DNA of 64,000 bases from an uncultured Bacilli bacterium (GTDB lineage Bacteria; Bacillota_I; Bacilli_A; RF39; UBA660), in assembly GCA_934154785.1 (NCBI GenBank), contig CAKPGL010000001.1, forward strand, positions 366,477 to 430,476. The letters run 5' to 3'. The position numbers and the translations under genes are program-made. How positions within the stretch are numbered: position 1 is the first letter of the stretch; each line of letters opens with the position of its first letter. Positions 1 to 64,000 of the stretch are shown here, piece after piece. The notes under the pieces were generated by a model. It made no database searches, was not told the origin of the DNA, and was given only the letters and a program-made list of their open reading frames with translations.

Positions 1-1527
1 GAAAGAACTGACGCTACTAAAGAAAAAACTGGTGTTAAAATAGAAGGTATTAGCGCAATTAATCCAGTAAATGGTAAAAGAATTCCTATTTGGATAAGTG
101 ATTATGTTTTAGCAAGTTATGGAACTGGGGCTATTATGGCTGTACCTGCTCATGATGAAAGAGATTATGCTTTTGCTAAAAAGTTTAATATTGATATTAT
201 TCCAGTTATCGAAGGTGGTAATACTTTAGAAGAAGCTTATGTTGGTGATGGTGTACATATTAATTCTGATTTCTTAGATGGTTTAAATAAAGAAGAATCT
301 ATTGAAAAAATGTTAAAATACTTAGAAGAAAATAAGATAGGTAAGAAGAAAGTTAACTATCGTTTACAAGATTGGGTATTCTCTCGTCAAAGATTCTGGG
401 GTGAACCAATCCCTATGATTTATTGTGAATCTTGTGGCTGGGTACCAGTACCAGAAAGGGAATTACCTGTAACATTACCAAATGTTGCATCTTATGAACC
501 AACTGATGATGGTGAGAGTCCACTTGCTAATATCACTGATTGGGTTAACACTATTTGTCCAAAATGTGGTGGCTCTGCTAAGAGAGAAACAGATACTATG
601 CCAAACTGGGCAGGCTCATCCTGGTATTATTTAAGATATATGGATGCTCACAATGATAAATGCTTTGTTAGTGAGGATGCTTTAAAATACTGGGGTATGG
701 TTGATTATTATAATGGTGGTATGGAACACGCTACTAGACATTTATTATATGCAAGATTTTGGCATAACTTCTTATATGATCAAGGTTTAGTACCATTTAG
801 TGAGCCATTTAAAAAACGTGTTGCACATGGTATGATTTTAGGTGCTAATGGCGAAAAAATGAGTAAATCAAAAGGTAATGTTGTTAATCCTGATGATATG
901 ATTAAGTCTTATGGTGCAGATGCATTAAGATGCTATGAACTATTTATTGGTGATTATACAGCTGATGCTTCTTGGAGTGAAGATGGATTAAAAGGATGTA
1001 AAAAATTCCTTGATAGAATTTATCGTTTAGGTACTAAGTTAAATGGTAATAGTGAATATACTAAAGAAGTAGAAATACTTATAAATCAAACTATTAAGAA
1101 AGTTACGGAAGATTTAGATAATATGAAGTATAATACGGCTGTATCCGCTCTTATGATTTTACTTAATGAATTAGAAAAATTAGATACAATTTCTAATAAA
1201 GATTATCGTACTTTACTTCATTTATTAAATCCTATTTCTCCACATATTACAGAAGAATTAAACGAAATGTACAACTTAGGAGATGCTTTATGTAATTCTA
1301 GTTTTCCTATATATGATGATTCTAAATTAACTAATGAAACATTTACTTTAGTAGTTCAAGTAAATGGTAAGGTTAGGGGAAAAATAGAAGTTAACTCTGA
1401 TACTACCAAAGAAGAGATGGAAGCAAAAGCTCTAGAAATAGATAATGTAAAAAAATACTTAGAGGGATTAACTATTGTTAAAATAGTTACTATTTCTGGT
1501 AAATTAGTCAGCATTGTTGCTAAATAA
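1..1527 (+). CDS. leuS: leucine--tRNA ligase, C-terminal part (5' end lies outside the window)
   Basis: Frame-1 ORF is open from position 1. The translation matches the LeuRS catalytic and C-terminal anticodon-binding region, including a KMSKS motif. Confidence 0.9.
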   Translation, partial: ERTDATKEKTGVKIEGISAINPVNGKRIPIWISDYVLASYGTGAIMAVPAHDERDYAFAKKFNIDIIPVIEGGNTLEEAYVGDGVHINSDFLDGLNKEESIEKMLKYLEENKIGKKKVNYRLQDWVFSRQRFWGEPIPMIYCESCGWVPVPERELPVTLPNVASYEPTDDGESPLANITDWVNTICPKCGGSAKRETDTMPNWAGSSWYYLRYMDAHNDKCFVSEDALKYWGMVDYYNGGMEHATRHLLYARFWHNFLYDQGLVPFSEPFKKRVAHGMILGANGEKMSKSKGNVVNPDDMIKSYGADALRCYELFIGDYTADASWSEDGLKGCKKFLDRIYRLGTKLNGNSEYTKEVEILINQTIKKVTEDLDNMKYNTAVSALMILLNELEKLDTISNKDYRTLLHLLNPISPHITEELNEMYNLGDALCNSSFPIYDDSKLTNETFTLVVQVNGKVRGKIEVNSDTTKEEMEAKALEIDNVKKYLEGLTIVKIVTISGKLVSIVAK

Positions 1528-1531
1528 AATA

Positions 1532-1571
1532 AAAAGTTACTTTATATGCTACTTATAAAGTAACTTTTTTG
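1532..1571 (+). terminator. rho-independent terminator after leuS
   Basis: Inverted repeat aaagttacttta...taaagtaacttt followed by a T-run. Confidence 0.6.
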
Positions 1572-1662
1572 TTGACAAAAAATAAACTCTTTGTTAAAAT
1601 AAAGACGTTTTAAAACTTATATTTGCTAGTACAGAAATATAACAAAATAGGAGGGTTTATAT

Positions 1663-2967
1663 ATGAAGAATTTAGAAGTAAATAAAAAATTACTTCAAAG
1701 TCTTGCTAAAAAGGGATCAAGTCTTGTTTTAGTAAGTTCTTTATTACTAGCAACACCTAACATATTACCAGTAAGCAGTAATTATGTATACGCTAGTAGT
1801 AGTGAAGAATTAGAAAATTTAACAGTAAAGGTAGGAATAAATTTATATCTAAACGATAAAGGATTTATACCAAAAGATGTAAATGGTAATGAAACATATC
1901 CATTTATCTTAAATGGAACTACATACGTACCAATAAGAGCCATAGCGGGATTATTTAACGCTAATATTAGTTGGGATGAAAGTAGTAATACAGTATCAAT
2001 AAATACAACAGGAGAAAGTGCCAAATTAACACATACACCAAGAATAACACAAGCTTTAGTAGATTATAATATTGGTGCAAAAAAGGGAACAAAACTAGTA
2101 ATAAATGGAGTAGAAGTAATACCAAAAGATGCGAATGGAAATATAAAAGATATATATGTCGCAAATGGAACAACATATGTACCAGTAAGAGCAGTATCAG
2201 AAGCATTAGGATTACCAATAACTTGGAGTGATAAAACAAATAGTGTATTTATAGGTAATCATAAGACTAGTGGTATAACTGTAGAGAATATTGATGATAT
2301 TTATAATTTTAACAGTTTATTAGATAAAGTATACAATGGAACACAATTTATGATGTTAGGCAAGGATGATGCAGGGAAATGGACTACGTTAGGAGCATCA
2401 TATTATACTCGATTTGCAGTAGTATTATTAGATGACGAGTACTATAACGATGATTTGTATAAAGAAATATTTTTAAATAATACTTTTAATCTTGATCGAT
2501 ATGGAGATGATTATAATTATGTCCCTGACGCTACTTCCACTTTTTCATTTAAAGAAGAATGTTTTAGAGAGATACAGTATTTTGGATATCAATATCAAGC
2601 TTTAATGAAAGCTGATGATTCTCCTTTTGATTGGAATAAAGTATTAATTAATCAAAAATATGCGGAATTTTTAAATAAATATCAAAATGTTATTTATATT
2701 GGCTACGAGCAAAACAATATTTTTAATATAAAAACGATGGTTGATAATTACATATCTGGTGTTGATAAAGAAGTGTATTATGGTTGTAATGTGATGTTAG
2801 ATTACTTGGTTGTTTCTTCTGCATTAGAAATTTATTATAACACTTCTGGTATATACTCTAAAACTTATGCAGATTTATATGATAGATATGAATTTTTAGA
2901 ATCAGAATTACTAAAAGAACAACAAAGAATTTATGATATAGTATTTTCTAAGAATTTAACAAAATAA
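1663..2967 (+). CDS. secreted protein with two copper-amine-oxidase N-terminal-like (stalk) repeats and a C-terminal domain of unknown function
   Basis: Signal peptide (KKGSSLVLVSSLLLATP). Two repeats, NGTTYVPIRAIAGLF...ISWDESSNTVSI and NGTTYVPVRAVSEALGLPITWSDKTNSVFI, are typical of the cu_amine_oxidN1 domain. Strong RBS AGGAGG. Confidence 0.55.
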   Translation: MKNLEVNKKLLQSLAKKGSSLVLVSSLLLATPNILPVSSNYVYASSSEELENLTVKVGINLYLNDKGFIPKDVNGNETYPFILNGTTYVPIRAIAGLFNANISWDESSNTVSINTTGESAKLTHTPRITQALVDYNIGAKKGTKLVINGVEVIPKDANGNIKDIYVANGTTYVPVRAVSEALGLPITWSDKTNSVFIGNHKTSGITVENIDDIYNFNSLLDKVYNGTQFMMLGKDDAGKWTTLGASYYTRFAVVLLDDEYYNDDLYKEIFLNNTFNLDRYGDDYNYVPDATSTFSFKEECFREIQYFGYQYQALMKADDSPFDWNKVLINQKYAEFLNKYQNVIYIGYEQNNIFNIKTMVDNYISGVDKEVYYGCNVMLDYLVVSSALEIYYNTSGIYSKTYADLYDRYEFLESELLKEQQRIYDIVFSKNLTK

Positions 2968-3049
2968 ATGTGGGCTTGCATCCTACATTTTTATTATATT
3001 TGTTGTAATTAAATTAAATTTATGCTAATATTTAATCATAGGTGATGCT

Positions 3050-3349
3050 ATGAAAAATGTAAAAAAAAGTGTGCTTTGCTTTTTTATTATTCTTGGTTTA
3101 ATGTATTGTGATGATGTTAGCGCTGCTAAGAAATATGATGCTACTACAAAAAACTATTCTGTTGGTGGGTGTAAAGATACGTATGCTTATTGTTGGCGCA
3201 ATTCTGGAACAGCATTTATGCTACAAGGTGTTAGAGTGAGTGCTTATAATGAAAATACTGAAAGAATTTCTGATATTGTTGATTTTACTAATGATTATAA
3301 TGCTGTTTCTATAATAAATAGTTCTTATTATTACACCCCAAATGTGTAA
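3050..3349 (+). CDS. small secreted Cys-rich protein, possibly the truncated 5' portion of a disrupted gene
   Basis: Signal peptide (LCFFIILGLMYCDDVSA); 99 aa. The next frame stays open for another 85 codons downstream (see the pseudogene feature). Confidence 0.4.
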   Translation: MKNVKKSVLCFFIILGLMYCDDVSAAKKYDATTKNYSVGGCKDTYAYCWRNSGTAFMLQGVRVSAYNENTERISDIVDFTNDYNAVSIINSSYYYTPNV

Positions 3350-3579
3350 AAAACCGAATTGATTATATAAATGTTAGTGGAGTCTCTAGAGATATTTCTC
3401 AACCAAAAATTGAATTCATTAATTTTAGATCATTTATTCAGGCAGACTTAACAACTAATACATCTATTCAAGATATATTTCGAAGTTCAACACTAGTAAC
3501 TATTGAAGATAAAATAAATCTTTGTAAAGGTAAGTATGCTAGTAATTGCAGTAATTTTTATAGTTGTGCTGATAAATAG
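3322..3579 (+). pseudogene. start-less 85-codon ORF in the -1 frame relative to 3050..3349; candidate frameshifted 3' part of the same gene
   Basis: The ORF has no ATG/GTG/TTG start and overlaps the TAA of the upstream ORF at an A6 run (3348-3353). The two pieces together would give a secreted protein of about 175 aa. Confidence 0.3.
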
Positions 3580-3712
3580 AATGGGATAGTATTAAAAACT
3601 ATTCTTTTTTTCTAAATAATATTTTTAAAAAGTATTGTTTAAACCTTATAAGCTGTGCTACAATTATAAAACATTATATTTATTTTGAATATTTTATAAA
3701 AGAGGGATAAAT

Positions 3713-4576
3713 ATGAATAGAAATATGGTAGTAAAAAAAGCTAGTTTATTTGGCATACTTGGTAATATATTTTTATTAATTATTAAAGGAACAATAGGAT
3801 TTACAACTAGAAGTCAATCTATGATAGCGGATTTTTTTAATAGTGCTGGGGATGTATTTTCATCATTTATGACATTTATTGGTAATAAGATAGCTAGTGT
3901 TCCTAATGATGATGATCATAATTTAGGTCATGGTAAAGCAGAGTATATATATTCAATGTTAATAAGTATTGTTATGCTATTAACGAGTTTATTAGTATTA
4001 AAAAATTCAATTTTATCAATATTTTTAAAAAAGAATTCAGAATTTTCGATATGGTTAATAGTTGTGTGTATAATAACCATTATAACTAAATTCACATTAT
4101 ATACTTATACAAATAAAATGTCTAAAGAGTTAAACAATTTATTATTGAAGACAAATTCTTTAGATCATAGAAATGATTGTATATTAACAACTCTTAACTT
4201 GTTTGCATGTTTAGCATCTTTAATAAATTTAAATTACATTGATGGCTTAGTTGGAAGCATTATATCTATTTGGCTTTTATTTTCATCTTTCAAGATATTT
4301 AAGGAAAGTTACGATGTACTTATTGATAAGTCTATGAACGAAGAACAAAGAAAAGAGGTTTATAATATAATAAAAAAATATGATTCAATAAAAAAAGTAA
4401 CCCATTTTAACTCTACACCAGTTGGTTATAAATATCAAATTTCTTTTTCTATATTTGTTGATGGTAATATGACTACTAAAGAAAGTCACGCTATTGCTGA
4501 TAAATTAGAAAAGGAAATAAGTGATACTCTAAATGATATTTATTTAACAGTAATTCATGTTAATCCTATCGAATAA
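3713..4576 (+). CDS. cation diffusion facilitator (CDF) family divalent-cation efflux transporter
   Basis: Six predicted TM helices plus a C-terminal cytoplasmic domain. CDF-like motifs include MIADFFNSAGDV and LGHGKAEYIYSM. RBS GAGGGA. Confidence 0.75.
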   Translation: MNRNMVVKKASLFGILGNIFLLIIKGTIGFTTRSQSMIADFFNSAGDVFSSFMTFIGNKIASVPNDDDHNLGHGKAEYIYSMLISIVMLLTSLLVLKNSILSIFLKKNSEFSIWLIVVCIITIITKFTLYTYTNKMSKELNNLLLKTNSLDHRNDCILTTLNLFACLASLINLNYIDGLVGSIISIWLLFSSFKIFKESYDVLIDKSMNEEQRKEVYNIIKKYDSIKKVTHFNSTPVGYKYQISFSIFVDGNMTTKESHAIADKLEKEISDTLNDIYLTVIHVNPIE

Positions 4577-4646
4577 ATATTGTTTAAATACTCTGCACAT
4601 GATATAATATAAATGTTATAATGCTTGGTAGAAATGAGTGTGAAGT

Positions 4647-5315
4647 ATGAATAACGAATTAGTAAATTTAGATGTAGATGAACAAACTAAAACAAATATA
4701 TTGTTTTTAATAATGAAAAGACTAACTGATATTACAATTGGTTTAATAGGTACAATTTTTTTAGTACCAATATCATTAGTTATAAAATTAGCTTTGATCA
4801 TTACAAAAGATAAAGGGCCACTATTTTTTAAACAGAAACGTGTTGGTAGATATGGAAAAGAAATATATATATATAAATTTCGTAGCATGATAGTTGGTGC
4901 AGAAGATGTATTAAAAGATTTAATGAGTAAAGATCCAAAAATAAAAAAAGAATATGAAACTAATAAAAAACTTGCTAATGATCCTAGAATAACTAAAGTA
5001 GGCAAATTTATTAGAAAAACTTGTATTGATGAAATGCCCCAATTTTTAAATCTTTTAAAAGGTGATATGTCTTTAATTGGACCTCGCCCTTATTTATTTG
5101 GTGAAGTTAAAGATATTGGTGATTCATTTGATACAATTGTATCAGTAAAACCAGGTATTACTGGTTTATGGCAAGTAAGTGAAAAAAGTGATATGTCATT
5201 TAAAAGAAGATGTGTAATTGATAAATATTACGCTAATAATTTAAATTTAAGATTAGATATAAAAATATTCTTTAAAACATTTTCAACAATTATTTTTAAC
5301 AAAGGAACAAAGTAG
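4647..5315 (+). CDS. bacterial sugar transferase (polyprenyl-phosphate hexose-1-phosphate transferase, WbaP/CpsE C-terminal-domain type)
   Basis: Single N-terminal TM helix, then KQKRVGRYGKEIYIYKFRSM ... DEMPQFLNLLKGDMSLIGPRP, the signature of the Bac_transf family. Confidence 0.8.
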   Translation: MNNELVNLDVDEQTKTNILFLIMKRLTDITIGLIGTIFLVPISLVIKLALIITKDKGPLFFKQKRVGRYGKEIYIYKFRSMIVGAEDVLKDLMSKDPKIKKEYETNKKLANDPRITKVGKFIRKTCIDEMPQFLNLLKGDMSLIGPRPYLFGEVKDIGDSFDTIVSVKPGITGLWQVSEKSDMSFKRRCVIDKYYANNLNLRLDIKIFFKTFSTIIFNKGTK

Positions 5316-5325
5316 GAGTGATTAC

Positions 5326-5847
5326 ATGGAAATATATATTCCAGACATTTATCAAAAGAGTATTTACGTTATAGATTATCAAAAATTAATAAATAGAGGT
5401 ATTAAGTGCTTATTATTTGATTTAGATAACACCTTAGTACCTATTAGTGATAAAAAGCCTAGTGAAAAATTAAAAAAATTTATTGATAAATTAAAAGAGA
5501 TGGGATTTAAGGTAGTAATATTTTCTAATAGTAATAAACATCGCTTATTGCCTTTTAAAAATGATTTAGATGTAGATTGTTCTGCTTCTAGTCATAAACC
5601 TCGTCCCACTAAGTTTTTACAGGTATTAAAATTATATGGTTACTCAATTAGTGAAGTTGCTATTATAGGAGATCAATTATTAACTGATGTATTAGGTGGT
5701 AATAGAATTGGTATAACTACTATTTTAGTTAACCCTATTAGCACTAAAGATTTCTTTTGGACAAGGTTTTCACGAAAAAAAGAAGCTAAAATAATGAACA
5801 AATTACGTGATAATGATTTGTTTGCTAAAGGAAGATATTATGAATAA
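5326..5847 (+). CDS. yqeG: YqeG-family HAD-IIIA phosphatase
   Basis: HAD motifs LLFDLDNTL and GDQLLTD. It is followed by yqeH, as in B. subtilis. Confidence 0.8.
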   Translation: MEIYIPDIYQKSIYVIDYQKLINRGIKCLLFDLDNTLVPISDKKPSEKLKKFIDKLKEMGFKVVIFSNSNKHRLLPFKNDLDVDCSASSHKPRPTKFLQVLKLYGYSISEVAIIGDQLLTDVLGGNRIGITTILVNPISTKDFFWTRFSRKKEAKIMNKLRDNDLFAKGRYYE

Positions 5848-6838
5848 GAAATGTATAGGTTGTGGCGCTACTTTACAAACAATTAATACTGAAGAAGTTG
5901 GATATGTTAGAGAGCAAAATCTAGAAAAGAGTAGTTTATGTGAAAGATGTTTTCGTATTAGAAATTATGGTGATTATAAAGTAGTTACCAAGGATAATGC
6001 CGAATATTTAAAAATACTAGAAAGTGTTAATACATCTAATGATTTAGTAGTATTAGTTGTAGATGTATTTAATATTAATGCTTATTTAAATAATCTTTCT
6101 AAAATATTAACTAATCCAATTCTTTTAGTTTTATCTAAAAGAGATATTTTACCTAAGGATATTTATGAACAAAAAATACTTGATTATATGGATAAATATA
6201 ATTTAAATATTGTAGACAAAATATTAATAAGTAGTAATAAAAATTATAATTTAGATGAATTATTTAGTATGATAAATAGTTATAAAAGGAGTAATAGAGT
6301 ATACGTAGTAGGAGAAAGTAATGCTGGTAAGTCTACTTTAATTAATAAATTATTGTATAATTATTCAGACAATAAAACAGTAATAACTACTAGTATGTTA
6401 CCATCTACTACTTTAGACACTATTGAAATAGAATTATCTAGTAGTTTAACATTAATAGATACCCCAGGTTTATTAAGTGATGGTAACATTACTAATATAC
6501 TAACTGGTAATGAATTAAAGAAAGTAGTACCTAGTAAAGAGATGAAACCACTTACTTATCAAATAAAAAGTAAACAATATATATTAATAGATAAATATGC
6601 TTATCTAGAGTTCATAGAACCTACTAATGTAACTTTATTTTTATCTAATAAATTAAGAATTGAGAGATTGTTTTCTTATAAAGGTAATAAAAAACTAGTA
6701 AAAAAGGCTTTATCTGTTAAAAATAATGAAGATATTGTTATAAATGGTTTATGTTTTATTAAAGTAAGTAAATCAGCTAAAATAAATATATATATTTTAG
6801 AAGGAGTTAATGTTTATTTAAGAGATTCTCTTATTTAA
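5840..6838 (+). CDS. yqeH: ribosome biogenesis GTPase YqeH
   Basis: N-terminal zinc ribbon (CIGCG...CERCFR) and a circularly permuted GTPase with GESNAGKST. Start taken at the ATG of MNKKCIGCG; the ORF track extends 33 nt further upstream. Confidence 0.8.
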   Translation: MNKKCIGCGATLQTINTEEVGYVREQNLEKSSLCERCFRIRNYGDYKVVTKDNAEYLKILESVNTSNDLVVLVVDVFNINAYLNNLSKILTNPILLVLSKRDILPKDIYEQKILDYMDKYNLNIVDKILISSNKNYNLDELFSMINSYKRSNRVYVVGESNAGKSTLINKLLYNYSDNKTVITTSMLPSTTLDTIEIELSSSLTLIDTPGLLSDGNITNILTGNELKKVVPSKEMKPLTYQIKSKQYILIDKYAYLEFIEPTNVTLFLSNKLRIERLFSYKGNKKLVKKALSVKNNEDIVINGLCFIKVSKSAKINIYILEGVNVYLRDSLI

Positions 6839-6936
6839 GAAATCAATCAATTATTAAATTTCTGATTAGAAATGATAATTGATTGATTTTTTTATCTATT
6901 AGTTATTTGGAATTGAAAAATATATAAAAAAATGTT

Positions 6937-8742
6937 ATGATAGTACTAGATTATGATAGGAGAATGTGTATGTTAGGAACAATTATAGGTACTAGTGATA
7001 ATGAAGTATTAATTAAATTAAATATTAATTTATATGAATTTGGTAGTTTAATCAATTATTATGTAATCATGGAACATGAAGATAGAAAAATAGTTGGAGA
7101 AATAGTTGATATTAAGGATAATATTGCTTATGCTAATTTACTTGGTGAAATTTTAGGTGAAAACTTTGTACCTGGAGTAATAAGAAAACCAGCTTTTTCA
7201 TCGACTGTAAAACTTGTATCAAAAGAAAAGGTGCCACTATTAATAAGTGTTGATAAATATGAAGAAAATAAACATCTTTATATTGGTAATAGTTCCGTTT
7301 ATGATAATGTACCAGTATGTGTTGACATTAACTCATTCTTTAGTAGCCACTTTGCTATATTTGGTTCTACTGGTAGTGGTAAATCCTGTGCCGTAGCGCG
7401 AATTTTACAAAATCTTTTTGAAAAACAACATTCTATTGCGTATAGAGCCAGTATGTTTATATTTGATGCTTATGGTGAATATCATAATGCATTTAAAAAT
7501 ATTAGTAGTAAAGTACCAGAGATAAGTTTTAAAGCTTATACTACGGATACGGGTATAACTGATGCAGAAGTATTAAAAATTCCACTTTGGTTATTAGATG
7601 TTGATGATGTAGCTATATTACTAGGTGCTGAAAATCATAACCAATTACCTATAATAGAAAAAGCTTTAAAGTTAGTTACAGTCTTTGGACAAGAAGAAAG
7701 TTTAGTTATAAAACATAAAAATGATATTATAGCGCGTGCTATTCTTGATATATTAACTAGTGGTAATTTACCTGCACAAATAAGAGATCAAATATTCTCA
7801 ATTTTATCTTATTATAATACTAAGGAATTAAACCTTGAAACAATAATATATCAACCGGGTTATAATCGCCCTTTAAAGCAGTGTTTATTAATAGATGCCA
7901 GTGGTAAGATTAGAGAAATTGATTTATTAACAACTTTCTTTGAAAGTTTCTTAGATGATTCTCTACAATTAAATTTACCAGATGGAACATTTAAATATAC
8001 TTTAAAAAATTTAGTTGATGCTTTTGACTTTGCTCTTATATCTGAAGGAGTATTAAAGAGTGATAAAGTATATGATGACGCTAATGTATTAAAGGTACGT
8101 TTACATTCTTTACTTAATAGTAATAAAAGTATTTATTTTGATGTGCCAGAATATATTACAAAACAACAATATATTAGAAACTTAATTACAGCCCCAAATG
8201 GTCGTAAAGCACAAATTATTAATTTCAATATTAACTCTGTAGATGATAGATTTGCTAAAGTAATTACTAAAATATATTCTAAATTATTATTTAGTTATGC
8301 TAAAGAATTAGAAAATAGAGCGTCTATTCCGTTCCATATATTACTAGAAGAAGCACACAGATATGTTCAAAATGATAGTGATATTAACTTATTAGGTTAT
8401 AATATATTTGATAGAATAGCTAAAGAGGGTAGAAAATATGGTGTACTTTTAGGGCTTATCACACAACGTCCTTCAGAAATGTCACCAACTACTTTATCAC
8501 AGTGTAATAACTTTATTATATTTAAGATGCAACACCCTATAGATGTAGATTATATTAGAGAAATGGTTCCTAATATTACTGATGAAACAGTAAAGAAACT
8601 TAAGATTTTACCTCCAGGAAATTGTATAGCTTTTGGATTAGCATTTAAAATACCAGTATTTATAAAATTAGCTATGCCAGATCCAGAACCATCTAGCAGT
8701 AGTTGTGATATTAGTGGTGTTTGGTTTGTAAATAAAGGATGA
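6937..8742 (+). CDS. HerA/FtsK-superfamily ATPase (DUF87-like) with an N-terminal HAS-barrel-like domain
   Basis: Walker A motif FGSTGSGKSC. HerA-type C-terminal motif GLITQRPSEMSPTTLSQCNNFIIFKMQHP. The N-terminal ~100 aa beta-rich region resembles a HAS barrel. The likely start is the ATG at 6970 (MLGTIIG), after a GGAG RBS. Confidence 0.6.
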   Translation: MIVLDYDRRMCMLGTIIGTSDNEVLIKLNINLYEFGSLINYYVIMEHEDRKIVGEIVDIKDNIAYANLLGEILGENFVPGVIRKPAFSSTVKLVSKEKVPLLISVDKYEENKHLYIGNSSVYDNVPVCVDINSFFSSHFAIFGSTGSGKSCAVARILQNLFEKQHSIAYRASMFIFDAYGEYHNAFKNISSKVPEISFKAYTTDTGITDAEVLKIPLWLLDVDDVAILLGAENHNQLPIIEKALKLVTVFGQEESLVIKHKNDIIARAILDILTSGNLPAQIRDQIFSILSYYNTKELNLETIIYQPGYNRPLKQCLLIDASGKIREIDLLTTFFESFLDDSLQLNLPDGTFKYTLKNLVDAFDFALISEGVLKSDKVYDDANVLKVRLHSLLNSNKSIYFDVPEYITKQQYIRNLITAPNGRKAQIINFNINSVDDRFAKVITKIYSKLLFSYAKELENRASIPFHILLEEAHRYVQNDSDINLLGYNIFDRIAKEGRKYGVLLGLITQRPSEMSPTTLSQCNNFIIFKMQHPIDVDYIREMVPNITDETVKKLKILPPGNCIAFGLAFKIPVFIKLAMPDPEPSSSSCDISGVWFVNKG

Positions 8743-9818
8743 TGAAAATGAGTAAGATAAACGATAATACTTACGTAAATAAAATAAAAAAAGAAATTAT
8801 GGAAGGTACTTTTGCTACGAAAGAAGATTTAATGAATTTTCTAATTAAAAATAGACAAAATATTTTAAATGATCCATTTTTTAATCAAGAATTAAATAAT
8901 TCATTTATAAAACTTAATTTGGAAACTATGAGTACTATGGAAAAAGAACTTTTAGAGTATTATGATAAAAGAAAAAATAATGATCTAAACTCTTTAAATT
9001 TAGATGGAGTATCAGGCTTTCAGGTTGATGATAAAGATTATATAAAATATAAAGATAAAGATGGAAATATTTCAGTTATTGATAATTCTCTTAGTAATAG
9101 AAACTTTGTGCAAGAATTTCAAGATAGACAAAATAATTTAGATTCAAATTCGCAAATGGATGCTGATAAAAGTAAAGAAGAGATAATGAATCAAATTACT
9201 AAAGAAAAAGTAAATGTTAATTTATCTAGTTCTAATGATGTAAATGTAAGAGATTTAACAGTAGAAGAAAAAAGACAATTTGCATCAATAATGCATTTAC
9301 CTGATGCTGATAATATTAACTTTTTAGTAGAACCAACAAGAAATATCTATATAAATAAAGATACTGGCGAAACTTATTTTGTAAATAAAAACCAGTATGG
9401 AGAGTTAGAAGTACATAAGGCAAATGAAGTAACTTCCGAAACCAAAAAAGAAGCTAGTGCCGTTATAAATAATAATGGTCAACAACAACAAGTAACAATG
9501 GAAACACCAATTGAGCCAAAATTTGAAGAACTTGGAGATTCTGATTTAGAGTACATTTATGAAAATAAATTAAATACCCTTACTTTAGAACAACAAGAAA
9601 GATTAAAAGAAATAATAAAAGAAAGAAAAGAAAAACAACTTGAACAATCATCTTTAGAAAAAAATAAAGTATCAGAAAAGCAATTTGTTAAAAAATTAAA
9701 TACTGTTTTACATACGCCTTATAATGGTTTTGTTAGTCTTGTTTTCTTATGTTCAACAGTAGGTTTCTTTGCCTTAGGATTCTTATTGTTAATAATGATT
9801 AAACTTAATATTAGTTAG
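8739..9818 (+). CDS. tail-anchored low-complexity/coiled-coil protein (hypothetical), translationally coupled to the HerA-like ATPase
   Basis: ATGA start/stop overlap with the upstream gene. N/Q/K/E-rich with a charged coiled-coil-like stretch (EQQERLKEIIKERKEKQLEQ). Single C-terminal TM helix (FVSLVFLCSTVGFFALGFLLLIMI). Confidence 0.45.
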   Translation: MMKMSKINDNTYVNKIKKEIMEGTFATKEDLMNFLIKNRQNILNDPFFNQELNNSFIKLNLETMSTMEKELLEYYDKRKNNDLNSLNLDGVSGFQVDDKDYIKYKDKDGNISVIDNSLSNRNFVQEFQDRQNNLDSNSQMDADKSKEEIMNQITKEKVNVNLSSSNDVNVRDLTVEEKRQFASIMHLPDADNINFLVEPTRNIYINKDTGETYFVNKNQYGELEVHKANEVTSETKKEASAVINNNGQQQQVTMETPIEPKFEELGDSDLEYIYENKLNTLTLEQQERLKEIIKERKEKQLEQSSLEKNKVSEKQFVKKLNTVLHTPYNGFVSLVFLCSTVGFFALGFLLLIMIKLNIS

Positions 9819-9831
9819 TAGGAGTTGAGTT

Positions 9832-10701
9832 ATGACTAGAGTAAATATTACGTATTTTTTAATTTTAATTACTTGGTACATTATATATATTATTTTTATG
9901 ATTTACTTATATTTTAGATATAGTAGACCATATAAAGTAAAAAAAATGTCTAAGTATTATAAAGATATCCCTGAAAAGCTAAATCCTACTGAACTTAGCA
10001 TGCTAATATATCATAAAATTACACCTAGTACTTTAAGTGCTACTATTGCATATTTAATTGAACAAGGATTAGTAATTAGAGATGGTAATATCTTAAGAAA
10101 AATAGAATCGGAACAATTATTATCTACAAGTCAAAATAGTGCTATTGAAATATTGTTTGATGTATTAGGTGATGGTAAGAAAGTAGATGTAACAAAAATA
10201 GATGGTTTTTGTCATAGTAATTCTACTGCTACAGATTATTTGTTAGCGTATGATATTTGGAATAATTTAGCTTTAAGAGAAGCTTCTAATAAACAATTTT
10301 ATGTTCAAAAACTAGATTATGAATTAGTAAGATGGTTTCAAATAATAGGTTATGTCTTGGCAGTTTTAAACTTTGTTTTTGGTATTCATAATGTAATGGG
10401 CTATGTAATTGTATTACCAGCATATTTTATATTACAATACTTTTATAAAACATATAAACGTACAAGAGAATATAATGAAGAATTTTATAAGTGGTTAGGG
10501 TTTGGTAATTATTTAGCAACATTTTCATCTAAAGATGAAATGAATGTAAATCATAGCACTGCCCTTGTATATAGTCTTATTTTAGATAAAGTATCACATA
10601 CAGAACAAGTATTACGTAATGAACAATTCTTAACTAATTTAGATAAATCACTACAAAAGTGTTATAGAAAGGCTTTCTTTTTTGGAAATAGGAAAATATA
10701 A
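9832..10701 (+). CDS. membrane protein (hypothetical; N-terminal TM helix, soluble domain, then two TM helices)
   Basis: Hydrophobic segments ITYFLILITWYIIYIIFMIYLYF and VLAVLNFVFGIHNVMGYVIVLPAYFILQYF. GGAG RBS. Sits 13 nt after the previous gene. Confidence 0.45.
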   Translation: MTRVNITYFLILITWYIIYIIFMIYLYFRYSRPYKVKKMSKYYKDIPEKLNPTELSMLIYHKITPSTLSATIAYLIEQGLVIRDGNILRKIESEQLLSTSQNSAIEILFDVLGDGKKVDVTKIDGFCHSNSTATDYLLAYDIWNNLALREASNKQFYVQKLDYELVRWFQIIGYVLAVLNFVFGIHNVMGYVIVLPAYFILQYFYKTYKRTREYNEEFYKWLGFGNYLATFSSKDEMNVNHSTALVYSLILDKVSHTEQVLRNEQFLTNLDKSLQKCYRKAFFFGNRKI

Positions 10702-11336
10702 TGAAATACATTTTGGATGACAAAGAATATAATGTTGAAATAGTTCGTAAGAACAATAGAAACACTTATGTTAGAGTAAAAGATGATCTAACTATTTATG
10801 TTACAACTTCTATCTTTACGACTGAAAAACAAATATTAAAACTCCTAAATGAAAATCATAATTTTCTAAAATCAACTATCCAATCAAAAAAGAAAAGACT
10901 ACCTGATCCTGATAGAATAAATTATTTAGGACAAAGTTATTATATTGCTATATCTAGATTAATGGATGATGTTTATTTTATGGGATTTAAAGTATTTACA
11001 CCTAGTAAAGAATTTCTTTATAAATGGTGTGATAAAAAAGTAGCAAAACTATTTCAAGAAAGATATGACCTATATTATAATAAATTTGAAGAAGATATTC
11101 CTTATTATAAATTAAAATTTCGTAAAATGAAAAGTAGATGGGGAGTATGTAATAAAAAAAGTAAGACTATTACTCTTAATACTAGATTATTAGAGTATGA
11201 ACTTCCTTGTTTAGACTATGTTATAGTTCATGAACTTAGTCATTTAATAGAATTTAATCATTCTAAGAACTTTTGGGCAATTGTTGAAAAATACTATCCA
11301 GATTACAAAAGTATTAAAAAAATCTTAAAGTATTAA
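10701..11336 (+). CDS. DUF45/YgjP-like (SprT/WLM-type) zinc metallohydrolase
   Basis: HExxH motif VIVHELSHLIEFNHSKNFW, typical of the YgjP/DUF45 family. Its start codon overlaps the stop of the upstream gene (TAATG). Confidence 0.6.
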   Translation: MKYILDDKEYNVEIVRKNNRNTYVRVKDDLTIYVTTSIFTTEKQILKLLNENHNFLKSTIQSKKKRLPDPDRINYLGQSYYIAISRLMDDVYFMGFKVFTPSKEFLYKWCDKKVAKLFQERYDLYYNKFEEDIPYYKLKFRKMKSRWGVCNKKSKTITLNTRLLEYELPCLDYVIVHELSHLIEFNHSKNFWAIVEKYYPDYKSIKKILKY

Positions 11337-11377
11337 ATTTCGACACTACACTTTGATATCATTATTTTGGTGATAAA

Positions 11378-11548
11378 ATGAAAGTTAAATTGTTTGATGA
11401 AAATCATGAAAAAGACCTAGAAGCTTCAGTTAATAATTTTTTAAGTGAATTAGAAGGTGAAGTAATAGAAATTAAATATCAAGTAGCAGTAGGTGTTTTC
11501 TCAGAAGAACAAGTATTTTGCTTTTCAGCAATGATTATATATACATAA
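11378..11548 (+). CDS. Cse60-like small sporulation protein (57 codons; not present in the supplied ORF track)
   Basis: The translation MKVKLFDENHEKDLEASVNNFLSELEGEVIEIKYQVAVGVFSEEQVFCFSAMIIYT resembles the B. subtilis Cse60/YteV family (DUF2758), as I recall it. Confidence 0.45.
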   Translation: MKVKLFDENHEKDLEASVNNFLSELEGEVIEIKYQVAVGVFSEEQVFCFSAMIIYT

Positions 11549-11550
11549 TT

Positions 11551-11577
11551 AGTACATGTAAATTGTACTTTTTTTGT
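11551..11577 (+). terminator. rho-independent terminator
   Basis: Hairpin agtaca-tgtaaat-tgtact followed by a T7 run. Confidence 0.55.
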
Positions 11578-11633
11578 TTAAAACTTTTTATTTAGTTACA
11601 CAATAAGCATAGAATGATATAGGAGATGATATA

Positions 11634-13958
11634 GTGTTTAATGAATTTAGCGAAGAAGCAAGAAAAATTATGGTCTCTGCTAAAGAAGAGATGTATTCTT
11701 TAAAACATCCTTATGTAGGTAGTGAACATCTTTTATTAGCAATCTTAAAAAATGATAATGATGTTTCTAAAAAACTAAAAGAATCAAAGTTAACTTATGA
11801 TACTTTTAAAAATGAAATAGTAAATACTATTGGTATAGGTAGTAATCCTAGTAAATGGTTTTTATATACACCTTTATTAAAAAGAATTATAGAAAGCGCT
11901 ATTATTGATAGTAAAGAAAATAATAATGGTATAGTTACTGTAGAACATTTATTTATAGGTCTTTTAGAAGAGGGTGAAGGTGTTGCAATTAGGATACTAC
12001 TAAGTATGAATATTGATATAGATGAATTATATCAAGAATTTTCTTATAAAATAATTAATATTACTAAATGTAAAAAAAGTAAAAAATTATTAGTGGATGA
12101 ACTAGGTTATGATTTAAATAAAAAAGCTAAAGAAGGTTGTTTTGACCCTGTAGTAGGAAGAAATAAAGAAATACAAAGATTACTAGAAATACTTTGCCGT
12201 CGTACTAAGAATAATCCTATTTTAATAGGAGATGCTGGTGTTGGAAAAACAGCTATTGTTGAAGAATTAAGTAGATTAATAGTAAATGGTGATGTTCCTT
12301 TAAGTTTACGTAATAAAAGAATTGTTAGTCTAGATATGGCAACTTTAGTAGCGGGTACTAAGTACCGTGGTGAATTTGAAGAACGTATGCGTAAACTATT
12401 AAAAGAAATAGAAGATAATGATGATATAATTTTATTTATTGATGAAATTCATACATTAGTAGGAGCGGGTGGGGCTGAAGGCGCTATAGATGCTTCTAAT
12501 ATATTTAAACCAGCACTATCTAGAGGTAAAATTAGAGTAATTGGTGCAACTACTACAGAAGAATATAAGAAATTTATTGAAAATGATAAAGCCTTAGAAC
12601 GAAGATTTCAAAAGATTGTAGTTAAAGCACCTAGTAGGGAAGTATTAAAACATATTTTAATGTGTGTTAAAGAAAATTATGAAAAATTTCATAATGTAAT
12701 AGTTGAAGAAAATATTATTGACTTAATAGTAAATTTATCTAATAAATATATTTATGACCGTAATGAACCAGATCGCTCTATAGATGTACTAGATGAAGTA
12801 TGTAGTTATGTAAGTTTAAAAGAAAGTGATGAATTAAAAGAATATAATAAATATAATAAAAAATTACATGAATTATTAGAAAATAAGAATAACGCTATTA
12901 TCAAAAATGATTTTAAATTAGCAGCATCTCTAAAACTACAAGAAAAAGAATTAATGGATAAAGTAAATAATTTGGAATTAACTTTATCAAATAATAATCA
13001 AAATAAAAAAGTTACTAAAGAAGATATAGCATTTGTTATAAATGCTAAAACAGGTATACCTGTATATGAATTATTAGAAGAAACTGATAAGATGATGTCT
13101 AACTTTGATAAAGAATTAAAAAGTACTATCTATGGTCAAGAACGCGCTATTAAAGAATTAGTTTATCTAGCACGACGTATAAAATTAGGGTATAAAGAAG
13201 AAAATAGTTGCTATTCAATTATGTTCTGTGGACCATCGGGAGTAGGAAAGACTTGTCTTGCTAAAAAATTTGGAGCAATGTTAGTAGGAGAATCTAATGT
13301 TATAAAAATAGACGCTAGTGAATATGTAGAAGCACATACTATTAGTAAAATAGTAGGAGCACCTCCAGGATATGTAGGATATACTGATAATAAGAATATC
13401 TTAGAAGAAATTAAAAATAAACCTTATTCAGTTCTAATAATAGATGAAATAGAAAAAGCTAATCCCGCTATTATAAATTTATTCTTTCAAATATTAGATG
13501 ATGGTAAGATAAAAGATTCTAAAGGAACAGAAGTAAGATTTGATAACGTTACTATTATTATGACTTCTAATATTGGTTATGAAAATAAAAACTTAGGATT
13601 TATCAATAGTGAAGAAGAAATAATTATGAACAAATTAAAGGATAACTTTAGTATTCCTTTTATTAATAGAATAGATAATTTAGTTATGTTTAATTATTTA
13701 AGCGAAGAAGTTATTAAAGTACTAGTAGAAAAGAAACTAGAAGATATTAAGAGTAAATATGAAACTAAGGATAGAGTTATTACTTATAATGATAGTATTA
13801 AGAGTGATATAGTAAGACTATCTAATTATAATGAATTTGGAGCTAGAAAACTAGATAAGTTAATAAAAGAATATGTAGAAAATCCTATTATTCAAGGTAT
13901 AATTGAAAATAAAAAAGAAATTAATATAGATAGTATCTCTGATAAAGTATTAATTTAA
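11634..13958 (+). CDS. clpC: ClpC-like Clp/Hsp100 ATPase (two AAA+ modules with an N-terminal Clp_N repeat domain)
   Basis: Clp_N repeats (GSEHLLLAIL and VEHLFIGLLEEGEGVA). Two Walker A motifs (GDAGVGKTA and GPSGVGKT). GTG start with a GGAG RBS. No CtsR heptad repeat was seen upstream. Confidence 0.8.
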   Translation: MFNEFSEEARKIMVSAKEEMYSLKHPYVGSEHLLLAILKNDNDVSKKLKESKLTYDTFKNEIVNTIGIGSNPSKWFLYTPLLKRIIESAIIDSKENNNGIVTVEHLFIGLLEEGEGVAIRILLSMNIDIDELYQEFSYKIINITKCKKSKKLLVDELGYDLNKKAKEGCFDPVVGRNKEIQRLLEILCRRTKNNPILIGDAGVGKTAIVEELSRLIVNGDVPLSLRNKRIVSLDMATLVAGTKYRGEFEERMRKLLKEIEDNDDIILFIDEIHTLVGAGGAEGAIDASNIFKPALSRGKIRVIGATTTEEYKKFIENDKALERRFQKIVVKAPSREVLKHILMCVKENYEKFHNVIVEENIIDLIVNLSNKYIYDRNEPDRSIDVLDEVCSYVSLKESDELKEYNKYNKKLHELLENKNNAIIKNDFKLAASLKLQEKELMDKVNNLELTLSNNNQNKKVTKEDIAFVINAKTGIPVYELLEETDKMMSNFDKELKSTIYGQERAIKELVYLARRIKLGYKEENSCYSIMFCGPSGVGKTCLAKKFGAMLVGESNVIKIDASEYVEAHTISKIVGAPPGYVGYTDNKNILEEIKNKPYSVLIIDEIEKANPAIINLFFQILDDGKIKDSKGTEVRFDNVTIIMTSNIGYENKNLGFINSEEEIIMNKLKDNFSIPFINRIDNLVMFNYLSEEVIKVLVEKKLEDIKSKYETKDRVITYNDSIKSDIVRLSNYNEFGARKLDKLIKEYVENPIIQGIIENKKEINIDSISDKVLI

Positions 13959-13963
13959 ATTTT

Positions 13964-13987
13964 AATCACCATCATGGTGATTTTTTA
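13964..13987 (+). terminator. rho-independent terminator after clpC
   Basis: Palindrome aatcaccat-catg-atggtgatt followed by TTTTTT. Confidence 0.6.
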
Positions 13988-14050
13988 AATTTATATAAAA
14001 AAAACTAGCAATTTTTAAAATTTATGATAAAATGAATATAGGGTGATACT

Positions 14051-14659
14051 ATGACTGATTTAGATACAATAAAAAATACATTAGATACTAATACATATTT
14101 ATCACAAGAAATGAAAGATAATATCTTTGAATTAGTAGTTCTATTTAATAAAAACTTTAATCAAATAGCACTCAATAATCTTAATGAAAGATTAAAAACT
14201 TTAAAAATAGAAAAAATAAGTAGTTTTTTAAGTAAAAGAGTTTCTAGATATGATATACATAAAAATACTATTTATTTTAATGATAAAGAATTAAAAAAAG
14301 ACTATGATGTTCGTCACATATTAATGTTAGAATTAATAAATATTATTTCATCAAATAATGAATTTAGTGGATTTAACTATGAAGATAAATTTGAAGCTTT
14401 AAATATTGGATATACAGAAATGCTTGCTAATTACTTAGTTGGTAATGATGGAGAAGAAATGATTTATCCACATGAAGCAGTAATGGCCAATTTACTTTCA
14501 ATTGTAATTGGAGAAGATGTACTAGAAAAAGCATATTTTCAAAATGATTATAAATTATTATTAGATAATGTAAAGAAAGTAGGAATTGAATTAGCTGGAA
14601 AAAATGGATTTATGAATTGGAATAGTTTAGCTAATTATTATTCTAATAGGGGAGAATAA
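14051..14659 (+). CDS. hypothetical protein (202 aa)
   Basis: ORF with a GGGTGA RBS. No recognised motif. Confidence 0.4.
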   Translation: MTDLDTIKNTLDTNTYLSQEMKDNIFELVVLFNKNFNQIALNNLNERLKTLKIEKISSFLSKRVSRYDIHKNTIYFNDKELKKDYDVRHILMLELINIISSNNEFSGFNYEDKFEALNIGYTEMLANYLVGNDGEEMIYPHEAVMANLLSIVIGEDVLEKAYFQNDYKLLLDNVKKVGIELAGKNGFMNWNSLANYYSNRGE

Positions 14660-14660
14660 A

Positions 14661-14918
14661 ATGGAATTTTTAAATTGGGGAAACAGTGGCAAATGGAATT
14701 TTGATAAAATTCAAGAAGGTTTTATTCGTATGATTTGTAATTGCGAATTAACTAAAGAACAAGTTGAGAGAATTTCTGCTAATTTAATATTTGATAATAG
14801 ATGTTTAAATAGTAAAGGTTTTAATAAGACATCTATTGAAAGATTTGATTTAGAAAAAGATTCTCTATTAATGGATGCTAGTAAATGGATAGAAGAAACG
14901 CATAAAAAAGTTATTTAG
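14661..14918 (+). CDS. hypothetical protein (85 aa), starting 2 nt after the previous gene
   Basis: ORF with a GGGGAG RBS. No recognised motif. Confidence 0.35.
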   Translation: MEFLNWGNSGKWNFDKIQEGFIRMICNCELTKEQVERISANLIFDNRCLNSKGFNKTSIERFDLEKDSLLMDASKWIEETHKKVI

Positions 14919-14985
14919 TTTCTTCTTTTTTTGTTGAAAAATAATGTTTTTTAGTATATACTAATACTTGTATTGGAGGAAGAAT

Positions 14986-16233
14986 ATGAAAAATATAAAA
15001 GAAGTAAATGTAAAAATAGAAGGAGAAAAGTGGAATAAGGCTATTGATACAGCTTATACTAAAGCAAGTTCTAAAGTTAAAATAGATGGTTTTAGACCTG
15101 GTCATGCTCCAAAAGAAATATTCTTTAAAAAGTATGGAAAAGAAGCATTATACCATGATGCTGCAGAAATAGTTTTAGAAGATGCTTATCGTGAAGTATT
15201 TGATAATAATAAAGATTTACAAATCGTTGCATACCCTGAAATAGATATTAAAGCTATTGATGAAAATGGTGTAGAGTTTACATTTAAATTAACTTTAAAA
15301 CCAGAAGTAAAACTTGGAAAATATAAAGGTTTAGATGTAAAGAAGAAAAGTGTAGAAGTTAGTGAAGAAGAAATAGAACATGAAATTGAACACTTACGTA
15401 GCCATTATGCTGAAGAAGTTGTTAAAGAAGGAACTTTAGAAGATGGCGATATCGCTGTTATAGATTTTGAAGGATTTAAAGATGGCGTAGCATTTGAAGG
15501 TGGCAAAGGTGAAAATTATTCATTAAAGATTGGTTCTAATACTTTTATACCTGGATTTGAAGAACAATTAATTGGTATGAATAAGGGTGAAGAAAGAGAT
15601 ATTAATGTAACTTTCCCAGAAGATTATCATAGTGAAGAATTAAAAGGTGCTAAAGTTGTATTTAAAGTAAAATTAAACGATATTAAGACAGTTAGTGTAC
15701 CAGAATTAGATAAAGATTTCTTTGATGATTTAGGTATGGAAGGTATTGATTCTAAAGAAAAATTAGAGGCACAAATTAAAGAAAATATTACAGCTCGTAA
15801 AGAAATGGATAATGAAAATGAATACATCGATGCTTTACTAGAAGAAGCTAGTAAGAATGTAGAAGTTGATATTCCAGATTGTATGATTAAAGAAGAACAA
15901 GATAGAATGTTAAAACAATATGAACAAAATTTAAAAATGCAAGGATTAACAATTGAACAATTTTATCAATTTACAAATTCTGATGAAGCTACATTAAAGG
16001 AACAAATGAAAGAAGAAGCTACTAAGAGAGTAACTATGCGTTTAATGCTAGAAGAAATTGTAAAAGAAGAAAAAATTGAAATAACTGATGAAGCTGTTAA
16101 TAAAGAAGCTGAACAATTAGCAGAAAAATATCAAATGAAGAAAGATGAATTCTTAAAAGCATTTGGTGGATTAGACATGATAAAATATGATTTAGAGATG
16201 CGTTCTGCTATAGACGTGATAAAAGGTGAGTAA
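14986..16233 (+). CDS. tig: trigger factor
   Basis: GFRPGHAPKEI, the trigger-factor signature loop, plus an FKBP-type PPIase middle domain and a C-terminal domain. Start taken at the ATG after the GGAGG RBS. Confidence 0.85.
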   Translation: MKNIKEVNVKIEGEKWNKAIDTAYTKASSKVKIDGFRPGHAPKEIFFKKYGKEALYHDAAEIVLEDAYREVFDNNKDLQIVAYPEIDIKAIDENGVEFTFKLTLKPEVKLGKYKGLDVKKKSVEVSEEEIEHEIEHLRSHYAEEVVKEGTLEDGDIAVIDFEGFKDGVAFEGGKGENYSLKIGSNTFIPGFEEQLIGMNKGEERDINVTFPEDYHSEELKGAKVVFKVKLNDIKTVSVPELDKDFFDDLGMEGIDSKEKLEAQIKENITARKEMDNENEYIDALLEEASKNVEVDIPDCMIKEEQDRMLKQYEQNLKMQGLTIEQFYQFTNSDEATLKEQMKEEATKRVTMRLMLEEIVKEEKIEITDEAVNKEAEQLAEKYQMKKDEFLKAFGGLDMIKYDLEMRSAIDVIKGE

Positions 16234-16273
16234 TCATCTTTTCTTTTTTTTAAACATTATGTTCAAAACTCAT

Positions 16274-16302
16274 TGACTTTTTTTGATAAATTATATAAAA
16301 TT
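16274..16302 (+). promoter_or_regulatory. candidate sigma-A-type promoter for the TasA-like gene array
   Basis: TTGACT followed, about 16 nt later, by a TAAAAT/TATAAA -10 region. It is the only long intergenic region between tig and the array. Confidence 0.3.
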
Positions 16303-16392
16303 ATACATGTAGGATAGGTGAGTGAGTGTCACTGAGCTACATGCAATATTATAGGACGTTATAAGCGAACGTTTTATGGAAGGAGGTATATA

Positions 16393-16980
16393 ATGGAAAA
16401 CAATGATAAGAAGTTTAGAGCTTTAGCGATAGCTGCTATATGTATTGCAATAGTTGGTATTTCAATTGCGTATGCTGCATTAGGTGCTGTATTAAATGTA
16501 ACAGGTACTGCTACTGTTAGTACAGCAAACTCTTGGAATGTTGCGGCAACACAAGGTAGTTGTACTAAAACTGCTGGTAGTCCAAGTGTTACTAAAAATT
16601 TAACTACTGTTGGTCAAACTGCTACTTGGTCAGCTTCATTTGTTGCTCCGGGGGATCAAATAACTTGTACATTTGATTGGACAAATTCTGGTAGTATCGA
16701 CGCAGCAGTTACAAATTTAGTTGTTAATGCTAGTGGCGACGCAAAAGATTATTTTACTTATAATGTTACAATGGGAACTACAGCTTTAAGTGCAGTTGTG
16801 CCTAAAAACAAATATTTAAAAGCTGGTAGTACAAAAACTGTTACTATGGTAGTTACATTTGATGAAAATAGCAACTTAACAAGTCAACAATTAGCTGACC
16901 TTGATACAAAATCTGCAACATTTACAGCTGCTTTTGAATTTGAACAAGCAGATAGTAGTATTACTTATACCGAATTATAA
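16393..16980 (+). CDS. TasA/camelysin-like secreted protein with a SipW-type signal peptide (paralog 1)
   Basis: Basic N-terminus, a hydrophobic segment and VAYA|ALGAVLNVTGTATV. It is immediately upstream of a SipW-like peptidase. Conserved C-terminus ATFTAAFEFEQADSSITYTEL. Confidence 0.5.
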   Translation: MENNDKKFRALAIAAICIAIVGISIAYAALGAVLNVTGTATVSTANSWNVAATQGSCTKTAGSPSVTKNLTTVGQTATWSASFVAPGDQITCTFDWTNSGSIDAAVTNLVVNASGDAKDYFTYNVTMGTTALSAVVPKNKYLKAGSTKTVTMVVTFDENSNLTSQQLADLDTKSATFTAAFEFEQADSSITYTEL

Positions 16981-17069
16981 TAGTTAAAAATTGTGATAGT
17001 CGCTCGCGTTATTATAACCTTTTTAACGTCCATATACAGATATTGATATTATAGATAAGGAAGAAAAAT

Positions 17070-17666
17070 ATGGGAAAAGATAGAAAATTTAGAACATTAG
17101 CTATTGCTGCAATTTGTGTAGCTATAGTTGGCGTATCAGTTGCATACGCAGCATTAAGCGCAGCATTAAATGTAACAGGTACTGCTACTGTTGATACAGC
17201 AGGTTCTTGGAATGTTACTCCTACACCTGTAAAATGTACAGCAAAAAATGGAGCATATTTCATAACAGGAGAAGAACATGTAACTACTAAAGATTTTACT
17301 GCAGTAGGTGGAACTGTTAATTGGGATGCAACATTTACAGCACCAAAACAATCAGTAACTTGTACATTTAGTTGGACTAACGGTGGTTCAATTGATGCTG
17401 CTGTTAAAAAATTAGTTGCTACAGTTAATGGAACTCAAGCTGCTAATTTTGATTACACAGTTACAATGGGAAATACAAAATTAACTCCAACTACACCTAA
17501 TAATAAGGTTTTAAAAGCTGGTAGTACAAAAAATGTTACAATGACAGTTATCTTTGATAAAGATGGTAAACTTGAAACATTACCTACAACAGAAGAAACT
17601 GCAACATTTACAGCTGCTTTTGAATTTGCACAAGCAGATAGTAGTGTAACTTATACTGAATTATAA
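17070..17666 (+). CDS. TasA/camelysin-like secreted protein with a SipW-type signal peptide (paralog 2)
   Basis: Same N-terminal motif (KFRTLAIAAICVAIVGVSVAYAALSAALNVTGTATV) and the same C-terminal ~22 aa as paralogs 1 and 3. Confidence 0.5.
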   Translation: MGKDRKFRTLAIAAICVAIVGVSVAYAALSAALNVTGTATVDTAGSWNVTPTPVKCTAKNGAYFITGEEHVTTKDFTAVGGTVNWDATFTAPKQSVTCTFSWTNGGSIDAAVKKLVATVNGTQAANFDYTVTMGNTKLTPTTPNNKVLKAGSTKNVTMTVIFDKDGKLETLPTTEETATFTAAFEFAQADSSVTYTEL

Positions 17667-17684
17667 AAAATAGGAGATATTAAA

Positions 17685-18284
17685 ATGGAAAAAGATAGAA
17701 AATTTAGAGCATTAGCAATTGCTGCAATTTGTGTAGCAGTAGTTGGTGTATCAGTTGCATATGCTGCATTAGGTGCTGCATTAAATGTAACAGGTACTGC
17801 TACTGTTAGTACTAAAGATTCTTGGAATGTAGTCGCTACAAATGCTACTTGTAGAGCTACAGGACAAGCATATTTCTTAGGAACAGATGACCAACATTTA
17901 ACAGAAAAAGTATTTAATGTTGATGGAACTTCATTAACTTGGGATGCAACATTTACCGCACCAAAAGATGCTGTAACTTGTACATTTACTTGGACTAATG
18001 GTGGTTCAATTGATGCTGCTGTTAAAAAATTAGTTGCTGATAAATCAGGAACTCAAGCTGCTAATTTTACTTATGATATTAAAATTGGTGATACTGCTAT
18101 TACTACAGAAAATATAACTGGTAAATACTTAAAAGCTAAAACTTCAAAAGAAGTTACAATTGTTGTTACTTTTGATAAAGATGGTAATCTTACAACATTA
18201 CCTACAACAAAAGAAACTGCAACATTTACAGCTGCTTTTGAATTTGCGCAAGCAGATAGTAGTACAACTTATACAGAATTATAA
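17685..18284 (+). CDS. TasA/camelysin-like secreted protein with a SipW-type signal peptide (paralog 3)
   Basis: Same conserved N- and C-termini. The central ~100 aa diverge between the paralogs. Confidence 0.5.
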   Translation: MEKDRKFRALAIAAICVAVVGVSVAYAALGAALNVTGTATVSTKDSWNVVATNATCRATGQAYFLGTDDQHLTEKVFNVDGTSLTWDATFTAPKDAVTCTFTWTNGGSIDAAVKKLVADKSGTQAANFTYDIKIGDTAITTENITGKYLKAKTSKEVTIVVTFDKDGNLTTLPTTKETATFTAAFEFAQADSSTTYTEL

Positions 18285-18300
18285 TATTAAAGGGATGTGT

Positions 18301-18324
18301 GAGCAAAAGGAAATCCTTTTGCTC
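18301..18324 (+). promoter_or_regulatory. stem-loop between the subunit genes and the peptidase gene; possible partial terminator or attenuator
   Basis: gagcaaaagg-aaat-ccttttgctc, a 10-bp stem with no downstream T-run. Confidence 0.3.
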
Positions 18325-18370
18325 TCATATCGATTATGTATTTAATACAAGAATATTAAAGGGTGATAAA

Positions 18371-19528
18371 ATGATGATGAGATTAAAAAAAATCTTTAAT
18401 AAAGCATATCTAATGCAATTTTTAATAGTTATCATGGTTTTATTTAATATTTTTGTATTAAATACGTATAGACTAAATACTTGGTATCCAACATTATATT
18501 GGGTTGCTTTAGCAATTATTTCTTATTTGATATTTGGATTAAGGAATAGGGTTCCATCCAAATTTATTGATGTTATACAACTTGTATTTATTTATTGTAT
18601 GGGATATGAACTTATTACTTATCTTTCTGGGTTGATACTGGGGTTTGTAAGAAGTCCTTATTCAATGCAAATAGTAACAATGATTAAAAATATAGCACCA
18701 TTTTTGGTTATGATCATTGCACAAGAAATAACAAGATATGCTGTAGTTACTAGATATAAAAAAAATAAGTATGTTCTGGTATCAATAACGATAGCGATAA
18801 TCTTATATGAAATATCTTATAGTATTGGTTCATATGATTTAAAGTCAGCAGCTGAGATCGTAAAGATGTTAACTATATTGGTTGGTGGCTCAATAACAAA
18901 AAACTGCTTGTGCTCTTATCTTGTATATAGAGCTGACTATAAACCGTCTATTTTATATAGATGTGTATTTGAACTTATTATTTATGTAGTACCTATATAT
19001 CCAAATTTAGGAGAATATATAGAAGCTATGGTAGCTATGATATTTCCAGTATTGCTTTTAGTTTCTATAATGGGATTATACGAGAAAAAGAAATATCGTA
19101 AAGAAAAGAAAACTTGGTTTGAGATGGTTGTTTTGTGGATTCCATCAATTATTGTAATGCTATTTATAGTGACATTACAAACAGGAGTATTTAAGTATAA
19201 AACAATGGCAATTGGTTCTCAATCAATGTATCCTAATATTAATAAGGGTGATGTTGTAGTAATAGATCAGTTCAAAGATGAGGAAAGATGCAAAGAAGTA
19301 GTTGAAGGGGAAGTTTTGGTATTTAAACATGATGGTATTATTATAGTTCACAGGGTTGTTAAAATAACTAAAAAGAATAATAGGTATATATTTAATACCA
19401 AAGGTGATAATAATAATGCTAAAGATTCTTATGATATAGATCAGTCACAGGTAGTTGGAGTTGCCAAGTTTAGAATTCCATTCATTGGTGGTCCATCCGT
19501 TTGGTTGAGTGAAACAATTAACGGTTAG
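18371..19528 (+). CDS. ER/archaeal-type (SipW-like, S26B) signal peptidase I domain fused to an N-terminal ~300-aa polytopic membrane domain of unknown function
   Basis: C-terminal ~110 aa carry GSQSMYP (catalytic Ser), IIVHRVV (His) and TKGDNNNAKDSYD (the GDNN motif typical of SipW/Sec11-type peptidases). The N-terminal part has about 8 hydrophobic helices. Start taken at MMMRLKK after a GGGTGA RBS. Confidence 0.65.
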   Translation: MMMRLKKIFNKAYLMQFLIVIMVLFNIFVLNTYRLNTWYPTLYWVALAIISYLIFGLRNRVPSKFIDVIQLVFIYCMGYELITYLSGLILGFVRSPYSMQIVTMIKNIAPFLVMIIAQEITRYAVVTRYKKNKYVLVSITIAIILYEISYSIGSYDLKSAAEIVKMLTILVGGSITKNCLCSYLVYRADYKPSILYRCVFELIIYVVPIYPNLGEYIEAMVAMIFPVLLLVSIMGLYEKKKYRKEKKTWFEMVVLWIPSIIVMLFIVTLQTGVFKYKTMAIGSQSMYPNINKGDVVVIDQFKDEERCKEVVEGEVLVFKHDGIIIVHRVVKITKKNNRYIFNTKGDNNNAKDSYDIDQSQVVGVAKFRIPFIGGPSVWLSETING

Positions 19529-19542
19529 AAAGGAATGTATTT

Positions 19543-20709
19543 ATGAGTAATGGTAAAGAAAAGAGTTTAAATACTGAAGAGCAAGAAAAAGTTATAATGA
19601 TTAATGATAATAAGAATGATAAGAATAAAAGTAAACTTAATAAGAGAATTTATATAGATACTCCACTTAGGATATTTGTATTAGCTGGTTTTGTATTTAT
19701 ATTTGCTTTTCTTTCATTAATATTTTTGAAAAAAGGATTGGAAACAAAAACATATACTAGTATTTATTATAGTGAAAAAAGTAATCTAGATTATAAGGTT
19801 TACCTAAAAGAGAATCCTTATTTCAATGAACCTTTTCTTACTAAAGGTAATCAGTATATAGCAAGTTTGATTAATTATATTGATGCGGATTTTAGTTATG
19901 ATTTTAGTGCATCTAATTTAATTGATTACCAATTTCGTTATTTAATTAAAGCTGATGTTACAGTCTATGAAAAAGGAGATACATCTAAGATACTTTATAA
20001 GTCATCTGATACTTTACTTCCAGAAAAAACAGTTCAATACTCTGGAGCAAGTACTTACTCTATTAGAGAGAATGTAAAAATAGATTATGATAAATATAAC
20101 AATATTGTATCATCATTTAAGAGGGATTACTCTTTAGCATTAGAGAGTCAATTAAAGGTTACATTATATGTATTTATGAATGGTACTTATAAAGAGATTA
20201 AACAACCATTATCATCTTCTCAAAATATGAGTTTAACTATTCCATTAACTGAACAAACAATTAATATTTCTATGAATTATAAGGAAGTTAATGATGCTAA
20301 CGTTGTTGAGGAATATTCAAATGTTGAAACAATAAATATTGTATTCTTTGTATTATTTGGTGTATCACTTATTGCTTCATTAGTATTAACTGTTAAATTA
20401 GTTAGATTCTTAAATAAAATTAAGACTAAAGGTACTGAGTATGATAGAATATTAGGAACAATTTTAAAAGATTATGAAGGTATAGTAGCACGTGTTAAAA
20501 AAGTTCCAGATTTTAGTGGTAGAACAGTTATTGAGTTAGAAACTTTTGATGAGATATTGGATATTAGTGAAAAACTAGATAAACCAATCCTATTCATAGA
20601 AATGCATAAACATCAAAAGAGTTGGTTTATAATTGTTAATCATAATGAAATATATAAATATTCTTTAAAACTAGTTGATGTTGATAAAGCTAGTAACGAA
20701 AAGAAATAA
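19543..20709 (+). CDS. bitopic membrane protein (hypothetical), a candidate accessory or anchor component of the fibre locus
   Basis: Charged N-terminus, a TM helix at about residues 45-65, a ~190-aa extracytoplasmic domain, a second TM helix (INIVFFVLFGVSLIASLVLTV), then a ~100-aa cytoplasmic tail. Last gene before a terminator. Confidence 0.4.
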   Translation: MSNGKEKSLNTEEQEKVIMINDNKNDKNKSKLNKRIYIDTPLRIFVLAGFVFIFAFLSLIFLKKGLETKTYTSIYYSEKSNLDYKVYLKENPYFNEPFLTKGNQYIASLINYIDADFSYDFSASNLIDYQFRYLIKADVTVYEKGDTSKILYKSSDTLLPEKTVQYSGASTYSIRENVKIDYDKYNNIVSSFKRDYSLALESQLKVTLYVFMNGTYKEIKQPLSSSQNMSLTIPLTEQTINISMNYKEVNDANVVEEYSNVETINIVFFVLFGVSLIASLVLTVKLVRFLNKIKTKGTEYDRILGTILKDYEGIVARVKKVPDFSGRTVIELETFDEILDISEKLDKPILFIEMHKHQKSWFIIVNHNEIYKYSLKLVDVDKASNEKK

Positions 20710-20712
20710 CAT

Positions 20713-20746
20713 AAGCATATGAAGCATAGTTTATATGCTTTTTGTT
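20713..20746 (+). terminator. rho-independent terminator
   Basis: aagcatat...atatgctt stem followed by a T-run. Confidence 0.5.
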
Positions 20747-20822
20747 TTATTATTGTGTAAAACAAAAATGTTTATCTTGTTATTAAAAGGTATTTTAGTG
20801 TATAATATCATTGAGGTTAAAT

Positions 20823-21455
20823 ATGGAAGATTTGTATAAATATGAAAAAGAATTATATAATAAAAATATAGAATATATTGGTGGTGTTGATGAAGTTGGT
20901 AGAGGTCCTTTAGTAGGACCAGTAGTTGCAGCTTGTGTCGTACTACCAAAAGACTTTGTATTAGAAGGATTAACTGATTCTAAAAAATTAAGTGAGAAAA
21001 AAAGAGATTTATTTTATGAATATATTAATGAGCATTCCTTAGCGTGGGATGTTGGTATAATAGGACCAGAAATAATTGATGAGGTTAATATATATGCTGC
21101 AACTAAACTGGCTATGAAAGAAGCTATTAATAAAGTAAGAAAAAAAATAAATGTTGAACATGTATTAATAGATGCTATGCCACTTGAAATTGATATTCCA
21201 ACGACATCAATTATAAAAGGTGATGCAAAAAGTATTTCTATTGCGGCAGCAAGTGTTATGGCAAAAGTAACTAGAGATAGAATGATGTACGAGTTAGATA
21301 AAAAGTATCCAGAGTATGGTTTTGGTTCTCATAAAGGTTATCCTACTAAAAAACATGTAGAAGCTATAAAAAAATATGGTTTAATAGATGGTTATAGAAA
21401 GTCTTATGGTCCTGTAAAAGAAATATTGGAGGGTGAAATTAATGCAACAAAATAG
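20823..21455 (+). CDS. rnhB: ribonuclease HII
   Basis: GVDEVGRGPLVGPVV and the DDSKKLSEKKR motif. Start taken at the ATG after a GAGG RBS; the ORF track starts at an upstream TTG. Confidence 0.85.
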   Translation: MEDLYKYEKELYNKNIEYIGGVDEVGRGPLVGPVVAACVVLPKDFVLEGLTDSKKLSEKKRDLFYEYINEHSLAWDVGIIGPEIIDEVNIYAATKLAMKEAINKVRKKINVEHVLIDAMPLEIDIPTTSIIKGDAKSISIAAASVMAKVTRDRMMYELDKKYPEYGFGSHKGYPTKKHVEAIKKYGLIDGYRKSYGPVKEILEGEINATK

Positions 21456-21693
21456 TTTTCAAAAAAACGGTTTATTAAATGTAAATCCCTCACCAAATAA
21501 TACTTACAATACTGGTAATTTTGGAAGAAGAAGTATACAAGATATAAAAGATGATATGTATAAGGCTAAAACTAAGAATTTTTCTAATTCTAATATGAAT
21601 GATAATAAACAGCCTACTAATTTAAATAATCTTGGTCAAAACGATCATCGGCAAAGAGTAGAAAATTTACAAAACTTTAATAGATGGAAGTGA
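21442..21693 (+). CDS. N/Q-rich low-complexity protein (hypothetical)
   Basis: ORF with a GGAGGGTGA RBS that overlaps the rnhB 3' end. Compositionally biased. Confidence 0.3.
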   Translation: MQQNSFQKNGLLNVNPSPNNTYNTGNFGRRSIQDIKDDMYKAKTKNFSNSNMNDNKQPTNLNNLGQNDHRQRVENLQNFNRWK

Positions 21694-21697
21694 TTAT

Positions 21698-22432
21698 ATG
21701 TTTGATATTTTTAAAAAGAAAAATCAGCCTACTAATGAGTCTGTTCCCCAAAATGACTTTTTAAGTAATGAAAATGCAGCTTTTAATACTGTTTCAAGTG
21801 AAGACGATTCATTTAAGGATTCTCCAGATTATCAAAGTTTAGTGTATCAAGAGCCTGTATATAATGTACCTAAATATAAAGCTAGTAATTTAAGTAATAT
21901 AGGTGTTGTTGTTAATAGTACAGATGTAGGCTTTGATAAAAATGCTATTAACCCTAATATAAAAACTATAGATATACCAAGTAATGAACAAGAAGAATTA
22001 AATAAATCTATAAAAACAGAAGAGCCAGTTGAGTTATTAGATATATTTTCACCTGCAGATGTAGAAAAAGAAGATGTTATACCAGATGTTTTAAATAATA
22101 ATATAAATGATAATATAAATAATAACTCAAATAGTGAAGAAATTAAAAATAGTATTCAAACTGAGAATAAAGAAAAAGAAAAAAATAGCAGTATTTTTAT
22201 GAATAATAACAATGAAGCTATTGGCATTTCTATATTTGGTTCTAATGATGGCGTAACAAACAAGAATAATTATACTTCAAGCAATCAATTTGAAGAACAA
22301 AAACAGGAGTTAACAAAAGAAGTAGAGTATACTAGTGATGGTAATAAGATATGTCCAAATTGTGGTGCAATACTTAAACCTGATGCCCCAGTATGTTTTA
22401 TGTGTAGTAAAAGTTTTATTTTAAAAAAATAA
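21698..22432 (+). CDS. N-rich low-complexity protein with a C-terminal zinc ribbon
   Basis: Ends with CPNCGAILKPDAPVCFMCS (a CxxC...CxxC motif). Good RBS. Confidence 0.4.
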   Translation: MFDIFKKKNQPTNESVPQNDFLSNENAAFNTVSSEDDSFKDSPDYQSLVYQEPVYNVPKYKASNLSNIGVVVNSTDVGFDKNAINPNIKTIDIPSNEQEELNKSIKTEEPVELLDIFSPADVEKEDVIPDVLNNNINDNINNNSNSEEIKNSIQTENKEKEKNSSIFMNNNNEAIGISIFGSNDGVTNKNNYTSSNQFEEQKQELTKEVEYTSDGNKICPNCGAILKPDAPVCFMCSKSFILKK

Positions 22433-22592
22433 TATTTCACTAAAACTTCAATAGATTATCACATTCGTATATTACAATTAATATGTCGGAGGTGATAGAT
22501 GATATATTAATAAAAACAAAGACATTATAAAACAATAAAAACGTACACTCCTTACTATACTAAAAAACTTACCTTAAAATAAAATATAAATT

Positions 22593-22620
22593 AAAGAAAC
22601 AGCTCCCTGTTTCTTTTCTG
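22593..22620 (+). terminator. rho-independent terminator
   Basis: aaagaaacag-ctcc-ctgtttcttt, a 10-bp stem with T-rich 3' flank. Confidence 0.55.
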
Positions 22621-22718
22621 TTTAATAGAGTTATCTATAGATGTTTATAATTTATTTTATAAAAATATTTTTATTGCTAAAAAGCATTTTATAATATATA
22701 ATTGTTCTGGGTGATTTT

Positions 22719-24908
22719 ATGAAAAAACCAGAACTTTTAGCCCCGGCTGGTAGCATGGATAGTTTATATGCTGCAATTATGGCTGGTTGTGATGCTGTTT
22801 ATTTAAGTGGTTACATGTTTGGTGCTAGACAATTTGCTACTAACTTTTCTGAAGAAGAAATAAAAAGTGCTATAAATATTTGTCATTTATATGGTGTAAA
22901 AGTTTATGTAACTGTTAATACTTTAATTTATGACGCTGAAGTAGAAACATTTTTAAATTATATAGATTTTTTACATAAGAATAATGTTGATGCAGTATTA
23001 ATTCAAGATATAGGAATGTTAGATTTAGTAAGACAAACTTATCCTAATTTAGAAGTTCATGCTTCTACACAAATGCATATTCATAATATGGATGGCATTA
23101 AATTTTGTGAAAAAATGGGTATTAAAAGAGTTGTCTTAGCACGTGAAACTAGTATTGATAATATAAAAGATATTAGAGATAATACAGATTTAGAATTAGA
23201 AGTATTTGTTCATGGTGCTCTTTGTATTAGTTATTCTGGTCAATGTTTAATGAGTAGTTTAATTGGTGGTAGAAGTGGTAACCGTGGTGCTTGTGCTGGT
23301 AGTTGCAGGTTACCATATAAAATAGTTGATTCTAAGAATAAAAAATATAATAAAGATAATTATCCTATTAGTACTAAAGACCTTTCTACTTTAGATAATA
23401 TTGGTAAACTGATAGATGTAGGTGTAGATTCTTTAAAAATAGAAGGAAGAATGAAAAGACCAGAATATGTTTATTTAGTAGTTTCACTTTATAGAAAAGC
23501 AATTGATTCTTATATAAGTAACCATAAAGTTGATATTTCTCTTTCGGATATTAAAGAAATGAAAAAAATATTTAATCGTATGTTTACTAAAGGATTTTTA
23601 TTTAATGATGATAATGATAATATAGTTAATCCTTATCGCCCTAATCATTTAGGTATAGAAGTAGGTAAAGTTATTAATTATAAGAATAATCTTGTAACAG
23701 TAAAACTTAATGATACTTTATCTTTAAACGATGGTATAAGAATTATCGAAAGAGATTTAGGATGCACTTTAACTAGTATGTTTAATAATCATAAAAAGGT
23801 TATTACCGCAAAAAATGGAGATATTATCTCCTTTAAATTGGAAGGTAACATTAAAGTAGGAGATACCTTAGTTAAAACTACTGACTATAATCAACTTATA
23901 AATATTCAAAATATTATTAAAGAAAGTAAACGTAAAGTTTTAATAAATGGTAATATAACTATTAAAGCTAATAAACCTATAATATTAGAAGTAAGTGATG
24001 GTAAGAATATTATAACATTAGAAAAAGGAATTGCCTCTAAAGCAATTAATAATCCTCTTACAGAAGATGATATTAAAAAGCAAATAGATAGACTTGGTAA
24101 TACAATATATAAGTTTTCTTCTTTAACAATAGATACAGATAATAATTCTTTTATAAATAACAAAGATTTAAACAATATAAGAAGAGAAGTAATAGAACTT
24201 CTAAATAATAAAAGATTATATGATATTAACTATAAAAAATGTAATTACACCCGTAACATAGAAGTATTACCAGATAATAAAATAATGTGTACTTTAATAG
24301 ATAGTATGGATATGTATAATAAAATTAAAAATGATTCTTATAAATATATTTATATAGAAAATAAAAACTTATATAATGAATTAAAAAGTGATACTAGAGT
24401 AGTATTAAAACTACCTAGAGTTATAGAACATAGCACTTTACATGATGAACCTTTAATGATTAGTGAATTAGGTAGTCTTGCTAATAAAAATATAATAGTT
24501 TCAGATTTTTCTTTAAATGTTGTTAATTCTTATTCTGTTGCGTTACTACATAGTCTAGGTGTAAATAGAGTAACTTTATCTTATGAACTATCAAAAGAAC
24601 AAATAAAAACACTTATCAATAACTTTTATAAAAGATATAATGTTTATCCAAATCTAGAACTAATTGCGTATTCTAAAATAGAAACTATGGTAAGTAAATT
24701 TAATATCAATGATTATTATAAAACCAAAGAAAATTTATTTTTAGTAGATAAATTTAATAATCACTATATAATAAAAAATAGAAATGGTTATATGTATATA
24801 ATTGATTACAAAGACCATTTTATTACTGACTATAAAGAATACTATAATCTAGGTATTAATAGTATTAGATTTGAATTTGTTAATACTGATTATAGAAAGT
24901 TTAATTAA
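22719..24908 (+). CDS. U32-family peptidase-like protein (729 aa, with a C-terminal extension)
   Basis: Peptidase U32 signature EVFVHGALCISYSGQCLMSS. Confidence 0.8.
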   Translation: MKKPELLAPAGSMDSLYAAIMAGCDAVYLSGYMFGARQFATNFSEEEIKSAINICHLYGVKVYVTVNTLIYDAEVETFLNYIDFLHKNNVDAVLIQDIGMLDLVRQTYPNLEVHASTQMHIHNMDGIKFCEKMGIKRVVLARETSIDNIKDIRDNTDLELEVFVHGALCISYSGQCLMSSLIGGRSGNRGACAGSCRLPYKIVDSKNKKYNKDNYPISTKDLSTLDNIGKLIDVGVDSLKIEGRMKRPEYVYLVVSLYRKAIDSYISNHKVDISLSDIKEMKKIFNRMFTKGFLFNDDNDNIVNPYRPNHLGIEVGKVINYKNNLVTVKLNDTLSLNDGIRIIERDLGCTLTSMFNNHKKVITAKNGDIISFKLEGNIKVGDTLVKTTDYNQLINIQNIIKESKRKVLINGNITIKANKPIILEVSDGKNIITLEKGIASKAINNPLTEDDIKKQIDRLGNTIYKFSSLTIDTDNNSFINNKDLNNIRREVIELLNNKRLYDINYKKCNYTRNIEVLPDNKIMCTLIDSMDMYNKIKNDSYKYIYIENKNLYNELKSDTRVVLKLPRVIEHSTLHDEPLMISELGSLANKNIIVSDFSLNVVNSYSVALLHSLGVNRVTLSYELSKEQIKTLINNFYKRYNVYPNLELIAYSKIETMVSKFNINDYYKTKENLFLVDKFNNHYIIKNRNGYMYIIDYKDHFITDYKEYYNLGINSIRFEFVNTDYRKFN

Positions 24909-24932
24909 AGAAGATAGATGTCTTCTTTTTTC
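24909..24932 (+). terminator. weak hairpin with a T-run after the U32 gene
   Basis: agaaga-tagatg-tcttct followed by TTTTTT. Confidence 0.45.
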
Positions 24933-24993
24933 TTTAAAACACTTTTAATTTAATAAAAAAAAAGGTATAATTATGATAATGGAGAGGATATTT

Positions 24994-26268
24994 ATGATAG
25001 TTGGTAAAAAATTAGATTTTGGTAAGGAATTGTCTAAATATAATAAAGTTAATACTTTTTTAAAACCTAAATATATATATATTCCATTAGTAAGTGGTAG
25101 TGATAAAAATATAACAATAGTTGCTAAAAAGGGGGATTATGTATATAAAGGTAGTATTGTAGGTAAAAGTAAAGGAAACTTTCGTATACCTATTTACTCT
25201 AGTGTAAGTGGTATTGTTTTAGGCTATGAAGAAAAATCTTATCTAGATGGAACTAAAGTAAAATGTATTAAAATAGAAAATGACTTTAAAGAACAAACTC
25301 TATCTAATAGTAGAGCTGTAAATAAGATAAGTAAATATTCAAAGGAAGATTTTATTAAAGTATTACAAGAATGTGGTGTAATTGGTTTAGGGGGAGCAGG
25401 TTTTCCTACTTATGTTAAATATAATACTGATAAAAAAATAGATACTTTAATAGTAAACGCTGTTGAATGTGAACCTTATATTACTTCTGACTATGTATTA
25501 GTAAATGATAAATTAGAAGAAGTACTAGAAGCTATGGACGCTGTTATAGAAATAAATGGTATTAAAGAAGGTATTATTGCTATTAAAAAGAGTAATAGTG
25601 ATTTAATAAAAAGATTTTCTAATTATTTAGGAACTTATCCTAAAATCAGAGTTGTAGGTGTTGATAATATATATCCTGCTGGTTGGGAACGCAGTATAAT
25701 TACTAAAGTTAAAGGTATAGACTATCATAGTTTACCACTAGAAAAAGGAATAGTTGTAAATAATGTATCAACTATGTACGCTATATATGAAGCTCTTAAG
25801 TATCATAAACCTTTAGTCGAGAGAATTGTAACTTTTACAGGTGAATCTTTAAAAACTCCACAAAATGTCTTAGTAAAAAATGGTACTCTTGTTACTGATA
25901 TTATAGAGTATTTAGGTGGTACTATAAATAATGATTATCTTTTAATAGCGGGTGGTCCAATGATGGGTAGTGATATAGAAGATAAAGATTTAGTTATAAC
26001 GGCTAATCTTAATTGTGTATTATTAAAAGAACCATTAGAAGATATAATAGTAAATTGTATGCGTTGTGGAAAATGTACTAACGTTTGTCCAGCACATTTG
26101 TCACCAGTTTTAATAAAAGATAATTTAGATAATGTAAAAAAACTATGTAAATTAAGAGCAAAACGTTGCATTGGTTGTGGTCTATGTTCTTATGTTTGCC
26201 CATCAAAAATTAGATTACGTGAATTAGTTGGTGAAGCTAAGAAAAAGATAGATAGTGGGGTGAAATAA
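24994..26268 (+). CDS. rnfC: RnfC-like electron-transport subunit (NADH-binding, 2x[4Fe-4S])
   Basis: GGAGFPTYVKYN (SLBB/51K-type motif) and two ferredoxin motifs, CMRCGKCTNVCP and CIGCGLCSYVCP. Start taken at MIVGKK after a GGAGAGG RBS. Confidence 0.7.
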   Translation: MIVGKKLDFGKELSKYNKVNTFLKPKYIYIPLVSGSDKNITIVAKKGDYVYKGSIVGKSKGNFRIPIYSSVSGIVLGYEEKSYLDGTKVKCIKIENDFKEQTLSNSRAVNKISKYSKEDFIKVLQECGVIGLGGAGFPTYVKYNTDKKIDTLIVNAVECEPYITSDYVLVNDKLEEVLEAMDAVIEINGIKEGIIAIKKSNSDLIKRFSNYLGTYPKIRVVGVDNIYPAGWERSIITKVKGIDYHSLPLEKGIVVNNVSTMYAIYEALKYHKPLVERIVTFTGESLKTPQNVLVKNGTLVTDIIEYLGGTINNDYLLIAGGPMMGSDIEDKDLVITANLNCVLLKEPLEDIIVNCMRCGKCTNVCPAHLSPVLIKDNLDNVKKLCKLRAKRCIGCGLCSYVCPSKIRLRELVGEAKKKIDSGVK

Positions 26269-26269
26269 T

Positions 26270-28036
26270 ATGGCTAAAATTGGACCTTTTATTAAAAGTA
26301 AAAATACCACTAATAAAATGATGCTTAATTTACTAGTATCTTTAATTCCAATTATAGTTTTTACGGTTTATAAAAATGGTGTTCTACCTTATCAAGCCGG
26401 TAAAATAGAATTTGTATATATTTTGTATCCTTTATTATTTATATTATTACCAGCACTAGTTTCATTCTTAATAGAAACTATATACGCAATAATATTTTTA
26501 AAGAAGAGAAATAAAGATATATTTAAGTATATTAAATCATCATATAGTTTCTTTCCTGGTTTGTTTTTGGGATTAATTCTTCCTATAAATATGCCTATTT
26601 GGATAGTATTACTAGGAGCAGTCATTGCATCACTTAGTAAGATGATATTTGGTGGATTTGGTAAAAATTGGTTTAATCCAGCCTTAGTAGGATATTTATT
26701 TATATTTATATTTTTTACTAGTTATTTTCAAATAAATGGAGGATATTTAAATAAGTTAGAGGTTGATACTATTAGTACTTCAACTCCTCTTACTAATTCT
26801 ATTGTTGTAGAGGGAATAGGAGATTATGATTCTTTAGTTAAACCTTATGGAAGTCTAGTAAATTTCTTTACTGGAATGATACCAGGTTCAATAGGAGAAA
26901 CAAGTACTTTACTTTGTTTAGTAGCGTTTATTTATTTAACAATATCAGGTGTAATTAAATGGAAAATACCTATTGTTTATGTATTAACTGTATTTTTTGC
27001 TACATTCTTAATTGGTAATATAAATAATTTAGGTATTTGGTATCCTTTATTTCAAATATTAAGTGGAGGCTTAATGTTTGGAGCGGTATTTATGGCAACT
27101 GATCCAGTAACTAGTCCTACTACGACACAAGGACAAATACTATATGGTTTATTCTTAGGAATACTTACTGTTGGTATTAGATACTTATCACCTTTACCTG
27201 AAGGAGTATTTATTAGTATTTTAGTAATGAATATATTTGTTAAAGTATTAGATACAATAGGTTATAAAGCTAAATTTGATTTTAGAGTATCATTACTTCC
27301 TTATATTGTAGTATGGATTCTTATAATTGGTTTAGGTTTCTATGTTGGAAATGATTACGCCAAAAAATCATCTTTAGTTGATAGTAACTTTAATATAGTA
27401 TCAAAAGAAACTAAAGGTAATAAAACAACTTATATTGTAACAGAGAAAGGTTATGTTGCTAATATCAAAGCAGAAGTAGTTATTAATAAAGAAAAAATAT
27501 TATCTTATAGGGTATTAGAACAAAGTGAATCATTCTATTATAAGATATATGATAGTAATTACTTAGATACATTAGTTAATAATCAATTTAGTTTAAAAGA
27601 TGTTGATACTGTAAGTGGCGCAACAGTTACTAGTAAGGCTTTAAAGAAATTGTTACAGAATGTACTTAAAGATTATAATAATTCTGATATACCAGACGAT
27701 GTAGAAGAAGAAAAAGATTTTGAAGTATTAAATATTGAAGACAATATAGATAATGTTATTTATAATGTTAGCAAAAAAAGTTTTGGTGGCAACTTAGAAC
27801 TTAAAATTACTTTTGTACATGATGTTATTGAAGAAATAACTATCGTAAATCAAAATGATTCTTATATGGGTTTAGTTATTGATGCTGATTTTATAAATAC
27901 ATTAATACGTAATCAACAAGATTTAGATAATGTTGATACTGTAAGTGGCGCAACAATTAGTTCAACAGCTATTAAAGATGCAGTTATAAAAACTATTGAA
28001 GCATATAATGCAAATAAACAAGAAGTTACAGAATAA
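26270..28036 (+). CDS. rnfD: RnfD/NqrB-family membrane subunit fused to two C-terminal FMN-binding (RnfG-like) domains
   Basis: FMATDPVTSP motif of RnfD/NqrB within a polytopic domain. The C-terminal domains have DTVSGATVTSKAL and DTVSGATISSTAI (the [S/T]GAT flavinylation motif). It starts 1 nt after the rnfC stop. Confidence 0.65.
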   Translation: MAKIGPFIKSKNTTNKMMLNLLVSLIPIIVFTVYKNGVLPYQAGKIEFVYILYPLLFILLPALVSFLIETIYAIIFLKKRNKDIFKYIKSSYSFFPGLFLGLILPINMPIWIVLLGAVIASLSKMIFGGFGKNWFNPALVGYLFIFIFFTSYFQINGGYLNKLEVDTISTSTPLTNSIVVEGIGDYDSLVKPYGSLVNFFTGMIPGSIGETSTLLCLVAFIYLTISGVIKWKIPIVYVLTVFFATFLIGNINNLGIWYPLFQILSGGLMFGAVFMATDPVTSPTTTQGQILYGLFLGILTVGIRYLSPLPEGVFISILVMNIFVKVLDTIGYKAKFDFRVSLLPYIVVWILIIGLGFYVGNDYAKKSSLVDSNFNIVSKETKGNKTTYIVTEKGYVANIKAEVVINKEKILSYRVLEQSESFYYKIYDSNYLDTLVNNQFSLKDVDTVSGATVTSKALKKLLQNVLKDYNNSDIPDDVEEEKDFEVLNIEDNIDNVIYNVSKKSFGGNLELKITFVHDVIEEITIVNQNDSYMGLVIDADFINTLIRNQQDLDNVDTVSGATISSTAIKDAVIKTIEAYNANKQEVTE

Positions 28037-28232
28037 AATAAAAATGATGATTAGAAAATAATGTTTGAACTGAATCCTAAAAGTTGGATAGTTTATAACA
28101 ATTTCTAATTATCATTTTTTTATAAATATTCTAAATTTTTTCTTGTATCTAGAACAAACGTTTAATATAATTTTGCACAGGGACATTTAATAAGTTGGGT
28201 GGAGCCAAACTTCAGTGAAGGGAGGCGATAAT

Positions 28233-28316
28233 ATGAACAAGAAAGATTTTTTAATTCTTTCTCAAGTAATTACTATCTTCCTTTTAATATTATTACTATT
28301 TATAGTTTTGATATAA
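28233..28316 (+). CDS. 27-aa hydrophobic peptide (hypothetical small membrane protein or toxin-like)
   Basis: ATG preceded by a GGGAGG RBS. MNKKDFLILSQVITIFLLILLLFIVLI. A strong hairpin lies immediately downstream. Confidence 0.3.
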   Translation: MNKKDFLILSQVITIFLLILLLFIVLI

Positions 28317-28324
28317 AAGAAAAT

Positions 28325-28348
28325 CCACCTAACCGCTAAGTTAGGTGG
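28325..28348. terminator. strong stem-loop, likely a bidirectional terminator (the T-rich flank is on the minus-strand side)
   Basis: ccacctaa-ccgctaag-ttaggtgg. A T-rich run follows on the minus strand. Confidence 0.45.
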
Positions 28349-28447
28349 AAACCAAAAACTTTTGGCAACACTCAACATGCACATTAAGTGTTCCTTTTAT
28401 TATATGCAAGTTTCCTTGACACATACATAATAACATATTTTTAGTTG

Positions 28448-28473
28448 ATTGTCAAAGAGTCTGTTCTAATTTT
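28448..28473. repeat. direct repeat copy 1 (attgtcaaagagtctgttctaatttt), just 3' of the KilA-N gene stop
   Basis: 24 of 26 positions match copy 2 at 29412..29437. On the minus strand it encodes a KLEQTL* pseudo-C-terminus. Confidence 0.7.
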
Positions 28474-29357
28474 TACAGTGGCAATTCTTGTTTAGTGTTA
28501 ACATCATTTTCAATATATTTTAGATTACTAAATGATTTATTATTTCTTAGTAATTCCATTTGTTTTCTAGCAATGTTATTTAATCTAACGAGCCTTTCAT
28601 TTTGTGGTATTTTCATTTCAATCAACTCTGCATTAATGTTTTCCAAATTATTTAATATTACTAAATGAAGTAGATCAGTATAGTCTCTGATGTTACTATT
28701 TTTGGACAATTCTGAATTATCTTTTCTCCATTCTTTAGCAGTAATACCAAATAAAGCAACATTTAAGACGTCTGCTTCTTCTGCATATATAAATTTTTTT
28801 TGTTCCTCTGTTAAAGTAGGAACAATTATATTTTTTATAGCATCAGTGTGAACTATGTAATTAACCTTTGATAAAATTCTATTGGCGTGCCAATCAATTT
28901 TATTTTGATATGCTTCATTTCTCTTTAACCTTTGAAATTCTTGAATAACATATAACTTAAATTCTGGGCTTAACCAACTAGCAAATTCAAATGCAATATC
29001 ACTTCTAGCATATGTTCCGCCGTTATTACCTGATTTAGAAATTATTCCAATAGCGTTTGTTTCCTTAATCCACTTTTGTGGCGAAATTTTAAATTTATTA
29101 CTGCCAGCTTCGTTTTGAAACGCGTCGAATTCGACACGTTTGAAATTTTCATTGTTAATACTTTCCCACAAGCCTAAATAGGAAATAACATCTTTATTTC
29201 TCATCCAATTTTGTATTGGATATCTAGGGTCGTCTTCATCAGCATATTTTGCCAAATCAGTAAGTGATATATATTCATTATTATTAATTCTTAAAACACC
29301 AATCTTTTGTTCTTTTACTTTAATTTCAGTTTTTATACTTTCTTTATTCATAGTCAC
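28473..29357 (-). CDS. KilA-N domain-containing protein (phage/mobile-element associated)
   Basis: N-terminal YISLTDLAKYADEDDPRYPIQNWMRNKDVISYLGLWE is typical of KilA-N/APSES-type DNA-binding domains. AAGGA RBS. Confidence 0.6.
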   Translation of the reverse strand: MTMNKESIKTEIKVKEQKIGVLRINNNEYISLTDLAKYADEDDPRYPIQNWMRNKDVISYLGLWESINNENFKRVEFDAFQNEAGSNKFKISPQKWIKETNAIGIISKSGNNGGTYARSDIAFEFASWLSPEFKLYVIQEFQRLKRNEAYQNKIDWHANRILSKVNYIVHTDAIKNIIVPTLTEEQKKFIYAEEADVLNVALFGITAKEWRKDNSELSKNSNIRDYTDLLHLVILNNLENINAELIEMKIPQNERLVRLNNIARKQMELLRNNKSFSNLKYIENDVNTKQELPL

Positions 29358-29411
29358 GTCCTTTCTTGTTTCTTAAGTTGAATAAGTTTTAAATTTTTTA
29401 ATTTTCAATTA

Positions 29412-29437
29412 ATTGTCAAAGTGTCTGTTCCAATTTT
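29412..29437. repeat. direct repeat copy 2 (attgtcaaagtgtctgttccaatttt), overlapping the last 7 codons and stop of the radical-SAM gene
   Basis: On the minus strand it encodes ...RKLEQTL*, the native C-terminus of the 29416..30357 gene. Confidence 0.7.
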
Positions 29438-30357
29438 CTACCTTGATAAGAATCTCTTCTTTTTAGTTCTTTATCTATATCATTTAATACACAAAACTTT
29501 TTTACTAACCAATTTGGTTCGATTAAATCTTCTTTTTTAGGGTCACCAGTAATTCTATTAATAACTATTTCTGGTCTTAGATATTCTAGTTCATCACAAA
29601 CAATATCAACATATTCTTCTTTAGTAAGGACATGAAATTTTTCTTTTTCATAAAACTTTTCTAAAGCAGTATTTTTTAAAATACTTAACATATGTATTTT
29701 TATACCTTGAATATCTAATTGATTTATGTGTTTAATAGTTTCAATCATCATTTCTTTTGTTTCAAAAGGTAAGCCATTAATAATATGAACTACAACATTA
29801 ATATTTCTTTTTCTAAGTTCTGTTACCATATTATCAAAACACTCTAAGGAATGACATCTATTTATTAGTTTTGTTGTAGTAGGGTGTATTGTTTGTAGGC
29901 CGAGTTCAATAGTTAAATAAGTTTTTTTATTTAATTCTTCTAAGTATTCTAAGCATTCTTCATTAATAGCATCAGCACGAGTAGCGATATTTAAGCCAAC
30001 TACATTATCTAGTTTTAATATGGTTTCATATTTTTCCTTTAATACAGATACTGGTGCGTAAGTATTAGTATTAGCTTGAAAATAACCTATGTATAAACTA
30101 TTCGGCCATTTCTTAGAAATCATATCTTTTACTTCATTAAATTGTGTTATTAAGTCTTTTTCTTTATCTCCGGCGAATTCTCCACTACCTAGTTTGGAGC
30201 AATATATACAACCGCCATAGCCTACAGTTCCGTCAATATTAGGACAGGAAAATCCAGCATTAAGACTAACTTTAAATACTTTACTATTAAATTTATGTTT
30301 ATAAAAATAATCTAAAGTATGATATCTTTTATTAGAATCACTATATTTAAATGTCAT
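29416..30357 (-). CDS. TIGR01212-family radical SAM protein
   Basis: CPNIDGTVGYGGCIYC cluster near the N-terminus and overall similarity to the YhcC/TIGR01212 family. Confidence 0.7.
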   Translation of the reverse strand: MTFKYSDSNKRYHTLDYFYKHKFNSKVFKVSLNAGFSCPNIDGTVGYGGCIYCSKLGSGEFAGDKEKDLITQFNEVKDMISKKWPNSLYIGYFQANTNTYAPVSVLKEKYETILKLDNVVGLNIATRADAINEECLEYLEELNKKTYLTIELGLQTIHPTTTKLINRCHSLECFDNMVTELRKRNINVVVHIINGLPFETKEMMIETIKHINQLDIQGIKIHMLSILKNTALEKFYEKEKFHVLTKEEYVDIVCDELEYLRPEIVINRITGDPKKEDLIEPNWLVKKFCVLNDIDKELKRRDSYQGRKLEQTL

Positions 30358-30482
30358 ATAACCACTTCCTACCCAAGATTATAACAAATTCTTAGTAAAA
30401 ATAGTGAAAAAATGGTGAAAAATCATAAAAAACCTTTAATTTTATTAAAAACAAGTGTTATAATGATAATGGAGGTTATATA

Positions 30483-31922
30483 ATGAAAAAAGATAAGAGT
30501 AAGAGAAGTAGTAAGTATAGTTTACTAAAAGCTATAGGTATTGCATTTTTGATTTTTGCAGTTCTTTCTTGGATAATTCCAGCAGGAACTATTAGTAATG
30601 GTACCTATACAAAAAATACTGATGGTACAATACCAGTTGGTTTATTTGGACTATTTAGTAATCCACTATATAGTTTTGGCATATTTGCTCAATATTTTCT
30701 ATTGTTACTAAGTATCGGTGGATTATATGGTGTATTAAATAAAACTGGTGTATATACTAAAATAGTTGATAACTTTGGAAGTTGTGTTGAAAAACATAAA
30801 AAATTATGGTTAATAGTTATTACATTTTTGTTAGCATTAATTTCTTCTATAGTTGGTAATCAAATAGTATTATTTATTTTAGTACCATTCTTTGTAGCAG
30901 TTCTTATGAAAGGTGGATTTAATAAAGTTACATCTATAGCCGCAACTGCTGGTGCAATTATTATTGGTGTCGCAGGTTCAATTTTTGGTAATGATGTAAT
31001 TTATATTAGTTTCTTTAAGGCAAAAGTATTTACAGGAACAATAACTAAAGTAATATATTTTGTTTTAATAACAACTTTATATGTGTTATTCCTATTACTT
31101 CAAAATAAGATGTTATCAAAGAAAGAAAAAAAATTGGATATTAAAGATTTAGACATCTTTAAATCAGAAGAAATTCCTTTATATGAAAAAAACGAAAGCA
31201 ATAAGAGTGCTATTCCACTAATTATAATGAGTATTATATTATTGTTAATAGTATTTATTGGATGTATTAACTGGACTTATACATTTGATGTAAGTTTCTT
31301 TACAGAACTAGATACAAAAATTAATGATATTTCTTGGTTACCTAAAGTATTTGGTACTTTACCAGTAATGGGATATTTTGGTAATTATGATGTTGCTGCA
31401 GTAATTTTAATATTTACATTTATAATTAAATGGCTTTATAGCATTAAATTTGATGAATTTATTGATGCTTTTAAAGATGGTATGAAACAAATGATAACAC
31501 CTGCAGTATATGCCATTTTAGCATCTACTATATTTGCAGTAATGGTTAACTCTAATACTGGTGCTAATATTAGTACAACTATTTCTAATTCTATTTTAGG
31601 TATTAGTGATAAATTCTATGTATTAACAGTTACATTACTTGGTTTTGTTGGTGGCTTCTTCTTTAATGATTTAGCATACTTAACTAATAGCATATATAGT
31701 TTATTAGCAACTTATGGTTCTGCTAGTGTAACAATAATGGGTATTTTATTACAAACAGGATACGCTATTGCTATGTTATGCTTACCAGTAAGTGTAGTTT
31801 TAATAGCTGCTTTAAAATACTTAAATGTATCTTACAAAGAATGGATGAAATACATTTATAAATTCTTACTTGCTATGTTTGTCCTTGTCATTGTATTTGG
31901 ATTAATAGCATTAGCACTTTAA
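30483..31922 (+). CDS. polytopic transporter-like membrane protein, possibly YfcC family
   Basis: Basic N-terminus then LLKAIGIAFLIFAVLSWIIPAG, resembling YfcC-family starts. About 12 TM helices. Confidence 0.4.
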   Translation: MKKDKSKRSSKYSLLKAIGIAFLIFAVLSWIIPAGTISNGTYTKNTDGTIPVGLFGLFSNPLYSFGIFAQYFLLLLSIGGLYGVLNKTGVYTKIVDNFGSCVEKHKKLWLIVITFLLALISSIVGNQIVLFILVPFFVAVLMKGGFNKVTSIAATAGAIIIGVAGSIFGNDVIYISFFKAKVFTGTITKVIYFVLITTLYVLFLLLQNKMLSKKEKKLDIKDLDIFKSEEIPLYEKNESNKSAIPLIIMSIILLLIVFIGCINWTYTFDVSFFTELDTKINDISWLPKVFGTLPVMGYFGNYDVAAVILIFTFIIKWLYSIKFDEFIDAFKDGMKQMITPAVYAILASTIFAVMVNSNTGANISTTISNSILGISDKFYVLTVTLLGFVGGFFFNDLAYLTNSIYSLLATYGSASVTIMGILLQTGYAIAMLCLPVSVVLIAALKYLNVSYKEWMKYIYKFLLAMFVLVIVFGLIALAL

Positions 31923-31924
31923 AA

Positions 31925-31948
31925 ACAACCTTTTGGTTGTTTTTTTTA
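31925..31948 (+). terminator. rho-independent terminator (acaacc-tttt-ggttgt followed by T8)
   Basis: Hairpin plus T-run. The core is identical to the one at 32768. Confidence 0.6.
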
Positions 31949-31992
31949 TTTTGATATGATACAATTTTACTGTAGAGTAGAGGAGAAATAAG

Positions 31993-32757
31993 ATGGATAG
32001 TCAACTAAAAAATGATATTGTAATTTCTGCAGCATCTAAAGTACATGAGGATTGGTGCTTACAGGAATTAAGTGCGTATTTTAAAAGAGCACAAGAAGAA
32101 CTTAAAAAGACAGATAGACTTGGTGAAGTATTTAGAAATGCTTGCTATAAAGGTGAACAAAAAAGAAATGAAGTAGATTTGGATGTTGCATATTTGGAAG
32201 GTCATGATACTGAAGTTGATACATGTTTAAGTGATTTTTCAATGTTTATGTTTTTATTCAAGATCGGCGCTATAGACGTAAAAAGATTTGTTAATAGAGA
32301 ATTAACAGAAGAAGAAAAGCAAAAAATACCTGCTAGTGAATATGTTGATGGTAAAGAAAATATATTAAGACCATTTGTAAAACTTTCTATGGCTTCTAAA
32401 AAAGAGAATTTAGAGGCTGCAATTGGTGCATTCAATGTATATGAACAAATGAGTAAAGCTGGAATATCTATTGATGATATGCAAAATAATCCAGAAATAA
32501 AGAATATGATAGGTATTGCCATCCATACAGATTGGTTAAAAAGAAATATGGATCATCCTAATGAAAGTTTAAAAGTACCTTATTCTCAATTAGATGAATG
32601 GACTCAACAACAAGATTTAACTGTTTTTGCTGCCTTACTTGATGTTGTAAAAACTAATTTAGAAAAATATGGTATTAAAAAAGAAGATGGTTTTACTTTA
32701 CCAAATTATGAAGAAGAAGAAAAACAATTACTTGGTATTGCTCCTAAAAGCAAATAA
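31993..32757 (+). CDS. hypothetical cytoplasmic protein (254 aa)
   Basis: ORF with an AGAGGAG RBS. Acidic, with no recognised motif. Flanked by identical hairpin repeats. Confidence 0.4.
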   Translation: MDSQLKNDIVISAASKVHEDWCLQELSAYFKRAQEELKKTDRLGEVFRNACYKGEQKRNEVDLDVAYLEGHDTEVDTCLSDFSMFMFLFKIGAIDVKRFVNRELTEEEKQKIPASEYVDGKENILRPFVKLSMASKKENLEAAIGAFNVYEQMSKAGISIDDMQNNPEIKNMIGIAIHTDWLKRNMDHPNESLKVPYSQLDEWTQQQDLTVFAALLDVVKTNLEKYGIKKEDGFTLPNYEEEEKQLLGIAPKSK

Positions 32758-32767
32758 TGATTATTAA

Positions 32768-32790
32768 GACAACCTTTTGGTTGTTTTTTC
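32768..32790 (+). terminator. rho-independent terminator; second copy of the acaaccttttggttgtttttt element
   Basis: Its 21-bp core is identical to the copy at 31925..31948. Confidence 0.55.
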
Positions 32791-32831
32791 TTACTATAAA
32801 TGGTATAATCAAACAGAAAAGAGGAATAACT

Positions 32832-33584
32832 ATGGAATTGTTTTTAACTTTAATAGCGGGATTATTTATAGTTTTAGGAACTATTTTAATACTATTTACA
32901 AATAATAATAAAAGAATAGTTGATCTATCTATTAGTATGGCTTTTGGTGTTATGATAACACTAGGAGTGTTAGAATTACTACCAGAATCTTATAAAACTA
33001 TATCAAGATTTATCAAAGTACCATTTAATGTAGTAGTAATTATTATTGGTATTATAATTGGAATAGAAATTCTAAAAATATTAGATAGATTTGTACCAGA
33101 TCATGGTCATGATCATAAAAAAGATAAAGATCATAAACGTAATTTATATCATGTAGGAATTATTACTTCTGTAGCACTTATTTTACATAACTTTATAGAA
33201 GGTATTACACTATATGGAATGCTTTGTGCTTCATTAAAAATGGGTATTTTAATGTGTATAGGTATAGGGTTACATAATATACCAATTGGTATGATAATAA
33301 CATCAACATTTTATAAGAAAAATAAAAGTAAATTAAAAACTATATTAATAAGTATTGGTATATCTTTATCAACTTTTATTGGTGCCTTAGTAGCGTTATT
33401 ATCTTCATCTTTAGCAAATAATGAGTTTTTAGAAGGTGTACTTCTTGCTGTTACACTAGGTATGATAATTTATATAACATTATTTGAACTTATTAATCAA
33501 TTAAAAGAAATTGAAGATAAAAGAATTCGCTATGGTGGTGTTCTTTTAGGAATTATTTTATTAGTAATTAGTATATTGTTATAG
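32832..33584 (+). CDS. ZIP-family metal (zinc) transporter
   Basis: His-rich loop HGHDHKKDKDHKRN and ZIP signature HNFIEGITLYG/GLHNIPIG. Start taken at MELFL after an AGAGGA RBS. Confidence 0.7.
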   Translation: MELFLTLIAGLFIVLGTILILFTNNNKRIVDLSISMAFGVMITLGVLELLPESYKTISRFIKVPFNVVVIIIGIIIGIEILKILDRFVPDHGHDHKKDKDHKRNLYHVGIITSVALILHNFIEGITLYGMLCASLKMGILMCIGIGLHNIPIGMIITSTFYKKNKSKLKTILISIGISLSTFIGALVALLSSSLANNEFLEGVLLAVTLGMIIYITLFELINQLKEIEDKRIRYGGVLLGIILLVISILL

Positions 33585-33591
33585 GTGACTT

Positions 33592-34047
33592 ATGTTTAAT
33601 AAAGAGAATATAGATATTAGATGTACTCAAATAATAGATATTGTAAATAATTTTTTAAAAGTACTGCCATTAGAAAGTGATGCTATTATTTATTTAGGAA
33701 CTACTGAAGAGGTTTGTACATTAAATCTCAAAACAAACAATTATGAGTTTTCTAAAAAATTAATACTACATAGTAATTTCAAAAGAATTTTATATGATAG
33801 AGTTTTTTGGGATTTGTTTAACAAGTATATTGATGATAATACTGTTAATATTACACCCAAGATGATAGAGGATGATATTAATGGCAACAAATGGCAAATT
33901 GTTATGAATAATACTCAAACAAACGCAACGGTAATTCTAGATTTTGCAATTGAAAATAATAAAGATTTTGTTTGGATAAGTAACGCTATTGATAAGTGGA
34001 ACTATATGGTTAAAGCTAAAGAATTTCAAAAAACTAAATCAAGATAA
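33592..34047 (+). CDS. hypothetical protein (151 aa)
   Basis: ORF with no recognised motif. Confidence 0.35.
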   Translation: MFNKENIDIRCTQIIDIVNNFLKVLPLESDAIIYLGTTEEVCTLNLKTNNYEFSKKLILHSNFKRILYDRVFWDLFNKYIDDNTVNITPKMIEDDINGNKWQIVMNNTQTNATVILDFAIENNKDFVWISNAIDKWNYMVKAKEFQKTKSR

Positions 34048-34146
34048 CGAAAGTTATCTTTTTCTGTATTATGAAGTATAATTTATTGATATTTTTAATT
34101 ATTTAAGATAAAATTAATATATAGTAATTATTATTAGGCGGGTGAT

Positions 34147-35064
34147 TTGGTGAAAAGATGTGTGGTGGTTTATAACCCTATAAGTGGTAAAGAAAAAAAT
34201 AAAGAGTGTATTGAAGATTTTTATACAGCCTTAAAAAAGTATGATTATGATTTAGAACTTATCTATACTAAAAAGAAGGGTGATGCTATAGATATTGTAA
34301 AAAATTTAAATAATCCTGATTTGGTAATTAGTGCGGGAGGAGATGGCACTCTAAATGAAGTAATTAAGGGTAACCTAAGTAGAGAAGAGCGCCTACTTAT
34401 AGGTATATTACCACTCGGTACAACTAATGATGTTGGAAGAATGCTAGGTTATACTAAGGATTATGTTAAAAACTTAGATTTATTATTAAGTGGTAGTAGA
34501 CGTCAATATGATATTGGTCTAATAGATAATAATCCATTTATATATATAGCAGCTTTAGGTAAGTTAACTAGAGTATCTTATACAACACCTAGTATAAAAA
34601 AAAGAAAGTATGGACATTTAGCTTACCTTGTACAGTGCTTAAAAGAAATATTTAAGAAAGTAGAATTATATGATATCAAATATAAAATAAATAATAAGTT
34701 TTATCAAGGAATTTATTCTTACGTATTTATAACTAATACCAATACTGTTGGGGGAAAGAAAAACATTTACAAAGATGTTAAATTAAATGATAAATTACTT
34801 GAAGTGATTTTTGTAAAAGCTAAGACTAGGTTGCAGTTATTAAAAGTATTTTATTATATTTTTAGATCTAAGATTGCAGATAGCCCTTATGTTGAGTTTT
34901 ATAAGACAGGCCATATTGATATAAGTGTTCAAGATAATAAAAGTGTATCTTGGTGTATTGATGGCGAAGAATTAAATATTGATAGTTCTAAAATAAAAAT
35001 TAATATTAATTCTAATAGTAGCATGCTAATACCAAATAAAAATATTGATAAATTATTTAAGTAG
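34147..35064 (+). CDS. diacylglycerol-kinase-family lipid kinase (YegS/DagK-like)
   Basis: VVYNPISGKEK...SAGGDGTLNEV, the DAGK catalytic-domain signature. Starts with TTG/GTG. Confidence 0.75.
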   Translation: MVKRCVVVYNPISGKEKNKECIEDFYTALKKYDYDLELIYTKKKGDAIDIVKNLNNPDLVISAGGDGTLNEVIKGNLSREERLLIGILPLGTTNDVGRMLGYTKDYVKNLDLLLSGSRRQYDIGLIDNNPFIYIAALGKLTRVSYTTPSIKKRKYGHLAYLVQCLKEIFKKVELYDIKYKINNKFYQGIYSYVFITNTNTVGGKKNIYKDVKLNDKLLEVIFVKAKTRLQLLKVFYYIFRSKIADSPYVEFYKTGHIDISVQDNKSVSWCIDGEELNIDSSKIKININSNSSMLIPNKNIDKLFK

Positions 35065-35076
35065 AAAGAGGTTTTT

Positions 35077-35745
35077 ATGATAAACGTAGTAGCAAAATAT
35101 TTTATTCTTTTTATGATTTATTCCTTTATAGGATGGTGTATGGAAGTATTAACTGTTCTTATTCCTAAGAAAAAATTTGTTAATAGAGGATTTTTAATTG
35201 GTCCTTATTGTCCTATATATGGATACGGGTGCTTATTAATTATTATTCTATTAAAAAATAATTTAGATGATCCTTTGGCACTATTTTTAAAAGCAATTGT
35301 AATATGTTCATTGCTTGAATATTTTACTAGTTTCTTTATGGAAAAGTTATTTAATGCCAGATGGTGGGATTATAGTAATAAAAAATTTAATATTAATGGA
35401 AGAATATGTTTAGAAACCATGCTACCATTTGGTATCTTAGCATGTTTAGTAATGTATGTGTTAAATCCATTCTTTGAATCAAAGATTAATTTATTACCAG
35501 ATTTAGCAGTGCTTATTATCGCGGGTATATTATTTGTTATATATTTAGTGGATAATATTGTTTCTTTTAAAATAATATCAGGATTTAGTAAAACAGTTAA
35601 GAAAGTTGCTAAAGACAGTACAGAAGAAATTACTAATAAAGTTAGAAGTGTTTTAAAACAAAAAAATATTTTAACTAAACGTCTTACAGAAGCTTTCCCT
35701 AAGTTTCAGGCTAAATTAAAAGAAATGACAAGAAGAAAAAAATAA
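35077..35745 (+). CDS. membrane protein (hypothetical; the GPYCPIYGYG motif may place it in the DUF1113 'putative ABC-transporter permease' family)
   Basis: Several TM helices and the conserved motif LIGPYCPIYGYGCLLI. Confidence 0.35.
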   Translation: MINVVAKYFILFMIYSFIGWCMEVLTVLIPKKKFVNRGFLIGPYCPIYGYGCLLIIILLKNNLDDPLALFLKAIVICSLLEYFTSFFMEKLFNARWWDYSNKKFNINGRICLETMLPFGILACLVMYVLNPFFESKINLLPDLAVLIIAGILFVIYLVDNIVSFKIISGFSKTVKKVAKDSTEEITNKVRSVLKQKNILTKRLTEAFPKFQAKLKEMTRRKK

Positions 35746-35753
35746 TTTAATTA

Positions 35754-35784
35754 AAACAACCAACAAAATAATGTTGGTTGTTTT
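35754..35784 (+). terminator. rho-independent terminator; third member of the aacaacc/ggttgtt stem family
   Basis: aacaaccaaca-aaataa-tgttggttgtt followed by TTT. Confidence 0.5.
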
Positions 35785-35857
35785 AGTATAAAAGTAAAAA
35801 AAATAATCAAAATATATTTAGTTATATATTTTGGTTGGTACTGCTTAAATGAATTTA

Positions 35858-36058
35858 CTATCTTGATTTATATTCGTTATAGAATATTTTATCAGGTGTT
35901 GTTTTGAATACTGATGCTATTCTTACTGCCATTTCATATGATAGCTTTCTAGAATTATTTTCAATTTGCCAATAATAGGATTTACTTATTTTTAATGTAT
36001 CTGCCATATCTTGACAAGTTAAATTATTAGTAATCCTAATGTTTTTTAAATTACCCAT
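35858..36058 (-). CDS. XRE-family helix-turn-helix transcriptional regulator (66 aa)
   Basis: HTH_XRE pattern (LTCQDMADTLKISKSYYWQIENN). AAGGAG RBS. Confidence 0.7.
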   Translation of the reverse strand: MGNLKNIRITNNLTCQDMADTLKISKSYYWQIENNSRKLSYEMAVRIASVFKTTPDKIFYNEYKSR

Positions 36059-36194
36059 TTAATCACTCCTTACCAATATTATATATTAAGTTTAAATTAA
36101 CTTCAATAGCAAAAATTACTTAAAAGTTAACTTTGTTTAAAATTCTTTATTACTTGCTATAATGATGTTAACAAATAGATTACGGAGGAAGTAT

Positions 36195-36551
36195 ATGATT
36201 ATTGGTGAAAGAATTAAAATGGCAAGAAAGAATAAAGATTTAACACAACAAGAATTAGGTGATATTTTAGGAGTGTCAAAAGTTTCAATTTGTGGTTATG
36301 AAAATGGCACTAGAGTTCCAACAGTGGAGAATTTTGTTCAATTGCTAGATGTTTTGGAGGTAGAACCAGATTATTTGTTAGGAAGAGAAAACATGGTAAT
36401 ATGTGAAGAGAATGAACAATATTGTATCCATATTGCTAAAGAAGATTTAGATATATTAAATGAATTAAAGAAATATAACAGTTTATATAATAAATTAATT
36501 GCGGATTCTAAAAGAACAGTAGAATTAATCGCTAGAAGAATGAAAAAGTAG
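36195..36551 (+). CDS. XRE-family helix-turn-helix transcriptional regulator (118 aa), divergent from the previous gene
   Basis: LTQQELGDILGVSKVSICGYENGTRVP. Start taken at MIIGERIK after a GGAGGA RBS. Confidence 0.7.
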   Translation: MIIGERIKMARKNKDLTQQELGDILGVSKVSICGYENGTRVPTVENFVQLLDVLEVEPDYLLGRENMVICEENEQYCIHIAKEDLDILNELKKYNSLYNKLIADSKRTVELIARRMKK

Positions 36552-36595
36552 TAGTTTAACTGCTTTTTTTTTGATATAATGATTATGGTGATAAT

Positions 36596-37870
36596 ATGAA
36601 TATACTAGAGTTAATAGATAAAAAACGTTTGAAAAAAGAATTGAGTTATCAAGAACTAGAATATATTGTAAATAACTATTTAAATGGAACTATACCAGAT
36701 TATCAGATGAGTTCTTTATTAATGGCTATTACATTAAATGGTATGAGTGATGAGGAAACAATAAACTTAACTGATATTATGATTCGTAGTGGTGATACAA
36801 TCGATTTAAGTGTTGTAGATGGTATTGTAGTAGATAAACATTCTACCGGTGGTATAGGAGATAAAACAACATTAATACTTGCTCCATTAGTTGCGGCAAG
36901 TGGAGTTCGTGTCGCTAAAATGAGTGGTCGTGGTCTAGGGTTTACTGGTGGAACAATTGATAAATTAGAATCTATAGAAGGTTTCAATGTTGAAATGAGT
37001 TTTGACAAATTTATTAATCAAGTTAATGATATTGGTATATCTATAGTTAGTCAAATGGGTAATTTAGTTCCTGCAGATAAAAAAATATATGCTTTACGAG
37101 ATATTACAGGTACGGTTGCATCTATTCCTTTAATTGCGTCTAGTATTATGAGTAAAAAGATTGCTAGTGGTGCAGACAGTATTGTTATTGATGTAAAAGT
37201 AGGAAATGGTGCTTTAGTAAATAATATCGAAGATGCTCGAAAACTTGCTAATATTATGATTAGAATAGGTAAGGAATACAATAAAAAAGTTGTATGTGTT
37301 GTAACGGATATGAATCGTCCACTAGGTCGCGCTATAGGCAATTCGATAGAAGTAATGGAAGCTATTAATACACTTCGTTGTAAAGGACCAGAAGATGTAA
37401 ATGAACTTGTAATTACCTTAGGTAGTTATATGGTTTCTTTAGGATTGCAAATTAGTATAGATGATGCTAAAAAAATAGTAACAGAAAAACTTAAAGATGG
37501 CTCAGCTTTAAAGAAATTTTTTGAATTTGTAAAAGTTCAAGGTGGTAATATAGATACTTTAAATGTTAGTAAGACGGTAATATCTATTAAGAGTAGTAAA
37601 ACAGGTTTTATAAAAAGTATTGATGCTTATAATCTTGGTAATATTGTTAAAGAAATTGGTGGTGGTCGTGAGAAAAAAGGTGACAAGATAGATTATGGTG
37701 TTGGAATATTACTTTCTAAGCAAATTGGAGATTATGTACTAAAAGATGAAGAATTAGCTAAAGTATATATTAACAAAATAGATTTAGATATAAATAGATT
37801 AGTAGATTGTTTTGAGATAGCTAATGAAGTAGGGGAAATACCAAAATTAATTAAAGAAATAATTAAATAA
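36596..37870 (+). CDS. pdp: pyrimidine-nucleoside (thymidine) phosphorylase
   Basis: HSTGGIGDKTTL and SGRGLGFTGGTIDKLESI, the thymidine/pyrimidine-nucleoside phosphorylase signatures. Confidence 0.85.
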   Translation: MNILELIDKKRLKKELSYQELEYIVNNYLNGTIPDYQMSSLLMAITLNGMSDEETINLTDIMIRSGDTIDLSVVDGIVVDKHSTGGIGDKTTLILAPLVAASGVRVAKMSGRGLGFTGGTIDKLESIEGFNVEMSFDKFINQVNDIGISIVSQMGNLVPADKKIYALRDITGTVASIPLIASSIMSKKIASGADSIVIDVKVGNGALVNNIEDARKLANIMIRIGKEYNKKVVCVVTDMNRPLGRAIGNSIEVMEAINTLRCKGPEDVNELVITLGSYMVSLGLQISIDDAKKIVTEKLKDGSALKKFFEFVKVQGGNIDTLNVSKTVISIKSSKTGFIKSIDAYNLGNIVKEIGGGREKKGDKIDYGVGILLSKQIGDYVLKDEELAKVYINKIDLDINRLVDCFEIANEVGEIPKLIKEIIK

Positions 37871-37950
37871 TGTAAATATTTGTCAAATTTTAAACATATT
37901 CTTGAAGAAATGTTAAATATGTTATATTATAGGTATAGAGGGAGGCAAAT

Positions 37951-38145
37951 ATGATATATCCATCTATCGATAAATTACTTGTTAAAGTAGGATCAAAATA
38001 TTTATTAGTTAATTTAATATCAAAAAGAGTAAAAGAAATAGAAACAACTGGTCAATACCAAATGGCTGAAAATGAATATAAATCTACTAAGAATATTGGT
38101 CGTGCATTAGAAGAAGTATCAAAAGATCTAATTCATATTAAATAG
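37951..38145 (+). CDS. rpoZ: DNA-directed RNA polymerase subunit omega
   Basis: YPSIDKLLVKVGSKYLLVNLISKRVKEI closely resembles the B. subtilis RpoZ (YloH) N-terminus. Confidence 0.7.
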   Translation: MIYPSIDKLLVKVGSKYLLVNLISKRVKEIETTGQYQMAENEYKSTKNIGRALEEVSKDLIHIK

Positions 38146-38214
38146 TGAATTAGATTTTTTAGTAAAGTGTTTACAAACAATAGTTTGTGTGTTAAAATGC
38201 AAATGGAGGTAATT

Positions 38215-38982
38215 ATGTATAAAATAAAAAATATAAAAAAGTGTGGTGAATCTAAATATCAAATAGAATTTACAGATAATAGTAAAATTAAAATCTATGA
38301 TAATGTATTATTAAAAAACAATATTTTATTTAAAAAAGAATTAAATGATGAACTTTATAACGGCATACTAAAAGAAAATACTAAGGAGGATAATTATTAT
38401 CAAGTTGTTAAATTTATTTCTAAAAAAATGCGTTCTAAAAAAGAAGTAATTGATTTTATAGATAAACTTGATTATGATTATAAAGAAAAAGAAGAAGTAT
38501 TAAAGAGACTAATTTCTAACCATTTAATTAATGATAAAATGTATGCTAGAGCGTATGTACAAGATAAATTTTCTTTAACTAGTGATGGACCTATTAAAAT
38601 AAGAGAAAGTTTAGTTCATAATAATATTGATAATTCTATTATAGAAGAATTACTAAATGAATTAGATGAAAATGAAATATACTCTAAACTAGAAAAACTA
38701 ATTAACAAAAAAATTAAATCTAATACAACTAAATCGAGTTATGCTTTAAAGCAAAAGATAATTTATGATATGAAAAATCTCGGATATGATATATCTATGA
38801 TTAATGAAATATTGGATAACTCTAATATTAGTAGTAATGGCAATGTTATTAGTAAAGAGTATAGTAAACTATATCGAAAATTTAGTAATAAGTATAAAGG
38901 TGAAGAATTATCTCGACAAATATATTATAAATTACGTAGTAAAGGTTTTAACGATGAAGAGATAACTAATATAAAGATATAA
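38215..38982 (+). CDS. recX: RecX-like regulatory protein
   Basis: Repeated three-helix modules of about 50 aa rich in K/E/Y (YQVVKFISKKMRSKKEVIDFIDKL...). The size is similar to B. subtilis RecX. Start taken at MYKIKN after a GGAGG RBS. Confidence 0.45.
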   Translation: MYKIKNIKKCGESKYQIEFTDNSKIKIYDNVLLKNNILFKKELNDELYNGILKENTKEDNYYQVVKFISKKMRSKKEVIDFIDKLDYDYKEKEEVLKRLISNHLINDKMYARAYVQDKFSLTSDGPIKIRESLVHNNIDNSIIEELLNELDENEIYSKLEKLINKKIKSNTTKSSYALKQKIIYDMKNLGYDISMINEILDNSNISSNGNVISKEYSKLYRKFSNKYKGEELSRQIYYKLRSKGFNDEEITNIKI

Positions 38983-39008
38983 AAAAACTACCGAGCGGTA
39001 GTTTTTAA
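38983..39008. terminator. bidirectional rho-independent terminator between recX (+) and prsA-like (-)
   Basis: aaaaactaccg-agc-cggtagttttt. Confidence 0.6.
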
Positions 39009-39010
39009 TT

Positions 39011-40045
39011 TTATTTGGCTGAATTTAAACTTTTAACATTAGCGTCATAAACTCTTTGAATATCAGTGTCAACAATGCTTAAGTTATATTTCTTATGAAT
39101 TTCAACCCAAGTTTTTTCTGTTAAATTTTTATCATCAGAAATTTTAGCGCTAACAACGTTATCATATAAAGAGTCTTTCATTTCTTCAAAAGATTTTTTT
39201 GGAGTATGACTAACTTTATAAATAATATGATATCCAAATTTTGATTTAACTGGTTCAGTAGTATATTTTCCTACTTCTAGTTTATTAGCAGCATCCCAGA
39301 ATTCAGTAATATATTTGTCTTTAACAACATTATTGATTACACCACCATTACTAGCGCTTCCAGTATCTTTTGAAAATTCTTTAGCTAGTTTTTCGAAATC
39401 TTCGCCATTATCTAATTTTTTGATGATTTCTTTGGCTTGCTCTAAAGCAGCACCTTCCGCTTTTTTCTTTTCATCGCTAGTAGCATTATCAGCAACGTCT
39501 GGTTTGATTAAGATATGTTTTACACTTAACTCATCAGAAACATGCTTCTCATAATAATTTTTTAATTCTTCATCAGTGATACTTTCTTTGATGTATTTTT
39601 TAGCAACTTGTTCGCGTAAATAACTATTCATTACTACTTCTTTAAAAGCATCAACGCTTTCATAACCATTACTTGTTAATAAATCTTTAAAAGATATAGA
39701 AGAATTCTTATATTGTTCTTCATATTGAGCAATAATAGATTCAGCATATTTTTTAGCGTCATCCTTATTTTCTATTTCTTTATTAATAATAAAGTCATCA
39801 ACTAAAGTAGTTAAAACATTATAACCACCTTGTTTATTTAATTCAGTATATAAGTCTTCAGCAGTAAATTCTTTCCCATCGATGCTAGCAACAACTTGCT
39901 TTCCATCAGATAGTTTTGGATGTGTGCCTTTACAAACTAAGCATATAATAACTGTTAGTAAGACAACTATAATACAAATAAGAGTAATAGTAATATATCT
40001 GTTTTTATCCTTTCCTTCTTGTGATGGTTTGTTAATATTTTTCAT
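39011..40045 (-). CDS. prsA: membrane-anchored parvulin-type peptidyl-prolyl isomerase (PrsA-like foldase)
   Basis: PpiC/parvulin domain (KHILIK...FGYHIIYK), SurA-like N-terminal part, N-terminal membrane anchor. Start taken at MKNINKP after an AAAGGAAG RBS. Confidence 0.7.
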   Translation of the reverse strand: MKNINKPSQEGKDKNRYITITLICIIVVLLTVIICLVCKGTHPKLSDGKQVVASIDGKEFTAEDLYTELNKQGGYNVLTTLVDDFIINKEIENKDDAKKYAESIIAQYEEQYKNSSISFKDLLTSNGYESVDAFKEVVMNSYLREQVAKKYIKESITDEELKNYYEKHVSDELSVKHILIKPDVADNATSDEKKKAEGAALEQAKEIIKKLDNGEDFEKLAKEFSKDTGSASNGGVINNVVKDKYITEFWDAANKLEVGKYTTEPVKSKFGYHIIYKVSHTPKKSFEEMKDSLYDNVVSAKISDDKNLTEKTWVEIHKKYNLSIVDTDIQRVYDANVKSLNSAK

Positions 40046-40202
40046 GATATCTTCCTTTCTTGTTTTTATATTTGTATTCAACCATACAAACAATATAATA
40101 ACAAAAAATAAAATAAAATACAATAATTTTATGATTATTCAAGCACATATATTCTAAAATTCCATAGAATAATGTGAAAAGACAAAAAGGAGGATGATTT
40201 CA

Positions 40203-40286
40203 ATGTGTAATAATGGTATATCTGGTGCTGCTATTGTATTAGTATTATTTATTCTTTTAATTATCATACTAGGAGCTTATATTTAA
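40203..40286 (+). CDS. YjcZ-like tiny transmembrane protein (27 aa)
   Basis: MCNNGISGAAIVLVLFILLIIILGAYI. The VLFILLII-LGA core matches the 'tiny TM' sporulation-associated YjcZ family. Confidence 0.45.
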   Translation: MCNNGISGAAIVLVLFILLIIILGAYI

Positions 40287-40304
40287 TAGGTAAGGAGGTT
40301 CAAC

Positions 40305-40430
40305 ATGGCTTGTTGCAATTCTAATGATTCTTGCAATTCTAAATGTGGTTCTTCAAGTATCAATTATGTTATCTTACTAGTATTATATATATTACTTGCT
40401 ATTATTTTAGGAGCTACATTTTATTGTTAA
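40305..40430 (+). CDS. YjcZ-like tiny transmembrane protein (41 aa, Cys/Ser-rich N-terminus)
   Basis: MACCNSNDSCNSKCGSSSINYVILLVLYILLAIILGATFYC. Same hydrophobic core. AAGGAGG RBS. Confidence 0.45.
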   Translation: MACCNSNDSCNSKCGSSSINYVILLVLYILLAIILGATFYC

Positions 40431-40437
40431 TTAAAAT

Positions 40438-40463
40438 AAAATCTACATTAATTTGTAGATTTT
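40438..40463. terminator. bidirectional terminator hairpin
   Basis: aaaatctaca-ttaatt-tgtagatttt. Confidence 0.55.
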
Positions 40464-40464
40464 A

Positions 40465-41523
40465 TTATGCATTTTTATTTTCTGTAAATACTTTGTTATA
40501 ACAGTAAGAGCTTTTTTCTTGCCAATATAAATTGTGAAATTCATTAATTAAATTACTTGCTCGATTAAAAAATGGATAAAAATTTAAATTTCCTTTTAAA
40601 GACATTATAGCAAGGACATATGGCTGTTTATCAAAAACAATAGCAGTATCATGAATTGCTGCAGAATTCCATCCAGACTTGTGTGCGATTTTTATATCTT
40701 TGTTATCTAGAAATATTAATCTGGCTACAGAATTAAAATGGTAGTTTAAAAGTTCTTCTTTTACTTGTGGGTTTTCATTTATAAATTTATATAACTGTTT
40801 CATATATATAGAACCGTCGTAAGATGTGATTGAACCCCAAATATTCCCTGACCAAAAATAATTAGCACCTAAATTTTTCCAATAATCTTTTACTCCTTTA
40901 TTTGAAACATAATAAGATAACATTGTGTAAGCAATATTATCACTATCAACTATAGCTCGTCTTGTAAGTTCTTTGATTGTATAAGTGCTACCAACAGGTT
41001 GAAATTGTATATAACCTGATCCTCCAACGTAGTGTTGTTTTTGATATGTTAGCACTGTTTTTAAATCAAGCTCACCATCTGTATATAATTTATATACGTA
41101 TAAAATTACTGGTGCCTTAATAGCACTAGCAGCAAAGTATGTTTGGTTTTCATTGTAAGATATGTGTAATCCTGTATATAAATCTTCATAAGAAAATGAT
41201 ACTTTTTCATGGGAACTAGAAAAATATTTTTCAATTTCATTATATTTGTTTTTCATTTCATTTGTAAAATCTTCTTGTTTCATTGGTTCTTGATAACAAG
41301 ATACAAAGTTTGATAGATTATTGTCAAGAATATCTTCTTCATAAATATATGTATCATTGTATGTTAAATTAAGTTTAGTATCATCAATATCATTGCCACC
41401 TTTTTCATAAAGTTTAACTTTACTAGATAAAGAAAAAGCAATGTAGATTAATCCTATTATAAAGTACACTCCTAAGACAATTCCTGCTTTCTTTAATAGT
41501 CTTGAAATTAGTTCTTTATTCAT
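40465..41523 (-). CDS. membrane-anchored serine hydrolase (class A beta-lactamase / penicillin-binding-protein-like fold)
   Basis: N-terminal TM helix. S-x-x-K motif in AASAIKAPVILYVY. AGGTGG RBS. Confidence 0.5.
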   Translation of the reverse strand: MNKELISRLLKKAGIVLGVYFIIGLIYIAFSLSSKVKLYEKGGNDIDDTKLNLTYNDTYIYEEDILDNNLSNFVSCYQEPMKQEDFTNEMKNKYNEIEKYFSSSHEKVSFSYEDLYTGLHISYNENQTYFAASAIKAPVILYVYKLYTDGELDLKTVLTYQKQHYVGGSGYIQFQPVGSTYTIKELTRRAIVDSDNIAYTMLSYYVSNKGVKDYWKNLGANYFWSGNIWGSITSYDGSIYMKQLYKFINENPQVKEELLNYHFNSVARLIFLDNKDIKIAHKSGWNSAAIHDTAIVFDKQPYVLAIMSLKGNLNFYPFFNRASNLINEFHNLYWQEKSSYCYNKVFTENKNA

Positions 41524-41643
41524 CTTACCACCTATTATAAATTATAGATTATATTTTTTTTAAAATCAACCTATTATTATTTTTTATTTGCATTTATCAA
41601 TCTATATTGCTATAATTAATATGATGGTAGTTGGAGGATATAT

Positions 41644-43329
41644 ATGAACAAGAAATTAACAAAAACAATACTTAAAAACTGCAAGAAAGAGATTACTCTT
41701 GAATTCTTGGTATGTATAATACTTCGAGGAATATTACTTATAATTCCTATTTTATATAGTAACGCTATTAATTTTGCATCAATAACTTTATATGAAAAAG
41801 CTATTCACATGATAATAATATATGTAGTTGTTATAACTATTTATAAAGTTACTGAATATTTACGCCAAAGAACATTTTATAATTTATATAACAAAATGTA
41901 TAAAGAATATACTGTTAAAGCAGTAGAAAATACTTGTGCTAATTCTATATTTAGTTTATCAAGATTTACTACTGGGGAGTATATGAATATTTTAAATAGT
42001 GACATAGATACTATTTGTAGTTTTTTCTGCAATGCTGTATATAGAAGTGTTCAAATCTTAGAATTTGCATTTATATATTATTATTTTTATACTATCAGCT
42101 TGGAGTTATTTATTGTATCTGTTATATCTTCAATTATAGTTCTTTTGGGTATCTTATTATTTGGTAGACGTTTAGAAAAACTAAATAAAAAAAGAAAAGA
42201 TAGCTTAGATATAAAGACTGGTATTGTAAATGATATTTTTGTTGGTATAAAGGAAATAAAAGGTTTTAATATTTTAAACTTTGTTAGTAAAAAAGTAGAA
42301 ATTGGTGCTGATGAATATGTTAGTGCTAATGCTAAGTATAATAGAGAATATAATTTATCTAATATAATTGCTATATACATATTTGAAATAATACGTTTAG
42401 TAATGTTGATATATGGTATTTATATGATTAAAGATGGATATATGGAAATAGGTATTTTAATGATAATATATAGTTATTTCCAAAAAATAATTGATAACTT
42501 TACTTTAGTATCAACTGTTAATGTAGAATATCGTAGTTTAAATGTATCTTTAAAAAGATATAATAAGATAGTTGAATATGCTAGAAAGAGTATCGAAGAT
42601 GGTAAATTTATAGATAATAATGATACTAATGGCAAAATAGAATTTAAAAATATTTTATATGGATATAAGAATGACCCAGTATTAAAAGACTTTAATCTAA
42701 AGATAAGAGAACATTCTATTTATTCTATTACTGGTGTATCTGACAGTGGCAAAATGGGTATATTTGAATTATTATTAAAACTTAATCGTCAACATGAAGG
42801 TAATATATTAGTAGATAATAATGAAATATCTGAAATAAATGATGAAGCATATTATAAATTAATATCTTATGCTAGAAGTAATCCTATATTTTTTGATTGT
42901 AGTATTAGAGATAACTTAATGCTTGTTGAACCAGACTTTTCTAAAATAGAAAAAGTATGTAAAATGGTTAAGGTACATGATGATATTTTAAAATTAAAAG
43001 ATGGATATGACACAATAATTGGTACAGATTGTACAGTACTTTCATCTACAACAAAGAAATTATTATCAATAGCGAGAGTTATACTTAAAGATAGTCGTAT
43101 TTTATTATTTGATGAAATAATTGATTCATTAGATAAGACTAATAAAAAAAATATTATTAAAGTATTACAAAAATTAAGTGAAGAACATACAATTTTAATT
43201 ATTACTCGTGATAAGGGTATATTAAAATTATCTGATGAAATAATTCTACTTGATCAAGGAAAGGTAGAAGCAGTAGGTAGACATAACGAACTTATGGAAA
43301 CCAGTGATATTTATAAACAACTTTATTAA
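41644..43329 (+). CDS. ABC exporter-type half-transporter (TMD-NBD) with degenerate nucleotide-binding motifs
   Basis: Six N-terminal TM helices. Walker A reads GVSDSGKM (no Ser/Thr after the Lys). The signature position reads LSSTTKK instead of LSGGQ. Walker B is ILLFDE. GGAGG RBS. Confidence 0.55.
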   Translation: MNKKLTKTILKNCKKEITLEFLVCIILRGILLIIPILYSNAINFASITLYEKAIHMIIIYVVVITIYKVTEYLRQRTFYNLYNKMYKEYTVKAVENTCANSIFSLSRFTTGEYMNILNSDIDTICSFFCNAVYRSVQILEFAFIYYYFYTISLELFIVSVISSIIVLLGILLFGRRLEKLNKKRKDSLDIKTGIVNDIFVGIKEIKGFNILNFVSKKVEIGADEYVSANAKYNREYNLSNIIAIYIFEIIRLVMLIYGIYMIKDGYMEIGILMIIYSYFQKIIDNFTLVSTVNVEYRSLNVSLKRYNKIVEYARKSIEDGKFIDNNDTNGKIEFKNILYGYKNDPVLKDFNLKIREHSIYSITGVSDSGKMGIFELLLKLNRQHEGNILVDNNEISEINDEAYYKLISYARSNPIFFDCSIRDNLMLVEPDFSKIEKVCKMVKVHDDILKLKDGYDTIIGTDCTVLSSTTKKLLSIARVILKDSRILLFDEIIDSLDKTNKKNIIKVLQKLSEEHTILIITRDKGILKLSDEIILLDQGKVEAVGRHNELMETSDIYKQLY

Positions 43330-43449
43330 CGTAGGTTAAATATATTTACAAAAAGATAAAAGTTTTATATAATTGATATGTAATAAAAATAAGGGTAGTG
43401 ATAACATGACTAAAACTATTATAATAAATGATTTACAATTTGTTAACCA

Positions 43450-43458
43450 AGGGGGGGG
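43450..43458. repeat. G9 homopolymeric tract, about 115 bp upstream of the 43572 start codon
   Basis: A run of nine G in a genome of about 27% GC, lying between the ABC gene and the large secreted-protein gene. Confidence 0.9.
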
Positions 43459-43571
43459 GTTATAGTCATACCTTAGTAAATAATAAAGACACAAATAGCA
43501 GTTGGAGGTAAGCTCTAATTTGTTTTTTTGTGTCTTTTTGTTGTAATTAAATAAGGAAAGGAAGAATATCT

Positions 43572-45203
43572 ATGAAAGATAGAAATAAAAGAAAATTAAT
43601 AATATACGCTTTAGTTGGAGTATTGATGCTAACTACAGTTGCGTATGCATCATTACAAACAATATTAAATGTATCAGGTACCGTAGTAAAGAAAGGTAAC
43701 TTGTGGAATATATATTTTACTAATTCCAGTAGTGCTAGTATAGTAGGAACAGCAACAGGTAGTAGTTTAAATATACAAGCATCTAAATTAGATTTTTCAG
43801 TAAGTTTATATAAACCTAGAGATAAAGTAAGTTATACAGTAGATATAAAAAATGGAGGAACTATAGATGCCGTATTAAATAGTATATCCTTAACAGGATT
43901 AGATACTGCAAAAAGTAATAGTCTAAATTATACAGTAACATATTCTAATGGAAGTACTATAAAAGAGGGAGATACTTTAAATGCTGGATCAAGTAAGACA
44001 ATAAAGATAACAGTAGAGTTTGATAGTAGTGCGACTAGTTTACCAGAAAGTGATGTTAACTTAACATTTGGAGTAACCCTAATATATGGACAAACCACAA
44101 GTAGTAGTTCTACTGGAACTAGTGGAATAACAAGTAATAATGTTATTGCGGGAATATATGGGAATAGTACTCAAAATGGAACCCCAACGCCAACTAGTCC
44201 AGTAGAGATACAAAGTGTAGGTGAAAAAAGTACTAATTTAATTCCATTTAATTATACTTCGAGAACTAAAAATGGTGTTACTATTACAGTAAATAATGAT
44301 GGCTCATTAACTTATAATGGTACCGCTACAGCTAGCGTTTCATATGAATTGTTTAATGGAAAGATGTCATTGGTTGAAGGAAAAAAATATTATTTTTCAG
44401 ATTGCTACGCTCAGTTGAATGGTCAATCTGGAAATATTATGACAAATGGTTATACAGCTAAGTCTGGAGATTATATCAGTTTAATTTGGATTTGGAATGC
44501 ATCAGGAACAGTATTTGATAATGTCGTAAAAAAACCAATGATTTCTAATAATCAAATTACAAGTTCTAATTATGAACACCCGGGTTATAAAGTACCAATT
44601 ACAGCAAGTAATGGAAGTGATACTAAGACAACAAACATTTATTTAAAAGAACCATTACGTAAAATGGGAGATTCTGCCGATTACTTAGATTTAACAAATA
44701 AGAAAGTAGTAAGAAATGTAAAAGAGTATAAAATTACTGGTAAAGAACAATGGGCACTAGTTTGGACAACTGATACGACTACAATTTATAAATCAGAGTC
44801 ATTGTTTACTGATGCAAAACCTAATAGTAATAAAACAACTATAGGGACAAAGTCCAATAAATTGGGAGCTATTAGTTACGATGGTTATTCTGCTGGTGTT
44901 GCTTCTATGTGGCAAATAAGAAAAAATGACAATTACAAATATCAAGTAGCAATTAATTACTATAATAATTCTTGTGGTAGCCTTTTTATAAAAAATATAG
45001 ATTATAAATCAGATGTTTCAAACTTTAAGAAATGGTTAAGTGATCAATACGATAGTGGAGATCCCGTGTTAGTGGATTATATCTTAACAACACCAACCGA
45101 AGAAAGTGTAAATATACCAGAGCTACCAAGTCTTACCGGTAATGTAACATACAGTATAGGTACAAGTATAAAACCAAGTAGTATAAATTATACTACTAGA
45201 TAA
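43572..45203 (+). CDS. large secreted protein: SipW-type signal peptide, then a TasA-like N-terminal domain, a Ser/Thr-rich linker and the shared C-terminal module
   Basis: N-terminus KRKLIIYALVGVLMLTTVAYASLQTILNVSGTVV...WNIYF matches the signal motif of the three paralogs at 16.4-18.3 kb. Residues ~40-175 align with those paralogs (for example DIKNGGTIDAVLNS vs SWTNGGSIDAAVKK). The C-terminal ~330 aa are shared with the next gene. Confidence 0.55.
   Translation: MKDRNKRKLIIYALVGVLMLTTVAYASLQTILNVSGTVVKKGNLWNIYFTNSSSASIVGTATGSSLNIQASKLDFSVSLYKPRDKVSYTVDIKNGGTIDAVLNSISLTGLDTAKSNSLNYTVTYSNGSTIKEGDTLNAGSSKTIKITVEFDSSATSLPESDVNLTFGVTLIYGQTTSSSSTGTSGITSNNVIAGIYGNSTQNGTPTPTSPVEIQSVGEKSTNLIPFNYTSRTKNGVTITVNNDGSLTYNGTATASVSYELFNGKMSLVEGKKYYFSDCYAQLNGQSGNIMTNGYTAKSGDYISLIWIWNASGTVFDNVVKKPMISNNQITSSNYEHPGYKVPITASNGSDTKTTNIYLKEPLRKMGDSADYLDLTNKKVVRNVKEYKITGKEQWALVWTTDTTTIYKSESLFTDAKPNSNKTTIGTKSNKLGAISYDGYSAGVASMWQIRKNDNYKYQVAINYYNNSCGSLFIKNIDYKSDVSNFKKWLSDQYDSGDPVLVDYILTTPTEESVNIPELPSLTGNVTYSIGTSIKPSSINYTTR
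44173..44699. repeat. 527-bp direct repeat copy A (~95% identical to copy B; contains a ~230-bp stretch that differs at one base)
   Basis: Codes the shared module TPTPTSPVEIQSVGEKSTNLIPFNY...YLDLTN inside the 43572 gene. Confidence 0.85.
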
Positions 45204-45220
45204 TAGAAAGAAGTGATAAA

Positions 45221-46588
45221 TTGAAAAATAAAGGATTTACTTTAGTAGAACTACTAGCGGTGATAGTAGTTCTATCTATTATCGCTTTAATAGGATATTC
45301 TGCAGTAGGAAATGTAATAAGTTCTACACAAGATAATAGTAATAAGATAACTATGAAAAATTACGCTAAAGCGGTAGATCAAGCGGTGTTCTTATATGAA
45401 ATGAATAATAGTGATAGTAATTTATCAGAATTAAATGCAAACTGGCTAAAAGAAAATGTTAAATTTGAGAAAGCAACCGTAGAATGTGAATATGCAACAT
45501 ATGATAAAACAAGTAGTTTATATGGATGTAAAGTAAATGATAGTGATAAGACATATTGTTATATTAGTGATACAGCAGTTGAATGTAATAAAGATAAATT
45601 ATCTAAAATATATGGAGAAAGTATCCAAAATGGAACACCAACTCCAACTAGTCCAGTGGAGATACAAAGTGTTGGAGAAAAAAGTACTAATTTAATTCCA
45701 TTTAATTATATTTCGAGAACTAAAAATGGTGTTACTATTACAGTAAATAATGATGGCTCATTAACTTATAATGGTACCGCTACAGCTAGCGTTTCATATG
45801 AATTGTTTAATGGAAAGATGTCATTGGTTGAAGGAAAAAAATATTATTTTTCAGATTGCTACGCTCAGTTGAATGGTCAATCTGGAAATATTATGACAAA
45901 TGGTTATACGGCTAAGTCTGGGGATTATATCAGTTTAATTTGGATTTGGAATGAATCAGGTACAGTATTTGACAATGTAGTAAAAAAACCAATGATTTCT
46001 AATAATCAAATTACAAGTTCTAATTATGAACACCCGGGTTATAAAATACCAATTACCGTAAGTAATGGAACAGAAACAAAGACAACAAATATCTATTTAA
46101 AAGAACCATTACGTAAAATAGGAGAATATGCTGACTATTTAGATTTAACAAATGGTAAAGTAACAAGATATGTAACAGAAGTAGTATTTACAGGAAGTGA
46201 AACATGGAGTAAATATACAAGTGTAAGAAATCATTATCAAATAACTGTAAATAATAATTTTTTTGATATACAAAATAATTTAATTCTATCGAATTATTAT
46301 AATAACACTAATACTAAAATTAATTATTATTCGTCAGCAGATTATGATGTAATTTCTGCCGATGGCTATAGAATAAGATTTAAAAATAAAGATATTGAAA
46401 CTTTAGAAGAATGGGAAAATCATGTTTTAAATAAATATAATAGTGGGATACCAATAAAAGTAGTTTATGTATTAATGGCACCAACTGAAGAAAGCATAGA
46501 CGTACCAGAAATACCAAGTCTTACAGGTAATGTAACTTATAGTGTAGATACAAGTATAAAGTCTAGTAAAATGGAATATGGATATTAA
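45221..46588 (+). CDS. type IV pilin-like protein (class III prepilin signal) carrying the same C-terminal module
   Basis: TTG start. MKNKG|FTLVELLAVIVVLSIIALIG is a canonical prepilin peptidase site, with Glu at +5. The downstream ~330 aa are near-identical to the C-terminal part of the 43572 protein. Confidence 0.6.
   Translation: MKNKGFTLVELLAVIVVLSIIALIGYSAVGNVISSTQDNSNKITMKNYAKAVDQAVFLYEMNNSDSNLSELNANWLKENVKFEKATVECEYATYDKTSSLYGCKVNDSDKTYCYISDTAVECNKDKLSKIYGESIQNGTPTPTSPVEIQSVGEKSTNLIPFNYISRTKNGVTITVNNDGSLTYNGTATASVSYELFNGKMSLVEGKKYYFSDCYAQLNGQSGNIMTNGYTAKSGDYISLIWIWNESGTVFDNVVKKPMISNNQITSSNYEHPGYKIPITVSNGTETKTTNIYLKEPLRKIGEYADYLDLTNGKVTRYVTEVVFTGSETWSKYTSVRNHYQITVNNNFFDIQNNLILSNYYNNTNTKINYYSSADYDVISADGYRIRFKNKDIETLEEWENHVLNKYNSGIPIKVVYVLMAPTEESIDVPEIPSLTGNVTYSVDTSIKSSKMEYGY
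45626..46153. repeat. 527-bp direct repeat copy B
   Basis: See copy A. The offset between copies is about 1453 bp. Confidence 0.85.
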
Positions 46589-46600
46589 TTAATAGACTAG

Positions 46601-46628
46601 AAAGCTCTTTTGAAATAGAGCTTTTTTT
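46601..46628 (+). terminator. rho-independent terminator
   Basis: aaagctct-tttgaaat-agagcttt followed by T6. Confidence 0.6.
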
Positions 46629-46656
46629 GGTATAATATTATTAGTGAGATGGTTAT

Positions 46657-49113
46657 ATGAAAAAAAATAAGAATATTTCTATATTATTAATTATAGGTTT
46701 AATACTTTGTTTAATTTCTATTTTTAGTGGAAAGTTATTTGGTTCTAATGTCGATTGGATAAATCAACATGTTACTTTTGCCAATTATTTTCGAAATAAT
46801 TTTTATAAAACAGGTAAACTTTTACCCGATATAGCATGGAATTTAGGATTAGGACAAAATATATATAATTTTTCTTATTATGGATTATTAAATCCTATTA
46901 TTCTTATTTCTTATTTACTTCCTTTTATTTCTATGACTAATTATATAATGATTAGTAATATTATTTTATATTTACTAAGTATATACTTATTTTATAAATG
47001 GGTTAGTCCAAAATATAGTAGTAAACTATCACTATTATTAACCACTATATTCATGCTTAGTGGACCATTATTTTACCAATTTCATCGTCAAATAATGTTT
47101 GTAAATTATATGCCATTTTTACTTTTGAGTTTAATAGAAATAGATAAAAATAGAAAGAGTAGTTTATTTTTACTAACTATATATATTACTTTAATAATAT
47201 TAAGTAGTTACTATTATAGTGTAGGAGCTATACTATGCATAATAATTTATTATATATTTGTTCATTTTAATGATAGTATTCATGAAAAGTTAAAAATATT
47301 TATTCCTATTATAATTAGTGCTTTGTTATCAGGCATATTAATTATTCCAACTATTGATACTATTATAAGTGGTAGAAATGATATTAAAACTAGTATCAAT
47401 TTGTTAAATTTATTTATTCCTAACTTTGCAATTGGTAAAGTTATATATGGTTCTTATACCTTAGGAATTACTGCAATAATTATACCTAGTTTAGTTAGTT
47501 TATTAGTAAGTAAGGATAAAAAAAATAAATATTTAGGAGCGATTTTGTCAATACTTATTATATTTCCTATTTTTAGATATTTACTAAATGGTTGTTTATA
47601 TATTCGTAGTAAGGCTTTAATACCATTTTTACCATTATATATATATGGAATAGGTATATTTATAAAAGATTGTATTAATAAAGACGTAGATTATAAGTTA
47701 GTAATAAAAGTAACTTTAATAATTGCTTTATTAGGTTTAATTACAGGTTACTTTAATCTAGGATATTATTTAGATATAATTCTTTCTATAATTATCTTGA
47801 TGCTATTTATAAGTGATAAAAAAATATTATCTGGTTTCATAATTATTATCGAAATTCTTGCTATGTTTGTTGCATTTAATATTGATGAAAAATATGTAGA
47901 TAAAAGTGAGTATAATTCTTGGAATTTATACCAAGAAGAGTTAAGCAAGGTTATAGAAAATGATAGGTCTATTTATAGAATATCTGATGTACTAGAACCT
48001 ATTAACAATATTAATTATATTGGAGTTAATAATTATTATAAGGCTTCTTTATATTCATCTACTTATAATTATTACTATTATAATTTTTATCATAATACTT
48101 TAAATGCTAATAATATAACTTATAATCATCTTATGTTAGCGGATACTACAAATTTAATTATGAACCGTTTATTAGGAATAAAGTATATTGTAAGTAATGA
48201 GAAGTTAAATTTTGGATATAGTTTGTTAAGCAACAAAGATAATTTTTATTTATATAAGAATGATTATGCTTTACCTTTAGGTTACGCAACTAATAGAGTA
48301 TATAATAAAGATAGTTTTGCATCATTAAATTATCCTTATAATTTAGAAGTATTACTAACAGGAATAGTTACTGATAATTATACAAATTTTAATTTGGAAT
48401 ATACAAAAGTTCTTGATACTAAATATAATATAACTTTAGGAGATAATATTAGTGTTAGTAATAATGATGATTTTAGTATAGTTCAAGTATTAAAAGATTC
48501 TAGTATAAATTTGTCTTTTAATGAAGTAATTGCCAATAAATTATTATTTATAGAAATTAGTGGATTAGAAGAAAATAGCTGTAATACAGAACTTAGTATT
48601 GAAATAAATGGTGTTAAAAATAAATTAACATGTAAAGAATGGGGGTACCCTAATAAAAATAATACATTTCATTTTTTAGTTAGTGATGATGATATTTCTT
48701 CTTTAAATATTAATATTTCTAAAGGAATTTATAAAATAACAGATTTAAAATTATATACAATGGATAAAGATGTTCTTAATAAAGAATTTGATTTAATGGA
48801 AGATATTCAAATTAATGATAATAAACTAATTGGTAATATTAATGTTACCGATGATGGTTATATGGTTTTATCTATTCCATATGATAAAAACTTTATTGTA
48901 AAAATAGATGACAATGTTGTAGATTATGAATTAGTTAATTCAGGATTTGTTGGCTTTAAAATAAATAAAGGAAATCACAACATTGAACTAACTTATGTAA
49001 ATAGCAAAAAAACTTTAGGTATAATTAGTAGTTCAATCGGTTTATTATGTTTATTTATTTTAATTATTTTTAATTTAAAAAATTATAAATCAATTGACAT
49101 TTTAAAACAATAA
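46657..49113 (+). CDS. YfhO-family GT-C fold membrane glycosyltransferase
   Basis: N-terminal region SGKLFGSNVDWINQHVTFANYF...NLGLGQNIYNFSYYGLLNP matches the YfhO family (B. subtilis YfhO-like). About 13 TM helices plus a large C-terminal extracytoplasmic domain. Confidence 0.75.
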   Translation: MKKNKNISILLIIGLILCLISIFSGKLFGSNVDWINQHVTFANYFRNNFYKTGKLLPDIAWNLGLGQNIYNFSYYGLLNPIILISYLLPFISMTNYIMISNIILYLLSIYLFYKWVSPKYSSKLSLLLTTIFMLSGPLFYQFHRQIMFVNYMPFLLLSLIEIDKNRKSSLFLLTIYITLIILSSYYYSVGAILCIIIYYIFVHFNDSIHEKLKIFIPIIISALLSGILIIPTIDTIISGRNDIKTSINLLNLFIPNFAIGKVIYGSYTLGITAIIIPSLVSLLVSKDKKNKYLGAILSILIIFPIFRYLLNGCLYIRSKALIPFLPLYIYGIGIFIKDCINKDVDYKLVIKVTLIIALLGLITGYFNLGYYLDIILSIIILMLFISDKKILSGFIIIIEILAMFVAFNIDEKYVDKSEYNSWNLYQEELSKVIENDRSIYRISDVLEPINNINYIGVNNYYKASLYSSTYNYYYYNFYHNTLNANNITYNHLMLADTTNLIMNRLLGIKYIVSNEKLNFGYSLLSNKDNFYLYKNDYALPLGYATNRVYNKDSFASLNYPYNLEVLLTGIVTDNYTNFNLEYTKVLDTKYNITLGDNISVSNNDDFSIVQVLKDSSINLSFNEVIANKLLFIEISGLEENSCNTELSIEINGVKNKLTCKEWGYPNKNNTFHFLVSDDDISSLNINISKGIYKITDLKLYTMDKDVLNKEFDLMEDIQINDNKLIGNINVTDDGYMVLSIPYDKNFIVKIDDNVVDYELVNSGFVGFKINKGNHNIELTYVNSKKTLGIISSSIGLLCLFILIIFNLKNYKSIDILKQ

Positions 49114-49149
49114 TTATATACTTTTTATAGAGTAGAAAGTGGGATAAAT

Positions 49150-49752
49150 ATGAGAAGAAGAAGTGAAAATAGTCGTGAAAATAAAAGATATATTAGAGAA
49201 TTAATAATTATGGCTCTTTTAGTTACTATAATTGGTTTAACTGTGTCTTATGTTGCAGCAAGTACAGCCTTTAATATTGTTGGTATTTCAAATGTTAGAA
49301 CGGCAGATTGGAATGTTGGCTTTTCTTCTGCTAAAGTTGTAGCAAAGACAGGTGATGTCAATATAATAAATGATCCTAAGATATCAGGTCAAACTATTAA
49401 TTATGAAGTTGGATTAAAAAATGAAGGCGATAGTGTCACGATTGAAGCTATAGTAAAAAACTATGGAAATTTAGATGCTAAATTAAATTCTTACGTCATT
49501 ACAGGAATTACTAGTAATTATCAAAATAATGTTAGTTACAAGATAACTGATAAAAATGGTAGTGAATTAAAAGAAAACACTATTTTGAAAAGTGCGGAAG
49601 CTGATTATAATCAAAATATAATGCCAATATACATCACAATTACTTATGATAAATTCATATATGAAGATGTAGCGGGCACTATTTCATTTAACTTAGGTTT
49701 AAGTCTTAACTTTGTTCAAAATTGTACTACTTGTAATACAAATTTTAGCTAA
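49150..49752 (+). CDS. small TasA-like secreted protein with a SipW-type signal peptide (fifth member of the family in this window)
   Basis: N-terminus RELIIMALLVTIIGLTVSYVAASTAFNIVGISNVRTADWNVGF has the same motif. 200 aa. Confidence 0.45.
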   Translation: MRRRSENSRENKRYIRELIIMALLVTIIGLTVSYVAASTAFNIVGISNVRTADWNVGFSSAKVVAKTGDVNIINDPKISGQTINYEVGLKNEGDSVTIEAIVKNYGNLDAKLNSYVITGITSNYQNNVSYKITDKNGSELKENTILKSAEADYNQNIMPIYITITYDKFIYEDVAGTISFNLGLSLNFVQNCTTCNTNFS

Positions 49753-49829
49753 ATACTATTTACAAAATTTAGTTTTATGATATAATTATTGGTATAAAAG
49801 AAAAGCGAAGAAAAAGAAGTAGTAATATA

Positions 49830-49997
49830 TTGATGCTTTTAAGAGAGTTTGTGGTTGGTGAAAACAAATAAGTTAGATATATGAATTCGTCTTTGGAGCT
49901 GTTGTTACCGGTAATGCGTTATAGTTTTGAGGTTATATTTTATAACAAATTAAGGTGGTACCACGTAATCACGTCCTTATAGGATGTGATTTTTTTA
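49830..49997 (+). promoter_or_regulatory. T-box riboswitch leader of pheS-pheT
   Basis: Conserved T-box sequence aattaaggtggtaccacg (49948-49966) overlaps the 5' arm of a terminator (aatcacgtcc...ggatgtgatt plus T7). An AGAGAG stem-I element lies upstream, and a TTC-containing candidate specifier sits at about 49888. Confidence 0.6.
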
Positions 49998-50011
49998 TAG
50001 GAGGAATTTTT

Positions 50012-51058
50012 ATGAAAGAAAAAGTTATTGCGATTCAAAAAGAAATTGAAGAAAAATTAAGTAATGTTACTAATTTAAAAGAATTAAATGATATTCGTAT
50101 TTCTTATTTAAGTAAGAAAGGACCTATTTCTGAGTTATCTAGTTCTTTAGCAACTATGACTATTGATGAGAAAAAAGAATTTGGAGCGGTATTAAATAAC
50201 TTAAAAAATACTATTAATAACCAAATTGAATCTATTAAAAATAAATTAGAGCAAGAAGAATTAAATAAAAAGTTAGAAAGTGAAAAAATAGATATTAGTT
50301 TGCCCGCTACTAAAGTACCAGTAGGAGCCCCTAATATTTTAGAGCGTGTGGTTGAAGAAATTGAAGAATTACTAATGAGTATGGGATACGATGTAGTAGA
50401 TGGACCAGAGATAGAGGAAGATAAATTTAATTTTGAAATGCTAAATATTCCAAAGGGACATCCTGCTAGAGATGCTCAAGATACATTCTATATTGAGGAT
50501 GAAAAAATACTTTTACGTAGTCAAACTTCTCCAGTTCAAGCTAGAACGATGTTAAAAGGGGAAGGTAAAACACCTATTAGAATGATTTGCCCTGGTAAAA
50601 CATATCGTAGAGATGATGATGACGCAACACATTCACATCAATTTATGCAAATTGAAGGATTATTGGTTGATAAAAATATTAGTTTATCAGATTTAAAAGG
50701 TACTTTTGATGTTATTGCTAAAAAGTTATTTGGTGAAGATTGTAAAACAAGATTTAGACCTAGTTATTACCAATTCACAGAACCATCAGTAGAAACAGAT
50801 ATTAGTTGCTTTGCTTGTAAAGGAACAGGTTGTAGTTTATGTAAAAATACTGGTTGGATTACAGTATCTGGTGCGGGTATGGTACATCCTAATGTTTTAA
50901 GAAACTGTGGTTATGATCCAGATGTATGGAGTGGCTTTGCCTTTGGATTTGGTGCCGAAAGACTTGCTATGCTTAAATATGGTATTAATGATATTAGAAC
51001 TTTTTATCAAACTGATTTAAGAGAAGTAGGTACATTTGATAGAAAGGATGTTGATTAA
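50012..51058 (+). CDS. pheS: phenylalanine--tRNA ligase alpha subunit
   Basis: Class II aaRS motifs. Start taken at MKEKVIA after a GGAGGA RBS; the ORF track start is upstream inside the T-box leader. Confidence 0.9.
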   Translation: MKEKVIAIQKEIEEKLSNVTNLKELNDIRISYLSKKGPISELSSSLATMTIDEKKEFGAVLNNLKNTINNQIESIKNKLEQEELNKKLESEKIDISLPATKVPVGAPNILERVVEEIEELLMSMGYDVVDGPEIEEDKFNFEMLNIPKGHPARDAQDTFYIEDEKILLRSQTSPVQARTMLKGEGKTPIRMICPGKTYRRDDDDATHSHQFMQIEGLLVDKNISLSDLKGTFDVIAKKLFGEDCKTRFRPSYYQFTEPSVETDISCFACKGTGCSLCKNTGWITVSGAGMVHPNVLRNCGYDPDVWSGFAFGFGAERLAMLKYGINDIRTFYQTDLREVGTFDRKDVD

Positions 51059-51059
51059 G

Positions 51060-53441
51060 ATGATTAGTTTAAATTGGGTAAAAGATTATATTGATTTAAA
51101 TGGTCTAGATTTAAAAGAATTAGCAGTTAAGGTAACTAAAGCAGGCATTAACGTTGAAAAGGTTATTACTAATCATATTGATCACTTAGTAGTAGGTGAG
51201 GTATTAGAGTGTGTTTCTCATCCAGATAGTGATCATCTACATGTTTGCCAAGTTAATATCGGTAGTGAAACAACACAAATAGTTTGTGGTGCTAAAAACG
51301 TAAGAGCAGGTATTAAAGTAATAGTAGCGTTACCAGGTGCCGTTTTACCAGGTAACTTTGAAATAAAGAAAAGTACTATTCGTGGAGTAGAATCTAATGG
51401 CATGATTTGTGCTTTATTTGAACTTGGTTTAGAGGAAAAAACTGAAGAAAATTATAATAAAGGTATTCATGAATTAGATGCTGACGCTCCGGTTGGTGAA
51501 GATCCTCTTGCATACCTTGGACTTGATGATACATTATATGAATTAGATGTTCATAAACATCGTAATAATGACTGTTATTATCATATTGGATTTGCTTATG
51601 AAATAGCATCTATCTTAAATAAGAAAGTAACACTTCCAGAAGATAGTTTTACAGAAATAGAAGATTCTATTAATAATCATTTCAATTTAAAGGTTGAAAC
51701 TAAGAAGTGTCCTTATTACTTAGCAAAAATGGTTACAGACATTGAAATAAAAGAATCTCCAGATTTTATAAAGAAAAGATTAATTGCTGCTGGTATGCGT
51801 CCTATTAATAATGTCGTTGATATATCTAATTATGTAATGTTAGAATATGGTCAACCAATGCACTTCTTTGATAAAGATAAATTAGGTAATACTATTGTAG
51901 TAAGAGATGCTAAGGAAGATGAAAAAATAGTTACTTTAGATGAAAAAGAACGTATTTTAAAATCTAGTGATATAGTTATTACTGATGGTGAGAAACCTGT
52001 TTGTATTGCTGGTGTAATGGGTGGCTTAAATACTGATGTTGATAGCGCTACAAAAACTATTTTAATAGAGAGTGCTATATTTGACGCTACTAGTATTAGA
52101 TATACAGCGGGACATTTAAATTTACGCAGTGAAGCTTCTATTCGTTATGGTAAAGGATTAAACTATGAATATACTGGTCTTGCTATGTTAAGAGCATGTC
52201 ATTTACTTCAAAAATACGCTAATGCTAAAGTATTAAGTGGTATGATGATTTATGATAATGTCGATAAGACTCCAAAAATAGTTGAATTTAAAGCTGAAGA
52301 TGTAAATAAGTTATTAGGAATAAATATTAGTACTAAAGATATGGAAGTTGAATTAGATAGACTAGGTTTTAAATATACTTATAATGAAAATACTGATATG
52401 TTTAAAGCAATTATTCCTAATCGTAGATTAGATATTGATCCTAATGTAAATGATATAGCGGAAGAAATAGGTAGATTGTATGGTTATCATAATTTAGTTT
52501 CTACTTTACCACGTATACCTTTACGTAAAGGTGAATACGTAGGTGATGTAAAGTATCGTAAGTTAGTTTCTAAACGTTTACGTACTTTAGGTTTAAATGA
52601 ATGTAAGACTTATACTTTAACTAGTCCAGAAATGGCTAAATTATTTAAATATGATAATAAAGAAAATGTTGTTTTACCAAATCCAATGAGTATGGATAAA
52701 TCTGTTGTTAGAACAAGCATTTTACCATCTTTATTAAATACTTATGAATATAATAAGGCTAGAAAAGTAAATGATATTTTACTTTATGAAATAAGTAAAG
52801 TATACGATATTAATTATAATGAAGAAACTAAGATAGCTCTTCTTATGAAAGGTAATTATATTTGTAATAATTGGCAAAATAATGTTGTTAAAGTTGATTT
52901 TTATCTAATTAAAGGCATGGTAGAAAATGTTTTAGACTACTTAGGTTTTAAAAATAGATATACATTTACAGTTGATAATACTAGTGATATGCATCCTGGA
53001 ATGAGCGCAACAATATTATTAGATAGAGAACCAATTGGTATAGTAGGTAGAGTACATCCTTCACTAAGTAAAGATGATATATTTGTAGCGGAGTTATCAC
53101 TTACTAAAATTATGGGTAAACAGATAAAAGCAATAAAATATAAAGAATCATCTAAGTATCCAGAAATCAAAAAAGATCTTGCTTTTGTAGTAAATAAGAG
53201 TGTTCCATCTAGTGAATTAGTTAATCAAATTAAAAAATCTGGTGGTAGACTTTTAACTAATATAGATGTATTTGATATTTATACTGGAGAAAATGTTAAA
53301 GAAGATGAAAAATCTATTGCGTATACTTTAACATTTAGTGATGCTACTCGTACTTTATTAGAAGATGAAGTAAATACCGTTTTCCGTAAAATAATTGATG
53401 AAGTAGAAAATAAATGTAACGCTCGTTTGCGTGATAAGTAA
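51060..53441 (+). CDS. pheT: phenylalanine--tRNA ligase beta subunit
   Basis: N-terminal MISLNWVKDYIDL, B3/4, B5 and C-terminal FDX-ACB domains. The ATG is 2 nt after the pheS stop. Confidence 0.9.
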   Translation: MISLNWVKDYIDLNGLDLKELAVKVTKAGINVEKVITNHIDHLVVGEVLECVSHPDSDHLHVCQVNIGSETTQIVCGAKNVRAGIKVIVALPGAVLPGNFEIKKSTIRGVESNGMICALFELGLEEKTEENYNKGIHELDADAPVGEDPLAYLGLDDTLYELDVHKHRNNDCYYHIGFAYEIASILNKKVTLPEDSFTEIEDSINNHFNLKVETKKCPYYLAKMVTDIEIKESPDFIKKRLIAAGMRPINNVVDISNYVMLEYGQPMHFFDKDKLGNTIVVRDAKEDEKIVTLDEKERILKSSDIVITDGEKPVCIAGVMGGLNTDVDSATKTILIESAIFDATSIRYTAGHLNLRSEASIRYGKGLNYEYTGLAMLRACHLLQKYANAKVLSGMMIYDNVDKTPKIVEFKAEDVNKLLGINISTKDMEVELDRLGFKYTYNENTDMFKAIIPNRRLDIDPNVNDIAEEIGRLYGYHNLVSTLPRIPLRKGEYVGDVKYRKLVSKRLRTLGLNECKTYTLTSPEMAKLFKYDNKENVVLPNPMSMDKSVVRTSILPSLLNTYEYNKARKVNDILLYEISKVYDINYNEETKIALLMKGNYICNNWQNNVVKVDFYLIKGMVENVLDYLGFKNRYTFTVDNTSDMHPGMSATILLDREPIGIVGRVHPSLSKDDIFVAELSLTKIMGKQIKAIKYKESSKYPEIKKDLAFVVNKSVPSSELVNQIKKSGGRLLTNIDVFDIYTGENVKEDEKSIAYTLTFSDATRTLLEDEVNTVFRKIIDEVENKCNARLRDK

Positions 53442-53718
53442 AATGTTTCTAGACTTTTATAGGATAACAAATAATTTTTAAATCTTAGGTTTAAGCAATT
53501 TTAAATATATACATTTTTAAAATTGCTTTTTATGTACAAAATTATAGTTAGTTAGCAAATATACATCTTTCTAATTTGGATGGATTTTTTCTAAAATTTG
53601 TGCTACTATGGATATAATAGAAGTGTCGTTAAGGAGATTTATTAATATTTAAAATAAAAGAAGTAAACTGTGTAGTTTATAGATTTGTACACTACTATTT
53701 AAAAATAGAGGTAAGGTT

Positions 53719-54771
53719 ATGGAAAAAAGTAGAAATTATGGAATTGATTTGCTCCGCATTGTTTTGATTTTTATGGTCTGTGTTTTGCACACACTTGGTC
53801 ATGGGGGAGTTTTAAATACTAGTGTAGCGGGCACATTAAAATATAATGTTTATTGGTTAATTGCAATTTTTTCATATTGTGCAGTAGATGGATTTGCCAT
53901 AATAAGTGGGTATACCGCTAATAATAAACCAAAAAAGTATGAAAAAATTGTAGACAAGTGGTTTCAGATATTATTTTATTCCTTTGTTGTAACTTTAATA
54001 TTTACTGTTATAGGCATAAATGATAATTTTGGGATAAAGGAAATAATAAAGTGTTTGTTACCGATTACATTTAATAAATTTTGGTATATGACAGCATATT
54101 TTGCTTTGTTTTTTTCAATGCCAATTTTAAATAAATTTGTTTTTGAAACAAATGAAAATACTTTAAAAAAAGAATTAATAATTACTTTTATTTTATTTTC
54201 TATAATGGGCGTTTTAGGTGACCCATTCAAATCATCCGCAGGTTATTCAACAATATGGTTAATGGTTTTATATTATATTGGGGCTATATCTAAAAGAATT
54301 CATTTGTTTGAAAGTAAAAAATCTGTTACATTAATACTAATGTGGTTAACATGTATATTTGTTACTTGGATTACTTATATATTTTTAGGAACTTCCAGAC
54401 TAATAAATTATATATCGCCAACTATTTTGTTAAGTGGTTTAATAATGGTTATTTTATTTTCTAGAATGAAATTAAAGGGAAATATTATTTCTAAGGTATC
54501 ATCATTAACTTTGGGCGTTTATTTATTTCAGTTAAATCAAGTTGTTTGGAATAATATAATTAATGGTGCATTTTGTTCAATAGTTACTAAAAATATAATA
54601 CTAGGAGTACTATTAGTTTTGCTTTGTGCCAGTATAATTTTTATTCTAGGGTTAACTGTTGAGTTTATAAGAAATAAATTATTTAAGTTACTTAATGTAT
54701 CGTTATTAAGTCAAAAAGTTGTTGAATGTTCAAAATGTTTAATAGAAAAATCATTTTTCTTTTTAAAGTAG
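53719..54771 (+). CDS. acyltransferase-3 family membrane protein
   Basis: GIDLLRIVLIFMVCVLHT at the N-terminus and about 10 TM helices. Confidence 0.65.
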   Translation: MEKSRNYGIDLLRIVLIFMVCVLHTLGHGGVLNTSVAGTLKYNVYWLIAIFSYCAVDGFAIISGYTANNKPKKYEKIVDKWFQILFYSFVVTLIFTVIGINDNFGIKEIIKCLLPITFNKFWYMTAYFALFFSMPILNKFVFETNENTLKKELIITFILFSIMGVLGDPFKSSAGYSTIWLMVLYYIGAISKRIHLFESKKSVTLILMWLTCIFVTWITYIFLGTSRLINYISPTILLSGLIMVILFSRMKLKGNIISKVSSLTLGVYLFQLNQVVWNNIINGAFCSIVTKNIILGVLLVLLCASIIFILGLTVEFIRNKLFKLLNVSLLSQKVVECSKCLIEKSFFFLK

Positions 54772-54857
54772 TTTTGAGATAACCTTATCAATAAAAAATA
54801 TATAATTAGGTTGCGATAAAGTATGCCATATGATATAATCAAATTGGGAGGTAAGTT

Positions 54858-56228
54858 ATGGATATTATCAATAATGTAAATGATTTTATAAATAATATTG
54901 TTTGGGGTATACCTATGATAGTATTAATATTTGGAACAGGTATTTATTTTACAATAAGATTAAAATTTATACAGGTTACCAAAATTAAAGAGATTTTTAA
55001 CAATACAGTAAAAAAAGTTTTTAAAAAATCAGATGGAAAAGGAGTAATTCAATCTGGAGAGGCTGCCTTAATATCAATGGGTGAAATTGTTGGTTCTGGA
55101 AATATTGCTGGTGTTGCCACGGCTATAGCTAGTGGTGGACCAGGTTCAATATTTTGGATGTGGATAGCAGGATTTTTTGGAATGGCAATTAAATATATTG
55201 AAATTGCTTTAGGTATTATATATAGAAAAGTGTCAAAAAAAGATGGTTCTATAAAAGGTAATCCAATGTATTATTTAAAAGATGGTTTAAATAGTAAATT
55301 TTTAGCCGCTTTTTATGCAGTAATGGCTGTACTTTCATATATTGTTATAGTAGCAATGGTTGATACTAACACGATTGTTAATGCTGTTAATACAAAATTT
55401 AGTACTGTATCACCTAAAATTATAGCTTTAGTATTAGTTGTAATAGTAGGCGCTATTGTATTTGGTGGTATTAAGAGACTAGGTAATTTTAGTAAATATT
55501 TTGTGCCTATAATGGGAATAGTTTATATAATATCTGGATTAATAGTTATTGGTTGTAAATGGAATTTAGTAGGTAGTGCTTTTGCTACAATATTTTCTAG
55601 TGCATTTACTCCACAAGCAGCAGTTGGAGGCTTTGCTGGTGCTAGTATTGCACAGATAATTAGATATGGTTTAGCACGTGGTATTTATTCTAATGAAGCA
55701 GGTTTAGGTACTGCTGCCTTTGCCCATAGTGCTGCTAAAACTGATAGTCCAGTAAAACAAGCTATGTGGGGTCCAGTAGAAATATTTTTTGATACATTAA
55801 TTATTAATACAATTACAGGCTTAGTTGTTATAATAGCGGGTCTTTGGACTACAGGAATTTCTGGATCTGAATTAGTCATAAAATCATTTGATTTAGTTTT
55901 ACCTGGAGGTTTAGGAAGCTACATTATTATGATTGCATCAATTATGTTCTCATTTACTTGTTTAACTTCAGCAAGTTATGTATGTGAAGAATGCTTTGAA
56001 TATTTATTTGGTGCTAAAAGTATTATTATAGTTCGAATATTGTGGCTAGTATTTATTGTTCTAGGTGCATTAACAAGTTTGGAATTAGTATGGAATTTAG
56101 CTGATACAGTCAATGGTTTAATGTTAATACCTAATATGATTGGTATTATATTCTTAGGAAATAAAGTAGTTAAATTAACAAATGAATATTTTAAAAATAA
56201 TAAAAAAGCAAAAAAAGTTATCGATTGA
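54858..56228 (+). CDS. alanine/glycine:cation symporter (AGCS family)
   Basis: GEAALISMGEIVGSGNIAGVATAIASGGPGSIFWMWIAGFFGMAIKYIE is the AGCS signature region. Confidence 0.8.
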   Translation: MDIINNVNDFINNIVWGIPMIVLIFGTGIYFTIRLKFIQVTKIKEIFNNTVKKVFKKSDGKGVIQSGEAALISMGEIVGSGNIAGVATAIASGGPGSIFWMWIAGFFGMAIKYIEIALGIIYRKVSKKDGSIKGNPMYYLKDGLNSKFLAAFYAVMAVLSYIVIVAMVDTNTIVNAVNTKFSTVSPKIIALVLVVIVGAIVFGGIKRLGNFSKYFVPIMGIVYIISGLIVIGCKWNLVGSAFATIFSSAFTPQAAVGGFAGASIAQIIRYGLARGIYSNEAGLGTAAFAHSAAKTDSPVKQAMWGPVEIFFDTLIINTITGLVVIIAGLWTTGISGSELVIKSFDLVLPGGLGSYIIMIASIMFSFTCLTSASYVCEECFEYLFGAKSIIIVRILWLVFIVLGALTSLELVWNLADTVNGLMLIPNMIGIIFLGNKVVKLTNEYFKNNKKAKKVID

Positions 56229-56235
56229 TAACTTT

Positions 56236-56823
56236 TTATGCTTTTTTAATACTTTCAATGTATTTATTTACTTTACTAGCCCAGGATTTATCTTCAGCAT
56301 ATCTTTTGTTAATAAGTTCTGGAGTAGTTAAACCTTTAGAATAATAGTTATTATATAACATATTTAAATAGTAATTTATACCATCTTCTAAAGTATCAAA
56401 TCTTTTGTAAGAACCTCCATTGCAACCAGGGCTACCTTTGATACCCGCTACGTTATTACATTTTTTTAGTAGGGAACTACATCCCCATTTACATCCAGTT
56501 TCATGCATTGTAATAGCGACCGCTAAGTAAGGGTCTAACCCAAGTTCAATAGATTTTTCTGCAAACACTTTACCATATCCAGTTAAATCTGAAGTAAGTG
56601 TTCGATCTAATTTCTCCGTTAATTCTTGCATAGTTAAGTTATCCCAAACAATTGGTTCTTCAATAACTATTTCATTAGGAGATTCTAAAGTTGTCCTTTC
56701 TTCTTCTATACTAAAACTTTCTTGTTTTTTTGTTTCACTATTATAAATAGTTGTAATAGTAATTATAAGCATCATTGTAACTATAGTTGTTAAAATAGCG
56801 ATGCTTTTTTTATTAAACTTCAT
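56236..56823 (-). CDS. membrane-anchored glucosaminidase-domain protein (peptidoglycan hydrolase-like)
   Basis: N-terminal TM helix. Glucosaminidase-like core LDPYLAVAITMHETG ... YYLNMLYNNY. GAGAGGTG RBS. Confidence 0.5.
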   Translation of the reverse strand: MKFNKKSIAILTTIVTMMLIITITTIYNSETKKQESFSIEEERTTLESPNEIVIEEPIVWDNLTMQELTEKLDRTLTSDLTGYGKVFAEKSIELGLDPYLAVAITMHETGCKWGCSSLLKKCNNVAGIKGSPGCNGGSYKRFDTLEDGINYYLNMLYNNYYSKGLTTPELINKRYAEDKSWASKVNKYIESIKKA

Positions 56824-56958
56824 AATGCACCTCTCTTTAAATTTGCGTGAAACATTATCAATTTTAACATAATTTAGCTAAATAGTCAAATTAAGGTGAT
56901 TATGCTAATTTATATTAATGATTAATTATGAACGGGAAATTTAGAAGATATACATGAA

Positions 56959-56987
56959 TTGACAAAGAATAATTATAATGTTAGAAT
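56959..56987 (+). promoter_or_regulatory. candidate sigma-A promoter for mtaB
   Basis: TTGACA, a 17-nt spacer, then TAGAAT. Confidence 0.4.
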
Positions 56988-57013
56988 TATCTTATTTAGA
57001 AAGAAGTGGTTGT

Positions 57014-58300
57014 ATGAAATATTATATTAGTACTTTAGGATGCAAAGTAAATACTTATGAAAGTAGTGTTATTTGTGATATCTTAACCAATGCTGGTTTT
57101 ACAAAAGTATCTACTCCAAGTCTTGCTGATATATGCATAGTAAATACTTGTACAGTAACAAATACAGCTGATAATAAATCATTAAAGGTAGTAAGACAAA
57201 TGCATCGCTATAATGAAAACGCTATTATAGTGGTTTGTGGTTGTATGGCCCAAAAAGATGCTTCAAAAGTTAAAAATATACCTGGTGTAGCTGTTATTTT
57301 AGGTAATAGAGGTAAAACTAAAATAGTGGATTATATAAATGAATTTCTTGCTAATAAAAAACAAATTATTGATATTTCAGATTTATCTAATGTTTCATTT
57401 GAAAATATGAAACTAAATAATTTTGAACATACTAGAGCATTTGTTAAAATCCAAGATGGTTGTAATAATTTCTGTTCATATTGTATTATTCCTTATACAC
57501 GTGGTAATGTTAGAAGTAAAGAACGAAAAGATGTGTTAGAAGAGGTAAATAATTTAGTTAAACAAGGTCATAAGGAAGTTGTTTTAACTGGTATTCATAC
57601 TGGTAATTATGGAGCGGAATTTGATAATTATCATTTAGCGGATTTACTTTTAGATATTTTAAAAATCAAAGGATTAGAAAGATTACGTATTTCTTCTATT
57701 GAAATAACTGAATTAAATGATAAAGTATTAGATATATTAAAAGATAATAGTATTTTAGTGGATCACTTACATATACCATTACAGTCAGGTTCAAATCATA
57801 TATTAAAATTAATGAATCGTAAATATGATAAAGAATACTTCATAGATAAGATTAATAAAATTAGAACTATTAGACCTAATATATCTATTACTACAGATAT
57901 TATAGTAGGTTTTCCTGGTGAAACAGAAGAAGATTTTTTAGAAACAATTGCTACTGCCAAAATATGTAAATTTAGTAAGATACACGTTTTTCCTTATTCT
58001 TTAAGAGAAGGAACAAAAGCAGAGCAATTACCTAATCATATACCTGAAGAAGTAAAAAAAGAAAGAGTAAAGAAATTAATAGAAATATCTAAGGAATTAG
58101 AAATAGATTACATGAATAAATTTAAAGGTGCTAAGGTTATTTTTATTCCAGAAACTATAAAAGAAAACTATTTATATGGTCATACTGGTAATTATTTATA
58201 TATACGTGCTAAAGGATGTAAAGAAATGTTACATAAAGATATAGAAGTTATTGTTAAAAAAATTAATTATCCTTATGTAGATGCTGATATAATTAGTTAA
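57014..58300 (+). CDS. mtaB: tRNA methylthiotransferase, MtaB(YqeV)-like
   Basis: MTTase N-domain (YISTLGCKVNTYES), radical-SAM CNNFCSYC, and a C-terminal TRAM-like domain. Start taken at MKYYIST. Confidence 0.7.
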   Translation: MKYYISTLGCKVNTYESSVICDILTNAGFTKVSTPSLADICIVNTCTVTNTADNKSLKVVRQMHRYNENAIIVVCGCMAQKDASKVKNIPGVAVILGNRGKTKIVDYINEFLANKKQIIDISDLSNVSFENMKLNNFEHTRAFVKIQDGCNNFCSYCIIPYTRGNVRSKERKDVLEEVNNLVKQGHKEVVLTGIHTGNYGAEFDNYHLADLLLDILKIKGLERLRISSIEITELNDKVLDILKDNSILVDHLHIPLQSGSNHILKLMNRKYDKEYFIDKINKIRTIRPNISITTDIIVGFPGETEEDFLETIATAKICKFSKIHVFPYSLREGTKAEQLPNHIPEEVKKERVKKLIEISKELEIDYMNKFKGAKVIFIPETIKENYLYGHTGNYLYIRAKGCKEMLHKDIEVIVKKINYPYVDADIIS

Positions 58301-58340
58301 CAATTTATCTTTTTTGCATACATTATATTAGGTGGTTATC

Positions 58341-58721
58341 ATGGATAAAAAGGTAGAATTTAAAAATTTTGTTAAAGAGAATCCTCGTCTAATTAAGTTT
58401 GTTAAAAATGGCGAAATGACATGGCAAAAATTTTATGAACTTTATGATATGTATGGTACTGATGATAATGTTTGGGCAAATTATTTAAAAGATACAGTTG
58501 CTGCTACGGCTGCCACAGCAGCGGCGGCAACAACTGCTTCTGGTTTATCTTTTAATGATGTAATTAATTGGGTAAAAGGTATTGATTTAGATAGTGTTCA
58601 GTCGGGCATTAATAATATTCAAAGGGTAGTAGGTATGGTTCAAGACTTTTCTAAAAAAGATACTAAGACGACTAAAGAAGAATATAAACCCCGTCCAGTA
58701 TATAAACACTTTGAAGACTAA
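58341..58721 (+). CDS. YlbD-like (spore-coat-associated) protein
   Basis: FKNFVKENPRLIKFVKNGEMTWQKFYELYDMYGTDDNVW resembles B. subtilis YlbD as recalled. It lies just upstream of a YlbE-like ORF and rsmD, matching the ylbD-ylbE-...-ylbH synteny. Confidence 0.4.
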   Translation: MDKKVEFKNFVKENPRLIKFVKNGEMTWQKFYELYDMYGTDDNVWANYLKDTVAATAATAAAATTASGLSFNDVINWVKGIDLDSVQSGINNIQRVVGMVQDFSKKDTKTTKEEYKPRPVYKHFED

Positions 58722-58942
58722 TGAGTTTAGAATTACAATTTAAAATAAAAAATAATCCTAATTACTTGCGTTATTTAAGAGAACACTCTTATTGGTATAA
58801 AGAATTAAATCGTAATCCTAAAAACTTTCTCTTATTTGAAGAGAAAGTAAAAGAGGATTACAGATTACGTCCAACTGATAGAATTAGTAAAGCTCTAGAA
58901 ATGATAGAAATGGCACAAACTATTATTTCAACTTTAAAATAA
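58721..58942 (+). CDS. YlbE-like small protein
   Basis: 73 aa. Its start overlaps the stop of the previous gene. Position matches ylbE. Confidence 0.35.
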   Translation: MSLELQFKIKNNPNYLRYLREHSYWYKELNRNPKNFLLFEEKVKEDYRLRPTDRISKALEMIEMAQTIISTLK

Positions 58943-58971
58943 TTATGATAGAATGTATTTGGTGATTATAT

Positions 58972-59523
58972 ATGGCTAATAATTTAAAAATAATTAGTGG
59001 TAAATATCGTGGTTTAAGTTTTGAAGGCGATAATATAGTAGGTACTAGACCAACCATGAATAGGGTCAAAGAATCTTTGTTTGCTATGATACAAGATAAA
59101 ATTAAAGGTAGTATTTGCTTAGATTTATTTTCCGGTTCTGGTAATTTAGGTTTTGAAGCCCTAAGTAATGGTGCAAATACTTGTTATTTTGTTGATAACA
59201 ATAAAATAGCGGTTGATACTATAAATAAAAATATAAATAAACTTCATATTACAGAAGAACATTATGTAATAAAAAAAGATTATGAAGAAGCATTAAAATA
59301 TTTTAAAGCTAATGCAATAAAATTTGATGTTATCTTCTTAGATCCGCCATATCAACTTTATCTAATTAATAATTGCTTAGATAAAATATATAAATATGAT
59401 TTATTAAATGATGGTGGAGTTATTATCTGTGAATATGAAACAGAAAATATCTTTAACACTAATTTTAAATTATTAAAAGAAAGAACTTATGGTAGTAAAA
59501 AAGTAACAATTTTAGGAAAATGA
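58972..59523 (+). CDS. rsmD: 16S rRNA (guanine966-N2)-methyltransferase RsmD
   Basis: LDLFSGSGNLGFEALS and the DPPY motif. Confidence 0.85.
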   Translation: MANNLKIISGKYRGLSFEGDNIVGTRPTMNRVKESLFAMIQDKIKGSICLDLFSGSGNLGFEALSNGANTCYFVDNNKIAVDTINKNINKLHITEEHYVIKKDYEEALKYFKANAIKFDVIFLDPPYQLYLINNCLDKIYKYDLLNDGGVIICEYETENIFNTNFKLLKERTYGSKKVTILGK

Positions 59524-59548
59524 AATTTTTTTCATTTTTTTTTGTGTA
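59518..59548 (+). terminator. rho-independent terminator after rsmD
   Basis: aaatgaaa...tttcattt followed by T9. Confidence 0.5.
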
Positions 59549-59600
59549 AAAAAAAGGATATTTCTTTTTGATAGGGTATGTTTATATTAGGGAGGTAAAA

Positions 59601-61658
59601 ATGCAGAAATATCCATTTATAAAACAAGAGGATTTGAAGGACTGTGGTCCAGCTTGTCTTGCTATGATAATTAAATATTACAGAGGTTATATACCTATTA
59701 GTGAATTATGTGAACTAAGTAAAACTAGTAAAAATGGTACAGATGCTTATCATTTAATAGAAGCTTCTAAAAAAGTTGGTTTTAATGCTAGAGGTATAAA
59801 AAAAGAATTAGATAATAATTTAATATTACCAATCATAGCGCATGTTATAATTAATAATAATTTAGGTCACTTTGTAGTAATATATAAAATAAATATTAAA
59901 CATAATTATATTATTATAGGAGATCCCGCTAAAGGAATATATAAAACTTCTATTGATGATTTTAATTTAATTTGGAATAATATTTTAATAGAATTATATC
60001 CTAAATCTACTTTACCTAAAGTAGGAGAAACATCATTATTAAAATTTATTATTAATTACATAAATTATGATAGAAAAACTATATTTGTATTATTTATATC
60101 GTCTATATTAATAACTTTGTTTTCTTGTTTTATGTCATTTTATTTTCGCTTAACTATTGATAATATAAATACATCAAAAAAACTTTTAACAACGATTTTA
60201 ATAGTATTTATAATTGTATATTTGTTAAAAGTAATAATTGATTATTTAAAAAATAAAATATTTATAAGCTTTAAAAGAAGATTGGATATGAATATGTCTT
60301 GTAATATTTTTGCTAAAATAATAGACCTCCCTTATCAATATTATCGTAATCGAACTACTGGTGAAATCTTAGGAAGATTTAATGATTTAGAGTACGTTCG
60401 ACAAATGTTATACCATTTAATCTTTTCTTTATTTTCAGATTTACCATTTATTATAGGAAGTATTATTTTACTATTTATAATAAATAGTCATTTAGCGGTA
60501 TTATCACTTATAGTACTAGGTATATACACTTTTGTATTTTTGAGTTTTAACCCTATATTTCAAAAATATATTAGTGCTATAAGAGAACAAAGTTCTAAAA
60601 CTAATTCTTTAATGACAGAATCTATTAGTGGCTTTGAATCATTAAACAATTGTTGCTTAAAGGAAAGTGCTAAAAGTAAATTTGCTAATAATTATTATGA
60701 ATTATTAAATCAAGATTATAAGTTTTCTAATTTTATAATTATTAGACAAATTATTAGTGAGATTATTTATCAATTAGGAGTATATTTAATTGTTTATTTA
60801 GGTTCAATGTTAGTTTTTGATAATAAAATGTCTTTAGGAAATCTAGTTATGTTTTATTCTGTTTTAATGTCTTTTTCTAGTCCTTTAAAAAATATAATTG
60901 ATAACGATTTAAGTATTGGACAAGCTAAAATAGCGTTAAAAAGAATGCTTGGTGTATTTATAGATAAGCCAGATAGAGGTTTATTAGATAATCTAGCTAG
61001 TACACAAATAGAATTTAAAAATTTAGATTTTTATTATAATGATATTGATTTAATACTAAGTAATATTAATTTAAAAATAAATCCTAAAGAAAAAGTATTG
61101 ATAATTGGTAAAAGTGGAAGTGGGAAAAGTACTTTATTAAAGTTAATTATGAAATATTATAGTGTTAATGACGGATTATATATTGATGGAATAAACATTA
61201 ATAATTATAAAAATGATACTTTAAAAAATAAAATAGGTTATATATCACAACAAGAAACTTTATTTACAGATAGTATTTTAAATAATTTAGATAGTAGTGA
61301 TTTTAAAGAGGTATTAGATATAAGTAGAATATGTGAAATAGATAAAATATTAAGTACGAGAAACATTAATTATTATTCTATGTTAGAAGAAAATGGTTTT
61401 AATTTATCTGGCGGTGAAAGACAGAGAATTATTTTAGGTAGATTGTTATTAAAAAAATTTGATATTTTACTTATAGATGAAGGATTAAATCAAATGGATA
61501 TTAACTTGGAAAGAAGAATATTAAAAAGAATTTTTAGAAAGTTTAAAGATAAAACTATAGTTATAGTTTCTCATCGCTTAGAGAATATGGATTTATATAA
61601 TCATGTTATTGAACTTTCTAATGGAAAAATAGTAAAGGATGTTATGAAGAATGAATAG
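59601..61658 (+). CDS. peptidase-C39-domain bacteriocin/peptide ABC exporter (processing and secretion)
   Basis: N-terminal C39 domain with the catalytic Cys in LKDCGPACLAM. Six TM helices. Walker A GKSGSGKST. Signature LSGGERQRI. Walker B ILLIDE. Confidence 0.85.
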   Translation: MQKYPFIKQEDLKDCGPACLAMIIKYYRGYIPISELCELSKTSKNGTDAYHLIEASKKVGFNARGIKKELDNNLILPIIAHVIINNNLGHFVVIYKINIKHNYIIIGDPAKGIYKTSIDDFNLIWNNILIELYPKSTLPKVGETSLLKFIINYINYDRKTIFVLFISSILITLFSCFMSFYFRLTIDNINTSKKLLTTILIVFIIVYLLKVIIDYLKNKIFISFKRRLDMNMSCNIFAKIIDLPYQYYRNRTTGEILGRFNDLEYVRQMLYHLIFSLFSDLPFIIGSIILLFIINSHLAVLSLIVLGIYTFVFLSFNPIFQKYISAIREQSSKTNSLMTESISGFESLNNCCLKESAKSKFANNYYELLNQDYKFSNFIIIRQIISEIIYQLGVYLIVYLGSMLVFDNKMSLGNLVMFYSVLMSFSSPLKNIIDNDLSIGQAKIALKRMLGVFIDKPDRGLLDNLASTQIEFKNLDFYYNDIDLILSNINLKINPKEKVLIIGKSGSGKSTLLKLIMKYYSVNDGLYIDGININNYKNDTLKNKIGYISQQETLFTDSILNNLDSSDFKEVLDISRICEIDKILSTRNINYYSMLEENGFNLSGGERQRIILGRLLLKKFDILLIDEGLNQMDINLERRILKRIFRKFKDKTIVIVSHRLENMDLYNHVIELSNGKIVKDVMKNE

Positions 61659-62055
61659 TAAGGATTTATTATTTAAAAAACAATCTAATTATATATTATT
61701 TTGGATAGTTATTAGTACTGTATTATTATTTTTATTATTGTTTAGTTACTTTTATAAATATAAACCTTACTATGTTACTACTGGCATCTATGATAAGGAG
61801 GCTAAAAATGTTGTTATTTTGCTTGAAAATAATAAGTTACATTACATCAATGATACTAAGATAAAAATAAATAAAGTAAGTGTAGATAAAGAAAACATTT
61901 TAGTTGGTGAATATATTTCTGTTGATAACAAAATATATAATCAAATATTTATTAAGATATCTAATATAGATATAGAACAATCTGTTATTACTGTAACATT
62001 TGAATTACCTGAAACAACTATATTAAAAAGATTATGGAAAGGATTGATAGAATGA
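61651..62055 (+). CDS. single-pass membrane protein (hypothetical; possible accessory or immunity component)
   Basis: Overlaps the transporter 3' end by 8 nt. TM helix ILFWIVISTVLLFLLLFSYFY. Confidence 0.3.
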   Translation: MNSKDLLFKKQSNYILFWIVISTVLLFLLLFSYFYKYKPYYVTTGIYDKEAKNVVILLENNKLHYINDTKIKINKVSVDKENILVGEYISVDNKIYNQIFIKISNIDIEQSVITVTFELPETTILKRLWKGLIE

Positions 62056-62189
62056 ATTTAACAAAAAATGAATTATTAAATATTCAAGGTGGTGGTGTAA
62101 GTTTTGGATTATTAACTCTCTTAGGAGCGGGAGTAGTATTTTTAATAGGTGTAATAGATGGTTATGTAAGACCATTAAAATGTAATTAG
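62052..62189 (+). CDS. double-glycine-leader peptide 1 (class II bacteriocin precursor candidate)
   Basis: MNLTKNELLNIQGG|GVSFGLLTLLGAGVVFLIGVIDGYVRPLKCN. Leader has the LxxIxGG pattern. The mature 31 aa carry GxxxG-like motifs. Confidence 0.6.
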   Translation: MNLTKNELLNIQGGGVSFGLLTLLGAGVVFLIGVIDGYVRPLKCN

Positions 62190-62197
62190 GAGGAATT

Positions 62198-62362
62198 ATG
62201 GAGATAAATAAAAGTGAATTAGTATTAATACAGGGCGGTGGTTCAATTACAGGGACATTAATAAATTCTTTTGCCCGAGGAATAAATGTATTACTAGATT
62301 TAGGAAGAAGCTTAGGTACCGCTATTAGAAGAATTGGTAGTAATAAGTTATGCTCAATGTAA
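62198..62362 (+). CDS. double-glycine-leader peptide 2 (class II bacteriocin precursor candidate)
   Basis: MEINKSELVLIQGG|GSITGTLINSFARGINVLLDLGRSLGTAIRRIGSNKLCSM. GGAGGA RBS. Confidence 0.6.
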   Translation: MEINKSELVLIQGGGSITGTLINSFARGINVLLDLGRSLGTAIRRIGSNKLCSM

Positions 62363-62529
62363 AATCATTTTTAAAAAAATATAAAATTGAGTTATCTATA
62401 ATACTAGTTTTGTTATTAATACCAGTATTAGAACCAATTTTAGAAGTATTAATAGATTGTCTTTTTACAACGGGACAATATGTTGGAACCTGGGTTAGAG
62501 GTGTTTCAAACGGTTATTTATGCCACTAA
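62350..62529 (+). CDS. 59-aa hydrophobic protein (possible immunity protein)
   Basis: MLNVKSFLKKYKIELSIILVLLLIPVLEPILEVLIDCLFTT... Overlaps peptide 2's stop. Followed by a terminator. Confidence 0.3.
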   Translation: MLNVKSFLKKYKIELSIILVLLLIPVLEPILEVLIDCLFTTGQYVGTWVRGVSNGYLCH

Positions 62530-62556
62530 AAGCGTAGTTTTACGCTTTTTTTTCAT
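62530..62556 (+). terminator. rho-independent terminator
   Basis: aagcgta-gttt-tacgctt followed by T9. Confidence 0.7.
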
Positions 62557-62629
62557 ATAAATAAACTTTTTCTTGTAATAAAATAATTTAAGTGTTATAA
62601 TAATGACAGTCAAGAAGGGAGGGATTATA

Positions 62630-62824
62630 ATGTCTACAATAGTTGTTAAAAATGGCAATGTTGAGGGTGCTTTACGTACTATGAAACAAAAAAATATGAA
62701 AGACGGCCTCCTAAAAGCAGTTAGAGAAAGAAACGAAGGTTATATGAAACCTGGAGTTAAAAGAAGAAAAGCTAAACAAGAAGCTATTAGAAATAGTCGT
62801 AAAAAAAATAGAGAATATAGATAA
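62630..62824 (+). CDS. rpsU: 30S ribosomal protein S21
   Basis: MSTIVVKNGNVEGALRTMKQK...RRKAKQEAIRNSRKK. GGGAGGG RBS. Confidence 0.85.
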   Translation: MSTIVVKNGNVEGALRTMKQKNMKDGLLKAVRERNEGYMKPGVKRRKAKQEAIRNSRKKNREYR

Positions 62825-62873
62825 TATGTGATAGAACCGTTGTGGTTCTATTTTTAGAAAGGATAGTCTATAT

Positions 62874-63317
62874 ATGAAACAAAAAATTTTAAATGATTTA
62901 AAAAACGCTATGAAAAATCAAAATAAAGAATTATTATCAGTAGTACGTATGGTAAAAGGTGCTATTCAAATGGAAGAAATAAAAGTAAAGCATGAACTTT
63001 CTGATGATGAAGTTATTGGGATTATAGCACGTGAAATTAAAACTAGAAAAGAATCTATTAAAGAGTTTGAAAAAGGAAATCGTACTGATTTAATAGAACA
63101 AACTAAAAAAGAAATAGATATTTTAAATAGATATATGCCAGAACAAATGAGTGAAGAAGAAATAAACACTACTATTGATAGTGTATTTGCTAAAGTAAAT
63201 CCTACTAAACCTTCAGATATGGGAGCAATTATGAAAGAAATTACACCACTTGTAAAAGGTAAAGCAGATATGTCTTTAGTAAGTTCTAAAATAAAAGAAA
63301 AGCTAAGTAATTTATAA
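62874..63317 (+). CDS. yqeY: GatB/YqeY-domain protein
   Basis: YqeY-like sequence. It follows rpsU, as in B. subtilis. Confidence 0.75.
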   Translation: MKQKILNDLKNAMKNQNKELLSVVRMVKGAIQMEEIKVKHELSDDEVIGIIAREIKTRKESIKEFEKGNRTDLIEQTKKEIDILNRYMPEQMSEEEINTTIDSVFAKVNPTKPSDMGAIMKEITPLVKGKADMSLVSSKIKEKLSNL

Positions 63318-63341
63318 TATAATAATGGGGGTTATTCTATT

Positions 63342-63701
63342 ATGGAAAAAGATATTGTTGTTGATTCTTGTTACGTTGTAGGTACTTGTTTGTTATATAA
63401 AAATTTTGTTGATAGAGATTTATTAAATAGAATACAAATAAGATTATCAAAATACTATGAAATTGATTTAAGCAAAGAGAAAATTAATGATACCGTTTTA
63501 GAATGGCAAGATTTTTTCAGGTTTAATGGTGAAGGGAATGTTATTCTTACTAAAGAAGGATTATTAAATAAAGAATTAGTTAGATATCTATTTGCTGATG
63601 CTTTAGAACCAGAAATATTTGATAAACTATTAAATGCAATTTTGAATGTAAAAGAAGAACAAGCCCCAACAAAGGCAAAAGTATTAAGGTTTCCTAAATA
63701 A
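63342..63701 (+). CDS. hypothetical protein (119 aa)
   Basis: ORF with a GGGGG RBS. No recognised motif. Confidence 0.35.
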   Translation: MEKDIVVDSCYVVGTCLLYKNFVDRDLLNRIQIRLSKYYEIDLSKEKINDTVLEWQDFFRFNGEGNVILTKEGLLNKELVRYLFADALEPEIFDKLLNAILNVKEEQAPTKAKVLRFPK

Positions 63702-63710
63702 CCTTTTAAC

Positions 63711-63786
63711 GCTGAAATAGCTCAGTTGGTAGAGCAGCTCCCTCGTAAAGAGCAGGTCGTAGGTTCGAATCCTATTTTCAGCACCA
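63711..63786 (+). tRNA. tRNA-Thr (anticodon CGT)
   Basis: 76-nt cloverleaf. Acceptor GCTGAAA/TTTCAGC, D-arm GCTC-AGTTGGTA-GAGC, anticodon loop CTCGTAA, T-arm GTAGG-TTCGAAT-CCTAT, encoded CCA. Confidence 0.75.
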
Positions 63787-63789
63787 TTT

Positions 63790-63863
63790 GCTGGTATAGT
63801 ATAATGGTATTACGAGGCCATGGTAAGGCTTTAATCAGTGTTCAATTCACTGTACCAGCACCA
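63790..63863 (+). tRNA. tRNA-Thr (anticodon GGT), with a short or imperfect D-arm
   Basis: Acceptor GCTGGTA/TACCAGC, anticodon arm AGGCC-ATGGTAA-GGCTT, T-arm CAGTG-TTCAATT-CACTG, encoded CCA. Confidence 0.6.
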
Positions 63864-63965
63864 TTGAGGTTAAAAGTCGCACTTTAGCGATTACTATATA
63901 GATAAAGTTCATAGTATTTGATATTATGGGCTTTTTTCATTGTCTAAAGGAGTTGATGAATATTT

Positions 63966-64000
63966 ATGAAAACGACCATAGAAACTTTAGAATTTCCTTG
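63966..64000 (+). CDS. 5' end of an ORF that continues beyond the window
   Basis: ATG after an AAGGAG RBS. MKTTIETLEFP... Confidence 0.3.
   Translation, partial: MKTTIETLEFP

What the first reader, a model, noticed from the sequence alone, without database searches (positions are those of the whole stretch)
43572..46588. One C-terminal 'payload' module mounted on two different fibre-type N-termini (SipW-type TasA-like versus type IV pilin-like), carried on a 527-bp near-identical repeat
The 543-aa protein has the special SipW-type signal plus a TasA-like domain homologous to the small paralogs. The next gene (TTG start) has a canonical class III prepilin signal (KG|FTLVELL, Glu at +5). Both are followed by the same ~330-aa module (TPTPTSPVEIQSVGEKSTNLIPFNY ... 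PSLTGNVTYS). The module is about 95% identical at the nucleotide level over 527 bp, with a ~230-bp stretch that differs at one base, and this points to recent gene conversion. The same putative adhesin or tip domain may therefore be displayed on two different polymer scaffolds, or secreted by two routes: signal-peptidase-dependent fibre versus type IV pilus or pseudopilus. No pilus assembly genes (pilB/C/D) are in the window. The repeat could also mediate deletion to a single chimeric gene. I am not aware of a described system with this arrangement.
Basis: partly seen in the sequence, partly recalled or inferred. Interest (0 to 1): 0.8.

Follow-up and report, generated by a model that had tools for sequence, protein, structure and literature searches.

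The report
Phage-type binding module on two filaments
Two neighbouring genes of an uncultured, small-genome human gut bacterium attach the same phage-tail-fibre-like binding module to two different filament building blocks, a TasA/AbpX-type fibre subunit and a type IV pilin, and related strains keep the variable parts of the two copies identical.

Summary
ORF1 (43572-45203, 543 aa) and ORF2 (45221-46588, 455 aa, TTG start) share a C-terminal module. It sits on a 573-nt ungapped repeat that is 93% identical, including a 233-nt stretch with one mismatch.

- **ORF2** has a prepilin-type signal that passes curated thresholds, so it is a modular type IV pilin.
- **ORF1** has an N-domain that is 31% identical to four small paralogs. 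It belongs to a large family whose profile matches archaeal AbpX (TasA superfamily). The window also holds three subunits, a multi-TM archaeal/SipW-type signal peptidase and DUF5305.
- **The module** is a mosaic of conserved scaffold segments and two hypervariable heads (VR1, VR2). It has homologues in phage tail-fibre positions; one phage protein is 68% identical across this window's VR1.
- **In other strains** the same gene pair occurs at several chromosomal sites. Within three such pairs both VRs are 100% identical in DNA, while the conserved segments differ. That fits cassette exchange plus conversion between partners.

In this window only VR1 matches.

I could not show filament display, ligand binding or a prepilin peptidase in this genome. 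A related MAG does encode PilB, PilC and PilD. I rate it a new variant of known kinds, interest about 0.7.

The parts
43345..43373 (+). Promoter-like site TTTACA-17 nt-TATAAT upstream of ORF1
   Evidence: 11 of 12 consensus matches. The -10 region is conserved at all paralogous loci. This is a consensus match only.
43380..43571 (+). Conserved ~200-nt leader. It holds poly-G (G9, 43451-43459) and a terminator-like hairpin (43485-43539) ahead of the RBS.
   Evidence: It aligns across 7 loci. This is the only G/C run of 6 or more in the 64 kb, and it is G8 instead of G9 in L003 and L089. RNA fold gives -42 kcal/mol, z = -3.2. No Rfam match.
43572..45203 (+). ORF1, 543 aa. Signal peptide aa 1-26 (..TTVAYA|SLQ). 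AbpX/TasA-superfamily beta-sandwich aa ~27-175. Ser/Thr linker. Phage-type module from aa ~195.
43650..44096 (+). ORF1 fibre-subunit domain: putative N-terminal donor strand plus beta-sandwich
44153..44725 (+). Repeat copy A (junction, VR1, core) inside ORF1
   Evidence: 573 nt, 93.2% identical to copy B.
44223..44570 (+). ORF1 VR1 head cassette (aa 218-333)
   Evidence: Segmented. The interior 297 nt compared is 290/297 identical to ORF2 VR1.
44709..45080 (+). ORF1 VR2 cassette (aa 380-503, 124 aa), a different type from ORF2 VR2
   Evidence: 53% nt identity.
45221..46588 (+). ORF2, 455 aa. Modular type IV pilin: leader MKNKG, pilin module aa 6-126 (4 invariant Cys), then the phage-type module aa ~127-455.
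   Evidence: PF07963 and TIGR02532 above cut-off, ComGC-like over aa 4-73. Alignment A1. Module model pLDDT 89.
45607..46179 (+). Repeat copy B (junction, VR1, core) inside ORF2
45677..46024 (+). ORF2 VR1 head cassette (aa 153-268)
   Evidence: With the junction it is 68% identical to phage tail-fibre protein P0018.
46163..46465 (+). ORF2 VR2 cassette (aa 315-415, 101 aa)
45043..45191 (+). Second, weaker repeat (C-terminal tail), paired with 46431-46579
   Evidence: 149 nt, 73% identical (family D2).
46601..46628 (+). Terminator-like hairpin AAAGCTCT-8 nt loop-AGAGCTTT followed by a T-run, after ORF2
   Evidence: Read from the sequence. The scan did not list it. It would end a two-gene transcript.
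16393..18284 (+). Three small AbpX-like fibre subunits (195, 198, 199 aa), the probable major subunits of the fibre that ORF1 would join
   Evidence: One of them has a weak Peptidase_M73 hit, E = 0.05.
18299..19528 (+). Dedicated signal peptidase I with a polytopic N-terminal membrane domain
   Evidence: TIGR02228 sigpep_I_arch 87.9 bits (cut-off 51.85) and SipW model E = 4.6e-19. About 7 distinct hydrophobic segments. Matches the AbpX-locus description.
19543..20709 (+). DUF5305 protein, proposed signal-peptidase accessory subunit of AbpX/Tafi loci
   Evidence: PF17231 E = 9.4e-13. Role taken from bioRxiv 10.64898/2026.01.04.697558.
49150..49752 (+). Orphan AbpX-like subunit (200 aa) downstream of yfhO
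   Evidence: 29% identical to the ORF1 N-domain. Conserved in L001.

Best explanation
ORF1 and ORF2 form a two-gene operon encoding two modular filament subunits with the same kind of ligand-binding payload.

**ORF1.** The inferred route is Sec export, then cleavage after AYA by the dedicated multi-TM archaeal/SipW-type signal peptidase at 18299-19528. Its freed N-terminal strand and beta-sandwich would then join the AbpX/TasA-type fibre built from the small paralogs, by donor-strand complementation.

**ORF2.** It is a modular type IV pilin. The inferred route is cleavage by a prepilin peptidase encoded elsewhere, then presentation by a type IV or Com-like pilus, most likely at the tip.

**The payload.** It is a phage tail-fibre-type receptor-binding module. 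Conserved scaffold segments (junction IYG.S.QNGTPTPTSPVEI.SVG, a 60-aa core, a C-terminal tail) carry two hypervariable beta-sandwich heads, VR1 and VR2, which resemble carbohydrate-binding modules.

**The family.** The pair belongs to a multi-copy family in an uncultured low-GC gut Bacilli lineage.
- Heads are swapped as cassettes by recombination in the conserved segments, including exchange with phage tail-fibre genes.
- Heads are copied between the two partner genes, so both filaments present the same specificity.
- In this window VR1 is matched and VR2 is not.

**What is shown and what is inferred.** Shown: architecture, homologies, matched pairs and the phage link. Inferred: processing, filament incorporation, glycan binding and an adhesion role.
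For: **Operon structure.** 17-nt spacer, RBS before both genes, promoter-like site, terminator-like hairpin after ORF2.

**Pilin.** PF07963 and TIGR02532 pass their cut-offs. The pilin module is invariant across 22 homologues.

**Fibre subunit.**
- E = 6e-20 to a small paralog.
- 5809 family clusters; about half of the best 150 hits carry C-terminal extensions.
- Family profile hits AbpX at E = 3.3e-5.
- The SPase I plus DUF5305 locus matches published AbpX loci that include 'predicted tip proteins'.

**Module.**
- Model pLDDT 89.
- 35 viral structure matches at E <= 1e-3, including tail fibre and receptor-binding proteins.
- Homologues P0115 and P0018 sit between tail genes and holin/endolysin.
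- P0018 is 68% identical over the junction and VR1.
- 28 IMG/VR contigs encode relatives.

**Matched pairs.**
- Adjacency was confirmed for the window, L001, L087 and L088.
- VR DNA is 297/297, 297/297 and 273/273 (VR1) and 279/279, 252/252 and 264/264 (VR2) identical, while junction, core and tail differ.
- Both gene types are intact in 26 and 27 cluster representatives.
Against: - No T4P ATPase, platform protein or prepilin peptidase is in the window. I could not tie one to this genome (saturated).
- In related MAGs most pilin-like genes lie far from any machinery.
- The AbpX donor-strand motif (aromatic at position 2, acidic at position 4) is absent from the predicted mature N-terminus SLQTIL.
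- The module has no close solved homologue and no Pfam or PHROG assignment, so glycan binding is inferred from fold only.
- In this window VR2 is not matched, so matching is not obligatory.
- There are no expression or protein data.
Confidence: 0.6

Rival explanations
1. Self-recognition or receptor masking. The heads bind the same cell-surface receptor as the phages that carry the same cassettes, meaning the surface of this bacterium or its kin. Displayed on fibres and pili, they would drive strain-specific cell-cell aggregation or block phage adsorption. Head hypervariability would then reflect an arms race.
For: A phage tail fibre shares this window's VR1 type at 68% identity. The phage contigs have a similarly low GC, 28-31%. 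TasA-superfamily fibres are cell-cell bundling matrices. Heads differ about 70% between strains.
Against: The hosts of those phages are unknown. Nothing shows binding to self. No padloc or defence-system test was run. The data fit plain adhesion to host or foreign glycans equally well.
Confidence: 0.15
2. The prepilin-type N-terminus of ORF2 is only a secretion or anchoring device. That would resemble the class III signals on archaeal sugar-binding proteins or pseudopilin-like surface anchoring. ORF2 would not be a pilus subunit, and only ORF1 would be filament-borne.
For: Related MAGs hold many large prepilin-type proteins (300-2674 aa) scattered among housekeeping genes and far from machinery, including six in tandem in L033.
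Against: ORF2 keeps a complete, invariant 126-aa pilin module with four conserved Cys, not just a signal. It resembles ComGC and PilE1. A related MAG has PilB, PilC and PilD beside a pilin. Bulky modular pilins are known to be assembled at pilus tips (PMC8179133).
Confidence: 0.15
3. One gene is the working gene and the other is mainly a cassette reservoir. Gene conversion would switch specificity, as with pilE/pilS antigenic variation.
For: Conversion-like tracts with breakpoints in conserved segments. Several loci per genome. A poly-G tract suggests on/off switching.
Against: Both genes have start codons, RBS and complete, conserved N-terminal domains in all 26 + 27 representatives. Partners usually carry identical cassettes, so a partner adds no diversity. 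Silent pilS copies lack N-termini.
Confidence: 0.08
4. It is a prophage remnant: two decayed tail-fibre genes with no cellular role.
For: The module is homologous to phage tail fibres.
Against: No phage genes flank any of the five loci examined. All sit between housekeeping genes. The N-termini are cellular filament domains, not tail-attachment domains. Both ORFs are intact and base-identical across independent samples.
Confidence: 0.02

Closest known systems
Modular type IV pilins of Streptococcus sanguinis: PilB (vWA module) and PilC (concanavalin-A-like lectin module) (PMC8179133, PMC9934059)
   Same: A small pilin module with a class III signal, joined by a short linker to a bulky ligand-binding module. 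Monoderm host. Expected tip location. PilC's module is a glycan-binding lectin.
   Different: - The module here is a two-head phage tail-fibre-type unit, not vWA or ConA-like.
- The gene is not in a pil operon.
- It is paired with a non-pilin fibre subunit carrying the same heads.
- It is multi-copy and hypervariable between strains.
AbpX-type loci of the TasA superfamily in archaea and Bacillota, with a 10-TM signal peptidase I, DUF5305, minor subunits and 'predicted tip proteins' (bioRxiv 10.64898/2026.01.04.697558)
   Same: The window has the same locus make-up at 16393-20709. The family profile matches AbpX. ORF1 has the architecture of a fibre subunit with an added distal domain.
   Different: - ORF1 lies 23 kb from the locus, in its own operon with a pilin.
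- The donor-strand motif differs: no aromatic at position 2 and no acidic residue at position 4.
- The payload is shared with a pilin and with phages.
- Nothing has been shown experimentally for this bacterial branch.
Bacillus subtilis tapA-sipW-tasA (TasA fibres; PDB 8aur)
   Different: - No significant sequence match to TasA (E = 2-3).
- No Peptidase_M73 hit for ORF1.
- No TapA.
- The peptidase has a large polytopic extension.
- TasA carries no payload module.
Phage tail fibres and receptor-binding proteins of Firmicutes phages with exchangeable head domains (for example the Tuc2009 BppU/BppA/BppL tripod, PDB 5e7t)
   Same: Conserved linker segments flank swappable beta-sandwich, CBM-like heads. 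Evolution is mosaic. There is direct homology to proteins in the tail-fibre position, and a weak Pfam hit to BppA domain 1 (E = 0.0015).
   Different: The ~65-aa tail-attachment N-terminus is replaced by cellular filament domains. The genes are chromosomal, between housekeeping genes.
Multi-copy phase- and sequence-variable surface protein families (Neisseria pilE/pilS; Mycoplasma vlp/vsa with homopolymer tracts)
   Same: Several loci per genome, cassette-wise recombination, and a homopolymer tract in a conserved leader that varies in length between samples.
   Different: No silent truncated copies. Variation lies in whole folded domains. Partners are kept identical rather than diverse. The function of the tract is untested.

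Membership tests
Type IV pilin (modular pilin) | Class III signal peptide: short basic leader ending in Gly, Phe+1, Glu+5, then about 20 hydrophobic residues | tested here: met
   MKNKG|FTLVELLAVIVVLSIIALIGYS. PF07963 31 bits (cut-off 21.2) and TIGR02532 31.9 bits (cut-off 16.3).
Type IV pilin (modular pilin) | Globular pilin module after the N-terminal helix | tested here: inconclusive
   aa 1-126 are invariant with 4 Cys. ComGC model over aa 4-73 gives E = 7e-8, below its cut-off. PilE1 8pfb gives E = 0.015 over aa 6-87. No structure model was made of this part.
Type IV pilin (modular pilin) | Prepilin peptidase (A24) encoded in the genome | not testable with these tools
   None in the 64-kb window. 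The related MAG CAKOTU01 (L016) has one: PF06750 E = 4e-34 and PF01478. The rest of this genome could not be read.
Type IV pilin (modular pilin) | Assembly ATPase and platform protein encoded in the genome | not testable with these tools
   L016 has PilB/GspE and PilC/GspF. PilB is 70-90% conserved across thousands of gut Bacilli proteins, but none could be assigned to this genome.
Type IV pilin (modular pilin) | Extra functional module grafted after the pilin module | tested here: met
   A 329-aa module from aa 127, modelled at pLDDT 89.
TasA superfamily, AbpX branch | Significant sequence-profile match to a family member | tested here: met
   The 73-sequence profile A5 hits AbpX 9sj2_C at E = 3.3e-5 and 9rhp_A at E = 1.1e-4. 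TasA itself scores only E = 2-3. 7 of 73 members hit Peptidase_M73 weakly. ORF1 alone has no Pfam or NCBIfam hit.
TasA superfamily, AbpX branch | Beta-sandwich fold of donor-strand fibre subunits, with a free N-terminal donor strand | tested here: inconclusive
TasA superfamily, AbpX branch | Dedicated archaeal/SipW-type signal peptidase I with a polytopic extension, plus DUF5305, next to fibre subunit genes | tested here: met
   18299-19528: TIGR02228 87.9 bits, above cut-off, with multiple hydrophobic segments. 19543-20709: PF17231 E = 9e-13. These genes lie 23 kb from ORF1, next to the small paralogs.
TasA superfamily, AbpX branch | AbpX calcium-binding donor strand (aromatic at position 2, acidic at position 4 of the mature protein) | tested here: not met
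   The predicted mature N-termini are SLQTILNVSGT (ORF1) and ALGAALNVTGT (paralogs). The motif is as described.
Phage tail-fibre / receptor-binding module family | Homologues encoded in the tail-fibre position of phage genomes | tested here: met
   P0115 lies between tail genes and a CHAP endolysin. P0018 lies between a 731-aa tail protein and a Dp-1 holin. 28 IMG/VR contigs encode relatives. P0065's tail hits phrog_6782, a tail fibre family.
Phage tail-fibre / receptor-binding module family | Structural similarity to viral tail fibre or RBP proteins | tested here: met
   BFVD Foldseek: 35 hits at E <= 1e-3, best 3.6e-15. Several are named tail fiber, receptor binding, BppU or distal tail protein. 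TM-scores are modest, 0.3-0.5.
Phage tail-fibre / receptor-binding module family | Membership of a curated Pfam or PHROG family | tested here: not met
   ORF1 has only PF22637 BppA domain 1 at E = 0.0015, below cut-off. No PHROG covers the module in ORF1 or ORF2.
Carbohydrate-binding module / lectin | Demonstrable glycan-binding site or activity | not testable with these tools
Diversity-generating retroelement target | Template/variable repeat pair that differs at adenines, with a reverse transcriptase nearby | tested here: not met
   The 39 mismatches involve all base types and are mostly synonymous third positions. The flanking genes are an ABC transporter and YfhO.

The most novel reading that the evidence does not exclude
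An uncultured, genome-reduced gut bacterium runs a programmable dual-filament attachment system. Receptor-binding heads traded with phage tail fibres are installed in matched copies on a retractile type IV pilus and on a static donor-strand fibre. Several such operons per genome each sit behind a poly-G-containing leader. Capture (pilus) and holding (fibre) would then share one switchable specificity, possibly for the surfaces of other bacteria or of kin.
Probability: 0.2. Interest if true: 0.85.

Novelty: new variant of a known kind. Interest (0 to 1): 0.7.

Why it matters
Modular pilins and TasA/AbpX-type fibres with tip proteins are each known. I found no description of one operon that mounts the same binding heads on both. 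Nor did I find partners kept base-identical in their variable cassettes, or those cassettes shared with phage tail fibres (literature searches).

If the inference holds, it would matter in three ways:
- It would show how a small-genome, uncultured gut lineage diversifies surface specificity by borrowing phage receptor-binding domains.
- It gives a natural test of whether two unrelated filament systems cooperate on one ligand.
- It supplies a catalogue of interchangeable heads whose ligands could be read out with recombinant protein, without culturing the organism.

Tried and rejected
- **DGR-type diversification:** rejected. The mismatch spectrum is not adenine-specific.
- **Prophage remnant:** rejected on context.
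- **Type-specific scaffold residues** as the reason why cores differ within pairs: none found.
- **First genome-contig scan** with ORF2 found nothing. The second, with alignment A1, returned only relatives with about 30-60% identical pilin N-termini, so the species representative was not recovered.
- **Search for this genome's PilB** using the L016 PilB saturated at 8000 highly similar hits.
- **Closest small pilin** (P0125) turned out to be another orphan pilin among housekeeping genes.
- **PDB sequence searches** of the whole proteins gave only spurious Rab11 hits and a weak PilE1 hit.
- **Rfam** found nothing in 43000-47000.
- **afdb50 fold library** was unavailable.
- **L002:** the pilin-type protein after P0046 shares no module with it, so not every TasA-type gene has a matched partner.
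- **L125:** an apparent 455-aa upstream gene was just a contig-end truncation.
- **Public sources** give these proteins no names.


Full report
**1. The observation**

The window (26% GC) has two adjacent same-strand ORFs at the stated coordinates. ORF1 is 43572-45203 (543 aa). ORF2 is 45221-46588 (455 aa, TTG start).

A direct repeat, 44153-44725 versus 45607-46179, is 573 nt long, ungapped and 93.2% identical. Positions 44223-44455 carry one mismatch. The proteins are 64% identical over 356 aa.

Identity is uneven. The first half of the shared part is about 95% identical. The next ~100-125 aa are of different types. The last 40 aa are similar again.

The mismatches are mostly synonymous third positions of all base types, so this is not a DGR pattern. 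The same 2368 bases are identical in three independent assemblies.

**2. The two N-termini**

*ORF2.* It begins MKNKG|FTLVELL and passes the curated thresholds of PF07963 and TIGR02532. Its next best models are ComGC and other pilins or pseudopilins. Its first 126 residues, including four Cys, are essentially invariant in 22 homologues. It is a modular type IV pilin in the sense of Raynaud et al. (PMC8179133).

*ORF1.* It begins with a signal peptide ending AYA. A ~150-aa domain follows that is 31% identical (E = 6e-20) to the small paralogs at 16393-18284 and 49150-49752.
- This domain has no Pfam or NCBIfam assignment.
- A profile of the five window copies finds 5809 clusters in the 1.84-billion-protein library. 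About half of the best 150 hits are stand-alone subunits of ~175-225 aa. The rest carry C-terminal extensions up to 1958 aa.
- A 73-member profile matches archaeal AbpX in the PDB (E = 3.3e-5), and TasA only at E = 2-3. Seven members hit camelysin/TasA Pfam weakly.

*The fibre locus.* Next to the three small paralogs lie a 409-aa protein and a DUF5305 protein. The C-terminus of the 409-aa protein is an archaeal/SipW-type signal peptidase I (TIGR02228, above cut-off) and its N-terminus is polytopic. A 2026 preprint describes exactly this make-up for AbpX loci in archaea and Bacillota, including 'predicted tip proteins' of varied structure.

So 'TasA-like with a SipW-type peptidase' is right at superfamily level. 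The branch is AbpX-like, and its calcium-binding donor-strand motif is not present here.

**3. The shared module**

Alignment of pilin-type homologues shows a mosaic:
- a conserved junction, SKIYGESIQNGTPTPTSPVEIQSVGEKTKNL;
- a hypervariable VR1 of 100-150 aa;
- a conserved core, ..IQLEEGSTATSYEPYGYKIPITVSNGTETKTTNIYLKEPLRKIGEYADYLDLTNKKVVRNVKE;
- a variable VR2 of 90-125 aa;
- a conserved tail, ..TPTEESIDVPEIPSLTGNVTYSIGTSIKPSKIEYGY.

Against predicted viral structures there are 35 matches at E <= 1e-3. Several are annotated as tail fibre, receptor-binding, BppU or distal tail proteins.

Sequence homologues with a short N-terminus of the type ..GVPPITLQKCKG.DL.DYKIYGNSVQNGTPTPDNPVEI.SVG sit where phage tail fibres sit:
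- P0115 lies after tail genes and before an LRR protein and a CHAP endolysin.
- P0018 lies after a 731-aa tail protein and before a Dp-1-type holin, with RecT further on.
- Twenty-eight IMG/VR contigs encode relatives.
- P0018 is 68% identical to ORF2 across the junction and VR1, but only 28% identical elsewhere. The head cassette of this very window therefore has a close relative in a phage.

The same module also occurs on a canonical AYF-type (SipW-like) N-terminus, on other GFTLIE pilins, and on KGISLIVLV-type N-termini lacking Glu5. In the two other lineages I checked, these are single genes.

**4. The family and the matched pairs**

The organism is an uncultured low-GC human-gut member of the Bacilli, seen in Hadza and other cohorts. 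Its nearest GTDB representatives are labelled 'uncultured Tenericutes' or 'uncultured Bacilli bacterium'. One relative, with PheS/PheT 77-78% identical to the window's, is a circular genome of 1.2 Mb.

Homologues with the same two N-termini (nearly invariant) carry modules only 35-100% identical to this one. Other pairs match at about 30%.

On one 549,652-bp contig there are three such pairs, each with a 17-nt spacer, and one singleton. All lie between housekeeping genes.

DNA identity within those three pairs:

| Segment | Identity |
|---|---|
| VR1 | 297/297, 297/297, 273/273 |
| VR2 | 279/279, 252/252, 264/264 |
| Junction | 88-96% |
| Core | 92-100% |
| Tail | 62-87% |

The same assemblies preserve many differences in the conserved segments, so assembler homogenisation is an unlikely cause. 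No residue in the junction or core is specific to one gene type.

My reading, which is inference, rests on where each segment has homology. Conserved segments recombine with every family member, and probably with phage genes, so partners drift apart there. A head has homology only with its partner, so conversion can only make partners identical.

VR1 and VR2 reassort independently between pairs. In the window pair VR1 is 290/297 identical but VR2 is of two different types. This looks like a half-updated pair.

The singleton P0019 has a TasA-type N-terminus and the tail usual for pilin-type genes. That is the expected product of deletion between the repeats.

**5. Expression signals**

ORF1 has a strong RBS and an 11/12 promoter-like site. 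ORF2 follows after 17 nt with a weaker RBS. A hairpin with a T-run follows ORF2.

The ~200-nt leader is conserved at all seven loci compared. It contains the only G run of six or more in the window. The run is G9 here and G8 at the same locus in another sample (L003 versus L002) and in L089. A terminator-like hairpin lies just before the RBS. There is no Rfam match. This hints at phase variation or attenuation, but it is untested.

**6. Pilus machinery**

None is in the window. A related MAG (ClpC 66% and trigger factor 77% identical to the window's) has PilC/GspF, an A24 prepilin peptidase and PilB/GspE a few kb from a pilin. PilB of this type is 70-90% conserved across thousands of gut Bacilli proteins.

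In related MAGs, pilin-type genes, many of them large and modular, are typically scattered away from the machinery.

**7. Mechanism and rivals**

*Best supported (about 0.6).* This is a two-gene operon for two modular filament subunits. One is an AbpX/TasA-type donor-strand subunit and the other is a modular type IV pilin. Both present phage-type, probably glycan-binding heads, so two filament systems share a specificity that can be swapped as cassettes.

*Rivals.*
- The heads recognise the producer's own surface, for aggregation or phage-receptor masking (0.15).
- The pilin signal serves only for secretion or anchoring (0.15).
- One gene is a cassette reservoir (0.08).
- It is a prophage remnant (0.02).

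**8. Novelty**

Each component belongs to a known kind. I found no description of the combination: matched heads on two scaffold types in one operon, multi-locus, hypervariable, with heads shared with phage tail fibres. I class it as a new variant of known kinds, with interest 0.7.

Noticed in passing
window 43380-43571 (poly-G 43451-43459; hairpin 43485-43539): A ~200-nt leader is conserved at every TasA-type locus. It holds the window's only G run of six or more (G9 here, G8 in L003 and L089) and a terminator-like hairpin just before the RBS. It could be a phase-variation or attenuation element. No Rfam family matches.
   Followed up: partly
window 16393-20709: A complete AbpX-type fibre locus: three ~197-aa subunits, a 409-aa polytopic archaeal/SipW-type signal peptidase I, and a DUF5305 protein.
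   Followed up: yes
window 49150-49752: An orphan AbpX-like subunit (200 aa) with a YVA rather than AYA cleavage motif, just after yfhO. It is conserved in strain L001.
   Followed up: partly
window 46657-49113: An 818-aa YfhO-family membrane protein with a weak match to PgfM1, which glycosylates streptococcal adhesins. Both pair proteins carry TPTPTSP, and ORF1 has a Ser/Thr linker, so O-glycosylation is conceivable. However, other pairs lack an adjacent yfhO.
   Followed up: no
L033:414-11446, L050:10001-18025, L067, L072, L074: Related uncultured Bacilli/'Tenericutes' MAGs encode many very large prepilin-type proteins (300-2674 aa). L033 has six in tandem. Most are far from any pilus machinery.
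   Followed up: partly
proteins P0084, P0091, P0100, P0101, P0108, P0120: The same module is also mounted on N-termini of the type KGISLIVLVITIIV. These are pilin-like but lack Glu5, with a weak hit to the archaeal Pilin_N model. They may be a further carrier type.
   Followed up: no
L089:8001-9614 (P0019): A singleton gene with a TasA-type N-terminus but the ..EYGY tail usual for pilin-type partners, and no pilin gene after it. It looks like the product of a deletion between the two repeats of a former pair.
   Followed up: partly
L002:10001-13658: A second locus of the same species. It has a TasA-type module protein (P0046) behind the same conserved leader. After 172 nt comes a 621-aa prepilin-type protein with an unrelated C-terminal part.
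   Followed up: partly
L001, L087, L088 (pairs): Within pairs the hypervariable cassettes are 100% identical in DNA, while the conserved core between them differs by up to 8% (92.4%, 97.5% and 100% in the three pairs). This is the reverse of simple duplication and divergence. My explanation, conversion limited by where homology exists, is untested.
   Followed up: partly
window 41644-43329: The gene upstream of the pair is a 561-aa HlyB/LssB-like ABC exporter without a peptidase domain. It is conserved at this locus in L001 but absent from the other pair loci, so it is probably unrelated.
   Followed up: no
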